The notes below the pieces were generated by a model, which saw only the letters and a program-made list of their open reading frames with translations, was not told the DNA's origin and did no database searches. This document shows, in pieces, positions 1 to 64,000 of a DNA stretch of 64,000 bases. Every line of letters begins with the position of its first letter. The stretch's first letter is position 1. Position numbers and translations under genes: made by a program. Source of the DNA: Lytechinus pictus (Eukaryota); contig NC_087251.1 in the NCBI RefSeq assembly GCF_037042905.1, forward strand, positions 38,380,001 to 38,444,000, in the 5' to 3' direction.

Positions 1-184
1 TTACTGCGTATATTGAAAAGTCTCCAATACTGATGTAACGATGATCAACAGCCAATCGAAATCAAGGATTCCATGCAAGTTACCATGGCATAGCAAAGTT
101 AATACCATAACGGTAACTTTCATGCAACGAGCCCAGAACTCCAGTACAAACTATTTGTCTTCATGTCTCTCCTCCCTTACACAG

Positions 185-472
185 AGACACAATGGTGAAC
201 CAGAGGTGAAGGTCTTAGACAATGGACCAATCACCATCAAGCAGGACCACTTTGCTCCTCCGAGGACAAGAGGGGACCAACTCAATGCTCCGCTAGACTT
301 CCCGGCTCCTACCATGAGGTATACTTTGCAAGAGATGACCGTGGTCTGGCATATATATGGAGGTCATGACCTAAGGTCATTAGGGTCAACCAATAATATC
401 TTCAAACCAGGTAGGATTTGGATTTGTATGCTTTATTCATCAATTTATTCATTTATTTATTCATTCATTCAT

Positions 473-507
<35 letters not shown>

Positions 508-3500
508 TTCATTCATTTATTTATTTATTTATTCATTTATTTATTTATTCATTTATTTATTTATTTATTTAATTAACATGTATTTATTCAGTCATTCATT
601 TATGTATTGATTTTTTATTGATAGGGTATTAGATGGGATTCATTAAATAGATAAGGTCTACAATTTGGTCCTTAATTCATTTTGATTCTGATATTTCAGA
701 AATTCATTTCAATTTTGGTTTTTCATTATCTCTTACAGATCTTAAAAGTACCAGCCCAGCACATAGTGGAGAGAAAAGGTGTGGTAAAGTTATAGTTATT
801 AAATATAATAAAAATCAAGAATTTAATATAAATAGTTAATTAGGTATATAAAAATACCTTGTTATCATTTAGTGCAGAATGGAATTATCAAGTATATTCT
901 TTGATTACTTTCTCATGAGCTGCTGTTTATTTTAAATGATACCTGTGACACAGAGATGTAAATGAGTTAAGTGGCACACTCTTCATTAATTTAGATGACA
1001 GTCTACATAACCATGCACGGGTGGATCCAGGATATACCAGGAGGGGCCGAAAAGAAATTGACTGGCAATCAATACCTGCTTCTAAAAACATGCAAGGCTT
1101 TTTATCATTACAGAAAAAAATAGATGAAATTGACTACTTTGGTATTTACTAGTTTGGTGTATTGCATAGAATATTGAGAGGGGGCATCAGATTCCTCCTT
1201 GTATTATAAGGTTTTGAAAAACTATTTTCTATTTCATGTTCAAACCATCATTTTCATCAACGAAATCTTGTACATCTCTGTTATGTAATTTTTTTCATAC
1301 GAAAATCTATTTGTTCCTTTATTGCTAATTTAACTTTATCAGGCCACAGGGAGGGAGTACTAGTAATTCACCTTTTAAGAGACCAGGAGACAAGCCAACT
1401 TGCAACGTAGCTAACATGAGATGGCAGGAGAGAGGAGGGCCAGAGAGGGACCATTCGATTCTTATGGAACTCCAAATGAACAAAGTATGACAAACTCATT
1501 CATATATTTCATTTTGTTCACTTAACTTTATTATAGTAACATAAGTTAATGTGTTTAACTGAAGAATAGACGTTGACATTGATGATATCTTTTTGATTTC
1601 TAGGATTGAGATTTTTAAGACCAAGGTTCTATTCACTTTTGGAATTGAATTGAATTGAATTAACTTTTGAGAATTCACTCCGATAAATATTTATTTTATT
1701 AATTGTCCTTATAATTAAACTTTGTATATGCATAATGGTATCATCTTATTGCTAATGTCTTTCTCTTTTCTCTTGGTATTCAAATGACAGAATGAAATTA
1801 AAATGATCAATGAATGTGATGTGAGTATGCTAAACTCCAGCTTCCTGGCTGTCATATATATGGATTGCTGTTTTTTTTTTTTTTTATTATTATTATTATT
1901 ACGCTGTATGTAATAACCAACTTTTAATCTGATTTACTGTCTCTCCCATCAGGTCCGCTTCCGTCATGAAACCTATCCGTCCGATGCAAAGCAGTCTTCA
2001 AGACAGATTCTTTTGATCAACGACATTGAGGTGCGGGATCGTCTCGCTCAGTCTCAAATTAACAAGTTCTTATATCTCTATTCTTCAGAAGCCAGACCAA
2101 AGAGAACCCATGCAAATATGGTATGCCCTCATCTCTTTCAACTCTTACGGTACTGGTGGCTGCTATAGTGGTCTTTAAATTTTACCAATACCTCATTTTT
2201 AAAAATCTTTATAATCATGAAAATGTGTCAAAGTTCAAGTTTGATTTAGGGATTGGGTATCAGAAAGCAACAAAGCTATTGGTTTTAACAGAAAACTACA
2301 AGGATTATATCCTGAATTTTTCAGCCCATTCCATGTTTGAGAAGTGGTTTCATGTAACGTGGGATGAGTGAGAAGGTTCCATGACATTTGCTCCTACGAC
2401 AGTTGCTCAGTTCTAAATTCCACACACTAATCGAATTACCAGCTTCAACCCTTGGTTTAGCACTACATATATTACTAAACCTAATATGAAACTCTTTTGG
2501 AACCCTAACCATATATCTTAGATGAAATTAAGCCCGGAGCAATTGTCGCAGGAGCAAATGTCGTGTCACCAGTGGGAAAGGGTGATTGCCCCGAGTGTGA
2601 GAGAGCCTGTGAGGTGAATCTATCCACCCTTTTCAAGTAGACAAAACCAGACTTAAAACTTGGACCACTGAATGACCGACTGACTTGATTTTTATTTCTT
2701 GGAACTAGATAAAATTGTGACAAAAACCATTATTTGCATTTAAAATGATTTTGATATCATCTACTAAGATCACTTATACTTCTGTTATTAGGTGCTAGTA
2801 AAGGCTCTTCACATCCGACCTGATCCTCATGTTGACACAGAAGAATGTTGTCTGCGGATCTCTCTTCAACCTCTCAGGTTTAATATCGATCAGGTCAGTT
2901 GATGTGATGATCATTATTTTGAATATTCTTAATGAAATTTGTGAATCCGCCAAACGAGTTGCCCGAGGTCCTCGGATGTTATGCTGATTCTGTTCCTAGC
3001 TATCCAGGAATTCCTTCCTGTCCCAGGGCATTGGCTCCTAGATGCAGAGTAGCAAATATAGATTTTGGCTACATAAGCGGCCTGATTCATAAAGATATGC
3101 TAAATATACCATTATTGTAACTACAATAATAAACTTGATTGTGATTGGCTGCTGAGCACTGTTACCATGGTAGCTGTCATAATAAAAAAGTTACCATAGT
3201 TGTAACCCTGTTGAAATGGGACCCAGGTCTGATGATAATGAAATTTTGCTCAGATGTTAAGACTAGTGTAAAGGATCTCTATGTATGCTAACAGGCTTGG
3301 GCCCCTGGTGATAAGCTCTTAGCTTTTTAAGGGGCCCACACCATATGTATCAATGCTTGATTTAATTGTACACATTGTAAATATATATTTTTATTATTTT
3401 TACACATGAAGGTGGAATGAAATGAAATGCTGGCCTGATGCATGGCAGTCAAATACTCTAGCAGGAAGCGTCAAATTGACCCCCCATTTCCCAATCCCGG

Positions 3501-6500
3501 GTGTAGGGTTAAAGCTGTACAATTGTCTTGATATGTAAAGAATCGCAAAGAAATCTCAATCTTATTTGGTGCTATGAGCTGCAGTTTTCTATATGGTGTG
3601 GACCAACATATTTAATATTCACAATTTGCATTACTTAATTTGCCTGTCTTCAAATGCCATACACGAGCACGCCAGGGCCCCATAGCACAAAGATTAGCGA
3701 TTAATCGCTAATTTGAAATTCGGATTGTTTCCTAGTCAGTCTACTTAGCAAAATTTGCATGCAATGATGATCTTGATAGGCCATCTCATTTAGCGATTAA
3801 TCGCTAACCTTGTGCTACGGGACCAAGGGTCCCGTTTCGTAAAGACTTGTTATAATAACAAATGCATGATTTCTATAATGAGTTAACTTTCAGCCAATCA
3901 GATTGAAGGATATCAGTAGCTTTTTAACCGTTATTGCAAATTGGTAATTATATCAAGTTATATCAGATGGGCCCTAGATTAAAATGTATTTGTATTTTCT
4001 TGACAGGATGCATTGTTTTTCTTGAGAGATTTCTTCACAGAGGTATCGTCTGAAGCTACTTATGTTCCCAGTCCCGGTAAGTTCTAGCATATCTTTTTTA
4101 CAAAAGCACAGTTCAATATCGTAGTGCAATGTATCGAACAATATGAATTTTTTTTTCGTTACTCTATAGACGAACATAATATTGACTGGCTTTGAGGGAG
4201 ATACCATATATATTTCCAAAAGGGAGACGTTATCACTCAACTGAGGAAAATATTTGTTTGCCATCTCCTGAAAATTAATGCCTTTCAATATTATTGTTAC
4301 TACCTACACCTGTATAATTGTAATTATTGTAATTCGAGCTTTTTTTTGTAGCAATTTATATGCATGTTTGCTTGTCATTACTTTTACTCCTTTTGAGTTT
4401 TTTTTTTATCTGCATTGTTTTATATGATGAGCTTGAGGAACAATTATTGTATAACATGAGTAAGGAGGAAAAAACATATGAAACGTGTTATTTTCTTTTT
4501 GTAATGCAGATGCCATCCTTAAAATGACTTTTTGGAATCCTTTCTTCATATTATGTTTTTACTCACTCATACATGAATGAGGAATCATTTAAGTAATGTA
4601 AGATGGAAGAGGAGACTGTAAGCTTTACAATGACATCTCATTTCTCAATTATATTTTTGATAATGTGGTAAATCATTGATGATTCTATGTTTTTGCGATA
4701 TGCTTATGCACTGCATATTCTTTCATAAATCCTGTAGCTGTATTTTGGGGTTTTGTATCAATATTTTACTGTTATTTCATGAATATTATTGTGTTTTTGT
4801 GTTCAGATCACAAGCCTAGTAAATCCCCAACAGACAAGAAGGCCCACAAGGTGAGGATAGCTGATGCCCCGCCCCAAATCATTCCAAATCAACCCGTCCA
4901 ATCAGATCATCCCATTAGTAACCAAGCAACCAGTGAGAAGATCAAAGTATTAAGTTCGCCTGCTCAGCCTGTCTTCTTCAAGTAAGTCATCATATCTCTG
5001 CTTTTTTAAAGAATAAATGATTTGATTGAGACCTTATTTTTTAAAACTTTTGTATATCTCTCGATTTTATGAATTAACAGTCAGATATAGACCATTTGCA
5101 TGCAGTGTTTATGAATTGGACTCATTATTTGTCAAGAAAATGTTTTATGTGCTGATGTCAATGTCGATAGCTATTGCTCCCAATACATTTATTACCCGAT
5201 ATTCTATAGTATCACACCTGTTACTTTTCCCAGATTAAATTATGACATTCTGTAATGTAAGGAAGAATGTGAACACCAAACTCTGCTAAACTTATCCTGA
5301 AGAAAGATTTTAAGATTCAAATGTGGACCCATTTTGCTTATCAGTTTGTGATCATTTATCTGAAGTATGAAATATTGGTTTCAGAAAAAAAAAACATCTT
5401 AATACCTCTTGGCTTGAGGTCTTTTACTGGCCTTACTTACACTAACTTCCCTTTGTGTCTGCCTACTCCTTTTCTTTCATCCCCTTCACTAACCTGATTG
5501 GTCTTCTCTACTCACTAATGCCCCTTTTGTCTCCTTGTTTCTAGTGTTGCTGTAGCTTGTCTGTGGTCTATATTATGGTTGTTCCACTTCATATGTTTGT
5601 CATTTTGCCTCCGACGAAGATTCTGCTAGGATCGAAAGCTTAGGCCCCTTTTGACTTTCTAAAAAAAACCTAATGTAAGCTTAAGTAGCCTATCATTTTA
5701 CATTGTGGAGTATCACACTTTGGTTCAGTAAATCATGTGTTAATTTCATTATTTGTTTATATTTCTTCTGTGTACTTTCAAGGTCTTTTGTATTCTCTCC
5801 TGATGTTCTCATCAAGTTGGATTATGAAGGAAAACGTGTTGATATGGATCAAGTAAGTACCTCACCTCATCATTATAATTATATTGGTGACCCTGTTTCA
5901 CAAAACTTTATCATCAATGGAAAGTAACAAGCTACTAGTATAAGTACCAGGGTTCCCAGCCCATCAGGGAAATCAGGGAAAATTATTTTACTTTTTTCCA
6001 GTCAGGGAAAAATCAGGGAATTCGATAAAAAATACTTAAAATCAGGGAAAAATTACTCTAATGAGAGAAAAATCATGGAATTTTGATTAGCCTAAAAGTC
6101 GAAAGCACAGAAGTCAGTCAGACTCTGTTATTTTTTTTGCATATCAAAACAACATCCATTAACTCTTACTCTGCCAGGCTCAATACCCCTCTACTGCCAG
6201 GGATATTCGAGGGAATCCTAAATTGACCGAAACGTGAGCAGCGACTGATTTTAAAACGGTCATAATTCTTTACCCGTACGTTGTATAAGAAAACCTTCTA
6301 CACATGAAATGATGCATGGTTCATGGGCTTTATGGTCGTGTTATTATCTTTCATATTCGCGTCTGGAAAAATGGAGAAAAGATGTAATATTTTACATCGT
6401 TTTTTTTTTCAATAAGTAAAACCTAGAAAATTATGATTTCATAAACATTTTAAAGAGTAAATAACCTGAGGAATTGTAGAGATACCAAGAAATTAAGAAG

Positions 6501-9500
6501 ATAAAATGAAAGTTCAATGTTTACCCTTTCAAATGACGTATCTATTGATGAAATTGAACAAACAGAAATAACGAAAAATAATGCTCTTTTGAATGAAATA
6601 CTATTTTGCTATTCAAGTTATTTCCTCTGAAGTATGAGAGAGTATGTTTATACACACGCAATTGAAAGCGACCTTTTCCAAAAAAGGGCATTGTCGTCGA
6701 TCAAGTGACCAATCACAGCACAGCTGCGATCCCCACGCAAACACACACAATAATATATTAGAGCCATGTATCTTCAAAGTGCGGCCAACCGTACCCTTTC
6801 ATTCGTGTAGTCTTCAAAATAAGACTCTGTAATTTTTTTTTATTCGTAGTGTAACAAACAAAGTTAGAAGGAGACAAAATGTAAAAGAACTAAAGATGAT
6901 ATATTGAAATATAGATAAAGAGGGGTCGGACAGATTCAATACTTACAAGTTTGGGGTATAAAATCCCACAAAATAATACGGGCGTTCTTGGCAAAGTGCA
7001 CAGAAGTAAGAAAAAAAAATAGTTTTCGTGAATCAAAGAAGAGGGAATGCAGATCAATTACAAACAAAAAAAGTCAATACAAATTTTCAAAAAGAAAATA
7101 GGCCTATTTGTTCTGTATTACTGGTCTGACCAAAGTAGCCACCCGTTAACATTCTACGCGACTACATCCTTTTGTTCATGCCACCAAGTCATGAACAATA
7201 GATGCCCAGACTCTCTTTCATGAGGAATCTCTAATCCGCGCTCCCTCCTGACCTATTATCTACATGATCTAGGAGAGTAATTTAGCACAGGATGTTCATA
7301 GAAATCGGGGCTTACGCGCGTCTTTTGATTTGACTTTTGAATACTTTCAAAGGTTCCGGTATTGATTTCTTATGGGGGACCCAGGTAAAGAGAAAACAAT
7401 TTGCCCCCTACAGAAAAATCCTGCATCCGCCCAGGGCCTCCCCAGCTTGTAGCACTATCCGTGGTAAAAGAAATAATTTGTTCAGATAACATAGTGTACA
7501 ATAATATGCGTGGTATAAAGAAATGTAATATTCAACCCGTTATCACCGTTATCATTTTCATTTCTACTCTCTAAAGTCGTTTTAAAATCCCCTTGATAGT
7601 GACGTCAATGATGCAGCAACTAACAGGTCGGTCTGATCGGTTTTGTTAATGTATCCCTTTCTTTCTTTTCCTCAAAACATCTGATATTACTGTGTATACT
7701 CCGTTTACTTTTTCTCTGAACAATGGTTTGATTTAGCAAAGGAAAAACATCCACCTTGAAAAAAATAAATCTTGAGACGAATAAAGCGATATTATCGGCC
7801 GTTTTAATCATCACATTTTTTTTTTGCTTCTTCCTATTTTATTAGAGGAGAATATTGAACGATCCATATTTTTGTGAGAAGTTTAAATATGATATTGATA
7901 AGCATAACAAAGTCAGTTATTCATTTTTTTTAAATGGTTTGGGCTATAAAAACACAAACGAATATGAACCGTTATTTACCTGATCTTAAGTTTATGAAGA
8001 GAGAGTTTGGCTGCAGAAGGAATGCCATTGTTATGATTACAACAATTATTTTTGAATAATAATCACAATGATGATGATGATGATTCTGATGGCAATAACA
8101 TTAATACTAATAAGAGAAAGGTGAAGGAGAAGAATAATGATAATAATGATAATAATAATAACAATAACAATAATTATAATAATGATTACGATAATATTAA
8201 TACTAATAATGATAATAATAATATCAATAATAAATGAATTAATAAATAATGAGTGTGATGATTGCAGTGCGACGAGAGTTGGAAATGACAGCCTTCTTTA
8301 CTCATATATTTATAACGAGAACAATTTTGTGAGAATGCTAAAAAAACAAAGTATAAGACCTCCCCCCCCCCCCTCCCCCAAACCTTGCACATTTGCAGGC
8401 AGAAAAAAGCCTTGACACAAGAATACTACCATACCGGCCTGCAAAAGACCCGATCGATAGCTCATGAATATTCATAAAAAAATAGCGAATGGGCGAGTAG
8501 CGTTGGGTGAGAGACATCGTACCGCTCTGTCATTGGTCAATTCCGAGCTGAATGCCTTCGCACACTCGCCTTTGCTCTGCCCATAGAAGTACGTGTATTG
8601 GTACACACAACCTTTATATCACACGTGTCTATAGGGGAAATCTTGATTCAGATCGCGGCAATATCCGAAATCAACTCTTCAAAATAATGATGCAAAAATG
8701 CCATTTTACTCAAAAAATGCCTATGTAAACCACTATTATTTATATGACAAAATCGATTGTGAATTCCTTGCCAATATAACTACATAAAAAACACAGAATA
8801 TGGTGTTGATTTTCTGGCTGTAAAATTGGTTAAACAAAAAAAAGTTACTTGGGCAACTATAGCTGCCAATGGCACTAGAGGCCTATGGGCAACTATAGCT
8901 GCCAACGGCTCTTAAAGAGTTAAATGACTGGTTATGGTGGTACTAATTAGTTTTACACTATTGCTTTCATACTGAAAATACATGTAATTCACTGCAACAA
9001 CTTAGAAAACATGCGAAACTGGGAATGGGTTTAAATAATTATCAGGGAATTGTTAAACTTCATCAGGGAAAAACCAGGGAATTTTGTGTTCTTTAAAAGC
9101 TGGGAACCCTAAAGTATTTAAAACTTTGCTAGGTAATTGACCTAGTGCAATTTGGTATTGTTTTTCTAGCTGTTAATTCTGGAATAATGAATAACATTTT
9201 AATTCTCTTTTCAATATTTTCATGATAATGTTTTAATTTGTTGATCTCTTTAGGGTACATTCCTAGGTCTTCTGGTTGGTTTAGGTCAACTTAACCATTC
9301 TGAACTGACTCTGAAGAGACTACATCATAGACATGGGTAAGAACATCATGCCATTCAAATATGGTGTCATGATTTATATATGCATGCTTTTTTTATGTTA
9401 TTCATCCTCAAACTGCCAGAAGCATGTATAGTTGCATGCTCAATCATGCATTCTTAAGACCCATCTAAAGCTTTGTTAAATGGACTAAGTTGAATTATAC

Positions 9501-10890
9501 ATGAGTATCATCTTACATACATGTATCAATCTGACAATAGTTTAGTGGCCATTGAATCCTTTTCAACTGTCCATTCTCTGTGATATTTATTCATATCTTA
9601 AGGCACTGTCACATCGTTCCGTGCAAGCCTTGCGGGTGATTTGCAGGTTATTGCTCGCAATTCATCCACAGCAGAGTTATGAGCATGTTCAGAACTTTTT
9701 TGCATGCAAATCAGACTAGCATGCGCTTCTGTGGGTAACTGCGTGTGAGATACATGTAAGATAGTGTCAATGCGCGCGACCTGCGGTTAGCAAAAATAGT
9801 TACCCGTAAGTCACACGCAAGGCTTGCATGGAACGATGTGACAATAATATTTTTATTTGCCAGTACCACTTTTTACCTCATCGCTTTTTGTAAGAGGTGT
9901 AAAGTTTGAATCATTAGTGTTAAAAGAGAAAACAATCAATACCATTGTTTATCATTTTTTAGAGCAACTCCTCCAGTCATGGGTAAACAAAATATATATT
10001 CTGCAATTTACATTCAACTGCTCTGTAAATAGTTTAAAGGAAGTGTTTTATGTTATTTTCAATTTTAATATACCATAAATGGATGTTCATTATTAAACCA
10101 ATTTGTAATGTGGACATTTAACTGTTGAAGGATGAGTCTATTAGATGCTAGCTGAGGTAAAAAAACAGAAGTTATTACCATATTGAATCCCCCTTTTATA
10201 CTGGATAAATGCATTGGAATGTGTTGTTATCTGTGTTGTTGTTATTATGATAATGCTCCTGATTTTATGTGAAAACCAGGTTTTACTCCAAATTTATGTA
10301 TGAATAAATATCAAACCAAATTACAACTTTAAATTGTCTGTCATAGTAAGAGTTGATAAATCAGGGTAACATTATTCATCCTCTCACTCAATTTATGTGG
10401 AATCTGTCTTTTTTTATACTCTTAACAGGTTGCTTGGTGTTGATAGATTAATTTTGTTTGCATTGAATGAATGGGTACAAGACATCAAGAAATCCCAGTT
10501 ACCCAGAGTGTTAGGAGGTGTAGGGCCAATGCATTCATTCGTTCAACTCTGTAAGTATATCTGCATTATTTGGTGAAACACTACTTTATCTTGCAAGTTT
10601 ATTCTGTTATATCGATTGAAGCCTCGTGGTCGAGTGGGTTTGACTCTTGCCTTGAAATCAGAGGGTCGTGGGTTGGAATCTGAGCCATGGCATTTCTCTT
10701 GCTGAGCAAGAAATTAATCCACAATGTGCTGCACATAAATTGGTTCCAGCAGGAATGAGTTCCTCAAAAAGTTATGATCACTGAAATTAGCATCTTAGCT
10801 TCACTAGGGTAATATATAAAAGCAGCTTTAAGCACCCAACAAGTTGAATACTTAAAAAATGTAAATATGAATACCATATTATTATTATTG

Positions 10891-10921
<31 letters not shown>

Positions 10922-13321
10922 CATCATCATCATTACTTCTACTACTATATCTGAAGAAGAAAAAAAGAATTAGGGTCAGGACCTTGGTCATATTCCATAA
11001 AAGTCCCATTGAGCAGTACAAGAGGGATGGTCGCTCGGTACATCCACTGCCATGGCTGTTGTTAAACCAACTAGACTTTCATTAATTTTTTTTTTTTTTT
11101 TTTCAGTCCAAGGCATGTTTGACCTGGTAAGGTTACCTGTCGAGCAGTACAAGAGAGATGGTCGCCTTGTGCGAGGTATCCAGAGAGGCGCCAACTCATT
11201 CGGTACATCCACTGCCATGGCTGTCGTAGAACTGACCAACCGGTTCGTCAAGCTCCTTCAGGTATGTCATTAATCACTGACTGTTGTTATAAGCTACTGA
11301 AATCCTTGCATCTGATTGGCTGAGAGCAAACTAGTCAATGAAAATCACAGACAAGAGACTTCCTGAAAAGCTCCCCTGTATTTACAATTTTTTCACCATT
11401 TTTTTTTGGGTAGTTCATGCTGTATTTTTCTTTATTTTATATTTTCAGTCATGCATATTTGTCATGTTTAAAATAAATCAGCAGTTTTAGTCCTCAAATG
11501 CCTCTGTACTATGGGGTAAAATTAATGTTATTTGTGCTTGTAATTTGGGGCAAAAATGTTGATCATTACTAGTCATTAATATTGACTTTATAACACATTA
11601 AACTAAAGGGTTCTCAAGGGAAAAGGAATAATATTAGTTTAACTTCCTTGTAATTCAAGAAAAAAATGTTTTTCATGACTGGTTATGAGTATTGCCCCAT
11701 TTTATGCATGAACGTCTTTTAAATATTTTATTAAATGACTCATTACATTGTGAATGTTTTGTTATGTATACTTTGAAATAGAAAGGATCAATAACAACAT
11801 TAAAAAAGGGATATTGAATATGTAAGATATCAAATTTATAGATTCGCTTACTGGACATGCATCACATGATGATAATATGGTCATGTTATTTCTGTAAAAT
11901 GGTGGCTGAGTGGTAGAGGCCACATGTTCGATCCTTGGCTGAGTCCTATTAAAGACTTCAAAAAGGACCTTCTGCCTTCTTGTTAGGCACTCTATTAGAA
12001 TAAAGAAATGCTGATAAAAACATTTTTATGATATGTAGCTTCATAAGATCTGAAGTGGTTATCCTGCGTAAATAAGAATTATTATTATCATTAATGTTTC
12101 ATTTTGTTTGTAATTTTGTTGATAGTGAAATCCAATCTATCCAATTGCAGCCTGCTTCAAGAAGCATTATGTTGATTTAGACTATAGAAAAAAAAGGACA
12201 TATTTGTTGCTTCTTGTTTTACAGGTTGCTGCTGAGACAGCCTATGATGTAGTGTCCCCTGGACCCAGTGTGTCTAGTCGAGCTATCACGTATGGTCCAT
12301 TCGGTCAGCAGAGATTAGCTAGACAACCAGCTGATTTTAGAGAAGGAATGGCTAATGCCATCAACGTGGTCAGAGAGGTACGGATAATTGCATTTTATTG
12401 TTTTTTATCTTTTTTTTTGCTTCAAAATCTGGATCATTTACATAGAAATGCTGTAAATTCTAAAAATAATATTCAGGTCATAACATGTTATTTAACATCA
12501 CCTTATGCTTTGAAAGGGCCTCAGCATATTATTGTCCTGGCATTAGCCAGGCTAGCCCTAATACAGCGCACATGCATTTCAAGGAATGTTTTCCTACCAG
12601 GTGGAGATAAGACCAACTGGACATAAGACTGAGTGGGTTTTAGACCAAGTGTAGTGTAGACTAAAGACCAATTAGACCCGATGACCCAAAGTCACAAAGA
12701 TGGTTTCCATTGTACCATGTTACAAAACCATGGACTATGCAGGTTTCGTGTACATAATTATGTGAATTTCATAGAATGCAATTGAAATTGTCCAGTTATA
12801 AAAGCTTTTGGTGTAAGGTACTTAATTCATGCACGGATGAAGCGTGTAGTACAAGAAGCGCAATTGAAGCGACCCTATTGAATTCAGACCATTGGGTTTT
12901 AGCCCATGTGCTATTAGCCTTATCTGTGAAGTAGATCAACTGACCATGTTATTTTAAACCAATGTGGTATTAGACTACTAGTATCTCAGAAATAGACCGA
13001 GTGAATATGATCTGATGTGGTATTAGACTAACTGAGAAATAAACCAACTGTTTGTAGATCAAGTGAATATAAACCATTTCCTCATTTCAGGGGTTGGGCG
13101 ATACGGCCACAGCCATCATGCAAACAGCATTGGAAGAGCACGAACACAAGGGCGTGTCCGGAGCAGTTGGGGGCATCCTGCGACAGATACCCCCCTCGGT
13201 CATACGCCCCCTCATCCTGGCAACAGAAGCAACGTCCAGCGTCCTGGGCGGGGTCAGGAATCAGATGTTACCTGATGCTCGGAAGGAGGATGCAGAGAAG
13301 TGGAGGTCAAAGGCAAAGTGA
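185..13321 (+). CDS. ATG2: Autophagy-related protein 2 (ATG2A/B-like), 3' part; 13 exons: 185-410, 739-778, 1343-1484, 1953-2120, 2792-2893, 4007-4076, 4807-4981, 5783-5852, 9254-9336, 10429-10550, 11107-11261, 12225-12377, 13091-13321 (5' exons lie upstream of the window)
   Basis: All introns are GT-AG with consistent phases (1737 nt, 578 aa + TGA). The spliced translation contains motifs I recognise from the ATG2 C-terminus: DIEVRDRLAQSQINKFLYLY, EECCLRISLQPLRFNIDQDALFFLRDFF, LDYEGKRVDMDQ, LGGVGPMHSFVQL, LPVEQYKRDGRLVRGIQRGANSFGTSTAMA, QPADFREG, LRQIPPSVIRPLILATEATSSVLGGVRNQMLPD. Confidence 0.96.
432..610. repeat. (ATTT/ATTC)n microsatellite
   Basis: Directly visible; a similar run lies at about 61950-62075. 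Confidence 0.9.
2375..2570. mobile_element. MITE with GG termini (Merlin-like)
   Basis: TIRs GGTTCCATGACATTTGCTCC / GGAGCAAATGTCGTGTCACC; 8-bp TSD AGTGAGAA / AGTGGGAA. Confidence 0.7.
3674..3974. mobile_element. Two abutting foldback MITEs with GGGCCC-type termini (Harbinger-like)
   Basis: Inverted arms TAGCACAAAGATTAGCGATTAATCGC / GCGATTAATCGCTAACCTTGTGCTA, then a second element at 3827-3974. Relatives of the first occur at about 47178-47310 and 51435-51565. Confidence 0.65.
5400..5660 (+). mobile_element. Probable Penelope-like retroelement 3'/pLTR remnant
   Basis: Pyrimidine-rich tract ending in the hammerhead-like motif; no ORF remains. Confidence 0.45.
5607..5645 (+). ncRNA. Minimal type I hammerhead-ribozyme-like motif (Penelope-type)
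   Basis: GCCT-CCGACGA-A-GATTCT-GCT-AGGATC-GAAA-GC-TT-AGGC gives stem I GCCT/AGGC, stem II GATTCT/AGGATC, core C(C)GACGA...GAAA, and palindromic AAGCTT in place of stem III. Confidence 0.55.
5948..9111. mobile_element. Non-autonomous DNA transposon with CAGGGTTCCCAGC TIRs, interrupted by a piggyBac-like element
   Basis: CAGGGTTCCCAGC ... GCTGGGAACCCTA, with repeated TCAGGGAA subterminal motifs at both ends; flanks AAGTAC / AAGTAT. Confidence 0.7.
6163..8919. mobile_element. piggyBac-like non-autonomous element (about 2.76 kb)
   Basis: TTAA|CTCTT ... AAGAG|TTAA. A near-palindromic subterminal repeat GGGCAACTATAGCTGCCAA is duplicated at the right end. No transposase ORF. Confidence 0.7.
9605..9845. 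mobile_element. Foldback MITE
   Basis: Arms TGTCACATCGTTCCGTGCAAGCCTTGCG / CGCAAGGCTTGCATGGAACGATGTGACA. Confidence 0.65.
10621..10930 (+). mobile_element. tRNA-derived SINE
   Basis: A-box-like GTGGTCGAGTGG, B-box-like GGTTGGAATC, body similar to the 27127 copy, and an (ATT)n/(TCA)n tail. Confidence 0.7.
11901..12092 (+). mobile_element. Degenerate tRNA-derived SINE
   Basis: GGTGGCTGAGTGGTAGAG and GTTCGATCC boxes, with an ATT tail. Confidence 0.55.
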
Positions 13322-13945
13322 TATACAGTATCTTGGGCCTGTTTCATGAAGAATTACAATTATTAAAACTTTTTATTCATGGTAAGTGCTACGGTAACAG
13401 GTCTCGGCCGCCAATCAGTATCTAAGGATGCATAGAAGTGAAGGCCAAAGGCAAAATGAATCCTGTAGGACCTGTTATCATCAAGAACTTACAATTAATG
13501 TTCCTTTTCATTAAAGGTAAATCCTATGGCAATGTGGACTCAGCAGCCAATTGAAACCAACGGATGCATAGAAGTGGAGGTTAAAGGCAAAGTGTTTTGT
13601 CTTTGGCCTGTTTCAAGAATAATTACAATTATTCATGGTAAGTCCTATGGTAACAGGGCTCAGCAGCCAATCAAAATCAGAGGGTGCTGAGAAATGGAGG
13701 TCAAAGGAAAAGTGATTTATTTTGGACCTGTTTCATGATGAACTCAACAATTATTGCAACATTTCATCAAGTCCTATGATAACAGGGCTCAGCAGCCAAT
13801 CAATACCAAGGCTAAGTGAATCCTCCAGGGCCTGTTTTCATGAATAACTTACAATTAATGCTTATATTCATTAATGAGAGGTGGAAATGAACTACAATCT
13901 TGATAAGTCAAAGTGTAACAGGGCTTAACAGCCAATTAAAATCAC
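13287..13945 (+). repeat. Tandem array (about 120-138 bp unit, 4 full and 1 partial copies) of the ATG2 CDS end plus a MITE arm
   Basis: Units begin at about 13287, 13425, 13561 and 13681, with a truncated unit near 13809. Each has GGATGCA.AGAAGTGGAGGTCAAAGGCAAAGTG followed by GGCCTGTTTCATGA...CAGCCAATCA. Confidence 0.85.
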
Positions 13946-15483
13946 GGTTTCAATCAAAATTCAGGCTTTGTGAGATATTCTAGTCTGGACTTGGTGTCAT
14001 GGTTCATACGGGTCAGGACAGGGCATTCATGGAAAATCAAAAAAGATGATGATATTTGAAAATACTTTTCATATGTCATTGCTAACATTAGGGCTACTTA
14101 TATACCTTATTTCAATTTATGTATAATTTATTTGAAGACTTTAGAAGCAAGTGACTATATCATTTCGGGGTACATACCTCCCTGATTAATGCAATTGATA
14201 TTTAAAGTACATGTATATTTATCAAGCAACTAAGGATGTAACAACTCAAAGTTAGAGATAAAAACAAGCACTGAAGTGTTGTATTGATGCATTGTAATTT
14301 TTGTGTGAAATGTAACAATTGCCTCAGTCCCACTAGCACAGCTGACCCCAGACAGACCAAATCTATTACATTATTTCCAATGACATACCATTGATTGGTT
14401 TGGGGTCGGTTTTGTAGGTGTGACTGTAGCGTACCATGTATGTTGATTGGAGCTGAATTTCTTGAGCAATCTGTGATATCTTGAGTCTGATTTTGACGTG
14501 CCATTTGAGAAGCGCTTCCAGCCCATCCAGTTTGCTGTGCCTTTAGCCAAAGATTTTTTTTCCCCGCTTTGTGACCATTGAGACTCATTTTTCATTCATT
14601 TTTTAGCTTGAATATGTCATCTGTACATGACGGAGATAGGCATTTTGTTGCCATACAGCTATTCATTCTTTGTTCCTTTCCACTCTTTAATGTGAAAATA
14701 TTTTCATCATCTTTTGTATGAGGTATCATTTTTTTCTTCATTTTGGGGTTAAGCTAAATCACAATGTGATTTCATGCAAGCCACTGTCTCGTCACTTAGG
14801 TGTGCCAGAGAAGCATTTCATGTAAGGACTTGTTGGATGTTTTATTTGACAAGTAGTTTTGTGTATTTTGTTGGAACACAGATAAAAACAAAATCAACTA
14901 AAAGCATACTTTGTGATCAGAAAAATCCCTGTAAATTATAACTTGTTTCCGACCCCAAGAAGCCAATAATTGTCTTGCACACTCATACCTTCCCAAAGTA
15001 GATCATTAAATATACCTGATCTTTAGAAAAAGGAAAAAAATTTAGATACTTTTCTTGATGTGGAGGTGTGATAGTACCTCATACATTCTTCTATTTATTA
15101 GCTACTGTTGCACATATTTGTGTCTCTGATCATGGAAGTGCATTATTATTGTTCAGTGATTTTATTGCAGTTAATGCAAATATTTCTTAGAAACTTTTAC
15201 TTACGGATGTTAGCATTGATTCAAATCGTCAATGTTTAATATTTTAATGAATTGAAATATTTTTCCTTCAATATTTTCATTCTGTTGTTTTAAGTTTGTT
15301 TGTAATATAATGTGCCATATTGCATTTGTTTCAATTTTTGGTCTCAAACCTGCCCAACTAAAAAATATGCTATATCAATGGCTTTATTATTAAACTATTG
15401 TAACATATTTTGGAAAATAATATACTTATTAGGTGTTGGCATCAACTTCGCAGAGTGTTCAAGTTGCATATTGTCATTACATT

Positions 15484-15711
15484 GTGTTGATGTAACACCA
15501 GCCCGGAATCTATATATGTCCACACCAGAGAAGTGTTAAACAACACCAGCTTCGTTTTGGTGTAACACCAGAAAGGTGTTTATACAACACCAATTAGTAT
15601 TAAAACAGCATCGGTTTGGTTCCAAACTGGTGTTGTTTCAATACTTCTCTGGTGTGGACATATATAGATTCCGGGCTGGTGTTAAATCAACACCGGAGTT
15701 TTTGCAGTGTA
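15484..15711. mobile_element. Foldback element remnant with a CACTG-type terminus
   Basis: ACACCAGCCCGGAATCTATATATGTCCACACCAGAGAAG is inverted near 15643-15685; the element ends TTTTTGCAGTG|TA. Confidence 0.6.
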
Positions 15712-17956
15712 TTACCCAGGCTTTAGCCCAATTGCTGTCCCGATGTGAAAGCAATTATGTTGAGATTCAGTGTGCAAGCCACTCATGACTTTAATTTGTG
15801 TCAGTCTGAACAAACCAGGCCAGTGTACACTGGAGTTAATGAAATATGGTCATAAAAATGCTGAGATGAAGGGAAAAAATATGACATCACACTTTAGTAC
15901 TCTGCAAGATGTTTATTGAAATGCAACCTGTTATCATCTTTTCATGATATCATTTATTTTGGTTACGATATTTTCCTTTTTCTTTGAAAAATATATGTGT
16001 ATTCATTTATGTATTTTTTGTATTTCGAGAATAAGATAAGCTGTAGTTTTGTATTAATGCATCGCTGAAATCTTGAAATCAGAGAAAGAAAAGAGAGATA
16101 ACTTTGTAACTTGCAATCTTTCCCCAGACCTATATCTTCAGTGGGCTGTTTGACAGGTTTGAATACAGCTCAGAAAAAGGTGTATTTTAGAAATATGGCA
16201 ATAATGGCAACCTAATATTGTCTGAAAACAGTCTACTAATTCATGTAGAGATCTCTTATTTAGCAAAGAATGTTGCAACTTATGTCATAAGTCTAAAATA
16301 CAACTTTTTTGAGATGCGAAGTTCAACTGCCCACCCTCAAAGTGTCCACAATAATATGGCTAGCTGATCCATACAATTATGACCCTGGAATGTACTCAGA
16401 TAATGCTTATTGAAAAATTAAGTGATTGCATACATGTTGTTGGTGCTTCACAAGTGATGGAAATCTTGTTTTTTAATACAAAACGTTAATAAACTGTATT
16501 TAAACCCTGTTAAACACTTATTTTTTCAGCATGTACATGTAATTGTTTATAAAACTGTTAAGACTGTTTAAAGAAAATCTTCTTTTTATCACTTTCATGT
16601 GTTCTTTCATTGCTATCAAAAGTATGCAAAGTTAACATTTGAAGATTAAAAAAAAAAAGAATTATATATTTTCAGCTGCCAATTGACTTGTGTGATGACT
16701 ACAAAAGTATTTATACAGTATCTATGTTTTCAGAGTACTGCTATAATAGCATTTTGTATGTCATTTTAATTTGTAAATTGTATATGTTTATCCTGCTTGC
16801 CATGTATACATAATGTGTGATATTAATGATATGAAAGGAATATATCATAAGTTAATGTTATAATGAGAGATTTTGAGGAAGGCTTTGTCAATTGACAAAG
16901 TGGAAGAAAATAGAGATATAAACAATTTATATTGTTATAGATACTGGATGATTGAATTATGAAGTGGAAGTGTTTCACAAATCAATTTGTCTGATTTTTT
17001 CACTGACAACTGTTTTAAGCTACTGAAATACTTGTATCAGATTGGCTGAGGACAAATTTGTTATTAAAAATTACTGATGACATACTTCATGCAAGCGCAG
17101 ATTAAAGTACATGGAAGTTATCCTGAATATATTACTGCTAGATTTAGAAATTGGACACAGTGAAGTCTTGTACAATTTTTTTTTTTAATATAGCTAATTA
17201 TTTTATTTAAACACATATATTTAGTTATTACATATACATGTATGTAATGTAAAGTGCATGGGTAGTAAGTGACTCTTTGTCTTATTGAAAATACATGTGG
17301 CAAGTCATCCAGAAATAAACATGTAATATCGTGAAAATATTGAGTTGCCCGTGTTATTTTTTTTTTCAATCTGAGTCTGGTAATTATTTTCATGATTTAC
17401 CAAAAAGAAAAACAAACATTCATATATTGACATAAATATTGAAAATGCATTACTTATATTACTTATATCAAATTATAACAAGTATCCTTCATTGATTTGT
17501 GATGTTGATCAAATTAGTGTTTTTGCATTTGCCAACAGCTTGTTTTTTGTAAAAGAAATTTTATAATTTCATTTTGATCCAAAAATTGATCAAATGGATG
17601 AAATGTGTAACATAACATTGCTAGTAACATGGTATTGGTATTTTTTAGAAAAGTACCTGGTAATATGGCCATTGTTAAATTGAGGTAATATGAGGAAGCA
17701 CAAAGTTTTGCCAATGAACTAAAATTAATTTCACACATTTGCTGTTAAAATCAATCTCAAGCAATATGTATGTAAAACATCACATCATAAAACTTACTAT
17801 ACTGAGAATAGATTTATGTTATATGTATCATTGAGATGGAACTTAAAAGTACTGTTTAAAGGGGAACTCGAGCACCAAAATAAATTAGGAAATGAGTTGT
17901 ATGATGTCTAGTTCATAGTCTTGATTTATAGAAAGTTTCAAGAGTAACAGGTTTTT

Positions 17957-17962
17957 TTTATT
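17957..17962 (-). terminator. Candidate polyadenylation signal of the homeobox gene
   Basis: AATAAA on the - strand about 90 nt after the stop codon. The motif is common in AT-rich DNA, so support is weak. Confidence 0.35.
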
Positions 17963-18053
17963 ATTTCTTCAGGTAGAGAAAATGTAGATCTCAACGTTAG
18001 CACATACTCAAGCTTACAGGAAAATCCAAAGACTGAATTGTTTTAGTTGCATG

Positions 18054-21000
18054 TTATTCATTGGTAGTTGCTTCAGAGTCTGTCTCTGAGACCTCTTGCC
18101 TGGTGTGTTCCATGTCAGATGGAGACAGTTTCACTATCTGGGAGTTTGATGAAGTAGCCATTGCTGAAGATGGAGCTTGTGATCCAGTCTGGATGTGCAA
18201 TGGCTTCTGAGGTGGTGGAAGCATAGGATACCAAGGGTTGCAGTATGGAATGGCTGGATGTGAGGGGTAAGGTCCTGTGCCGGGATGCTGAGGATGAATA
18301 CCTGGTGCAGGATAGTATCCAAGAGAGGACCAAGGGTGAATGAGGCCGGCATTCGGGAGTCCAGATGGCAGTGGATTACCGGTAGGCGGTGGGATGACAC
18401 CTTGCAGAGGATGCTCTATACCGGAAGACTTGCACCAAGGTGCGGTAGGTGCCTTTGATGCTTCTGTGGTTGATGGTGTCTTTGATGCTGAACCTGAAGA
18501 CAAAGGATTGTCTCTTTTGGCCAAAGGGTGTGGTGGTTGATTAGTATTGAAACCCATTGGATGGTACCAGTGACCCGGTGGTGGCATTGGTGGTGGCAAG
18601 AATCCCATGGTTGGTATACTTGATGGTGGTAGTGGTGGGTACAAGAAGCCTGATGGTACCTTAGATGGCATGGGCGGTGCCATAGAAGGTATCCCTGGTG
18701 CTACTATCGGTACACCTGGTACTGTTGGTAAACCTAATGGAGCTATGTAGCTGTGACCTGGCACTTGGTGTGGCCGTTGCATGTGAGAGAAGGTTCTCAA
18801 AGGTTCTGGCCAGTACTGAGGTGGTACCTGGTGTTTTGGTTCGGTCTCTGATGGCGATGTTCTTCCAGCCTTTGCTTCCTCCCTTTCTTGACGGAGTCTT
18901 CTTGACCGAAACCAACCCTGCATGTGAATAACAAGAGCAGAACATTAAGGAATAATAGAAATCAGAGACAGACTGGTAATTGTAAGAAGTGTATAGTCAA
19001 ATTCTAGATGCAAAACATCAAGAAGCTAATCTGAACTTCAGTCCCATGTTTTGTGAATTTCTGAATTTACACATTTATCCTACATTAAAACATGTCTTTG
19101 TGAATAATGAAATACATATTTCTATAAATACATTTCACTCTCTTCCCTCTTTGTAATATAGCTAACAACATATAGATATTACCTCAATTATTTATTGGCA
19201 AGCAGTGCTCTTTCAAATTTTTTTTAAATCTTCATCACAACAAAGGAAAAGGTTAAACATACCTCTGAAATAAAAGATTAAGAATTTACAAACGAATGGG
19301 ACCTGTTTCATGAAGACTTACTACTACAGTAAATTTTCTTCATTGTAACTTTTCCATTATTTTATCTGTCCTGGAGACTTTTATTTTGATTGGCTGCTGA
19401 GCCTTGTTACCATGGTAGTTGCCATATTAGCAAAGTTCTCACAGTTGTAACCCCTTAATGAAGCCGGCCCCTAAAAACTGTTTATCAGATGATGGAACTA
19501 TTCTTACCCGGATCTTCTTGCTGTCAAGCCCTGTAAGATGCACCAGTAGTTTCATGGTGGCTGTCCCAGGGTGATCCGAGATGTGGAAGGCCGCTTCCAG
19601 GAGGTCCCTTTCGCTCGATGTGAAACCCCTTCGGTGTGGCCTCGTTGGACACCCTGATGATGGTTCTTCAGAAGCTGCATTCCCTACGATGGGGGAGCCG
19701 TTTGTCTCGAGGTTGTAAGGCATGGTATGTGAGGCTTGGGTAGGGTTAGCAGGAAGATTTGCATCTAATGGATCCGAGCTGGCTCTTTTGTCTTCAGGTG
19801 AAGGGGTTTTAGGTGACAGTTCTTCGGATGATGCTGTTAATGATGATATAAATATTTGCTTCACATTAGTATGATCACTGGTGTATAGATAAGAGGGCAC
19901 TTCTGAATGTTATGTCAAAAACCTGTCACAAAATCAGATTTTCATTTCAAAAGGTCAAAAACTTTCACCTTTAGAAATTTGCCCCAAATGCCATTTTTAG
20001 CCCCTTCAATATTAGGGGCCCATTATAGTACTGGATATGATAATGTATAGGATACACTAAATCTTGTCAAATAAAGACATTTGCAAACTTCATCTACATG
20101 TGCATAAATTTATAGCAAGGGTGGATCCATGATTTATTAACCTTAAAAGGACTGGGGGGGGGGGGCCTTGACGCTTCGCGTAATATTTCTGAAACGCAAA
20201 AAGAAAGCGCTGCAAAATTTTTTGGCTTTTTTCTTTGTAGTCTCATGCGACTTTTGAGACCAAATTCGCGACATACAGGTATAGCATCACGACGTCACAT
20301 GACTTTTTACAAGACAATGTCATGCCGAAAATGGTTCATTTTTATACTTTGTGTACAAAGTCTATGGGAGAGGAAATTCATAAAAGGTTGATTATTTTTC
20401 GTTTTAATTGGTCTGCTTAATTAATTTAGGGTTTAATTTAGTTGTTAAATGGTCTGTAATAATCTCAATTGAAAAAAACAATGAAAAACAAAAGGTAAAA
20501 TCATAGAAATACATATAAGAATTTCTAAAAACTAAGAAATACATAATATAAGGAAAATATTGGCTTTCGCAATTTTTCTTTGAGTTGCTTGGTTAAATAC
20601 ATTTTTTTATTAAATATTCTTTATAAGGTCACTGATAAATTTAAAATAATGATAAGAGCAATTGCATGGTGATTCAAAGGCGTTTCTGAGCACAAACGGA
20701 GTCTGATTAACACAGTACATATACAACCTTTTTTAAGATAAAATACTAGATGCACTAGTACTTTGGTAAAGTGGATTTTCTTCACTTTAGTAGAGTTTCT
20801 AACCTAATCTGAAACACAACCCTTTGACAAAAAAAAAAGTTTATGAATGTGATAATATCAAAGATGTAATATCGATATTCTATTGTTGGATAATGTAGAT
20901 AGATTTAACATGATTCAATGTGGAGTATAACTAACAAAATTGCTAACCACCCGTGGAAAAATTGAAATTTTATCTTTCGAATGTCATGGGAACTGTTATG

Positions 21001-23349
21001 AGAGAGTATTTTCATTACAAACAAAAGTTTTAAATAAGGCTGACTGTGCCACGTATGTTTGTTTTTAGTAATGGAGAGATTTATTTTTTTTAAAGGGGGG
21101 AGACAAGAAGAGTAAAGTTTAAAGATAGTGTCTTGCTCGTGTGACTCGATTTACCCCTGTTCCTCAATTAAGAAGAAGAAAAAAGGATTGTCACCATTAG
21201 GCTACCCTGCCCCCCCCCCCCGTACCTTGGGGCCGCAATTTACCTATTTAATGAGGGTTTATTTATGGAGCCGATGATTTGATAAAGTACCATTCTTCAG
21301 CGGAAGGAAATCAAATGTGTAATTATTTTCAAAGTATGGTGATGAGCCTACTTTGTATGGCTCAATTAAATAAACCTTTTGTGGACAAACCAAATAACCT
21401 TAACAGGTCCCTTTCTTTTCGCCTTCTTTGTCCTCGCAACACCGTTTCCTGTGGGCTTAACTCCTAAAACACCTTGTACAGCCAGTACCTTTGTGTTATG
21501 GTGCAGATGGTTTATTTGCATAAATCGATATAACTCTCGCGTGTCAATATAGTAATACTCATGCTACCCGCATGTTAATTTTCTAAATTATTACATGTAT
21601 ATGAATTTAAGAACAACCGAGCTCCGTCTCTTGGTCACGGGCACCATTTCATGTGTCATTTCTATCCCGGAATTCCATCCATAAGTTTCCAACATGAATG
21701 AAAAATTGACCCAAATCGTTATTGGACAAACAAAAATCATTACGTTTTTCTCGATGTCCTCGCAATTAACTACATTGTATCTTAAACTTGAGTCTTTATT
21801 ATTTATACTCTACTATACATTCAATGATCGACCTATTGTGCTCTTTCAAGAAACAGCAATCGTAATTACATAAAGGCAGCCTAACACAAAGCATAACTCC
21901 ATGCAGACGACAAATAATGGTCATTAAACATTATTTCGGGAGAGAAATAAGACTTTGACAAAAAGTACAAATTTTTGCAGCTAAAACGGAAGGTAGACCT
22001 ATGAAGACAAGTATAATGCTCTTTTTTGCACCATCAATGCAGGACGATTCCTAGGTCGTTTTGTAGGCCTATGTCTTTCGTTTGAACTTTATGTGTATTT
22101 AATGTTTGACTCTTCACATTTCAAGTTTAATTTGAAAAAAAAAAGTTTCAATTCAATGATGATATTTGAAGAAAGGCGCCGATGTACAAAGACGGCGCGG
22201 GTCTTCCAAGAAGTTCCAAACAAAGGGCGGTGTCGTCGGCCTTTTTTTTTCGGAAAACGATAGCAAACGAAACATGAACCCTCTGTGACTATCTAAAGAG
22301 GTATTGTTTCGAATACATTTTTTATTAGGTTTTTTTTCTTCATATTTTACCCAAAGCTGGTACAAAGTGGTTCCAAGAAACTCTATTTTCAAAATTCCAA
22401 GTACACCCTCACAGGTTAAAAAAAAGCTTGACGAAATCTTTAAAAAGGGGGTTATGATCCAGAAAAAAATATAAGTTTGAAGAACTTCCTTTCCTATTTC
22501 GAGTGCATGCATGCATGCTCATGAAAATTACCCTTTTCTTCATAATCGCGAACATGTTTTTAAAATTAGGCAAATCATGTTCACAGTCACACCTCTGAAT
22601 ATCGGGTATGATTTTTCTAAAAACTGCTTACGGTGAACAATGAGTATATAGTATGAAATCGGATTCTTGTGAATATACTGAAATCAGTTCGTTTGCATTA
22701 AATAAACTTAATTATGAACTCCAAGAGAGAGAGAAAGGGGACACCATTCATGCATGTGAAAAATGATTTATCCAGGTTAAGTCTTGGCAATAATACTAAT
22801 GTGATTAAGCGGACAATTTGCTTTTTTTTACTGGGAAGGGGTCAAATCCCTCTGCTCTTCATCGAACCATAATTATATGGGAATCATTGAATCCCCACAA
22901 TTATACATAATGATAATAATGAAGAAGCTATGATTGTGCCTTAATATTTAACGACGTATACTTCCACATGTATTTTTTAAAAAAAGGGGGGAAAAAAAAA
23001 AGCAATATAATCATGCCGGAAAAAAAAAATCGTAGTACAATGATTTCTTACCATTTTGATCAAGTGGGGTATCCATCTTGTTAGACTCATCAGCATTTCT
23101 GTTCTTGAAGTTCTCTTCCTTGGAATCGATGGTTGGGGTGGAGAATGGCACTCCAACCCTGAATTCAGCAATCGCCCTTGCTAGCTCTCTCGGCGACATG
23201 ACGTTATCATCGTCAACCTCCTGATGGCGAAGCGGCGGGCTCTGATGTTTCGTTGTCGGCGATGATTTCGTCATCGAACTTTCTGCTGCAGCATCCGTAC
23301 GACTCGCGGATCGTGTCCGCATTCGATTCCTCATTACAACCGGCGGCAT
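18054..23349 (-). CDS. Divergent PRD-like homeobox protein, 495 aa; exons 23349-23052, 19833-19508, 18917-18054
   Basis: Three ORF segments join in phase through canonical sites (G|GTAAGA, AACAG|; CGG|GTAAGA, TGCAG|). The joined homeodomain TRPHRRGFTSSERDLLEAAFHISDHPGTATMKLLVHLTGLDSKKIR|GWFRSRRLRQERE keeps R5, F8, L16, F20, P26, L40, W48, F49, R52 and R53. It is followed by a long Pro-rich C-terminus. Linkage of exon 1 is less certain than that of exons 2-3. Confidence 0.85.
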
Positions 23350-23515
23350 CGTCCAGATACGGGCACGAACGTCGTTTGAGATGAATAAAAATGATATATT
23401 TTTTTTTTCGAGAAATGAATGTTTCCAGAAAAGCCTGTCCGTCGATGGAGCCAGCCAACATCCGAATGACGAGTGCTATAGCTCTTCTCTCTATCTCTTC
23501 CCACGGAGCTCTGCC

Positions 23516-23546
23516 AACTGAGTACCCCCTCTTGAATATTTAAATA
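23516..23546 (-). promoter_or_regulatory. Candidate core promoter of the homeobox gene (TATA-like box plus Inr)
   Basis: On the - strand, TATTTAAA (23546-23539) lies about 27 nt upstream of an Inr-like TCAGTT (23521-23516), about 170 nt before the ATG. Confidence 0.55.
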
Positions 23547-24142
23547 CATGCAAAACGGAACACACATAAAGCACTGATTAATGGCTCTATTGTCTGCCTC
23601 GCAATCCCAAATAAATTTACCATTTAAACGATCGCACCTCTATTTGTGGGTTTTCTTTGCTTCCAGAATAAACCCCGTCTGTTGTCGGTACGGGGAGCTC
23701 GAGTCACCTATTGTGTAAGGATTAAGCCCCCTTGTTCTATACAGCACCGCTGCTCTTGAAGTAAAAGCGTGCCACCAACAAAAAATAATAATCCGGCGTG
23801 CGCGCCCTATAATAAAGACTTCTTATAAGGGTGTTTGAAAGATAAGAAGAATAGATCGAGTGTCACAATACCTGGGAGTTAAATGGCTCATCCTCTTCGG
23901 CTTAACATTGTAAGCATATAATACTTCTTAAAGAACTACCTGTGTCCTGAGAACAGGTGGCCCATCAATATTATTGAGGGGAAGTATCAAGATTTTTAAT
24001 TCTTTGTATGAACTAATCAACTAGAAATTGTACCCTTACTTCTCACTATAATAAAGCTGCAGATAGATGGAAAGGTTGATTTGAAAAAACCCTTGTATCT
24101 TATCGCTATGAACATCTTTTCAAATATTTAATCGAAGTTATA

Positions 24143-25112
24143 CAGTGCGTCCTAGAAAAAAAAGGGAACCGAGATTCACATGTTCTTATTATTCAAAGGC
24201 AAATTAATTGTGATATTTTATTAACATCATCATCATATAATTCAATTCTTCCTCTTTATTCTGATACCTAATATGAGACGAACACTTAACGCATTAATGA
24301 GCAAGACGATTTTGGCATTTCTTTTGTATTCTTTGTTAAAGGTTAGGTCTACCCCAGAAAAATATTGATTTTAATAAATAGAGAAAAAATTCAAACTAGC
24401 ATAACGCAAACATTTTTATCAAAATCGGTTGTGAAATAAGAAAGTTTCGCTTATTTTTCACAAAACAGTGGTATGCACAACTCAGTGACATGCAAATGAG
24501 AGTATGAGACAGACGATGATGTCCTTCACTCACTATTTCTTTTGTTTTTTTATTGTTTGAATTATTTCACAATATTTCATTTTTTACAGATTTGACAAAT
24601 AAGTACCAACTTGACTGAACCATATTAAAACAATAAAAACTGAATTATAAAAAAACAATGCTAATTCCACATGTTCAGGGAAGAATTAATCATTGTTAAT
24701 TAACTTGACAGTCAAGTGAGGAGAAAATTAGCATATTTCATATTTCATATGATAAGTCACAAAAGAAATAGTGAGTGGATGACGTCATCATTCTCCTCAT
24801 TTGCATACCGACCATGCAGGATGTGCATATAACTATTTTGTGAAATGAAGTGAAACTTTAAAATGTCATAACTTTCTTCCGATTTTGATGAAATTTTCAG
24901 TGTTATGCTAGTTGGATTTTTCTCTTTTTATTCAAATGAACTTTTTTTTTGTTTCTTATCTGCCATGCGTGAACAATTTGCTAAGTTGTTGGTTTCAAAT
25001 TAGAGATGAGATTCCAATATTTCCATGAGTATCAAATTTATTGTAAAAACATATTTAATAATTGGAAAATCTGTCTCTGAAAACCGGTTTCCCTTTTTTG
25101 TTGGACGCACTG
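24143..25112. mobile_element. Tc1/mariner-like MITE containing a nested Kolobok-like insert (24340 to about 24950)
   Basis: TA|CAGTGCGTCC ... GGACGCACTG|TA. The insert begins TTAA|AGGTTAGGTCTACCCCAG. Confidence 0.75.
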
Positions 25113-25200
25113 TATGATAAACAAATTCCTGTACTATTTGTCACTTACATTCAAATTATCTTTGTCAAGAGGCAAAACTACGATGGTGAACTTCAATTAA

Positions 25201-25584
25201 AGGGGAAGTTCACCCTGACAAAAAGTTAATTGTAAAAATAGCGAATAGCGAATGGTAACAAATCAGTGAAATGTCATTTTGTCAGAAAATTGAAAATGTT
25301 TTTTTACTGTACCTTATGTATATCAATAGACAAACCATTTCATATCCGATCATGAAAAGAAAACAAAACTCATTAGGAACCATTAAAAAATGAAATGTAT
25401 GCATTGTATATTACATGACATATGGGGTAGCTGCTCGTATGACGTAACAAATCGAAATTAAACCTAAAATTCTAATAACTTTCTTAATCTTTAACGGATT
25501 TTCCTCAAAACTTATGTTTACGAATATTTTTATCCTTTTTCTGCTATTTTTACAGTAAACTTTTCTTCAGGGTGAACTTTCCAT
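25201..25584. mobile_element. Kolobok-like MITE, family A
   Basis: TTAA|AGGGGAAGTTCACCCTGA ... TCAGGGTGAACTTTCCAT|TTAA. Confidence 0.85.
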
Positions 25585-26638
25585 TTAAGAAGAACTGACG
25601 ACACCCACCCTAGTGACCGTGCCCCTCTCTTTCTCCCTTCCCTTTCTGCCCTCTCTCTCTCTCTTTCTCTTGTTTTCAAATTCTCAACATTTTCTGTCCA
25701 TAATTTTTTACTATTTCTACTGGGTCTTAATTGTTTTTCTCTTTCACCTCTTTCAAAAATAAAATACCCGTAAGTTTGTTGTATATAATTTGGTTCATTA
25801 TCATTTACAGGATCTCATTTAAACAAGATAAAGTACAAACTATCTATTATGCTGGATTTGGGTCGTTGAGACAGAGAACAGATACAAAGAAGAAAAAAAA
25901 CGTTTAGAGGCTAAAAATTTGACAACCGTTAAGATCCCACCAGGACATGATCCGGCCAACCTAAAGAGGAGAAAGAATTTGGAACCGAATACAGAGTCAT
26001 AATGACTTCGTTCAGTATACCGTACTCCCTAAGTATCCCTAAGTAAGTATAACAGCAAAGGGTTGCATAGTTAAGCTTGGTATAAATTCCACTGAACCGC
26101 AATGGTCACTCAAAAATAGAACGCAATAGCCCCCTCTCTCGTTTTTGGTGAAATAAAATTGTACTTGTTCATGATTTTCTGTAACGGCACTAACCTTCCA
26201 TTTGTTCTTGTTGTGTATCCAATCATTTCCCCCCGAGATGATCCCGTTAAGTTTGAAGAAGAAAACAATTTGTTTTACCAACGCTGGCATTCTATCGAAC
26301 ACTATTCGAAATCGTTGGCAAAGTCTATGAATACTGACTTTTAATTTGATAAAATACCACCCCCAGTTTACCGGTATATAGTATATATTATTTAAAAAAA
26401 AAAGGGTTTGCATTAATTTTCTGTGATCAAAAGCGAAAATCTAATTTCATATCCAATTTTCATGAAATTTCCATTGTTATGTTTAATTGATTTTCTATAT
26501 TACTTTGTTCGAATAAACTTGTTGCTGGGGTGGAAGTGTGCCCACGTTGCAACGCGTTGTATGCAACCAAACACAATTCTGAAAATCAAACAAACTTGAT
26601 TTTCAAAAAGATTGGACGAAATTTTAATATGTATTTAA

Positions 26639-27092
26639 AGGGGTTCTCCGGGCTGAAAATATTTATATCTATCTAAATACAGTAAAATTCACAAAGCAAA
26701 ATGTGATAATAAATAGCGAGGTTATTCAATTTTAAAGTTTGGCAATATATTGTGAAAACAGTTATAGGCCCTTATATTCCCTTATAATGAAACAAGTTGC
26801 AGCCATGAATATCCAATGCACTAAATCAGTTGTCAATCCATTTTTGTTAGTTCTTGGAGGAAAAATATTGAATAAACCGAATTTCATATAATGAAATACA
26901 AAAGAACAAATGACATCATCAATTTGCTCATTGAATATTCGTGAAGACATGCCTAGAACTGTTTCACCGGAATAATGCAAATCTTTAAAATGTCATAACT
27001 TTGTTATTCCTTCCGATTTTTATCAAATGTTCAGTGTTTTTTTGTCTAATTTTTCTTTATCTGTTCAAATCATAATAATTTTCAGCCTGGAG
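26639..27092. mobile_element. Kolobok-like MITE, family B
   Basis: TTAA|AGGGGTTCTCCGGGCTGAAAA ... TTTTCAGCCTGGAG (eroded end); homologous to the 29471 and 59514 copies. Confidence 0.75.
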
Positions 27093-27126
27093 TTATAACC
27101 ATTCAGAGCAGTATTAACATATTTTT

Positions 27127-27405
27127 GTGGCCCAGTGGATTAGTCTTCGGACTTTGAAACAGAGGGTCGTGGGTTCGAATCCCAGCCATGGCGTAATTTC
27201 CTTCGGCAAGAAACTGATCCACAATATGCTGCACTCAACCCAGGTGAGGTAAATGGGTACCGGTAGGAAGTAATTCCTTAAAAAAAAAGCTGTGTGCGCT
27301 ATGAACGCCTATAGCTTAGCCGGGTAATATAGGAGCGCCTTGAGCACCTAACAAGGTGGATATGTGCGCAATATAAATACCCTATATTATTATTATCATT
27401 ATTAT
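27127..27405 (+). mobile_element. tRNA-derived SINE (best-preserved copy)
   Basis: A box GTGGCCCAGTGG, B box GGTTCGAATCCC, a non-tRNA body and an (ATT)n tail. Confidence 0.85.
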
Positions 27406-27678
27406 ATTTTGGGGGTTTGCACAATAATAATATTATTTTCAAGATATAGCCTTTGTATTTTTTTAATTACTGTCTTCATTTTGACAATATTTTTTTTTGG
27501 TTGCAAATGAAAGGGTATATAACTATCATATCGATATAAAAAAGTAAAATTTACCAAGCGAAATGCTAAAAATGTAATAAAATCTGATATCTGCATAAAA
27601 CTTTTGCCATAAAAAAACTCTGGTAATTAAAGCAAAACTCTGGCAAACAAATTTATGCAATTGAAAATTACACATTAA

Positions 27679-28250
27679 AGGAGAATGAAACTCTTGGAGC
27701 AAGTTAGCTTTTGTGAAAGCAGAAAAATCAAAGAATAAGATCAACAAAAGTTTGAGTAAAATAGGACTAGCAATAGAAGAGTTATGAGCATTTGAATGTC
27801 GAGATCACTAATGCTATGGAGATCCTCCTATTGGCAATGCGACCAAGATCTATGATGTCACAGATGAACAACTCTCCCCTTTTGGACACTGAAAATATAC
27901 CCCAAAACATCGCTTTTTGCTCATTCTAATCATATGACAAACGATTCATCAATGATAATAATGTTGTGAAACCTCTGTACTTGTCCTCTCATAAAGAGAA
28001 CACCTCACATTGTGATAGACTCTATAAAAGTGAGAATATAAGTGAAATAAGTACTAAAGTAATGAGGGAGTTGTACGTGTGTGACATCACAGATCTTGGT
28101 CGCATTGCCAATGGGAGGATCTACATGGCATTAGTGATCTCAATATTCAAATGCTCATAACTTTCTTATTATTCATTCAATCTTCCTCAAACTTTCAACA
28201 ATATGTTTCTTTGATATGGATTCAGCTGGTTTCAAGGGTTTCATTCTCCT
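27679..28250. mobile_element. Kolobok-like MITE, family C, nested in a foldback MITE (about 27590-28315)
   Basis: TTAA|AGGAGAATGAAAC ... GTTTCATTCTCCT|TTAA with long internal inverted arms. It is flanked by inverted GCATAAAACTTTTGCCAT / ATGGCAAAAGTTTTATGC. Confidence 0.85.
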
Positions 28251-28787
28251 TTAAAAAACTCGCAAAAAATTTACCAGAGTTTTTTTGTATGGCAAAAGTT
28301 TTATGCAACGGGCCCAAGAGATATGACATCGTAAACTTGTCTGTTGCATATTCATGAAGACGTGCATGAATAGAACAAGTTTCACCAAGATAATGCCAAA
28401 CTTTAATATGCCATTATTTTGTTATTCTGTTTCCAAATATTTTCACTGCTTTGTTTGTCTGATATTACTTTAAATATGTGTAAATCATTTTATTTTCAAT
28501 CTCTAGTTGCCCATCAATTTGTTTCATGGACTTTTTTGGATTCTTGGTGTCACTTAGAACCAGAGTGGCACCGCAGTATTATAATGAGGGTCAAGATGCC
28601 GGTTTTTTTAAGAGTTAAATGCACGATCATGCCTCTCTTTTTATGTTCTTATTTATTTCTTTTCCTTACCCTTTTCTTTATTTTTTCCTTCCCCCCTTTT
28701 TTTGTTTACTATGGGAGCTCAATGGTTCGGGCCTACTCTGTATCTCTTATAGACCCTGCGTAGAACAGAGAGGATGTTGACTCGGAT

Positions 28788-28944
28788 CATTGGCGGCGGA
28801 AGCCAAAACTTTTTTTGGGGGGGTCCATTTCAAATTTTGGGATGGACACAGGTAAAAAATTTGACAAGCAAAAAAAAAAAAAGTTTATCAACAAAAAAAT
28901 TAGGGGGGTCAGGACCCCCCGTCCCCCCACTTCCGCCGCCTTTG
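28788..28944. mobile_element. hAT-like MITE
   Basis: TIRs CATTGGCGGCGGAAG / CTTCCGCCGCCTTTG; perfect 8-bp TSD ACTCGGAT. Confidence 0.85.
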
Positions 28945-29470
28945 ACTCGGATATATGGAAAATGTAGCAGACTTTTATATTGGCAAACGTAAAAAAAAAA
29001 AAATAATAATAATAATACCCACTTAAAATGTTGGGCAACATACTGTCTACTGTGTTGGGTAATGAATGTTGGTAAATATATAATTATATTATACATATTC
29101 TGGGCAATTATTATCCAATTGAGCAAATTTATTACCCAATTATTATTTTGTATTACCCAATTCGGGCAGATTTCAACCAACAGTATGTTGCCCATGCAGG
29201 GTTGGTTGAAAATTGGGAATTTTTGGCCTATTTTAAGAGTGTAAATATGGTATGTGGGACTAGGGAAATATGATATTTGATAAAAAAAGGGGGGAGACGG
29301 CACTTAGCAAAAATAAAGAATACTTTTCGGTGTAAAAAGTAAAATTTTGACGGTGAACAGTTACAGTGTTAATGAAAAGTGCACGTTTTGTGGTTTAAAA
29401 AGAGCACATTGAATTCTCACAACTCATTTCAGACAATCTGTGAATTTAATGACATCATTAAACATGTTAA

Positions 29471-30067
29471 AGGGATGCTCCGGGTTGAAAATTATCTAAA
29501 AAAATGGAGTAAATTTCACAAAGCAAATTGCTGAAAATTTCATCAAAATCTTATACCAAAGGGCGAAGTTATTGAATTCTAAAGTTTAACTATATGTTGT
29601 GAAAACAGTTACATGCACGTCGTCATGAATATTTTAATTAGATTGGCTGATGATGTCACATCCCCACTTTCCTTTCTTATGTCATTACATGAAATCACAA
29701 TTGTTTCATTTTTTTCATACATGTGTAAATGATAAGTCTTCCTTAAAAAAATTAGTAGCAATGAATATGTAATGCACTTGATCCGTTTTCCCCAATACTT
29801 TTGGTTCTTGAAGGGAAAAATATGAATAAACCCAATTTCATATAATAAAAAAACAACAATTGGGGATATGACATCATCAGTTTGCCATTGAATATTCATT
29901 AAGAGATAATTATGCCTATATAGAACTGTTTCACCTGAGTAATGTAAATCTTTAAGATGCCATAACATTGTTATTCCTTGTCTGCTTTTGATCAAATTGT
30001 CCGTGTTTTGTTTGTCTGAATTTCTTGATCTGTTCAAATCATATTAGTCTCAGCCTGGAGTACCCCC
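29471..30067. mobile_element. Kolobok-like MITE, family B
   Basis: TTAA|AGGGATGCTCCGGGTTGA ... TCAGCCTGGAGTACCCCC|TTAA. Confidence 0.8.
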
Positions 30068-30689
30068 TTAATTTTGCCGATCCATTGCATTTCTACGGAA
30101 CTACCCTAAACTTTTCTTTCATGCACTTGCGCCCTTGTCTTTGAGTCTTATATGCCCCGCCCCCCCCCCCGGCTCCACCCAAAATCCGGCGTTACCGCTT
30201 ACCATGGGGGGGGGGGGGGGAGGTAGGGACTGGTACGTATCTGGGTATTTTTATAATGGGGGTGGGGGCAATACAAGCTGAAATAATATGGGTACAAATA
30301 CATCACGATCAAGGCTTCGATCTCTGCATATATATAGCTTTCTTTTTGTTTCCTTCCTTATTTCCACCCTCTTTAGCTTTTCCTTATTTCAAAATGAATA
30401 AAAAAACAAAAAAAAAAACAAAGGGGCGACCACTCTCCCTACCCCCCCCCCGTGCTGTGGGGCCTATAAAATGGCATAATTATGGACAAAATAATCATAA
30501 CTTTGCAATTGATATTTTGATCATGACAAATATTAATAGAGTAATTATATAAGAATAATTTATTTCATCCCAAATCATTCAATAAGAAAAAAGCCCTTTA
30601 ACCCCAATCCATAACTTCGAGCCCAATTCATCATTCATGGGATGCTGGTATAATGTCGCTTGGAACTGGGTATCAGAATTGGAATAAAG

Positions 30690-30880
30690 CTCGGGCGCAT
30701 CGCTGGTGGTGGTATAGGTAGGTCGGTCGGTCGCGCCCGCTTGTACAAATGCGGATCTCTGTCCTACACTCTCTTGCTCTCGAAATGACGTTTCTTTCGC
30801 TGAAGTAACCATGCAAAATGGCCGACCTTCTAGCTGCTATCGTGAAGTAAACATCGGAATAACACGGTCGCCTGTGAGAC
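30690..30880 (+). promoter_or_regulatory. CpG-rich promoter-like region of the + strand gene
   Basis: Local CpG enrichment against an AT-rich background, with a TGACGT CRE-like core near 30786 and a YY1-like CAAAATGGCCG near 30814. Confidence 0.5.
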
Positions 30881-30996
30881 AACCCTTATCATTTTCATAC
30901 ACAATTCTCCCCACTGCTACGGTTAGAGATATAAGGAAGATATAGAAGGACCATCTTATCGCAAATGCATCGGGAATCGGAAAAAGGATAACAAAA

Positions 30997-31019
30997 ATGC
31001 CGATTCAGAAGGAGAAACG
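30997..31019 (+). CDS. First coding exon of an unidentified gene (MPIQKEKR...)
   Basis: AAAAATGC start context, strong donor CG|GTAAGT (phase 2), directly downstream of a CpG-rich promoter-like segment. Confidence 0.6.
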
Positions 31020-31598
31020 GTAAGTCAATTTTCGTATTATTCGCGAGTCACCTTCGCTTCTCTGGTATTATTCCTATGCGAGGCTATGCTACAATTGCTA
31101 TGTAAGCGGCTCCCCCTACATGCAAAGCCTTCATGCTGTGCATTGTCCTTGTAATAGGAGGGTAGACGTTTCGTGTCCTCGTAAGTTTATGCACTGTCGA
31201 TTGAAAGAGGTTCCGTCTGGCTATTACGTAAGAGTCCCGTTATGTATAATTGATCTCGAGAGCAGACATAACACAGACAAGGATATTGTCCCTGCAGGCA
31301 GAAAATAGCCACTCTCTCTCTCTTTTCTATGTCTATTTCTAACAGACCTCACCAACTTTTGTTTGTGTAGAGTTTGATCAAACATAGGCTATTTTCCAAT
31401 TTTCAATGAAATACACAGGATAATTATGAAATAATACCCTCCTTATTTTCTTTTTTTAGATTTGAGAAAAATCACCCAATTTAGATATTGAGGTATTGTT
31501 TTAATCTCAGTGATGTTCATAAGTGACTCTCCATTCGATGGGGATAATAAATTATTGATTGATCCAATTATTATTATTATCATTATTGTGATTAATTT

Positions 31599-32078
<480 letters not shown>

Positions 32079-35000
32079 TTTTATTACCATCATGATGACT
32101 TGAAAATCAAGTTCAATTGTCAATGAAATATGGACAAAGTTTCTTATCGATTATAGTTGCATGTACAATTTATGTGGAAATATGTTATATTCTCATGTAA
32201 AAACTGTAAGATTATATAATACTATGATAACGTAATGTACTGCTAATTTAATTCCTATTGGGCCTAAATCTAAGCAAATACATGTATGTGTTTCCTTATT
32301 ATTTTAGCCATTAATTCCATGTTTTCTTAAAAAGAAATCTGATACTGAACAGTTGAAATTGCAACACATCCTGAAACTTCCTTTCTGGAAAACTATACAA
32401 CTGTTTAACTTGTATACATTCCACAATAACTTATTAATCATTTATGTACAAGTCTACAGGTCAAACTTTAAATGACATTTTTATTTATTTTTTTAAATAT
32501 ATGTAGGCCTACTGCACTTACACTTGTATGAAATAGACTGTATGCCTATGCATTGATTTTGAATGATTGATATAAATAATATTGATGATGTTTTCAAATG
32601 TATTTACTATTGTGTGTGTGTGGGATTGTGGGTGAAATCATTCCCCTACAAAGAAGTACAATGTATGCGTGTGTAGGATGGTTATTTTTTAATCCCACCG
32701 CTGCCACCAGATGTTAGGGTTTTAGAAATATAAGTATATTTAGGAGTAAAAAATAGTTCTCAGCAGCAACTCAAATCCTCAATCAAGCATCAACCAAAAT
32801 GGAAAAGAAGTGACACTATAAGAAATGCAAATGAAATGATTTTGGGACCATAAAACAAAGCCTAGCAATCATTGCAAAACATTTTTAAAAACAATCAAGA
32901 AGCTGAAGAAGTCTGGTACTGCACTGATTTTTAATCTCATGGGTACTTTGCCCAGCTCAAATCTGAAGCGTAACAAAATGCATATAGGCCTATAAATTTG
33001 AATTTTCAACAACCCATCAAACTTTAATAAGAGAATGGAAGGCTGAATCTAAAATGTAGGAACCCCGTTCATAAGAGAAGCCAAATGAGAGAAGCCAATG
33101 AGAGTAAGAGAATGAAGATGATCAACAAGGCTTGGTAATTATGTAAGAGTAGAAATCAAGGAGTCAGGAGAGGTATGGAATGAGTGAAAACAGAAGGGAT
33201 GCAAACGCCAGAAGATAACCAGAGGAAAAGTATTCAGAGTGTAGAAGAATGACTAGCAACTGGAATACTGAATATCATTAAACTCATATTTCATAACCAG
33301 AGTTTAGATTGTAATTACAGTTCTGAAAAGAAATGCAAAGGAATAGTTTAGACAGTACAGAAACATATGACAGCTGGGGAAGAAATACAATAATTTAGAG
33401 GAAATAAACAACTAGGAATATTACAAAATAACCATGTGTAAGTCTTTATGTAGGAAACATACTGGTAGTACCATATTCCCTGCTAAAAATACAGTCTAAA
33501 TATCTTGTTTTAGAAAAAAAGTACAAGGCCTTCAGAGATTTTCCCATGTTTGTTATTAAATTGTTATAAAATGTAAAAGGCCTATAATGTTGGTGTATGT
33601 TCATGTACACGTATGTATATGTAGCAACTTGTCTTTTCAATATATGAAATAACATTTTTTTGCCAATGATACCATTATGTGGTCATTTTCAGTCTTTCAG
33701 AGAATTTTTTTTTTACACATTTTAATAAAGACATGAGTTTGATACATGAAGATGCCTTTAATATAAAAAGTATTTGGGATATATTTTTATTATAAACTTT
33801 CATTCATACAGCATTGAGATAACATATACGTAGGTGCACAAACAAAGTCATGATAATGTGAATAGTTTTCCTTGTTTTTGTAATTTGTGCAGAATTTATC
33901 TCTCTCTTCAAATAGGCCTATATCTATAACTGTATGTATTAATTCAACTATAGATGCTGAAATTACCCTGGTACTCAAACAAAAAACAAAAAACAAATTG
34001 CTAAAAGATGCATATTCTGAATATGGACAGGATGGTTTGAGCAGGAGGGACCATACGTGTACGCCTATTATAATATACACCATTGACTGTTCTGTTTCAA
34101 GTTAATGAAATCAGAAGTAGAATACAAAGTGTGCATCATTGTACATGTACTTTTACATACCTCTTTAAAAAAAGAAAAATGGCATATCTTTATAAAATGT
34201 TAAAACTAAATGTAGAATGTCAACTATGAAGCAAAAGATTTCAGAACACAAAAAGTAAGTTTCTCAGTATATGAGTGATTGACAGGGGTCAACATTATTG
34301 ATTGACCTTGTAAACTTGGGCCATGGAAGTATGGGGGGGGGGGAACCACATACTGAAATTGGTGCTCATGAAATGAATGGGATCTTTGTAAATCATGTTT
34401 ATCATTTTCACTTGAATGTTACATATATGCAATTACATGCAAGGTACTTTTTAATTCTGACACATAAACAAAATGACAAAGTAAAGTGGGCCCTGCATGT
34501 ACATTGCAGCAGGGAAAAATAAAACGGGGGCTCGGGGCAATTTTTGCCCCGAAATGCTCAAAAGAGTACTGGAAACTAAAAAAAATGGAGCCCTCGAAAA
34601 TCCTTGCGAATCATTGCAGTGTTATGGCTTATCCAATGTTGCAGATTGAGGTAGTAGGTGTGAAAAGGAGCCCCTGAAAATTGAAACTTTTTTTTGCCTA
34701 GAAATGTTTGGCCTACATGTAAATTTATATATTTAAGATTAGGAAGATGTTAACATTTGGAAATATAACTTAGAGAGAGTGAGAGGGTGAGAGGAGAGAA
34801 GAGCAAGGAAAAAGAGAGAGAATAGGGTGGGGGGAGGTGTTGAAATAAGGAACTTTCTCCATGAAGCCTACGTCTACATGAAGTCATTACTTTTGACATT
34901 TTCAAACTGATTTGGTGTTTGTTATGATATTTTAATGATTTTTGTTTTTGGTAACTAGTTATTACACTACATTAGGAATGTTTAGTGTGCTTTTGTTGAC

Positions 35001-35295
35001 ATTGTACTTTTAAAAATGTGTACATTGTAGGTCTAAAAAAAACATGTAGACCTTCTTAGAAATATCTTGTAGCTGGAATTTCCTGAAAGCTTTTCATGGA
35101 TATCATTACCATGTGCATACAATATTATGATTTTATGCTAGGTCTACATGTAAACAACCTATAGTTGAAAACTAAATAGTAATCTTCTCTTTCCTTGACA
35201 AGTAGGGACCAGTTGAGATAGCTTAAATAATTATCAAGTTGAATCACATAATCCCAAACTGCTTGAAGATTTAAAATCATACTGTGGAAACACAG

Positions 35296-35609
35296 TGGCC
35301 CGTATTCTGAACTCGGGTTTACATTAAACCCTGGTTTAAAGTTGTGGTTTAACTATGGAGAGCCAATTGGGGCACAAATCACTAAGAGTATATACACATC
35401 CAATTTACTATCTCATATGACACCCAAATTGTCTGGGAATGATAACTTCAGTATTTTGAAGCATTTTTCTTCATTATGAAAGCGAAGAGGAAACAAAATA
35501 GTGAACATAAGAAATATACGATATAAACAGAATTTTTGGCCCCCCATAATTTTAGCACAGAGTTTAATAGACCGTGGTCTAAGTTAAACCTGACTGCAGA
35601 ATACGGCCA
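35296..35609. mobile_element. Foldback MITE (Harbinger-like)
   Basis: TGGCCCGTATTCTGAACTCGGGTTTA ... TAAACCTGACTGCAGAATACGGCCA. Confidence 0.65.
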
Positions 35610-38600
35610 TATCACTCTTGATGTACTCCCTATCATCTCATGAAAAGTGCCTTTGTATCACAATCTTCACAAGGGGGCTAGAGCCGGAGAATACTCTGGA
35701 GGAAAATAACACTGCACAAGAAAATACACCCTTGCTATTACAGGTGCATTGAAACCTTAACGCTACATGGCAGGTCAAAGGTGACGCAGGCTGATCACAG
35801 CCCACTGATTTCTATTTCTTTGTGGGCCGAGGGGGAATGCCAACAAACCTTCAGTTTTCTATCCTCTACTAGTGCAAAGAGCAGATTAACCTGTGATTGT
35901 AGTACGACCATGACTTCTTTGCAAAGTTGATATTGTATTGTTTTCATAGAAATTCCATTAGAAAAGGTACACAATAAATGTGCACATATTGCACATTAGC
36001 CCACATCGAAGCAGTGGCAAGTAATAATAGCAAAGCATTTACTTTGTTGGTTACGTGTGCACAGATTGAGGGGTTTATGCTTGTTTTTCATGTTAGAATA
36101 GAAAGCACAACACTAAAATGGGGTATCGTGGAGTATTACACTCGGAAGGAATGTTTTAAAAGCAAATAAGGCTTTGGGAAGAAATATGAAACTGCAAGTT
36201 TGGTTTGTCTTATAAACGGTAGATCTGTTCACAGAATTTGTCATTACCATATTCAGTTGTGGCAGGGAAATTTATGATTGCAACATTTTGGGAGAAAATC
36301 TTTCTGGGGCTACATTCTGAACTCAATAACAATAGCTCAAATTCGCTATTTACACATTACAGTTTACATTGGACCTTTTGAGAATTTCAGGCCCTTTTTT
36401 TTGCATTTTAGGGGCAAATTCACCCCATACCCCTTCCTCTGCCACCCATCTCCTACTATGAAATTTCACTGGAATGTTATTGTTTCCAGAAAGACATGCA
36501 GTAGGGGCCTACATGTCCGATGGTTATTTACACAGATGGGTACTTGTGAAATCAAGAGATAAATACTATAACACCCTACATTCCATATTTTTGTAAAGAC
36601 TATTGATTCGTCTCATAATTCTTGTAACACTGAACAATCACCATGCTACACTACTATATTTTAAGTGTTACAATACTATAGCAGAGTAGTAATCCATCGA
36701 GAAGTATAAAATAAATGTGAAACATTTATTAGGCTACAGTTTAATAGTGTAGACCTGATACATTTTCTATGTGGAAGCCAAGTAATTTTATCATAAATAT
36801 ATTTCCAAGAACCAGTAATATATGATGGTTTTCTTTTTATGAATTGAATCCATACATCAAACATGAAGCAGATAGAGATATATCTGTAACAGTTGGTGCA
36901 CAAGATGTAGCTTTTGAATGCATAATTAAATCAACAACAACATGCCTACATGTACGGTGTATATGAATACTGTGTAGGCTACATGTATAGGTATAGATTT
37001 GATAGATCATTGATAAAGATTCTAGATCTTGTTTTTTACATTCATGTGCAAGTACATGTAGGCTTTGAATGGTCTAGGAAAAAACATGTCGGTTGATATA
37101 AACCAGAGGCCTACACTGTGCATTACTCAATGTGTATGCTAATTGTCATTTTAATCTGTCACCTGAAGTACTAGTAATTGCTTCTTGCTTGTACATGTAA
37201 TTCTTTATGAGATGTGCCTGCTGGTAATTGGTATTGCGTTTACAAGAAGTTTGGGCATGGGGAGTTACATGTAGGGCAGCAATCACATAAGAAAAACTAC
37301 CACCAAAGCTACTGATATGAATCCTTGATTGGTAGAATGTCAATTTGTTATGAAAGTTCCAAATGTCACAACTCTTGCACATGTAAATCTACTTCATGTA
37401 CCGTAATGTGTTTGATAAAACCAAGGCTTTGTGAAATGAAAATAATAACCCCTACATTAAAAAGGAATAAACAAATCTATTCTATGGATTGTAATACATA
37501 AGTTGATATTGTGCAGTCATGCAATTGTGTATTAGATTGTTGCTTGTATTTCCGTCTGGGTTGTAATTATCATAACAAAAAATATATTTAAGTATACCTT
37601 TCATTCATCCCTGTTTTGGTAAGATTTCCTTGAGCAGTCGTACATATTTTTGGCATCCATTGATGTTTATTTTGGTATTTCTTTTAGAAATTGCTTTCTA
37701 AAATTGTGGGTGCATGGTTTGCACCTTCACCTTGGCAGACTATTTTGGGAAATTATGCTGCCCAGGGCAAGTACTACAAGTACAACTTTCAGAACTTTTA
37801 TTCTTGGGTATGTACATGTAGACGTAGGGTAAAAGTCACACAAAAGACCAACAGCTCTATGGCAGCACAACTCGACTTCAAAATGTAATTAATATGATTG
37901 TGAATTTCAAGCGCGGAGAACTTTTTAAAGAGAGAACCAGAGTCTAGACATTGACATTCCACATTCCAGGGAGATCTATTATTACCTCAACTGTATTTTT
38001 CTTCCTGGAATTTCCTTTTCGAGTGTCAAATACCCCTTCAGAAATGGTTTCCACTTTTGGTCAGCAGTGAAAGTTGTGTTTGTAATTCACAGATGACCAT
38101 GCTACTAATGGGGTGTTGCAAGAAAATTGCAATGATTGCAAGTCAGTATTAGTTTTTAAAAAATTCTGTCATAAATCTTGTAATTAATTGCAAAATTAAT
38201 TGCTGGTCTGCTTCCTGCATTAACAGCTATAAATTGATATGTTTTTAGTGAAAATTGGTCTATAAACTGCAACTGAAATTTGCAATCGATTGCAAATAAT
38301 TTCTTGCAACACCATGTTGCCTACCCTCTCAAATCATTAGACTGAATGGGAGAAATTTCATGGTAACCTTCGATCATGTTGGCTGGGCCTGGAGCTATAT
38401 CTGGTCCATGAAGCCTTTATGTAAATCAAGAGCTAAAATTGTGACTCATGCCCTCAGTAAGTCCAAATTTTACAACTTAGCCAGACTAGTGATTTACAGA
38501 AAGGGGTTTTAGGTTTTGATTCAGGACCCAAGTCATCAGGTTCTTTCACTCTTCCCTGATGTGGGAAAATACCTGATGTATAGTCCTATAATATAGAAGA

Positions 38601-40324
38601 GCTTCAAAGTAGTGATGATCTTTTAAATAAATTTTAAGCTTCAACCAACCTTTAATTTGTATAGGGCATGCTTACATGTACGTCTATTCCTGTGGACTTT
38701 CCCAAGCAAATTGATCAGTCACAAAGTTTGCTGCCTGTGGTGGTCTGTATCTTCGTATTTCTTAAGGAATATAAATTATTGGTGGGTTGAAGCTTAAAGT
38801 TTATTTAATTAATCATCCACAATTGATGAAAGTTTTCTGTATTAGTAGTGATCTTACGTATTTAGTACTGAAAACTTAGAATACTGATGGTTTTGTCGTG
38901 CTAAATACTGATCTCTGAAGTTCAGTTTTATGTTTCGTTCTACGGTACATATATTTAAATATTTTTTTAGAAATACTGATTTTCAGCTCAAAATAAAAAA
39001 ACTGGAATATTTTTGTTCAGGTTGGCAGCTCTGCTATAAGCCTACAAATCAGGTATTTTACAGAAAAGTAATTAAAAGCCAATTTTTTGCCATTTTGGAA
39101 GAAAATGACTCACAATATCTAAATAAGCATAATCAGTATAGGGCCTTAAAAAAAATATCATTAGAACTTTATGCAGGGAAATTTGCAGGATTTATGAGAA
39201 TATAATTCAACATATTCCATCAAACATCAGAGCATGAAGAGGCCAAGAGGGTGAATTCTTCTCTACATGTATATCATAAATGTCTCCTTACATGTACATG
39301 ATTTTTTTTACTAAGTAGCCTTATAACATTTGCTCAAAATTTATTTAAATTTTGCGACCTTTACCTGAAGTGAGATATCTACGTACACACATGTAGTGTG
39401 AACTTATATGATTTTATTTTCACATTGACAACAAATGGCAATGAAAATATCCTGGTACCGTATGGGACAGTTCCAAAATGCATCTATCTTTGAACTCATT
39501 ATAAAGTTTGGATGCACACATGTACATATGCACCCTGTAGTGATAAAGACATGTTTCTGAAGACTGATAATTTTAAGAAACTTTTGAGCAAATGAATATG
39601 CATGCTGCCAAGAAGATTTTAAATCATTGATGTAGGATATTTGTCTAACTGCTGTAAATTATCTAGAATACAAGGATTTTCATGAAAAAAGGTGTTTTTA
39701 TGCGGAAAGGTTCATTTTTATTGCACTAAATCAAGGCATTTAAATATTATGATTTTGAAAAATTATTTTATTTGCATGTAAAGTTTGGTTTAACATTTTG
39801 TTCTGGGCAGTAGCATATTAAGAAGAAGAAAAAAAAACATTGCAATGATGAAGCAGTAAAATTATACTCACTTTATGTCGCCTACCTGCCAACACACTTC
39901 CACATGGGGAAAGTGTTGAGAATGTTAATTCATCATAAAACACAAAAATTTGCCTTGTTGAAAGCCCATGAAAGTAGCTCCCTGAGCATGTGCACCCCTT
40001 TCCAACTAAAAGCCTAGTTGACATGCCACTGATATTTTAGTATTTTCCAAATATATACTATCCATTTACATGCCCCAGTTACGGATATTTCACAACTTTG
40101 TATTTGTTTGTAGTGAAAGTAAAATGACCCCTTTTAATCAGCTAGTAAAAATCATAGATTATTTAGACTTCCACGGTCTTGTTTCCTCCGTGTGATTTCT
40201 TATCCAGATGGTCTGGAGTAGTACTTTCCTGACCTTTGCAGTCGTCACACTGCAACACTTCCTCTCAATACCGCTTTATCTTTTATTTGTTATAGACTTT
40301 AAAAAAGAAAAAAAAAAAGATATG

Positions 40325-41700
40325 GTTCTCTTTTATTGTAATTAAACTTGTGTGTGTACATCAAGTTCAAGATGCGCCACACACACTTATGATTCCGCTC
40401 ACTTCTGCTTTGTTTTTTACTTGTAGGTGTTATGGACCTTATACTAGAAAAGAAAAGGAAGTTTATTGTTCTCTTTTATTGTCATTAAACTTGTTCATCA
40501 AGTTGAAAAAAAATTGTTAAACTCATATACTTTCTTTCAATATGGCTTTGTCTCTTATTTGTAATGGGCTTTAAAAAAGAGAAAGAAATTATGTAGTTCT
40601 CTTTTATTGTAATCAAACTTGTGTGTGTACATAAATTTCAAGATGTGTCACACACACATATGATTCCACTCACTTCTGCTTTGTTTTTTACATGTAGGTG
40701 TTATGGACCTTATACTAGAAAAGAAAAGGAAGTTTATTGTTCTCTTTTATTGTAATCAAACTTGTGTGTGTACATAAATTTCAAGATGTGTCACACACAC
40801 ATATGATTCCGCTCACTTCTGCTTTGTTTTTTACATGTAGGTGTTATGGACCTTATACTAGAAAAGAAAAGGAAGTTTATTGTTCTCTTTTATTGTAATC
40901 AAACTTGTGTGTGTACATAAATTTCAAGATGTGTCACACACACATATGATTCCGCTCACTTCTGCTTTGTTTTTTACATGTAGGTGTTATGGACCTTATA
41001 CTAGAAAAGAAAAGGAAGTTTATTGTTCTCTTTTATTGTAATCAAACTTGTGTGTGTACATAAATTTCAAGATGTGTCACACACACATATGATTCCGCTC
41101 ACTTCTGCTTTGTTTTTTACCTGTAGGTGTTATGGACCTTATACTAGAAAAGAAAAGGAAGTTTATTGTTCTCTTTTATTGTAATCAAACTTGTGTGTGT
41201 ACATAAATTTCAAGATGTGTCACACACACATATGATTCCGCTCACTTCTGCTTTGTTTTTTACATGTAGGTGTTATGGACCTTATACTAGAAAAGAAAAG
41301 GAAGTTTATTGTTCTCTTTTATTGTCATTAAACTTGTACATCAAGTTGAAAAAAAATTGTTAAAACTCATATACTTTCTTTCAATATGGCTTTATCTTTT
41401 TATTAGTAATGGGCTTTAAAAAAGAGAAAGAAATGATGTAGTTCTCTTTTATTGTAATCAAACTTGTGTGTGTACATAAATTTCAAGATGTGTCACACAC
41501 ACATATGATTCCGCTCACTTTTGCTTTGTTTTTTACATGTAGGTGTTATGGACCTTATAGGAAAGAAAGGGACGTTTGTGGTTCTCTTTTATTGTCATTA
41601 AACTTTAAGTGTGTGTACATAAATTTCAAGATGTGTCACACACTCATACTACAACACTTCTAAATATTGCTTTATATTTTACTTGTTATAGACTTAAAGG
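40325..41700. repeat. 143-bp minisatellite with a 128-130-bp variant unit
   Basis: GTTCTCTTTTATTG recurs at 40325, 40468, 40596, 40739, 40882, 41025, 41168, 41311, 41441 and 41581, with degenerate copies on both sides. Confidence 0.95.
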
Positions 41701-44700
41701 GAAAGTGAATTGTGTAATTGCCAGAACACTGATACTACATGTACATCAAGTTCAAAGTGTCATACAGCCACACATCTCAAAACTGCCTTATTTTTTTAAT
41801 CATAGATTTTTTTTTAAAAGAAAGGGAATGGAAAATATAATGGTTCTTTCTTATTGCCTTTTAAGTTACTGTAAGTTCTACATAAAGTTCAATATTCATC
41901 GCACAATAAAACTTCATCTCAATACTGATTTTACTATCTTTTTATATAGACTTTAAAAGAAAGAAATGGAAGGTGAAATATACAATTCCCTTTTATTGTC
42001 ATTTATTAAAATCAAGTACATCAATTGGACAAAAGTGTCATACTACATCACTTCCTTCTTCTCGAAACTGCTGTCTTTTATTTGTTATCAACTTAGAAAT
42101 ATGAAATGATGAAAGTGATATTTGTACATGAAAACCTAACAATTTTTTTTCCACAATATTGAGAATTGTTTTCCTCAATGGTTTAAGAGAAAGTTTTGAT
42201 TATTTTTTAGTGATCATAGTGATATTAGGGCAGGATACATTACACTGAGGCTCAGGGCGATTTCCCCCCAAATTGTTTCAAAGATCGCTGGAAACTAAAA
42301 AAAGGAGCCCTGGAAGATCCCTTTTCATTCCAATGTTAAAGCTTATCCAATTTGCAGATTCAGGATATAGTTGCGAAAAGTAGCCCTAATGTTGGGAGCC
42401 GGGCCGGGCTAGAACTCGGAACCCGGCGAGTTGGGGGGATTTCCGCCGGGTCAAGCCGGTCCAGGTTGAGAGCTAAAACAGCAGAGATCGGAAGACATAA
42501 TATGTCTTGAGTTGCAAAAATATAATATATATAAAAAATACCAAATATACAGCAAGATAATGTAACTATTTACCTCCATGCTCGAACTGAGCTCATATTT
42601 ACTTCCAAATAATCTAACTTAATTGATTTTTAACATGAATTTCAGCCCCATCTAGCATCGGAAACAACCTTATTTTGTGTTTGATCATGATGTCTTCATT
42701 CAAATTCTTAGTCAAATAGCCCCCCCCCCCCCAAAAAAAAAAAAAAAAAAAAAACATTTTTTTTTTTTTGCCTGATTAGAGGGAAAGTACCCAAGTATAA
42801 AGTAATCAACACTTAAGTTGCATACCATTATCTTGTGTCATCAGCTGCTTGGACTTCAGTGTCATCTGGTGCAAATTATATTGCAGTTGTGAGAAATCAA
42901 TACAAATCAAAGCAAATCGCATAATTCCAATAATTGTGGTTGGTTTGTTTACCCTTCTTGTGGAACTCAACTTTCACACAGTAACACCTCAACAGATACA
43001 ATGAAAACAAAGAGACTAAAGGTTGGATTTATGTTGTTTTCAAAATTCTATTTTACAGTTCCTTTGTTGCCCCTATGATTATGTTTACAGAAGTGTTTGA
43101 CACGACTGGGCTCCACAATTATGATAATCTGCTTTCATATATCGCTTAATTAGATATCGAAACGATGTCTCTCCGCGCTTTACAGATATCTTTACCCAGT
43201 CATGTTATTGGAACATTCATAAAAAGTATTCATACTTGGCCATAATAGACAATAATCACTTTGCATGTATATTCCCAGTGTAAAAATATGATATATGATT
43301 AGATATTAAAGAGAAAATTTGACAAAAAATGAAAGAAAGAAAGAATAAAAAAAAAAAGAATATAAATCATGAAAACAGACCTATTTTTCCAAAGGGATCC
43401 TTACAAATATTTCGCCACAATTGAAACGCTGGTGTTACTGGTGATTAATCATAGTAATCATATCAGATCTTACCAGATCTTAGATATCAGATCTTACCAG
43501 ATTAGTCATGGCAATTGTATTGATTGTAGAAAAAAAACTGAATGGTTTAAAATTTTCGTGATCAGTTATGAAGGGCCAATCGTGGCGTCTGTAAGGGATC
43601 GTTCGATAGTGGGAAAGAAGTATTACAATATAATACCTTGTTCCATCGGTTGAGCAATCCCTTACTATTTTCTTGTTGTAAGCACTTTGGGCCATTTTAG
43701 GAAAAGTGCAGTATGAAGATATTGATGATGGTGATAATAATGATGATATGAAGATAATTATAATAATAATGATGTATTGTCATGGTTATTTACAAAGTGT
43801 GAAAATTGAAATGCACAGATTACAACAGGTGATGAACACGTACAATGTAAAATCACGGGCCTACATGTATGTAGCAGTATAGACCTGCCTGATTGTGGTG
43901 AAAGACAACAACACATAAAAGTACATGAAGAGAGCTCTGGAGATGGGAGGCCATAATCAATAACATTGTGTATGCATAGGAATTTCAGAATTTTGCAGAG
44001 GGCCTAGCTTCCGTGAAAAGCCATTTTCATCCGGGGCTGTTGTAGATGGGTTGATTGTAATGCATGCTCTGAGATGAAGCCGAGATTTACTCGAAAGTGG
44101 ATTATGTACCTCAGCCTGTCACGCATGTCAATAAGAAGATGGAGGGAGCGTTATGGAGAAATGCATCATCAAAGCACCTAGCTAGGACTGTCCTTTATGT
44201 ATTATTATATAAAAATATGGAGGTTTATGAAATTTATGATGATGTTGAAGAAAGGTAGCTGAGCCCAAAATGATACTTCCTTGGTTTTTATGCCTGTACA
44301 GTGTAGGATCTGCACTGTTAAAAACTGGGGTGCTAAAACTTACACTGGTTGGTGTCCCAAAAGGACCACACCTAGAGATTGAACATTACACCAAAGAGTG
44401 TAAAATTCATATCCAAAGGTGTAATAGCACTCATAGGTGTTGAACTAAAGTATAAAAAAGGTAAATAACAAAGTCCAATGATTGGAGTGGTCCTTCCACA
44501 TACACACTGATGGATATAATAGTTTTTTGTTGTTTACTAACTATAGAAGAATGTTTTGCGTATTTTGTTTGGGTATTAACATGATCAATAAAAGCAGAAA
44601 TTAATACAAAGAAAAACTAACTTTTTACTAATGGACAAGTTTGTGACATGAATTTGTTAATGCAGAGGAAAACAAAAAAATTAAGAAATTTCTTTTTTTT

Positions 44701-47700
44701 TCTTAATGTACATGCTGTAGATCCTTATGAATTATAATTGTAATAAAAAGTTAATTATATGAATTGATGATTGTCTATAAAATATGTGGGAAAAATACAA
44801 AATAATTAAATATGTTCTCCATCAAGGAAAGAAAATAGTAAACAAACTAATCAAAGTAAAATTGAAGAAGCTCATATATTTGTGAGCCTTCATCATTGAC
44901 TTTTCTTTGATTAGTTTATTTATAGATTGAATTTAAATGATATTTTTGTTAAGATAGACAGGCCTATAAAATTTGTAATTTTGGTTTTTTGTTACAAACC
45001 AGTCAGATGAAAACGAATCCATTTAGCTTTCATCAAAATATCACATACACATGTATATGTCACAAAACTGCTGCCTCATATAAACATATAGACATGTCAT
45101 GTATGAGTGGCAATAAATAATTGATTAGTAGAATCTGATGGATGATACATGGGCTTATCATATACAGTAGTAGAAATTTGGTATTAATTTAGAAAAGGAA
45201 TAGGGGTATTGATGAAAAATAAAGTTCATATATTTGAAACCAATCGGAAGAGCTTATATGTACATTTAAGCAAATATATATAATATGTATATTTGTTTGC
45301 CGGAACAGAGGGTGGGTTCTATTTTTTGTTTTTAATACAAAATGAAAACTAAATTTGTTTTTTTGTTCTGTGAGTGATGGGAACCCTCACATATAGAACT
45401 GTGTGTACATGTATTTATGTGGAAATTGAAGATAGAGGATCATCTAGACCTTGCCATTAGTAGGTTTTATTATTTTTAATAAGAAATTGAGAAAAATAAA
45501 AAGGAATATGAAAATCATGCTTGGTCGGTACATGCATATATTTTTTTTCTTCAAAATTGAATAGAAAAATAAGAGTAGGCAGCTTTTAATTGGGTCGGTT
45601 AGGTTACTGCAACAAACATTTTTGCTTATTATCATCCTCTGAAGTATTCACAGCATATGTTTGTGTTTTTTAGTATCCTTGAATTCTCACATGTACATGT
45701 ATTTAAAAAAACTATGAATCCTCACAGAAGGCATTGTAGCTATTGTGTGAAAGTCATTCGAATGGTAGTGGGAATGGTGATATATTGTTCATACAGTTTG
45801 TTTATAGATCTATAGAAATCATACAATTTTTCAAATACAATAATTACAATTTTACAGTTTGTGATTGAATAATATGTAGATACTACTGACAGACCTTGAT
45901 ATTAATTATTGAATGTTATTTCTGAATTATACACTAGACATAAATTTAGAAAGTATTTGTAGTTTCTTATTCTTTAAAATACGTATACCAAAATTATAAT
46001 CAACTTTTTCACTCACTTTACCAAAAGGATGAAAGTAATATATTGGCTTTTGAAGATACAGTATCATAGTACTGTTTGAGGCAGCTCACCACAGTTTCGC
46101 CTCTCGCATAAAAAAATAGAGATGGCACTTAATACATTGTAGCAGTGGAATTAATAATTTTTTATCTTGTCTTTCATGGATATATTTTCATGAATAAATT
46201 TTCAATTATTTTTAATAAGTAATTTTTACATCAATTACCCTAAGCTACTAGCACTCCTGATAATTACAATTAGGCCTCTATGTTGCTGCATAATCTATTT
46301 TCCATGCATTGAGTGGATTTTTAAAATAAACTTCAGCATTAAAGTCATTGTGCCCCGTGTATATGTATATTTTATTCAGTTGTGTAGGTCTATAACATAC
46401 ATTTACATGTACATGTACCATCTCGCATTGCCACAATGCTCTCATGCATGCAATCATCCAACTGTATAGGAACAACTGATGAACGATCGGAGCCAGTTTC
46501 CTCACCCACAGTTTGTATGCATGTCTGCTTGGCTAGTATGGCTGTCGCAGCAGCAGCAGCGTGTCTGTGAAATTGTGTACATATGTATCCTACTTTTTTC
46601 TTTCTTTTGATATAGGTCAGGTCACTTTGTGATGGGGTCACCCAGAGATAGACCGAACTTGATGTTTGTATTAGAGTCGAGCATCTGGAGAAAGTAAAAC
46701 TTGAGCTTTTTAGTGAAGTCATACATATATAGAAAATGGAAATGGATACAAGACATGTATTACTTCTACTTGTAATGTAAATGGGAAAAGGCTTACATAC
46801 CTGCAGTCTAATTACATGTATTAAAGGGATGAATCAACTTTTTAATAGTTGAAAATATTTAAAAAATGCTTCTGACAGTGTCTGACTAGATAATGTATAT
46901 CTCCATATTGTATAATAGACAATGCCTGATTTTTTTAGAAGAAATTGAAGTCAAATCTGTAAAAAGCTTTGATGGCTTTTCCTTACTTTTTTTCAAGTGT
47001 GTAGCTCTTAAAAAAAAGGTTTCGAAATATACATCTACAATTAAGTATTATTTCTGCCCATGGGTCATTGTGCATTAAATCTCTAAAAATACTATTCTTG
47101 TAAGCTCCCCTTGCGAACGAAATTTTCAATTTTCATTTAACAAAATGATCCAAAATTTATGACCCTACATGTAGACCTGGGTCTCGTAACACAAAGGTTA
47201 GCGATTGATCGTACGCTTGATTTTCACGATGGATTGTACATTGTAGTCAATGGAATCAATCGTGGAAAAATCTTCTACGATCATTGCTAAGTTTTGTTTT
47301 ACGGGCCCCTGGATGATTCCTTTTCATCGTAGTTCTAGTAGAAAGTTAATCTAGCTTGTACCATGGATCTGGTTATCATGGTTGCGCACACGTAGCACAG
47401 GTGATTTATTGCAGGTCATATCATGAGTACATATTTACCAAGATCATGTTGCATTGGAAATTTCCATGATAATTCCATGTGCAGTATAATGGTATAATGA
47501 TCAAGCCTTGATGCTTACGAAAAGGGGAATACCCAGAGAGTAAAAATTGTTTGTGAGGCGATATTGGAGAAAGGGAGGGGTGGGGTGGGGGGAGGAGAGA
47601 GAGGAAAAAACAGACACACAAAGAAACGCAGAGAAGGCAGTAGGAAGATGAAAAGAGCAAGAGAGATGAAGAGGGGTGGGGGGGGGGGGCTGAAAGAGAA

Positions 47701-49163
47701 AGAAATGGGATGGTGGGTGCACGTAGATAATGAACAAAGCATGCATTTTGATCACATATTCCATAATCTAGTACTTTTCATCTGAAACTACATAGTGTAA
47801 AAGGAATGTTTTGATACACAAGCGTAATCCTGAATAATTAGACGGTTTACCTGCAGAGACTGCTCGCACAATAGCACAAATATTTGTCAGGTGCATTTCT
47901 GTTTTGCACACTGAACCTACGAGGGTGCATGCTCGCCTAGAGCAATGTATGATGGGAGTCACTTCATTGCCTATGCTGTGGACCATTACTGACTCTACAC
48001 CTCTCTCTTCAATGAATGTATTCTCCCCTCACCTCACCAAAGTACAATGACCCTTTATGCTTATTATGCACCAAAGAGTCGGGTCATTTACAGTAATAAA
48101 AGTAGCGCAATTATGATAAATTGCATGGGATCGTTATACTTTGTAGGGCTCGCAGTGATAGATGCTTCTTTGATATTTTGCGACTGTTGTTTGTTTACCT
48201 TTAGGATGGATGAACAGCAGTAAACATATTAAAAGAGAACTTTTTTTGTTTTGTGTGCCAAATTGTGAAGTGCATGATGAAATTATGAAAAATCATGTAC
48301 CATTTGGTGTCTACATGTATGTACATAAAATTACGAAGAATGGAAAGAGCTTATTATATGTTCACTTGATTTATCATATACATTTATGATGAAACAAATT
48401 TCTTGAACAGTTTTTTTTTAACATTGTAGTCTTAACCCAATCCATAAGTACCATTCATATTGACAATGTCCTTGAAAACAAGTTTCAAGTAGACGATGAA
48501 TCTCAAATAAGATGGAGGCGGAATGAGATTAAGTTTTGAGATTTATGTAACTTAATTTTGGATTCATCCCTCACTTCAGTCGTTTGGGATTAATTTCCAA
48601 ACCAAAAAGTGTACATCTGTATGAATTAACATTTTTCACTTCTTTTGTTGTTTTATCAGAAGAATGAAAAGTATGCAGAGTTTCAAGGTTACTATTGGAA
48701 GATAGTTTGGAACTTTGGTTTCATCTCTGTGGTTTCTCAACTAATTAGAATGTAATCTTGTTTTAATTTCTTTCCATTTACATACTGGTACAATTTATGT
48801 TTGCTTTCTTTAGCGGTTAAGCAGCAAGTAATATGGTAAAACAATCCCTTAGTCCATCTTCTTCTTCTTTATTATAATGCACTCATTGAATCAGAAACAT
48901 AGTCACAGCAGCACGGCTTGCGCATTTAATGGGTATATCTTTTTTTAAGGCCAAGATACTGCATAATAGGACGTACAAAAGCGATTGGGAGGGAATCTCT
49001 ATCGGTCACAAATTTGGACAAATACATTCTGAGAGACATGACCTTCATCTATGATAAATGTTTGGTTTTCTGACTCTGAGTGTAAATTGCATTTCAATTA
49101 TAACCATACGGGGGTTCCAGAGAAGGTGATGAACACCATATTTGATTCTGCGAAATATATCAT

Positions 49164-49779
49164 CGGGGGGGGGGGGGGGGTACTCGACCAAACAAGTGGT
49201 AGGTATGTGCCGCGGGCGATACAAAAAACGGGGGCTTTGGAGCAGGCTTATTGTAAAAAGGATGGTCCTTGGAACGGTTTTGGAACGGGTCGCCTGCGTG
49301 TGAGTGCGTATGCATCCCTATGGAACGGGCATACATGCATGCAGCTAGCCCGGCGGCACGGGCGCCGGCTGCGCTCGCGCAGAGGCGATGGTTGGACAGA
49401 ACTCTGCGGCCGCTTTTCATCCGCTCATGATGATGATGATGGTGATCCACAGCATTTATATTGCGCCATATATCTGTTAAAAACATTCATAGGTGCAGGC
49501 TCATCCAATAAGTTAATCACTACACATCTGCCGAAATAATTGAGGATAAATGTGGCCAGAACGGTGTAACAAAAAATATGCGTAGCTTTGAAATGGATAT
49601 CTTTCTTCTTTTTTCTCGATAAGAAGAAAATGCTATGCTTTGGAGCGGCTTTCTTTGTTCATTTTCTCAAAAAGATAAAAATGCTATGCCTTGGAACAGA
49701 AAGTTTAGTGTAAAAATGGGGGTACCCTCCGCAGCACATACCCACCATACATTATATACTGAGTGCCCCCCCCCCCCGG
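49164..49779. mobile_element. DNA transposon remnant with (CC)CGGGG termini and about 8-bp TSD
   Basis: CGGGGG..GTACTCG..GGTATGTGC / GCACATACC..GAGTGCCCCC..CGG; flanks TATATCAT / CATATCAT. Confidence 0.7.
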
Positions 49780-50912
49780 CATATCATTCAAACTAACCCA
49801 TTTCTTTGTCTTATTTTTTCTCATAAATGTAGTGTTGTAACAGAAATATACATAATTCTTTTCCCAAATCCTTATCATTTAGTACTCTACATTTATTGTT
49901 TATCCTGTTTATAATCTAAGTTTTTAATACTCATATACTACAAGATTTTCTTCCGCTCTCTACCATTTCTTTGTATGCCTTTTCGTTGATGTTAATTGAC
50001 TATTATTCATGCTATTTCTATTGATATGTTGTAAGTACATTGTATGCAATTCTTTGTACAAACATGTGGAATTTATTTTGTTGTCAATTTAAGGACCATT
50101 GGGGGGTCAATAAAAAAGGTCTTTAAAAAACATAATATACACATTTGGCATTCCATAGTATTGTACTGAACCTGGCAGCAAAGTAATGATTTTGCTTTAT
50201 GTTTATGTATTAAATCTATTGATTTTCCATGATCTGGGGTTGTCATTTTGTATTCTGCAGACAATCCTCTCACAAATTGTGAATGTTTTAATTTGGTAGT
50301 GGATAATTTTATTTGAATGGTATATTTCTAATATTTTACTCATGATCCTTGATTTATGACAAAAACAGTTATCACAATATTGTGCTTGTTGTGTTACTTA
50401 TAAAGTGATATGACTGCAGAAGAAAAAAAAAAAAAAAATCTTCTGGGACAAACATCTTTATAAATGGGGGAGGGGGGAGGGGGGTGAACTGTCCCTTCTT
50501 TTCTATATGAAGATAGCCGGCAAAGCAAAAAGGGCATGAGCATACACACATACATGTATGACTCAAGTCAAAGTACATATTAGAAATGCTGCTTAAAATT
50601 AGATACAGTGCTGTATAATATTATGAACCTTGCAGTAGTTGTTTAACAGTTTAAACTGCCATGTCAGTTTAATTTATTGAGAATTGAATATTAAAAATTA
50701 TATTTTGTTATTTAAAGTTTTAAACACTTCTTTAAACTGTTTAAACATCTACTGTAAGGATTATATAGTAATATATTAAACAGCATTGTATAAAAATTCA
50801 GAACAGTGTTTTTACTTTGTAAGGCCTCTTTCTCTCCAACACAGACTTGTTAGGAAACATGTTCCAGTAGGATCCATGGTTTGATATCTATTTATATGCA
50901 TTGAAGATATGA

Positions 50913-51372
50913 GGCCGTTCTCATTACGCTTTTTAAAACTAGTTTACTGGAAACCGATTCAGGAAACCACTTTGGAAGATCGCTTTGCTAGCGTTCCCAC
51001 TTGATTACACGAAAGTGGTTTTCAAAATCACTTCACGTAAAGCGCTCTTGTTGCTGTGGAAACGCTCTCAGTGGGGTGACACGTTTCGCGCGAAATTCGA
51101 AACCGCAGCATAGGCATTCTACACCTGTCGTGTGGAGTAGCGCGCTCAAAATGTGCGAAGATCGCTTCCCGAAGAACGGTTGTGTCCTCTCTTACGCTAA
51201 AACCAGTTTAACGAGGCAAAGCGATCTTGAAAACTACATCGCGAGGTGGTTTTCCAAACTGGTTTGGAAGATCGCTTCCAAGACCGCTTGGACCGTTCTC
51301 ACTACGCGTTAAACTAGTTTCCACTAAACTAGTTTCCAGTAAACTAGTTTTAGGAACGTAGTGAGAACAGCC
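50913..51372. mobile_element. Foldback MITE (Harbinger-like)
   Basis: GGCCGTTCTCATTACG..AAAACTAGTTTACTGGAAAC / GTTTCCAGTAAACTAGTTTT..CGTAGTGAGAACAGCC, with internal GAAGATCGCTT repeats. Confidence 0.8.
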
Positions 51373-52674
51373 TCAGTGATATCATGGTTTTAGCAGAAGC
51401 CATCCATGAGAGGATGCTATCCCAGCCAAACCAGGGGCCTATTACACAAAGCTTAGCAATTATCGTAGAACATTTTTCTACGATTGATTGCATTGACCAC
51501 AATGTACAATCCATCATGAAAATCAAGCGTACGATTAATTGCTAACCGTTGTGTGACAGAGCCCAGGACAATTTACTACTCAGCAGGAGTTTAGCACAGC
51601 CCTGTATACCATAGCCATGTTCTTGTACGACCTCTTTCTCCAGATCGAAACTGACAGATCTACTGATTATGTTAAACCAAGAAAAAAATACATAAAACCA
51701 TGAATTTGTTTTGTGTTTCTGGGTTGAAATCATTTCCCAATTCACTGGGGTTTTATGACAAAGAAAAGGTGTAATGCAATGACGTTAAGGCAGTGTTTCT
51801 AGTGAGTTTTAGGTGTGACGCCATGCAGATTAGGTTTCGAGTCCTGACACAATTCTGTGATGAGGCATTGTAGCTAACCTCATTTTGCTAGCCGCCATTT
51901 CATCTTTGTTATTGATATTGACTGTGAATGTATGTAAAATCTCTTCTTTCTGTGGATGACACAATTCAAATAAAGTTATGGTTCTTTCGATTGTACTCAT
52001 TTCAAGGGGAGGGGAAACTTATTGTTCTTATATTTCTTTAGGCATGTTGGTATTTAATTTGATACAGTTTTGTTCACAAAGTAGTAGCAGTATAAATAAT
52101 GATATAAAAAGCTGGATTAATATATTTTTCTATCCAGAGGGTACATGTACATAACACAAACAATTACCCCAGGGGCTTTACATACATGTCCATACATGTA
52201 GCTTGAACTGCTGCGCTTTATTATGGCACTCATATTCAGTAGTGGCATTTGAAATGATTTGAATATCCTGATAATAAAATAACAATGATTTGAAATTTAC
52301 TTGCATTTTAATTTGGAATAATATTCCTGAGAGAGATAGGGCGCGTCTCACACAGAGGTACAATTGATCCAATCAATCATAACTCTATGGATATCCATCA
52401 GTGTCATTTTTTTTTTCTACAGGAAATTTGCAAAATGCCCTTTGTAAACAAAGGGGAAAACTCCAAATTGTCAAGAAAACGATGAATTTATGAATATACA
52501 TCATAATTAGAAAATATTTTGAACAAACATGCATTTTAGATGGCTGGCTTTCCATAGTTGTGATTGATTGGATCAGTCGCAACTCTTTGTAAGACATGGA
52601 CCTGACTTGAATTTATATTCATCCTTTTGCCTCAGTCACACCTGCGAAATCGACCCCAATCCCAATAATGTTAA

Positions 52675-53179
52675 AGGGGTAGTTAACCTTGACAAAAAAT
52701 TAATTGTACAAATAGCAGAAGAAAATAATAAAAAAATATTGCCGAAGGTTTGAGGAAAATCCGTCAAAGAATAAAAAAGTTATTAGAATTTTAATTATTG
52801 GACTCGTGACGTCGTATGAGAGCAGCTTTACTACATATCGTATGGTAAAAGAATCAATGAAATGTCATTTTCTCCGATAGTTGAAAATAGTTTTTACTGT
52901 ACCTTCAGTATATCATTAGACAAATAATTTCGCACCCGTTTCTAAAAAGAAAACACAAATCACGCAATCACGAACCACTAAAAACTGGAAATTTATGCAT
53001 TCTATATTACATAAGATGTGGGGCAGCTGCTTGTTTATGACGTCACAAATCCCAAATTTTAAATTCTAAGAACTTTCTTAATCTTTGATGGATTTTTCTC
53101 AAACGTTCACCAATATTCTATCATTATTTTTTCTGCTTCTTTTGTTCCAACAAGCTTTTCTTCAGGGTGAACTTCCCCT
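52675..53179. mobile_element. Kolobok-like MITE, family A
   Basis: TTAA|AGGGGTAGTTAACCTTGA ... TCAGGGTGAACTTCCCCT|TTAA. Confidence 0.85.
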
Positions 53180-54436
53180 TTAAACCATAAGTAATATAAT
53201 GTCATAGCTTTGCTGGGTTGGGAGTTGGTTTTGCCCGTGTGACTGGCATTATACTGCTGTTTCCCTTTCCTGCTCTGACACAATTACCAACTGAGAAGTT
53301 CAATTGGTTCAGCCGCCATTGTTTTGCCTCCCTCGGTCCGGTCCAACAAGACCAGTGGTGGCGGGGGAGCATAGGGGCATCCTCCGACCCCCCCCCCCCC
53401 CTGGTTGCCACCCCCAGAAAATTTGAATAATGAAACAAAAATTTGTACATATTTTAATATTTTTTTAACAACATTTTCTTTTGCCCCTCTTAAAAAGTAA
53501 AAAAAAATCTGGGTGCCCCCACTGAGCAAGGCCTGACATAAATTTTTATGTTACAGTCCAAGAGCGGATACGTCGGGGTTGAAGGGGGAGATTTGGTGGC
53601 ACTCTTTGCTCCATACTGTGATAAATTTGATTAGGAATGGGAGGGATGTGCGTGTTGGTATGTGACTGTGTTGTATTCTTTATTGAATGTCTCGGATGTA
53701 AATATTTTTTCTTGTAGTTCTTGTTTGTAGCTTCAATAATGTTAATCATTTTATGACTTTATGGTGAGCTGGAGTCTGCTGGACCCTTGTGAACACTTTC
53801 CTGTGTTTTTCTACCCTCATGAAGAGCAGACATAAACAAGATATCGAGAAGATACACCAGAGCATGAACCTACAACTCTGTCGGGCTAAAAGGTCCTTGA
53901 CCAATTAAAGCAATATTTATATATACACTGTATATATATATATATATATTTGTATATGCATACATCCTACGTAAGGGCGAAGTCTATGAATGGGTTTATT
54001 CCGTTATAATACACATTTAGACGTTAAGTCGAAGATAGAGGGCGTTAAGGCGCGTTACGAACATTGAAAGAAGACCAAAAAAATCGCCTTAAACACAGAT
54101 GTAGAAAGAGATATATATACATGTATATATATATATATATTTCATATGTTACACAAGAAGCAAAAGAAGTTAACTGTCATTTAGAGAAATATGAACTACA
54201 TGGGATTTTATCTAACCTGCTAAACACCCTGAGGGTGGACTTCTGAAAAGATCTGCACACAAGGATGTTTGAATGGCCTGCCTAACATAGGAACAGTGTT
54301 AAAATACCTGAACTTTTTAGAAGCATGTCAGTGTGTACTTAAATAAAAGATAATCAATTATCGACAAAAATTTTATTCTTAAATTGTCAGTGATTGAAAT
54401 TGATTGTCTGACATTGCAACAAATCTCCCTAATTAC

Positions 54437-54700
54437 CAGTGTGTTGGCTCAGTTGGTAGAGCGTCTGTCTCACAACCGGGAGGTCAAACTATGGCCAAGT
54501 TAGCCAAATTAAAAGATGGGAGTTGCTGCTACCCTGTTTGGCTTTCAACGATTGAAGGGATAGAGCAAAGTTTATCTGGCACTGCACAGTGGCTGCCGGG
54601 CCCACGATCCATTGGGAAAATTGAATTTTCGGTGTATTTCTGTTTCAGATTTTCATTTTAAGCAACAAAATATGGATTTTCATTTTTTCATTTTCATATA
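54437..54700 (+). mobile_element. tRNA-derived SINE with B-box region deleted
   Basis: TGGCTCAGTTGGTAGAGCG head and anticodon-like arm, then a non-tRNA body and a (TTTCA)n tail. Confidence 0.6.
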
Positions 54701-55408
54701 TTTGCGGAAAATATGCAAATATATTTTTTTTCTTTCTTTTATTCTCATTTTGGGTTGATTTCACGTTTTTTCAAAGTATGGCTTACAGAGATGCATCCCC
54801 AATCGAAGGACAGGGAAAGTAAGAACACAGGATTATTCTCGTATGTAATGGAGATAATCCTCTGTATCTCACAGAATCAGTAAAACAGAGGATTTATTTG
54901 GGATGTTTCCTGTAAATGCTGTCATTGAAGAGAGATTATTTACACCAAGAAGATGGAGAGACTGTCACCCCCAAGGCAACCCAGGCTATTTTATTTACAC
55001 AATTTTCAAGATTCCATTAATTTTCAGATGTCAGTTGCTTCTTGATTGTAGAGTTTGTGTGATTGTAAAGTGTAGTGTTAGTGTTAAGAGAGCATGGATT
55101 TAGTCTCACAAATGGTTGCTTTATATATGTTGTCTTTTCATTACATCTGCAACCGATGCAGGGCCATCATTTTTATTCTGGATTAAGTAGATAAACACTG
55201 AACTTGGTACTGGCTATAATTATAGTGCACAACAAAAAATATCTGATATCAAGTTGGTTGTTTTCTGTTCTTGCCAGCCAAACTGAACTTGAAATCAGCT
55301 ATTATATGCCTATCTACTAGTTGTAGTGTCGGTATGTCATCTGAGTCACTGAGTGATATTAACAACATCACATTATTCTGCATTGGTATACATTGGAAGA
55401 ATAAGGTC

Positions 55409-55957
55409 CCCGGGGGGGGGGGGGGGGGTGAGTTTCCATGATCTGGGGTTGTCATTTTGTATTCTGCAGACAATCCTCCCACAAATTATGAATGTTTTAA
55501 TTTGGTAGTGGCCCGGGGGGGGGGGGGGGGGAGGCAGTCAAATGTATTGCTGTACACACATGTGGCCAAATTATTTCCAAACATCCCCTAAAAGAGTTTT
55601 TCTCTGTGTGCAAAATAATCCCCTAAACAAGATTTTTCGCGGGCTTTATTTACACATTTTGGCCCCTAAACACGATGTCGCCCCTGCGCCAGAATATGAC
55701 CCCGGGAAAAAGCTTTGGGAAAAAAAAACATACCTTAAACATGTTTGGCTAGTCTTAAAAAAAATACCCTAAATGCGTTTGACCCTGCGATTGACCATTG
55801 ACCAGTCTTTCAAAACTACCCCTTTTTTGAAAATCTGTGTTTTTGATACCATTAACGAGTGCACGCGCGGCCCGCGTCAAAAACTGAAAAAACACCCCTT
55901 TAAACGTGTTTTATGGTCACGCGTGTGTACAGCAATATATTTGACTGGCCCCCTGGG
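55409..55957. mobile_element. Composite CCCGGG-terminus DNA transposon (MITE at 55512-55957 plus an extra terminus and a 79-bp captured segment)
   Basis: 8-bp TSD ATAAGGTC at 55401-55408 and 55958-55965. TIRs CCCGGGG..CAGTCAAATGTATTGCTGTACAC / GTGTACAGCAATATATTTGACTG..CCCTGGG. Confidence 0.8.
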
Positions 55958-56588
55958 ATAAGGTCCAGGGTTCCAATCTCACCATAGCACTCGCGTCCTT
56001 TGGCAAGCATTTATGTACATCTGCCAATTTCCACCCTAGTGTAGTAAGTAGGGCTATTATCGTTAAGAAAATTATCTGTCAATATATTGCTAAAAATATC
56101 TTACTGATATTGATGACTATCGACAAAAGAACATAATCAATGCCCATTTTTACGCATTATAGCGATGACACAATACTCGCGTTGGTCAAAATTTGTATGT
56201 GCCACTACCAAGAACGCTTTAAATTCCCCATTCATCGGATGTAAACGATTACATAACATCTTTTAGTAAACATATTTAGCATAAATACATCCTCACCTTT
56301 TCACGTTAATATTAGCATTATTTTAGGGTTGGATAAAGTTTTATAGATAATTTTGGGCTTTTTGGACATCGTTCTGAGCAGTCAACGTCTTTTGCCTATC
56401 CGCCATTTTTGTATCGTGCTGTACATCTTCAAACGTATAGGGCAGCAACACACGGCCGTGTGCTGCCTTCTACATTGGTACTTTGCTAGAATTGAGCTTG
56501 CGCTTGTGAATGTTTTCTATATGCAATCGAATGGAGTCGAGTCACGATGTTTGGATTGTGATGTTATAGCGAAGTGAGATCATGTTTT

Positions 56589-56993
56589 GTGACCAAAAAA
56601 ACATGTTTAAATTTTTTTTTCAGTTTTGGACACATTAGCACTGATTTTAAAAAAGGGGTGCTTTTGAATGACTGGTCAATGGTCAATCACGCAGTCAAAC
56701 GTATTTAGGGTATTTTTTTTAAAGCTTTTTCTAAAAAAATACTAGCAAAACGTGTTTAGGGTATTTTTCCCCGGGGCTTTTTCCTCCTCGTTTCTGAAAA
56801 GTGTTTGGGTTCTTCCCGAATGTACAAAACTTGTACGACAACTTGTTTAGGGGACAGAATGTGTAAATGAAGCCAGCGAAAGTTTAGGGGGCTATTTTGC
56901 ATAGTGCAGAGAAAAACTAATTTAGGGGGTGTTTGCAAATAATCTGGTCACGCATGTGTACAGCAATACATGTGACTGCCCCCCCTCCCCGGG
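56589..56993 (-). mobile_element. Second, inverted copy of the CCCGGG MITE
   Basis: Reverse-complement similarity to 55512-55920; ends TGTACAGCAATACATGTGACTGCCCCCCCTCCCCGGG. Confidence 0.75.
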
Positions 56994-57234
56994 ATTCCTG
57001 GTAGGAAAAAATCCTTGAATACCCAAGCACCCGATCAGGTTAGCAGAGTTAACATTAAGTGCTGTGAAAGCCCTTGCAAATATGATATTAAAATTCTATC
57101 CTGGTGCATTTGAATGGAATGTCGAATGTTTAAACAAAAATTTTATTGAACCAATCATCTGAACCCAGCAAAAGTATGTATCTACATGAATGTTGGCATT
57201 TATGTATTTTCTCCCACTTTTGTGAGTAATAAAC

Positions 57235-57844
57235 TACAGAGCCTTAAAAGTGCCATCGACTTGACGACTCGGCGAGATACTTTATCTTGCCATGTCGACA
57301 TAATAACCTTATCATGTCGACATGGCGAGATACTTTATCTCGCCACATGGCGAGATACTTTATCTCGCCAAGTCGACTTATTAAAAGTTATGTCGACATG
57401 GCGAGATACGTTTTCTCACCAAGTTGACTTATAAAAGGTTATATGTCGATATGGCGAGATATTTTATCTAGCCAAGTCGACTTATAAAAAGTTATATGTC
57501 AACTTGGCGAGATATTTGGACACTCGCCGGGCCTTGGACACTTCATATCTCACCATGTTGACATATAATGTTTTGTAAGTCAACTTGGCAAGATAACGTA
57601 TCTCGCCATGTCGACATATAACTTTTTATAAGTCGACTTGGCGAGATAATGTATCTCACCATGTCGACATATAAATTTCTATAAGTTGACTTGGCGAGAT
57701 AACGTATCTCGCCATGTGGACATGGAAATTTCTATAAGTCAACTTGGCGAAATAATGTATCTCGCCATGTCGACATAAGGTTATTTTTTCGACATGGCAA
57801 GAGAAAGTATCTCGTCAAGTCAATGGCACTTTAATGGCTCCGTA
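57235..57844. mobile_element. IS3EU-like non-autonomous foldback element with internal palindromic minisatellite
   Basis: TAC...GTA termini; TIRs TACAGAGCCTTAAAAGTGCCATCGACTTGACGA / TCGTCAAGTCAATGGCACTTTAATGGCTCCGTA; perfect 6-bp TSD ATAAAC. Confidence 0.85.
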
Positions 57845-58201
57845 ATAAACTAATATGTAGTGGTTGAAGTGTAAAAATCTAGTTATAGAAGAATCCTGTC
57901 TTTGTATCTCATTTGAATGCATGGAGTGCTCACCAGAATGCCTAAAAACCCACCCCATCTTTTTAATACCATTCACGGATGAATCATGTCGTAAGATGCA
58001 TATGTGGTGAATTATTTGAGCTCCACAGAATTCTTTTCCTTTTCTTTGTGGAAATCCACCGACAATGAAGAAGAAGAAAAGAGACAAAGCCCTTCTCTGT
58101 GGGCGCTGCCATTCCCTGAATTAGATTTCCGCGTCAGCAACCAGAGAACCCAGCGCTGCATTTTTCCCTCCTAGCTCTGCCATCCATCTTTTTGCCCTTA
58201 A

Positions 58202-58631
58202 AGGGGAAGTTCACCCTGACCAAAAAAAATTATTGTAAAAATACCAGCAAAAATAATAAGAAATAATGGTGAAGTTTTGAGGAAATTCTGTCAAAGATTA
58301 AGAAAATTATTAGAATTTTAAATTTTTGATTTGTGACGTCACATACATGTATGAGCAGCTGCCTCTATGTTGCGTAGTATATAATGCATAAATTTTTAAT
58401 GGTTCATGATAACCGAAAAATTGTTTCTTTTAGGAGCGGATTTGAAATGACATGTCAATATACCGAAGATACCATTAAAAAAAAAAAAATTTATGAAGAA
58501 GCTACTCGCATATGACACCAAAAAAAAATCTGACTTATGAAATGTGTGATTTTCTTCAAACCTTCATTATTATCTTTTACCTTTTTTCTGCTATGTTTGA
58601 AATCAACTTTTTGTCAGGGTGAACTTTCCCT
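58202..58631. mobile_element. Kolobok-like MITE, family A
   Basis: TTAA|AGGGGAAGTTCACCCTGAC ... GTCAGGGTGAACTTTCCCT|TTAA. Confidence 0.85.
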
Positions 58632-59513
58632 TTAACTCTGTGTTCACTTCCCTGTGAATGCGCCCTGCAGATATGGCGCAGCTTGAAAGGGAATGAGTCG
58701 CGCATTCAAAATAAAGAATTAGAGAATGGTATAATCTGATTTGGATGGCTCTTGTCACGCAGTCTCTGTCCAAATACCACATACATGAGTTTGTTTCCGA
58801 AAGGAGCTTTTTTTTCTCTCCCTAGATGTGTGGCTGATGACAACAACTTCGTATTATCTCTTTAGCCACCGTCTACCCATAAAATCTGAGGTTCTCTTTC
58901 TCTTATTTACATGTTATGTGACCGTGAACTTCCCCAAATCCCTTGCAACCAGAGATAATATTCGGTATAATGACAAATGCTCTGCATCTTCCAAACTCCA
59001 AACATTCAGAATTTGACAAGATATGCATTGCCCAGAGAATCCTAAAAGCTATCCAGTATAGGCTGAAGTGGTTTTTTTTTTACTACATGGTTGAATTTAG
59101 TTGTTGCATTAAGGGGCATGTTCCTAAGTGAGATTTTGAACTTAATGTGAATTAAAAATCAAAATCATCAGATTATATAGTTTGGATTATTTTTCAATGG
59201 CATGTTTCTAGGGGAGTGTTTCATTGAAGGACTTGTTGGAAGTTGTATCCACCAAAGTATGTTTCGTCCAGTTACCATAGTAATAGTCAAACTCCTGTGC
59301 TTCTCAGCCAATCAAAACAAAGAGAAATTGTCAGATCTGACAACTTTTCAGACAAAAGATGTTAATAAAATTCCGCGAGATATTCTCTTTCGTTTTATCC
59401 CACAACGAATTAAAGCTTTGAAAATTGGGTTTACGAAAGCTGATACAGACTTCGATTCCCCCAACCCCAAAGAACATTCAAGATATCAATCTTTCTCAAT
59501 GAATAAATCTTGA

Positions 59514-60100
59514 AGGGGTACTAGTACTCTGTGCTGAAGTGAATATAGTGATATAAATAGAGTAACCTTTATTGAGCAAAATGCCGAAAATATCAAAACC
59601 TGATAACAAATATAAACAAAGTTAGTGAATTTTAATGTTTAACAATATTTTGTGAAGACAGTTGTACTTTGTCATGAATATTCTTTAGGTGGGCTGATGA
59701 TGTCACATCCCCACTTTCCTTTTTTCTTATGTTATTACATGAAATCGTAATTATTTAATTTTTTCTTACATTTGTGAAGGATATGTCTTCTTTATAAGTT
59801 GCAGCAATGAATATCTAATGCATTAAATTAGTTGTCAATCTTTTTTTTTTCTTGAAGGAAAAATATAGATAAACATAATTTTATGTAATAAAATACAAAA
59901 GAACAAGTGGGGATATGACATCATCAGTTGCTCAATGAATATTCATAAAATATGCCTAGAATTGTTCCACTAAAATCTATTGTTAAAATAGCATAACTTT
60001 GTTATTCCTTGTCCGATTTTGATTAAATACTCACTGTTTTGTTTGCCTGATTTTTTTTATCTGTTCAAATCATATTATTTTTAGCCTGGAGTAGCACTCT
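59514..60100. mobile_element. Kolobok-like MITE, family B (degenerate)
   Basis: Internal homology to 29471-30067 (GCTGATGATGTCACATCCCCACTTTCC; GGGGATATGACATCATCAG); ends TTTTAGCCTGGAGTA. Confidence 0.7.
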
Positions 60101-62945
60101 GAAGAAACTTGTAAGAGTATATAGGTACAATATGTTTACATGTAGCAATATTTATCTAAGCAGGAAAACAATTCCATGTTGAGATGTTTCATAATTATGG
60201 CTGGGTAGAAACTGGGAAAGTGAAATTGAAATTGAATATCATTGTTATGATGATGTTCGATTCAAAACACCTATTTCCATGGAAAGCCTTTGTGCCTTTC
60301 CTAAAAAAAAGAGAGGTAATCTTGTTGACTTTTCTAGGCAGGGGTGTCGTGTACTTCCCAGAGGTAGGGTGCATATTAAGAAACTTCTATAAGAGTCGAT
60401 TTTGACCCCAATATGACCTAAAAAACATAATGCAGTGACAGGTGTCTTGAGAATTATAATTTTGGGGAAATGCAGGAAATATATTTTTCTTTGCTCTTAG
60501 GTCTACTTATTTCATGAAGGTACATTTCCATTTTTCCCCTCCAGATTTTTGTTTATATTTTTATCATGATGAGTTCTGTGTTTTTTAAAATATGATGGCA
60601 TGGCATTGGGAGATAGACTTCCTGATGGTGGCATGCAGGGTATGATGATAGCATAATATCACTTAACTCTTCATTGTGTGTTTCTTTGCATGTGCTGCAA
60701 GGAAAATGCATTAAATTGTATATTTAATTTAATTCAAATGTATTGATGGTGACATACAAGTTAAAAAAATGTTTAATTCATATAAGCCCATTATTTACAG
60801 ATATGTGGAGATATGGATATTGTAGGTTTGTAGCATGTCCCACAATTTTTTTTTCACTGGTTATGGGAGGGTATCTCAATTTCAAGGATTTAATATAATT
60901 CAGATAGGCTGTAAATAGTGACCAGCAAATATAAGATCTAGATGTAAATTAACTTAGATTTAGATTCGCACCTTGCTGATCTGATTTCGAAGCTAAAAGA
61001 ATTTGATTGAAATCTATAGAGATTTTAGAAGTCAATCCTTATGATTAAAAATAAATCCTTGAAAATTAGAGTGTACATACTCCAAGATATAGAAACAAGA
61101 TTCAGAGTAACTAAAGTAAGTAACTTACACATAATTTTTTATGATTATTGAAATAATTTAAAATGGGAATGGAAGTATTGCAAAAATAAAAGTAAACAAG
61201 TCGATTATGTTACATTTTCCTTATTTTGATGAGCGATAGATGCTATATAGAGCCTGCTTATAAACATGTACGGTAGTATTTTTGTTGTCTCTGATTACAG
61301 TAATTCAGCACTTTTAATAATCGTCATGCCATTTTGGGTACACAGTATATGTGAGAATGCATAATGATGTGTTTCATGCCCTGTTTAAAAAGGAAAAGTT
61401 CACTGCAGCTCTCCTCTCCGGAACATTTCTTGAAACTGTTATAAGCTACTAAAATCCTTGCATCTGATTGGCTCAGAACAAATTAGTCAGTGGAGATCAC
61501 TGGCAAGATGTTTGTGAAAATGACACCTGTAATTTGAAATTTTGAGTTATGAACAATTATAATCTTATAGTCTGAAATCAGAAGTGAACACCACACAAAG
61601 TATAAACATGAATAATAAACACATTGAATGTAATTTCTTATAGAGCGATCCAACCTTAAACTGACGTATTGAAAGTCAGCGTGTGTGTGTGTGGGTGGGG
61701 GGGGGGGAGGGTGTATTACAGTCGATACATGCACAACCACAGATATTAAAAAACTCCTTAAACTACATGTATATCAAGAATACCATGAATAAAAAACTGA
61801 AATATGCACAATATCTACTCGGATATGAAAAAAAATACTGGTACCATGAACATATAAGATTTTCTGATTTTTAGCAGCTTGGACAAGCTAAATGCACCCC
61901 ACATCTCGCATCCTATACAGCAACAGCTACCCTTTTTTAAATTTTACTTTTATTTTATTTACTTATTTATTTGTTTATTTATGTATTTATTCATTTACTT
62001 ATTTACTTATTTATTTGTTTGTTTGTTTATTTATTTCATTTATTTATGTATGTATTTATTTATCTGGTTTATTTTTTTCTTGGGGGGGGGGTTACCCCTT
62101 TGTACAGCAGTATACATGAAGTACAGTGCCCCCTGGGCAATCAGCTCAGGAGCACCCCCACAAGCCAAAATGCATGATATAAAAGGATGATGCACTGTTT
62201 TATAAAGAGAAAAAAAATACTAGAAATTGATTTCAGATCAAGATTCAAGAATGATGTATTGAACTGAGTAAAAAAAATGAAAACGAAAATGAAAGAGTAA
62301 AAGACTTTTTTAAAGGAGGGGGCAAACTTTTGATATTGTATTTCACCATATTTTGACTGAGTCTTTAACAAAAGTCTCAATTCACATGGGATGTTGACTT
62401 GATACTTGCAGCATCAGGTCCAGCATTTAAGGTTTCAAGAGATGCTTGCTGGAATGTGAATTTTGTGGGGAGAGAGAGGAGGAGAACAAAAAGTACAAGT
62501 GGGGTGCAACATTCAAGAAACTACAAAACACCCATTTTTTATCCTCCCCCATCAACGCATCATATTTGTGCCTTCTAGGGATTTATTTCCAGCGCTAACT
62601 GTATCGGTAAATCACGGATAATAAGTTCTATAGCCCTGTAGGTTTCTGCGGCTCCTATATGTTCATGTGCAAAGTTCAGTGGATATTATTCGAAAGGGAG
62701 GATAAACACTGAATTATGATACATTCCCATGGAAACCATATTGCAGAATATGTTTATGTAGATCAGAGTTATCCATGGTATATTGGATGGTAGATGTCAG
62801 CGAAACTAAGCTCTTCTTTCTGGGTTGGCTGAAAGTTGATGTTCTGCAATGAGTTGTGATTAGTTTTGCAGCTTGAGAATGTAAACAAATATCTGATGAA
62901 TGCAGAATATTGATTTTATGTTTTTGAAAGTCTGAGGTGTGTACT

Positions 62946-63060
62946 TCATCATCATCATCACCATCATCATCATCATAATCATCATCATCACCCCCACCAC
63001 CACCACCACCACCACCACCACCATCATCAACAACAACCTATTTATCATCAGTAGCATCAT
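62946..63060. repeat. (CAT)n/(CAC)n microsatellite
   Basis: Directly visible compound trinucleotide run. Confidence 0.9.
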
Positions 63061-63134
63061 CTTTGTAATAAATATCTGTAAATAATTATTTTATATGATA
63101 GTAAATTAAACAATTATTATTTTTTCACCTGCAG

Positions 63135-63209
63135 GCCAAGACTGGCATCAAGTACACCAACAACAGCAAATTCAACAGCAGATGGATGGCCTAATTCTAT
63201 CAATACAAG
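63135..63209 (+). CDS. Probable downstream coding exon of the same unidentified gene (..RPRLASSTPTTANSTADGWPNSINT..)
   Basis: Polypyrimidine tract with CTGCAG| acceptor and AAG|GTATAT donor. The 75-nt exon is open in phase 2 and compatible with the 31019 donor. Confidence 0.55.
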
Positions 63210-63284
63210 GTATATTTTCATTTGTTTTCCTTTTATTCACAATCAATGGCTTATAGATGAATTATTACACATGGAAGTATCATT

Positions 63285-63610
63285 AGGTAGCAGTTCTGAT
63301 TCTTGCCTTGTAATCAGAGGGTGTGTCGGTATTTGAATCCTAGCTTATCCTAGCATCCTCTGGCAAGGCATCAATCCACACTTTGCCACTCTCCACCCAG
63401 GTGCTGAATGGTACCCGGTAGGATACGAATGCCTATTTTTGTATCCCTAGCAAGTATGAGTTTGAAAAATCTTGTTGGAATGCTCCCCAGGGAGTGGAGA
63501 AAGTACATACATTGTGTGCTAACAAGCCAGGATCCAATGACCAGGTGGGATGATAATATCTGTGAAGTGCTTAATGACGATTCGATGTAGCGCTGTATAA
63601 AAGTGGAATG
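63285..63610 (+). mobile_element. Degenerate tRNA-derived SINE
   Basis: CTTGCCTTGTAATCAGAGGG..TTGAATCC and TCCACA..CACTCTCCACCCAGGTG..ATGGTACCCGGTAGGA match the 10621 and 27127 copies. Confidence 0.65.
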
Positions 63611-64000
63611 TCATTTCACTATTTTAGAGAGATACATATATATGGATGTAATGAATTAGATTGAAAGGTACAACCTACACAGTAAAAATGCTTAAAACAA
63701 CCAGAGCGTTTCATGAAAGTTGTCAGCACGACAAGTCGGCTTTCTCTGACAGTTACCATAGTAACAGTCAGAGGCAAGTGCCTCACAGCCAATCAAAACC
63801 AAGGATTTTACTAAAATTGTCAGCACTGACAATTTAGTCAATGTTGACAACTTTCATGAAACACTGGTTTACTATATGAACAGATCTTGTACTGTTTAAA
63901 TTTAAAACAAAATGATTTAGATATAAAAGCCATGTACAGATTCTGAAATTTATTGTTGAACATTGTTGTTTGAATTTTAAAAAACATTGATTTAAATTCT

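What the first reader, a model, noticed from the sequence alone, without database searches (positions are those of the whole stretch)
18054..23349. Intact but highly divergent, apparently lineage-specific homeobox gene tail-to-tail with ATG2
Seen: three exons splice in frame into an uninterrupted 495-aa ORF. The homeodomain is split by a phase-0 intron between residues 46 and 47, and the C-terminus is a Pro/Gly/aromatic-rich region of about 270 aa (PPQYWP, PPGHWYHP, NPWYP). Established: the 46/47 intron is characteristic of PRD-class homeobox genes, a class that repeatedly spawns fast-evolving early-embryo genes (echinoderm pmar1/micro1/phb, mammalian ETCHbox/Rhox). Inference: I cannot assign it to any named family from memory, so it may be an undescribed lineage-specific transcription regulator. 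The ORF track misses it because the domain is split.
Basis: partly seen in the sequence, partly recalled or inferred. Interest (0 to 1): 0.82.

Follow-up and report, generated by a model that had tools for sequence, protein, structure and literature searches.

The report
Urchin homeobox gene lacking DNA-reading asparagine
Three sea-urchin species share a real, spliced, transcribed homeobox gene that matches no named family we could compare and has lost the amino acid these proteins normally use to read DNA, so it likely works as a partner of other regulators rather than as an ordinary DNA-reading switch.

Summary
The gene is real. Three minus-strand exons (23349-23052, 19833-19508, 18917-18054) splice GT-AG into 495 aa. 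That protein is identical to the unnamed RefSeq model Lytechinus pictus LOC129264461, and both junctions appear in RNA-type runs. Orthologues turned up only in L. variegatus (91%) and Strongylocentrotus purpuratus (62%). A profile search of 1.84 billion proteins gave no other homeodomain above 26/60 identity. The homeodomain passes Pfam, folds normally, has the 46/47 intron and best matches PRD-class proteins (about 30-35%). It is conserved (51/60 versus S. purpuratus; rough dN/dS 0.3-0.4), so it is not a pseudogene. Best reading (inferred): a PRD-derived nuclear cofactor that no longer reads TAAT, working like HOPX, with a proline-rich effector tail. It fails HOPX and pmar1 membership on gene and protein architecture. 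An early-embryo role, ATG2 synteny and absence from other echinoderms were not tested. Verdict: new lineage-restricted variant of a known kind; interest 0.45.

The parts
23052..23349 (-). Coding exon 1 (Met1-Asn99, phase-1 end)
   Evidence: junction in X1 contig
23155..23193 (-). Conserved amphipathic helix, residues 53-65 (block 49-66: 18/18 in both other Lytechinus proteins, 14/18 in S. purpuratus); not an eh1 match
19834..23051 (-). Intron 1, 3,218 nt, GT-AG
19508..19833 (-). Coding exon 2 (Ser/Pro/Thr-rich linker and homeodomain positions 1-46)
19508..19645 (-). Homeobox positions 1-46 (N-terminal arm with R5, helices 1 and 2, start of helix 3)
18918..19507 (-). Intron 2, 590 nt, phase 0, between homeodomain codons 46 and 47; holds a piece of a high-copy repeat at about 19378-19437
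18876..18917 (-). Homeobox positions 47-60: recognition helix G47 W48 F49 R50 S51 R52 R53 (T51 in S. purpuratus)
18795..18836 (-). Post-homeodomain block, residues 236-249, identical in all four proteins; contains one PPxY match
18054..18917 (-). Coding exon 3 with proline-rich, low-charge, predicted-disordered tail and stop codon
17957..17962 (-). Nearest AATAAA after the stop (candidate polyadenylation signal; contigs of X2 and X5 run past it to about 17675, so the 3' end is not fixed)
13091..13321 (+). Last coding exon of the convergent neighbour ATG2

Best explanation
This is a spliced, transcribed, conserved sea-urchin homeobox gene, likely derived from a PRD-class gene, whose homeodomain lacks Asn51 and is therefore predicted not to read the usual TAAT site; it likely acts in the nucleus as a cofactor brought to chromatin by partner proteins. 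Shown: gene structure, splicing, orthologues in two more urchins, conservation of the homeodomain, residues G47/R50/S-or-T51. Predicted: a normal three-helix fold, one extra N-terminal helix, the rest disordered. Inferred: R5, R52, R53 and R55 give weak, backbone-type DNA contact; the invariant hydrophobic helix 2 (residues 28-38, M31-K32-L33 where PRD proteins mostly have R-E-E) and the N-terminal amphipathic helix bind partners; the proline-rich tail with conserved aromatic residues is the effector region, more likely activating than Groucho-recruiting because no eh1 or terminal WRPW match exists.
For: Splice and identity to RefSeq. Junction reads; over the exon bins raw first mates lie on the + strand, opposite to ATG2's, which fits a minus-strand RNA if the library is of the usual stranded type. 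Homeodomain 51/60 identical to S. purpuratus against 241/435 elsewhere, Fisher p 5e-6. Rough dN/dS 0.36 from 19 listed coding differences in run X5 (10 replacement, 9 silent, p 0.024) and 0.28 from 3 of 6 listed exonic contig pieces. AlphaFold helices 172-184, 190-200, 204-225 at pLDDT about 90 and rmsd 0.8-1.1 A to Antennapedia and Aristaless. Best solved-structure matches are PRD class: DUX4 26.7, GSC 24.9, Paired 24.2, PITX2 23.3 bits per domain. [quoted passage not shown] Among 182 non-self homeodomains from the search, 138 have N51 and 0 have R50 with S/T51. Arg at 25/31-type backbone positions matters for affinity (PMC11006913 passages) and here they are H/N25 and M31. HOPX is the precedent for a folded, non-binding PRD-type homeodomain acting through partners (PMC9179269).
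Against: No binding, localisation or partner data exist. R5, R52, R53 and R55 are conserved and the domain is still net basic (+5 and +4 against a median +8 in 43 near-complete comparison domains), which fits real DNA binding with a new specificity just as well. 44 of 182 comparison homeodomains also lack N51 (a set biased towards divergent ones). The PPxY match is no more than chance (35% of shuffled tails). The tree gave no supported placement. Read counts are tiny, and run X22 showed no exon coverage.
Confidence: 0.45

Rival explanations
1. It is a true sequence-specific transcription factor that has switched to a new, non-TAAT site read by R46, R50, S/T51 and R53.
For: R5, W48, F49, R50, R52, R53, R55 are conserved between Lytechinus and Strongylocentrotus; fold intact; proline-rich tail typical of activators (recalled knowledge).
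Against: Loss of N51 together with G47, M31 and H/N25 removes both base and backbone contacts; positions 51 and 54 differ between the two genera, which is unexpected for residues that set specificity.
Confidence: 0.33
2. It is a strongly diverged offshoot of the echinoderm pmar1/phb radiation, or of another nearby PRD gene such as Otx or Gsc, acting in early embryo specification.
For: pmar1/phb is a fast-evolving paired-like group in these animals (PMC4709884). The codons at 46, 47 and 50 (CGG, GGT, CGG) are each one base from the PRD-typical Q, V and Q (inference from the genetic code).
Against: pmar1/hbox12 genes have two exons, occur as tandem multi-copy arrays and carry two eh1 motifs and Q50. 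This gene has three coding exons, one copy in the 64-kb window, no paralogue among database hits, no eh1 match and R50. No pmar1/phb protein was recognised among the 20 hits whose names were looked up.
Confidence: 0.15
3. It is the echinoid orthologue of HOPX that has gained long flanks.
For: Compared by eye with human HOPX it shares unusual residues G7, H25, a hydrophobic residue at 31, L33 and a non-Asn 51, plus the 46/47 intron.
Against: About 15/60 identity by eye, below about 18-20/60 for GSC, PROP1 and Paired. HMMER gives HOPX 13.7 bits, E 0.24, rank 44 of 60 shown. No one-residue insertion between helices 1 and 2; R5 and R53 kept; 495 aa rather than 73.
Confidence: 0.06
4. It is a transcribed, decaying pseudogene.
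For: Loss of N51 raised this suspicion for human SEBOX; two L. pictus versions differ at 25 of 495 residues; expression is low.
Against: Open frame in three species; homeodomain far more conserved than the rest (p 5e-6); silent excess; both introns spliced.
Confidence: 0.02

Closest known systems
RefSeq models L. pictus LOC129264461 (XP_054758317.2), L. variegatus 'homeobox protein ESX1-like' (XP_041468211.1), S. purpuratus 'formin-like protein 14' (XP_011664857.1; UniRef A0A7M7HJM0)
   Same: The same gene and its orthologues: 100%, 91% and 62% identity.
   Different: Names are automatic and disagree with each other; none of five accessions occurs in the paper library's main texts.
PRD-class, non-PAX homeodomains (DUX4, GSC, Paired, PITX2, Aristaless, PROP1)
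   Same: Best sequence matches, 46/47 intron, L16, F20, P26, W48, F49, R5, R53; same fold.
   Different: Only about 30-35% identity; G47, R50, S/T51, M31, H/N25; no paired domain, no eh1 match.
HOPX
   Same: PRD-type homeodomain without N51, 46/47 intron, several shared odd residues; proposed mode of action through partners.
   Different: HOPX is 73 aa, has a one-residue insertion and lacks R5 and R53; weak sequence match.
Echinoid pmar1/micro1/hbox12 and phb
   Same: Fast-evolving, lineage-restricted paired-like homeobox genes of echinoderms.
   Different: Two exons, tandem arrays, eh1 motifs, Q50 versus three exons, apparently single copy, no eh1, R50.
Lineage-restricted homeobox orphans (Lopx and PRD clades I-VII in spiralians; ARGFX, LEUTX, DPRX, TPRX in mammals)
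   Same: Same evolutionary pattern: divergent PRD-like family confined to one lineage. ARGFX also has R50.
   Different: ARGFX, LEUTX, DPRX and TPRX keep N51; no orthology is implied.

Membership tests
Homeodomain superfamily | PF00046 above the curated cut-off | tested here: met
   30.7 bits against 22.9, E 2.9e-7; 4 of 4 proteins pass
Homeodomain superfamily | Three-helix fold with L16, F20, W48, F49 core | tested here: met
   Predicted model, pLDDT above 90 in the helices; Z about 10 to solved homeodomains; residues
Canonical TAAT-binding homeodomain | Asn51 | tested here: not met
   S51 in three Lytechinus proteins, T51 in S. purpuratus; role from PMC3460184
PRD class | Intron between codons 46 and 47 | tested here: met
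   criterion from PMC2211742, where it is common in the class, not exclusive proof
PRD class | Highest similarity to PRD-class homeodomains | tested here: met
   Top 12 rows are DUX4, GSC, Paired, PITX, OTX2, Aristaless; margins over ANTP, ZF and LIM class are only a few bits
PRD class | Residues shared across human PRD homeodomains (L16, F20, P26, W48, F49 as read by eye from the supplement alignment) | tested here: met
   the paper's own shading was not visible in the text copy
PRD class | Phylogenetic placement inside the class | tested here: inconclusive
   FastTree on 63 homeodomains from the search: nearest non-urchin 1.58 substitutions/site, supports 0.3-0.75, no curated reference set
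PAX subclass | Paired domain | tested here: not met
   No Pfam paired-domain hit in 4 of 4 proteins
Hopx family | Homeodomain-only protein of about 73 aa | tested here: not met
   495-517 aa
Hopx family | One-residue insertion between helices 1 and 2 | tested here: not met
   Ungapped fit to PF00046 1-55 and to PRD chains
Hopx family | No DNA binding | not testable with these tools
   Needs a binding assay
pmar1/micro1/hbox12 | Two exons, tandem multi-copy array | tested here: not met
   Three coding exons; one copy in the window; whole genome not held
pmar1/micro1/hbox12 | Two eh1 motifs and Q50 | tested here: not met
   No eh1 pattern match in 4 of 4 proteins, pattern recalled; R50; criteria from PMC4709884
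pmar1/phb clade | Monophyly with Pmar1/Phb homeodomains | not tested
TALE class | Three-residue loop extension | tested here: not met
   60-residue domain without insertion
CERS class (R50) | Transmembrane TLC domain | tested here: not met
   No such Pfam hit; class definition in PMC4901127

The most novel reading that the evidence does not exclude
An undescribed sea-urchin-specific homeobox family, overlooked in a heavily mapped developmental gene network, that independently of HOPX turned a PRD-type homeodomain into a non-TAAT-reading cofactor (or a reader of a wholly new DNA site) and is needed in early development or the germ line.
Probability: 0.25. Interest if true: 0.75.

Novelty: new variant of a known kind. 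Interest (0 to 1): 0.45.

Why it matters
Sea urchins are the reference system for developmental gene networks, so a conserved homeodomain regulator without a family name is a possible gap in the parts list. The protein is also a natural test of what a homeodomain does without Asn51 while keeping Arg5 and Arg53: either a second origin of HOPX-like cofactor behaviour or a new DNA-recognition code. Both can be tested cheaply in a genetically tractable urchin. The interest is capped because lineage-restricted PRD-like orphans are common in animals, the gene model is already public, and nothing here shows a developmental role.

Tried and rejected
Whole-genome searches: no genome is held, so copy number and synteny are open. 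Word-based protein searches with exon 3, residues 150-260, and the four-protein alignment against shorter proteins: 2 of 586, 2 of 141 and 0 of 1,448 candidates, only the two urchin clusters; proteins longer than 867 aa were not covered by these three. Profile search of 1.84 billion representatives: 202 hits at E<=0.001, best 150 examined; high ranks come from multi-homeodomain proteins summing scores; best non-self single domain 38.7 bits against 140-146 for orthologues; none carries the N-terminal or post-homeodomain block. That library hides relatives above 50% identity inside one cluster, and whether it holds cidaroid, diadematid or sea-star proteomes was not checked. P0071 (unnamed two-homeodomain protein, 42% over 52 columns, also S51) and P0099 (26/60, N51): rejected as orthologues, no shared flanks. 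ESM Atlas: generic homeodomain clusters below 0.9; nothing for residues 30-100. Metagenome scan with the profile and viral scan with P0099: nothing. IQ-TREE timed out; FastTree was uninformative. PPxY: chance level. No RNA holder is on record as RNA in the run index; X1-X16 are guessed RNA. A count of 11 replacement and 8 silent rows was my miscount, corrected to 10 and 9. No complex prediction was sent: no candidate partner. Literature: searches found no description of this gene; supplements searched (1 file; 12 of 27 files) had no match. The 2006 S. purpuratus homeobox inventory (cited, not read) and the P. lividus genome paper (not held) could list it under another id.
Full report
Observation. 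The product is identical to stored protein P0001, which is RefSeq XP_054758317.2, 'uncharacterized protein LOC129264461' of Lytechinus pictus. Pfam PF00046 matches residues 164-218 at 30.7 bits, above its cut-off; exon 2 alone stays below it, which explains why an ORF track misses the domain. Counting T163 as position 1, intron 2 lies between R46 and G47. The neighbour is ATG2: its last exon at 13091-13321 on the plus strand hits ATG2_CAD at E 1.4e-17, and the two stop codons are 4,732 bp apart.

Expression. Twenty of 23 listed runs hold all or part of exon 3, from two organisms and six studies; none of these holders is on record as RNA. I laid 7 of the 23. A contig of X1 skips exactly intron 1. 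Intron 2 is skipped in 1 raw read of X21, 2 of X23 and contigs of X2 and X5. In the RNA runs X21 and X23, first mates over the exon bins lie on the plus strand, whereas over ATG2 exons they lie on the minus strand, which fits convergent transcription if the libraries are of the usual stranded type. Depth is 0-6 reads in about 6% of each run, and X22 showed none over the exons. Stage and tissue are not given, so the early-embryo idea is untested.

Relatives. Orthologues are L. variegatus XP_041468211.1 (452/495 identical), an earlier L. pictus version (470/495) and S. purpuratus XP_011664857.1 (292/495). Three word-based searches of 5.8 billion proteins found only these clusters (2 of 586, 2 of 141, 0 of 1,448 candidates). 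An unindexed HMMER search of 1.84 billion representatives with a homeodomain-centred profile gave 202 hits; I examined the best 150. Scored per domain, the best non-self match was 38.7 bits against 140-146 for orthologues, the best identity was 26/60, and none had the two flanking blocks. Of 20 hits looked up by name, the named ones were fish dharma, lemur DUXB, sturgeon Sebox/Mix, and fish, frog, nematode, wasp and fungal proteins; the rest had no informative name. So the family is seen only in three camarodont urchins, with the caveat that coverage of other echinoderm proteomes in these libraries was not checked.

Selection. The homeodomain is 51/60 identical between Lytechinus and Strongylocentrotus against 241/435 elsewhere (Fisher p 5e-6), and 59/60 within Lytechinus. 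Two further blocks are conserved: residues 49-66 (14/18) and 223-262 (31/40). For run X5, whose replacements match the L. variegatus protein, 19 coding differences were among the 40 of 128 rows shown: 10 replacement and 9 silent, dN/dS about 0.36, p 0.024. Three non-overlapping contig pieces of six gave about 0.28, and the piece covering most of the homeobox about 0.10, taking replacements from P0003 as a stand-in. These are rough counts, not codon-model estimates, but they exclude free decay.

Anatomy. AlphaFold predicts the three homeodomain helices with high confidence, one lower-confidence helix at 53-65 and disorder elsewhere. Foldseek gave no match at E<=0.001 but ranks homeodomains throughout, with rmsd about 1 A to Aristaless and Antennapedia; VIA-align gives Z about 10 with all classes tied, so the fold does not set the class. 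By sequence the best solved relatives are PRD class: DUX4, GSC, Paired, PITX2, OTX2, Aristaless. The core L16, F20, P26, W48, F49 and the arginines R5, R52, R53, R55 are present. The recognition positions are not canonical: G47, R50, S51 (T51 in S. purpuratus), L/I54, with H/N25 and M31. [quoted passage not shown] Even among 182 non-self domains picked for likeness to this one, 138 have N51, 4 have G47 and none has R50 with S/T51. Helix 2 (positions 28-38) is invariant across the four proteins and hydrophobic where human PRD proteins are mostly charged. The tail (263-450) has 51 Pro, 3 acidic and 7 basic residues in 188; 15 of 18 aromatic residues in 223-450 are identical in S. purpuratus against 80 of 151 other non-Pro residues. 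No eh1, terminal WRPW, PxDLS or hexapeptide pattern matched (patterns recalled); one PPxY is conserved but at chance level.

How it most likely works. Shown: a spliced, conserved, PRD-like homeobox gene without N51. Inferred: the domain keeps weak backbone and minor-groove contact but cannot make the adenine contact that defines TAAT binding, so the protein is placed on chromatin by partners, through helix 2 and the amphipathic N-terminal helix, and acts through its proline-rich tail (0.45). The close rival is a true factor with a new DNA site (0.33); the conserved arginines fit it, while the change at 51 and 54 between genera does not. Origin from the pmar1/phb group or a neighbouring PRD gene with an early-embryo role (0.15), HOPX orthology (0.06) and pseudogene (0.02) follow. 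The codons at 46, 47 and 50 are each one base from Q, V and Q, consistent with a Q50 PRD-like ancestor; this is an inference only.

Comparison with known families. It works like HOPX on the best reading, but is not a member: wrong length, no helix 1-2 insertion, R5 and R53 kept, and a weak match (13.7 bits; about 15/60 by eye against about 18-20/60 for GSC, PROP1 and Paired). It is not a pmar1/hbox12 gene by structure: those have two exons, tandem copies, eh1 motifs and Q50 (PMC5370098 and PMC4709884, passages). PRD-class membership meets three of the criteria used in PMC2211742 (similarity, shared residues, 46/47 intron; passages and supplement 6 parts 1-3); the tree test was inconclusive and lacked Pmar1/Phb sequences. 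Lineage-restricted PRD-like orphans are well known (PMC6118893, passages).

Papers seen. Passages only: PMC2211742 (plus supplement 6, parts 1-3 of 4), PMC4901127, PMC5370098, PMC4709884, PMC11310086, PMC11006913, PMC9179269, PMC3460184, PMC6258689, PMC6118893, PMC12550998. Supplement search only: PMC12189403, PMC5638244 (12 of 27 files). No description of this gene was found in searches. The library lacks most subscription papers; the 2006 S. purpuratus homeobox survey and the P. lividus genome paper were not read and may list it under another identifier.

Verdict. Observation confirmed; interpretation partly supported. A real, publicly modelled but apparently unstudied urchin homeobox gene with an atypical recognition helix: a new variant of a known kind, interest 0.45.

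Noticed in passing
window 13287-13944 (+): The ATG2 stop codon lies in the first unit of a 120-136-bp tandem repeat (3.5-5 copies, about 70-77% matches). Four units carry a copy of the last ATG2 codons joined to part of a dispersed repeat.
   Followed up: partly
window 19378-19437: Intron 2 holds a short piece of a very high-copy, partly palindromic dispersed element, 85% like the ATG2 3' repeat; it draws hundreds of RNA reads from elsewhere.
   Followed up: partly
window 15484-15693: MITE-like element: 57-nt arms, 95% complementary, high copy in the laid runs.
   Followed up: no
window about 31000-51542 (+): Probable further gene, head-to-head with the homeobox gene: candidate first exon near 31000 and coding-like frames at 42340-42507 and 51354-51542; no Pfam hit, no PDB hit for the last.
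   Followed up: partly
P0001 versus P0004: Two versions of the same L. pictus RefSeq accession differ at 25 of 495 residues, only 1 in the homeodomain; run X1 shows a further replacement in the N-terminal arm (position 4).
   Followed up: partly
P0071, P0052, P0152: Unnamed small two-homeodomain proteins from short contigs: a first domain with a TALE-like loop and a second with a one-residue insertion; two of three lack N51 in the second domain.
   Followed up: partly
P0099, P0078, P0128: Unnamed homeodomain proteins called on metagenome-type contigs (up to 90 kb) are among the nearest single-domain matches; source organism or virus unknown; no viral contig matched P0099.
   Followed up: partly
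window 31592-32095: Long (CTA)n simple repeat giving spurious ORFs on both strands.
   Followed up: no
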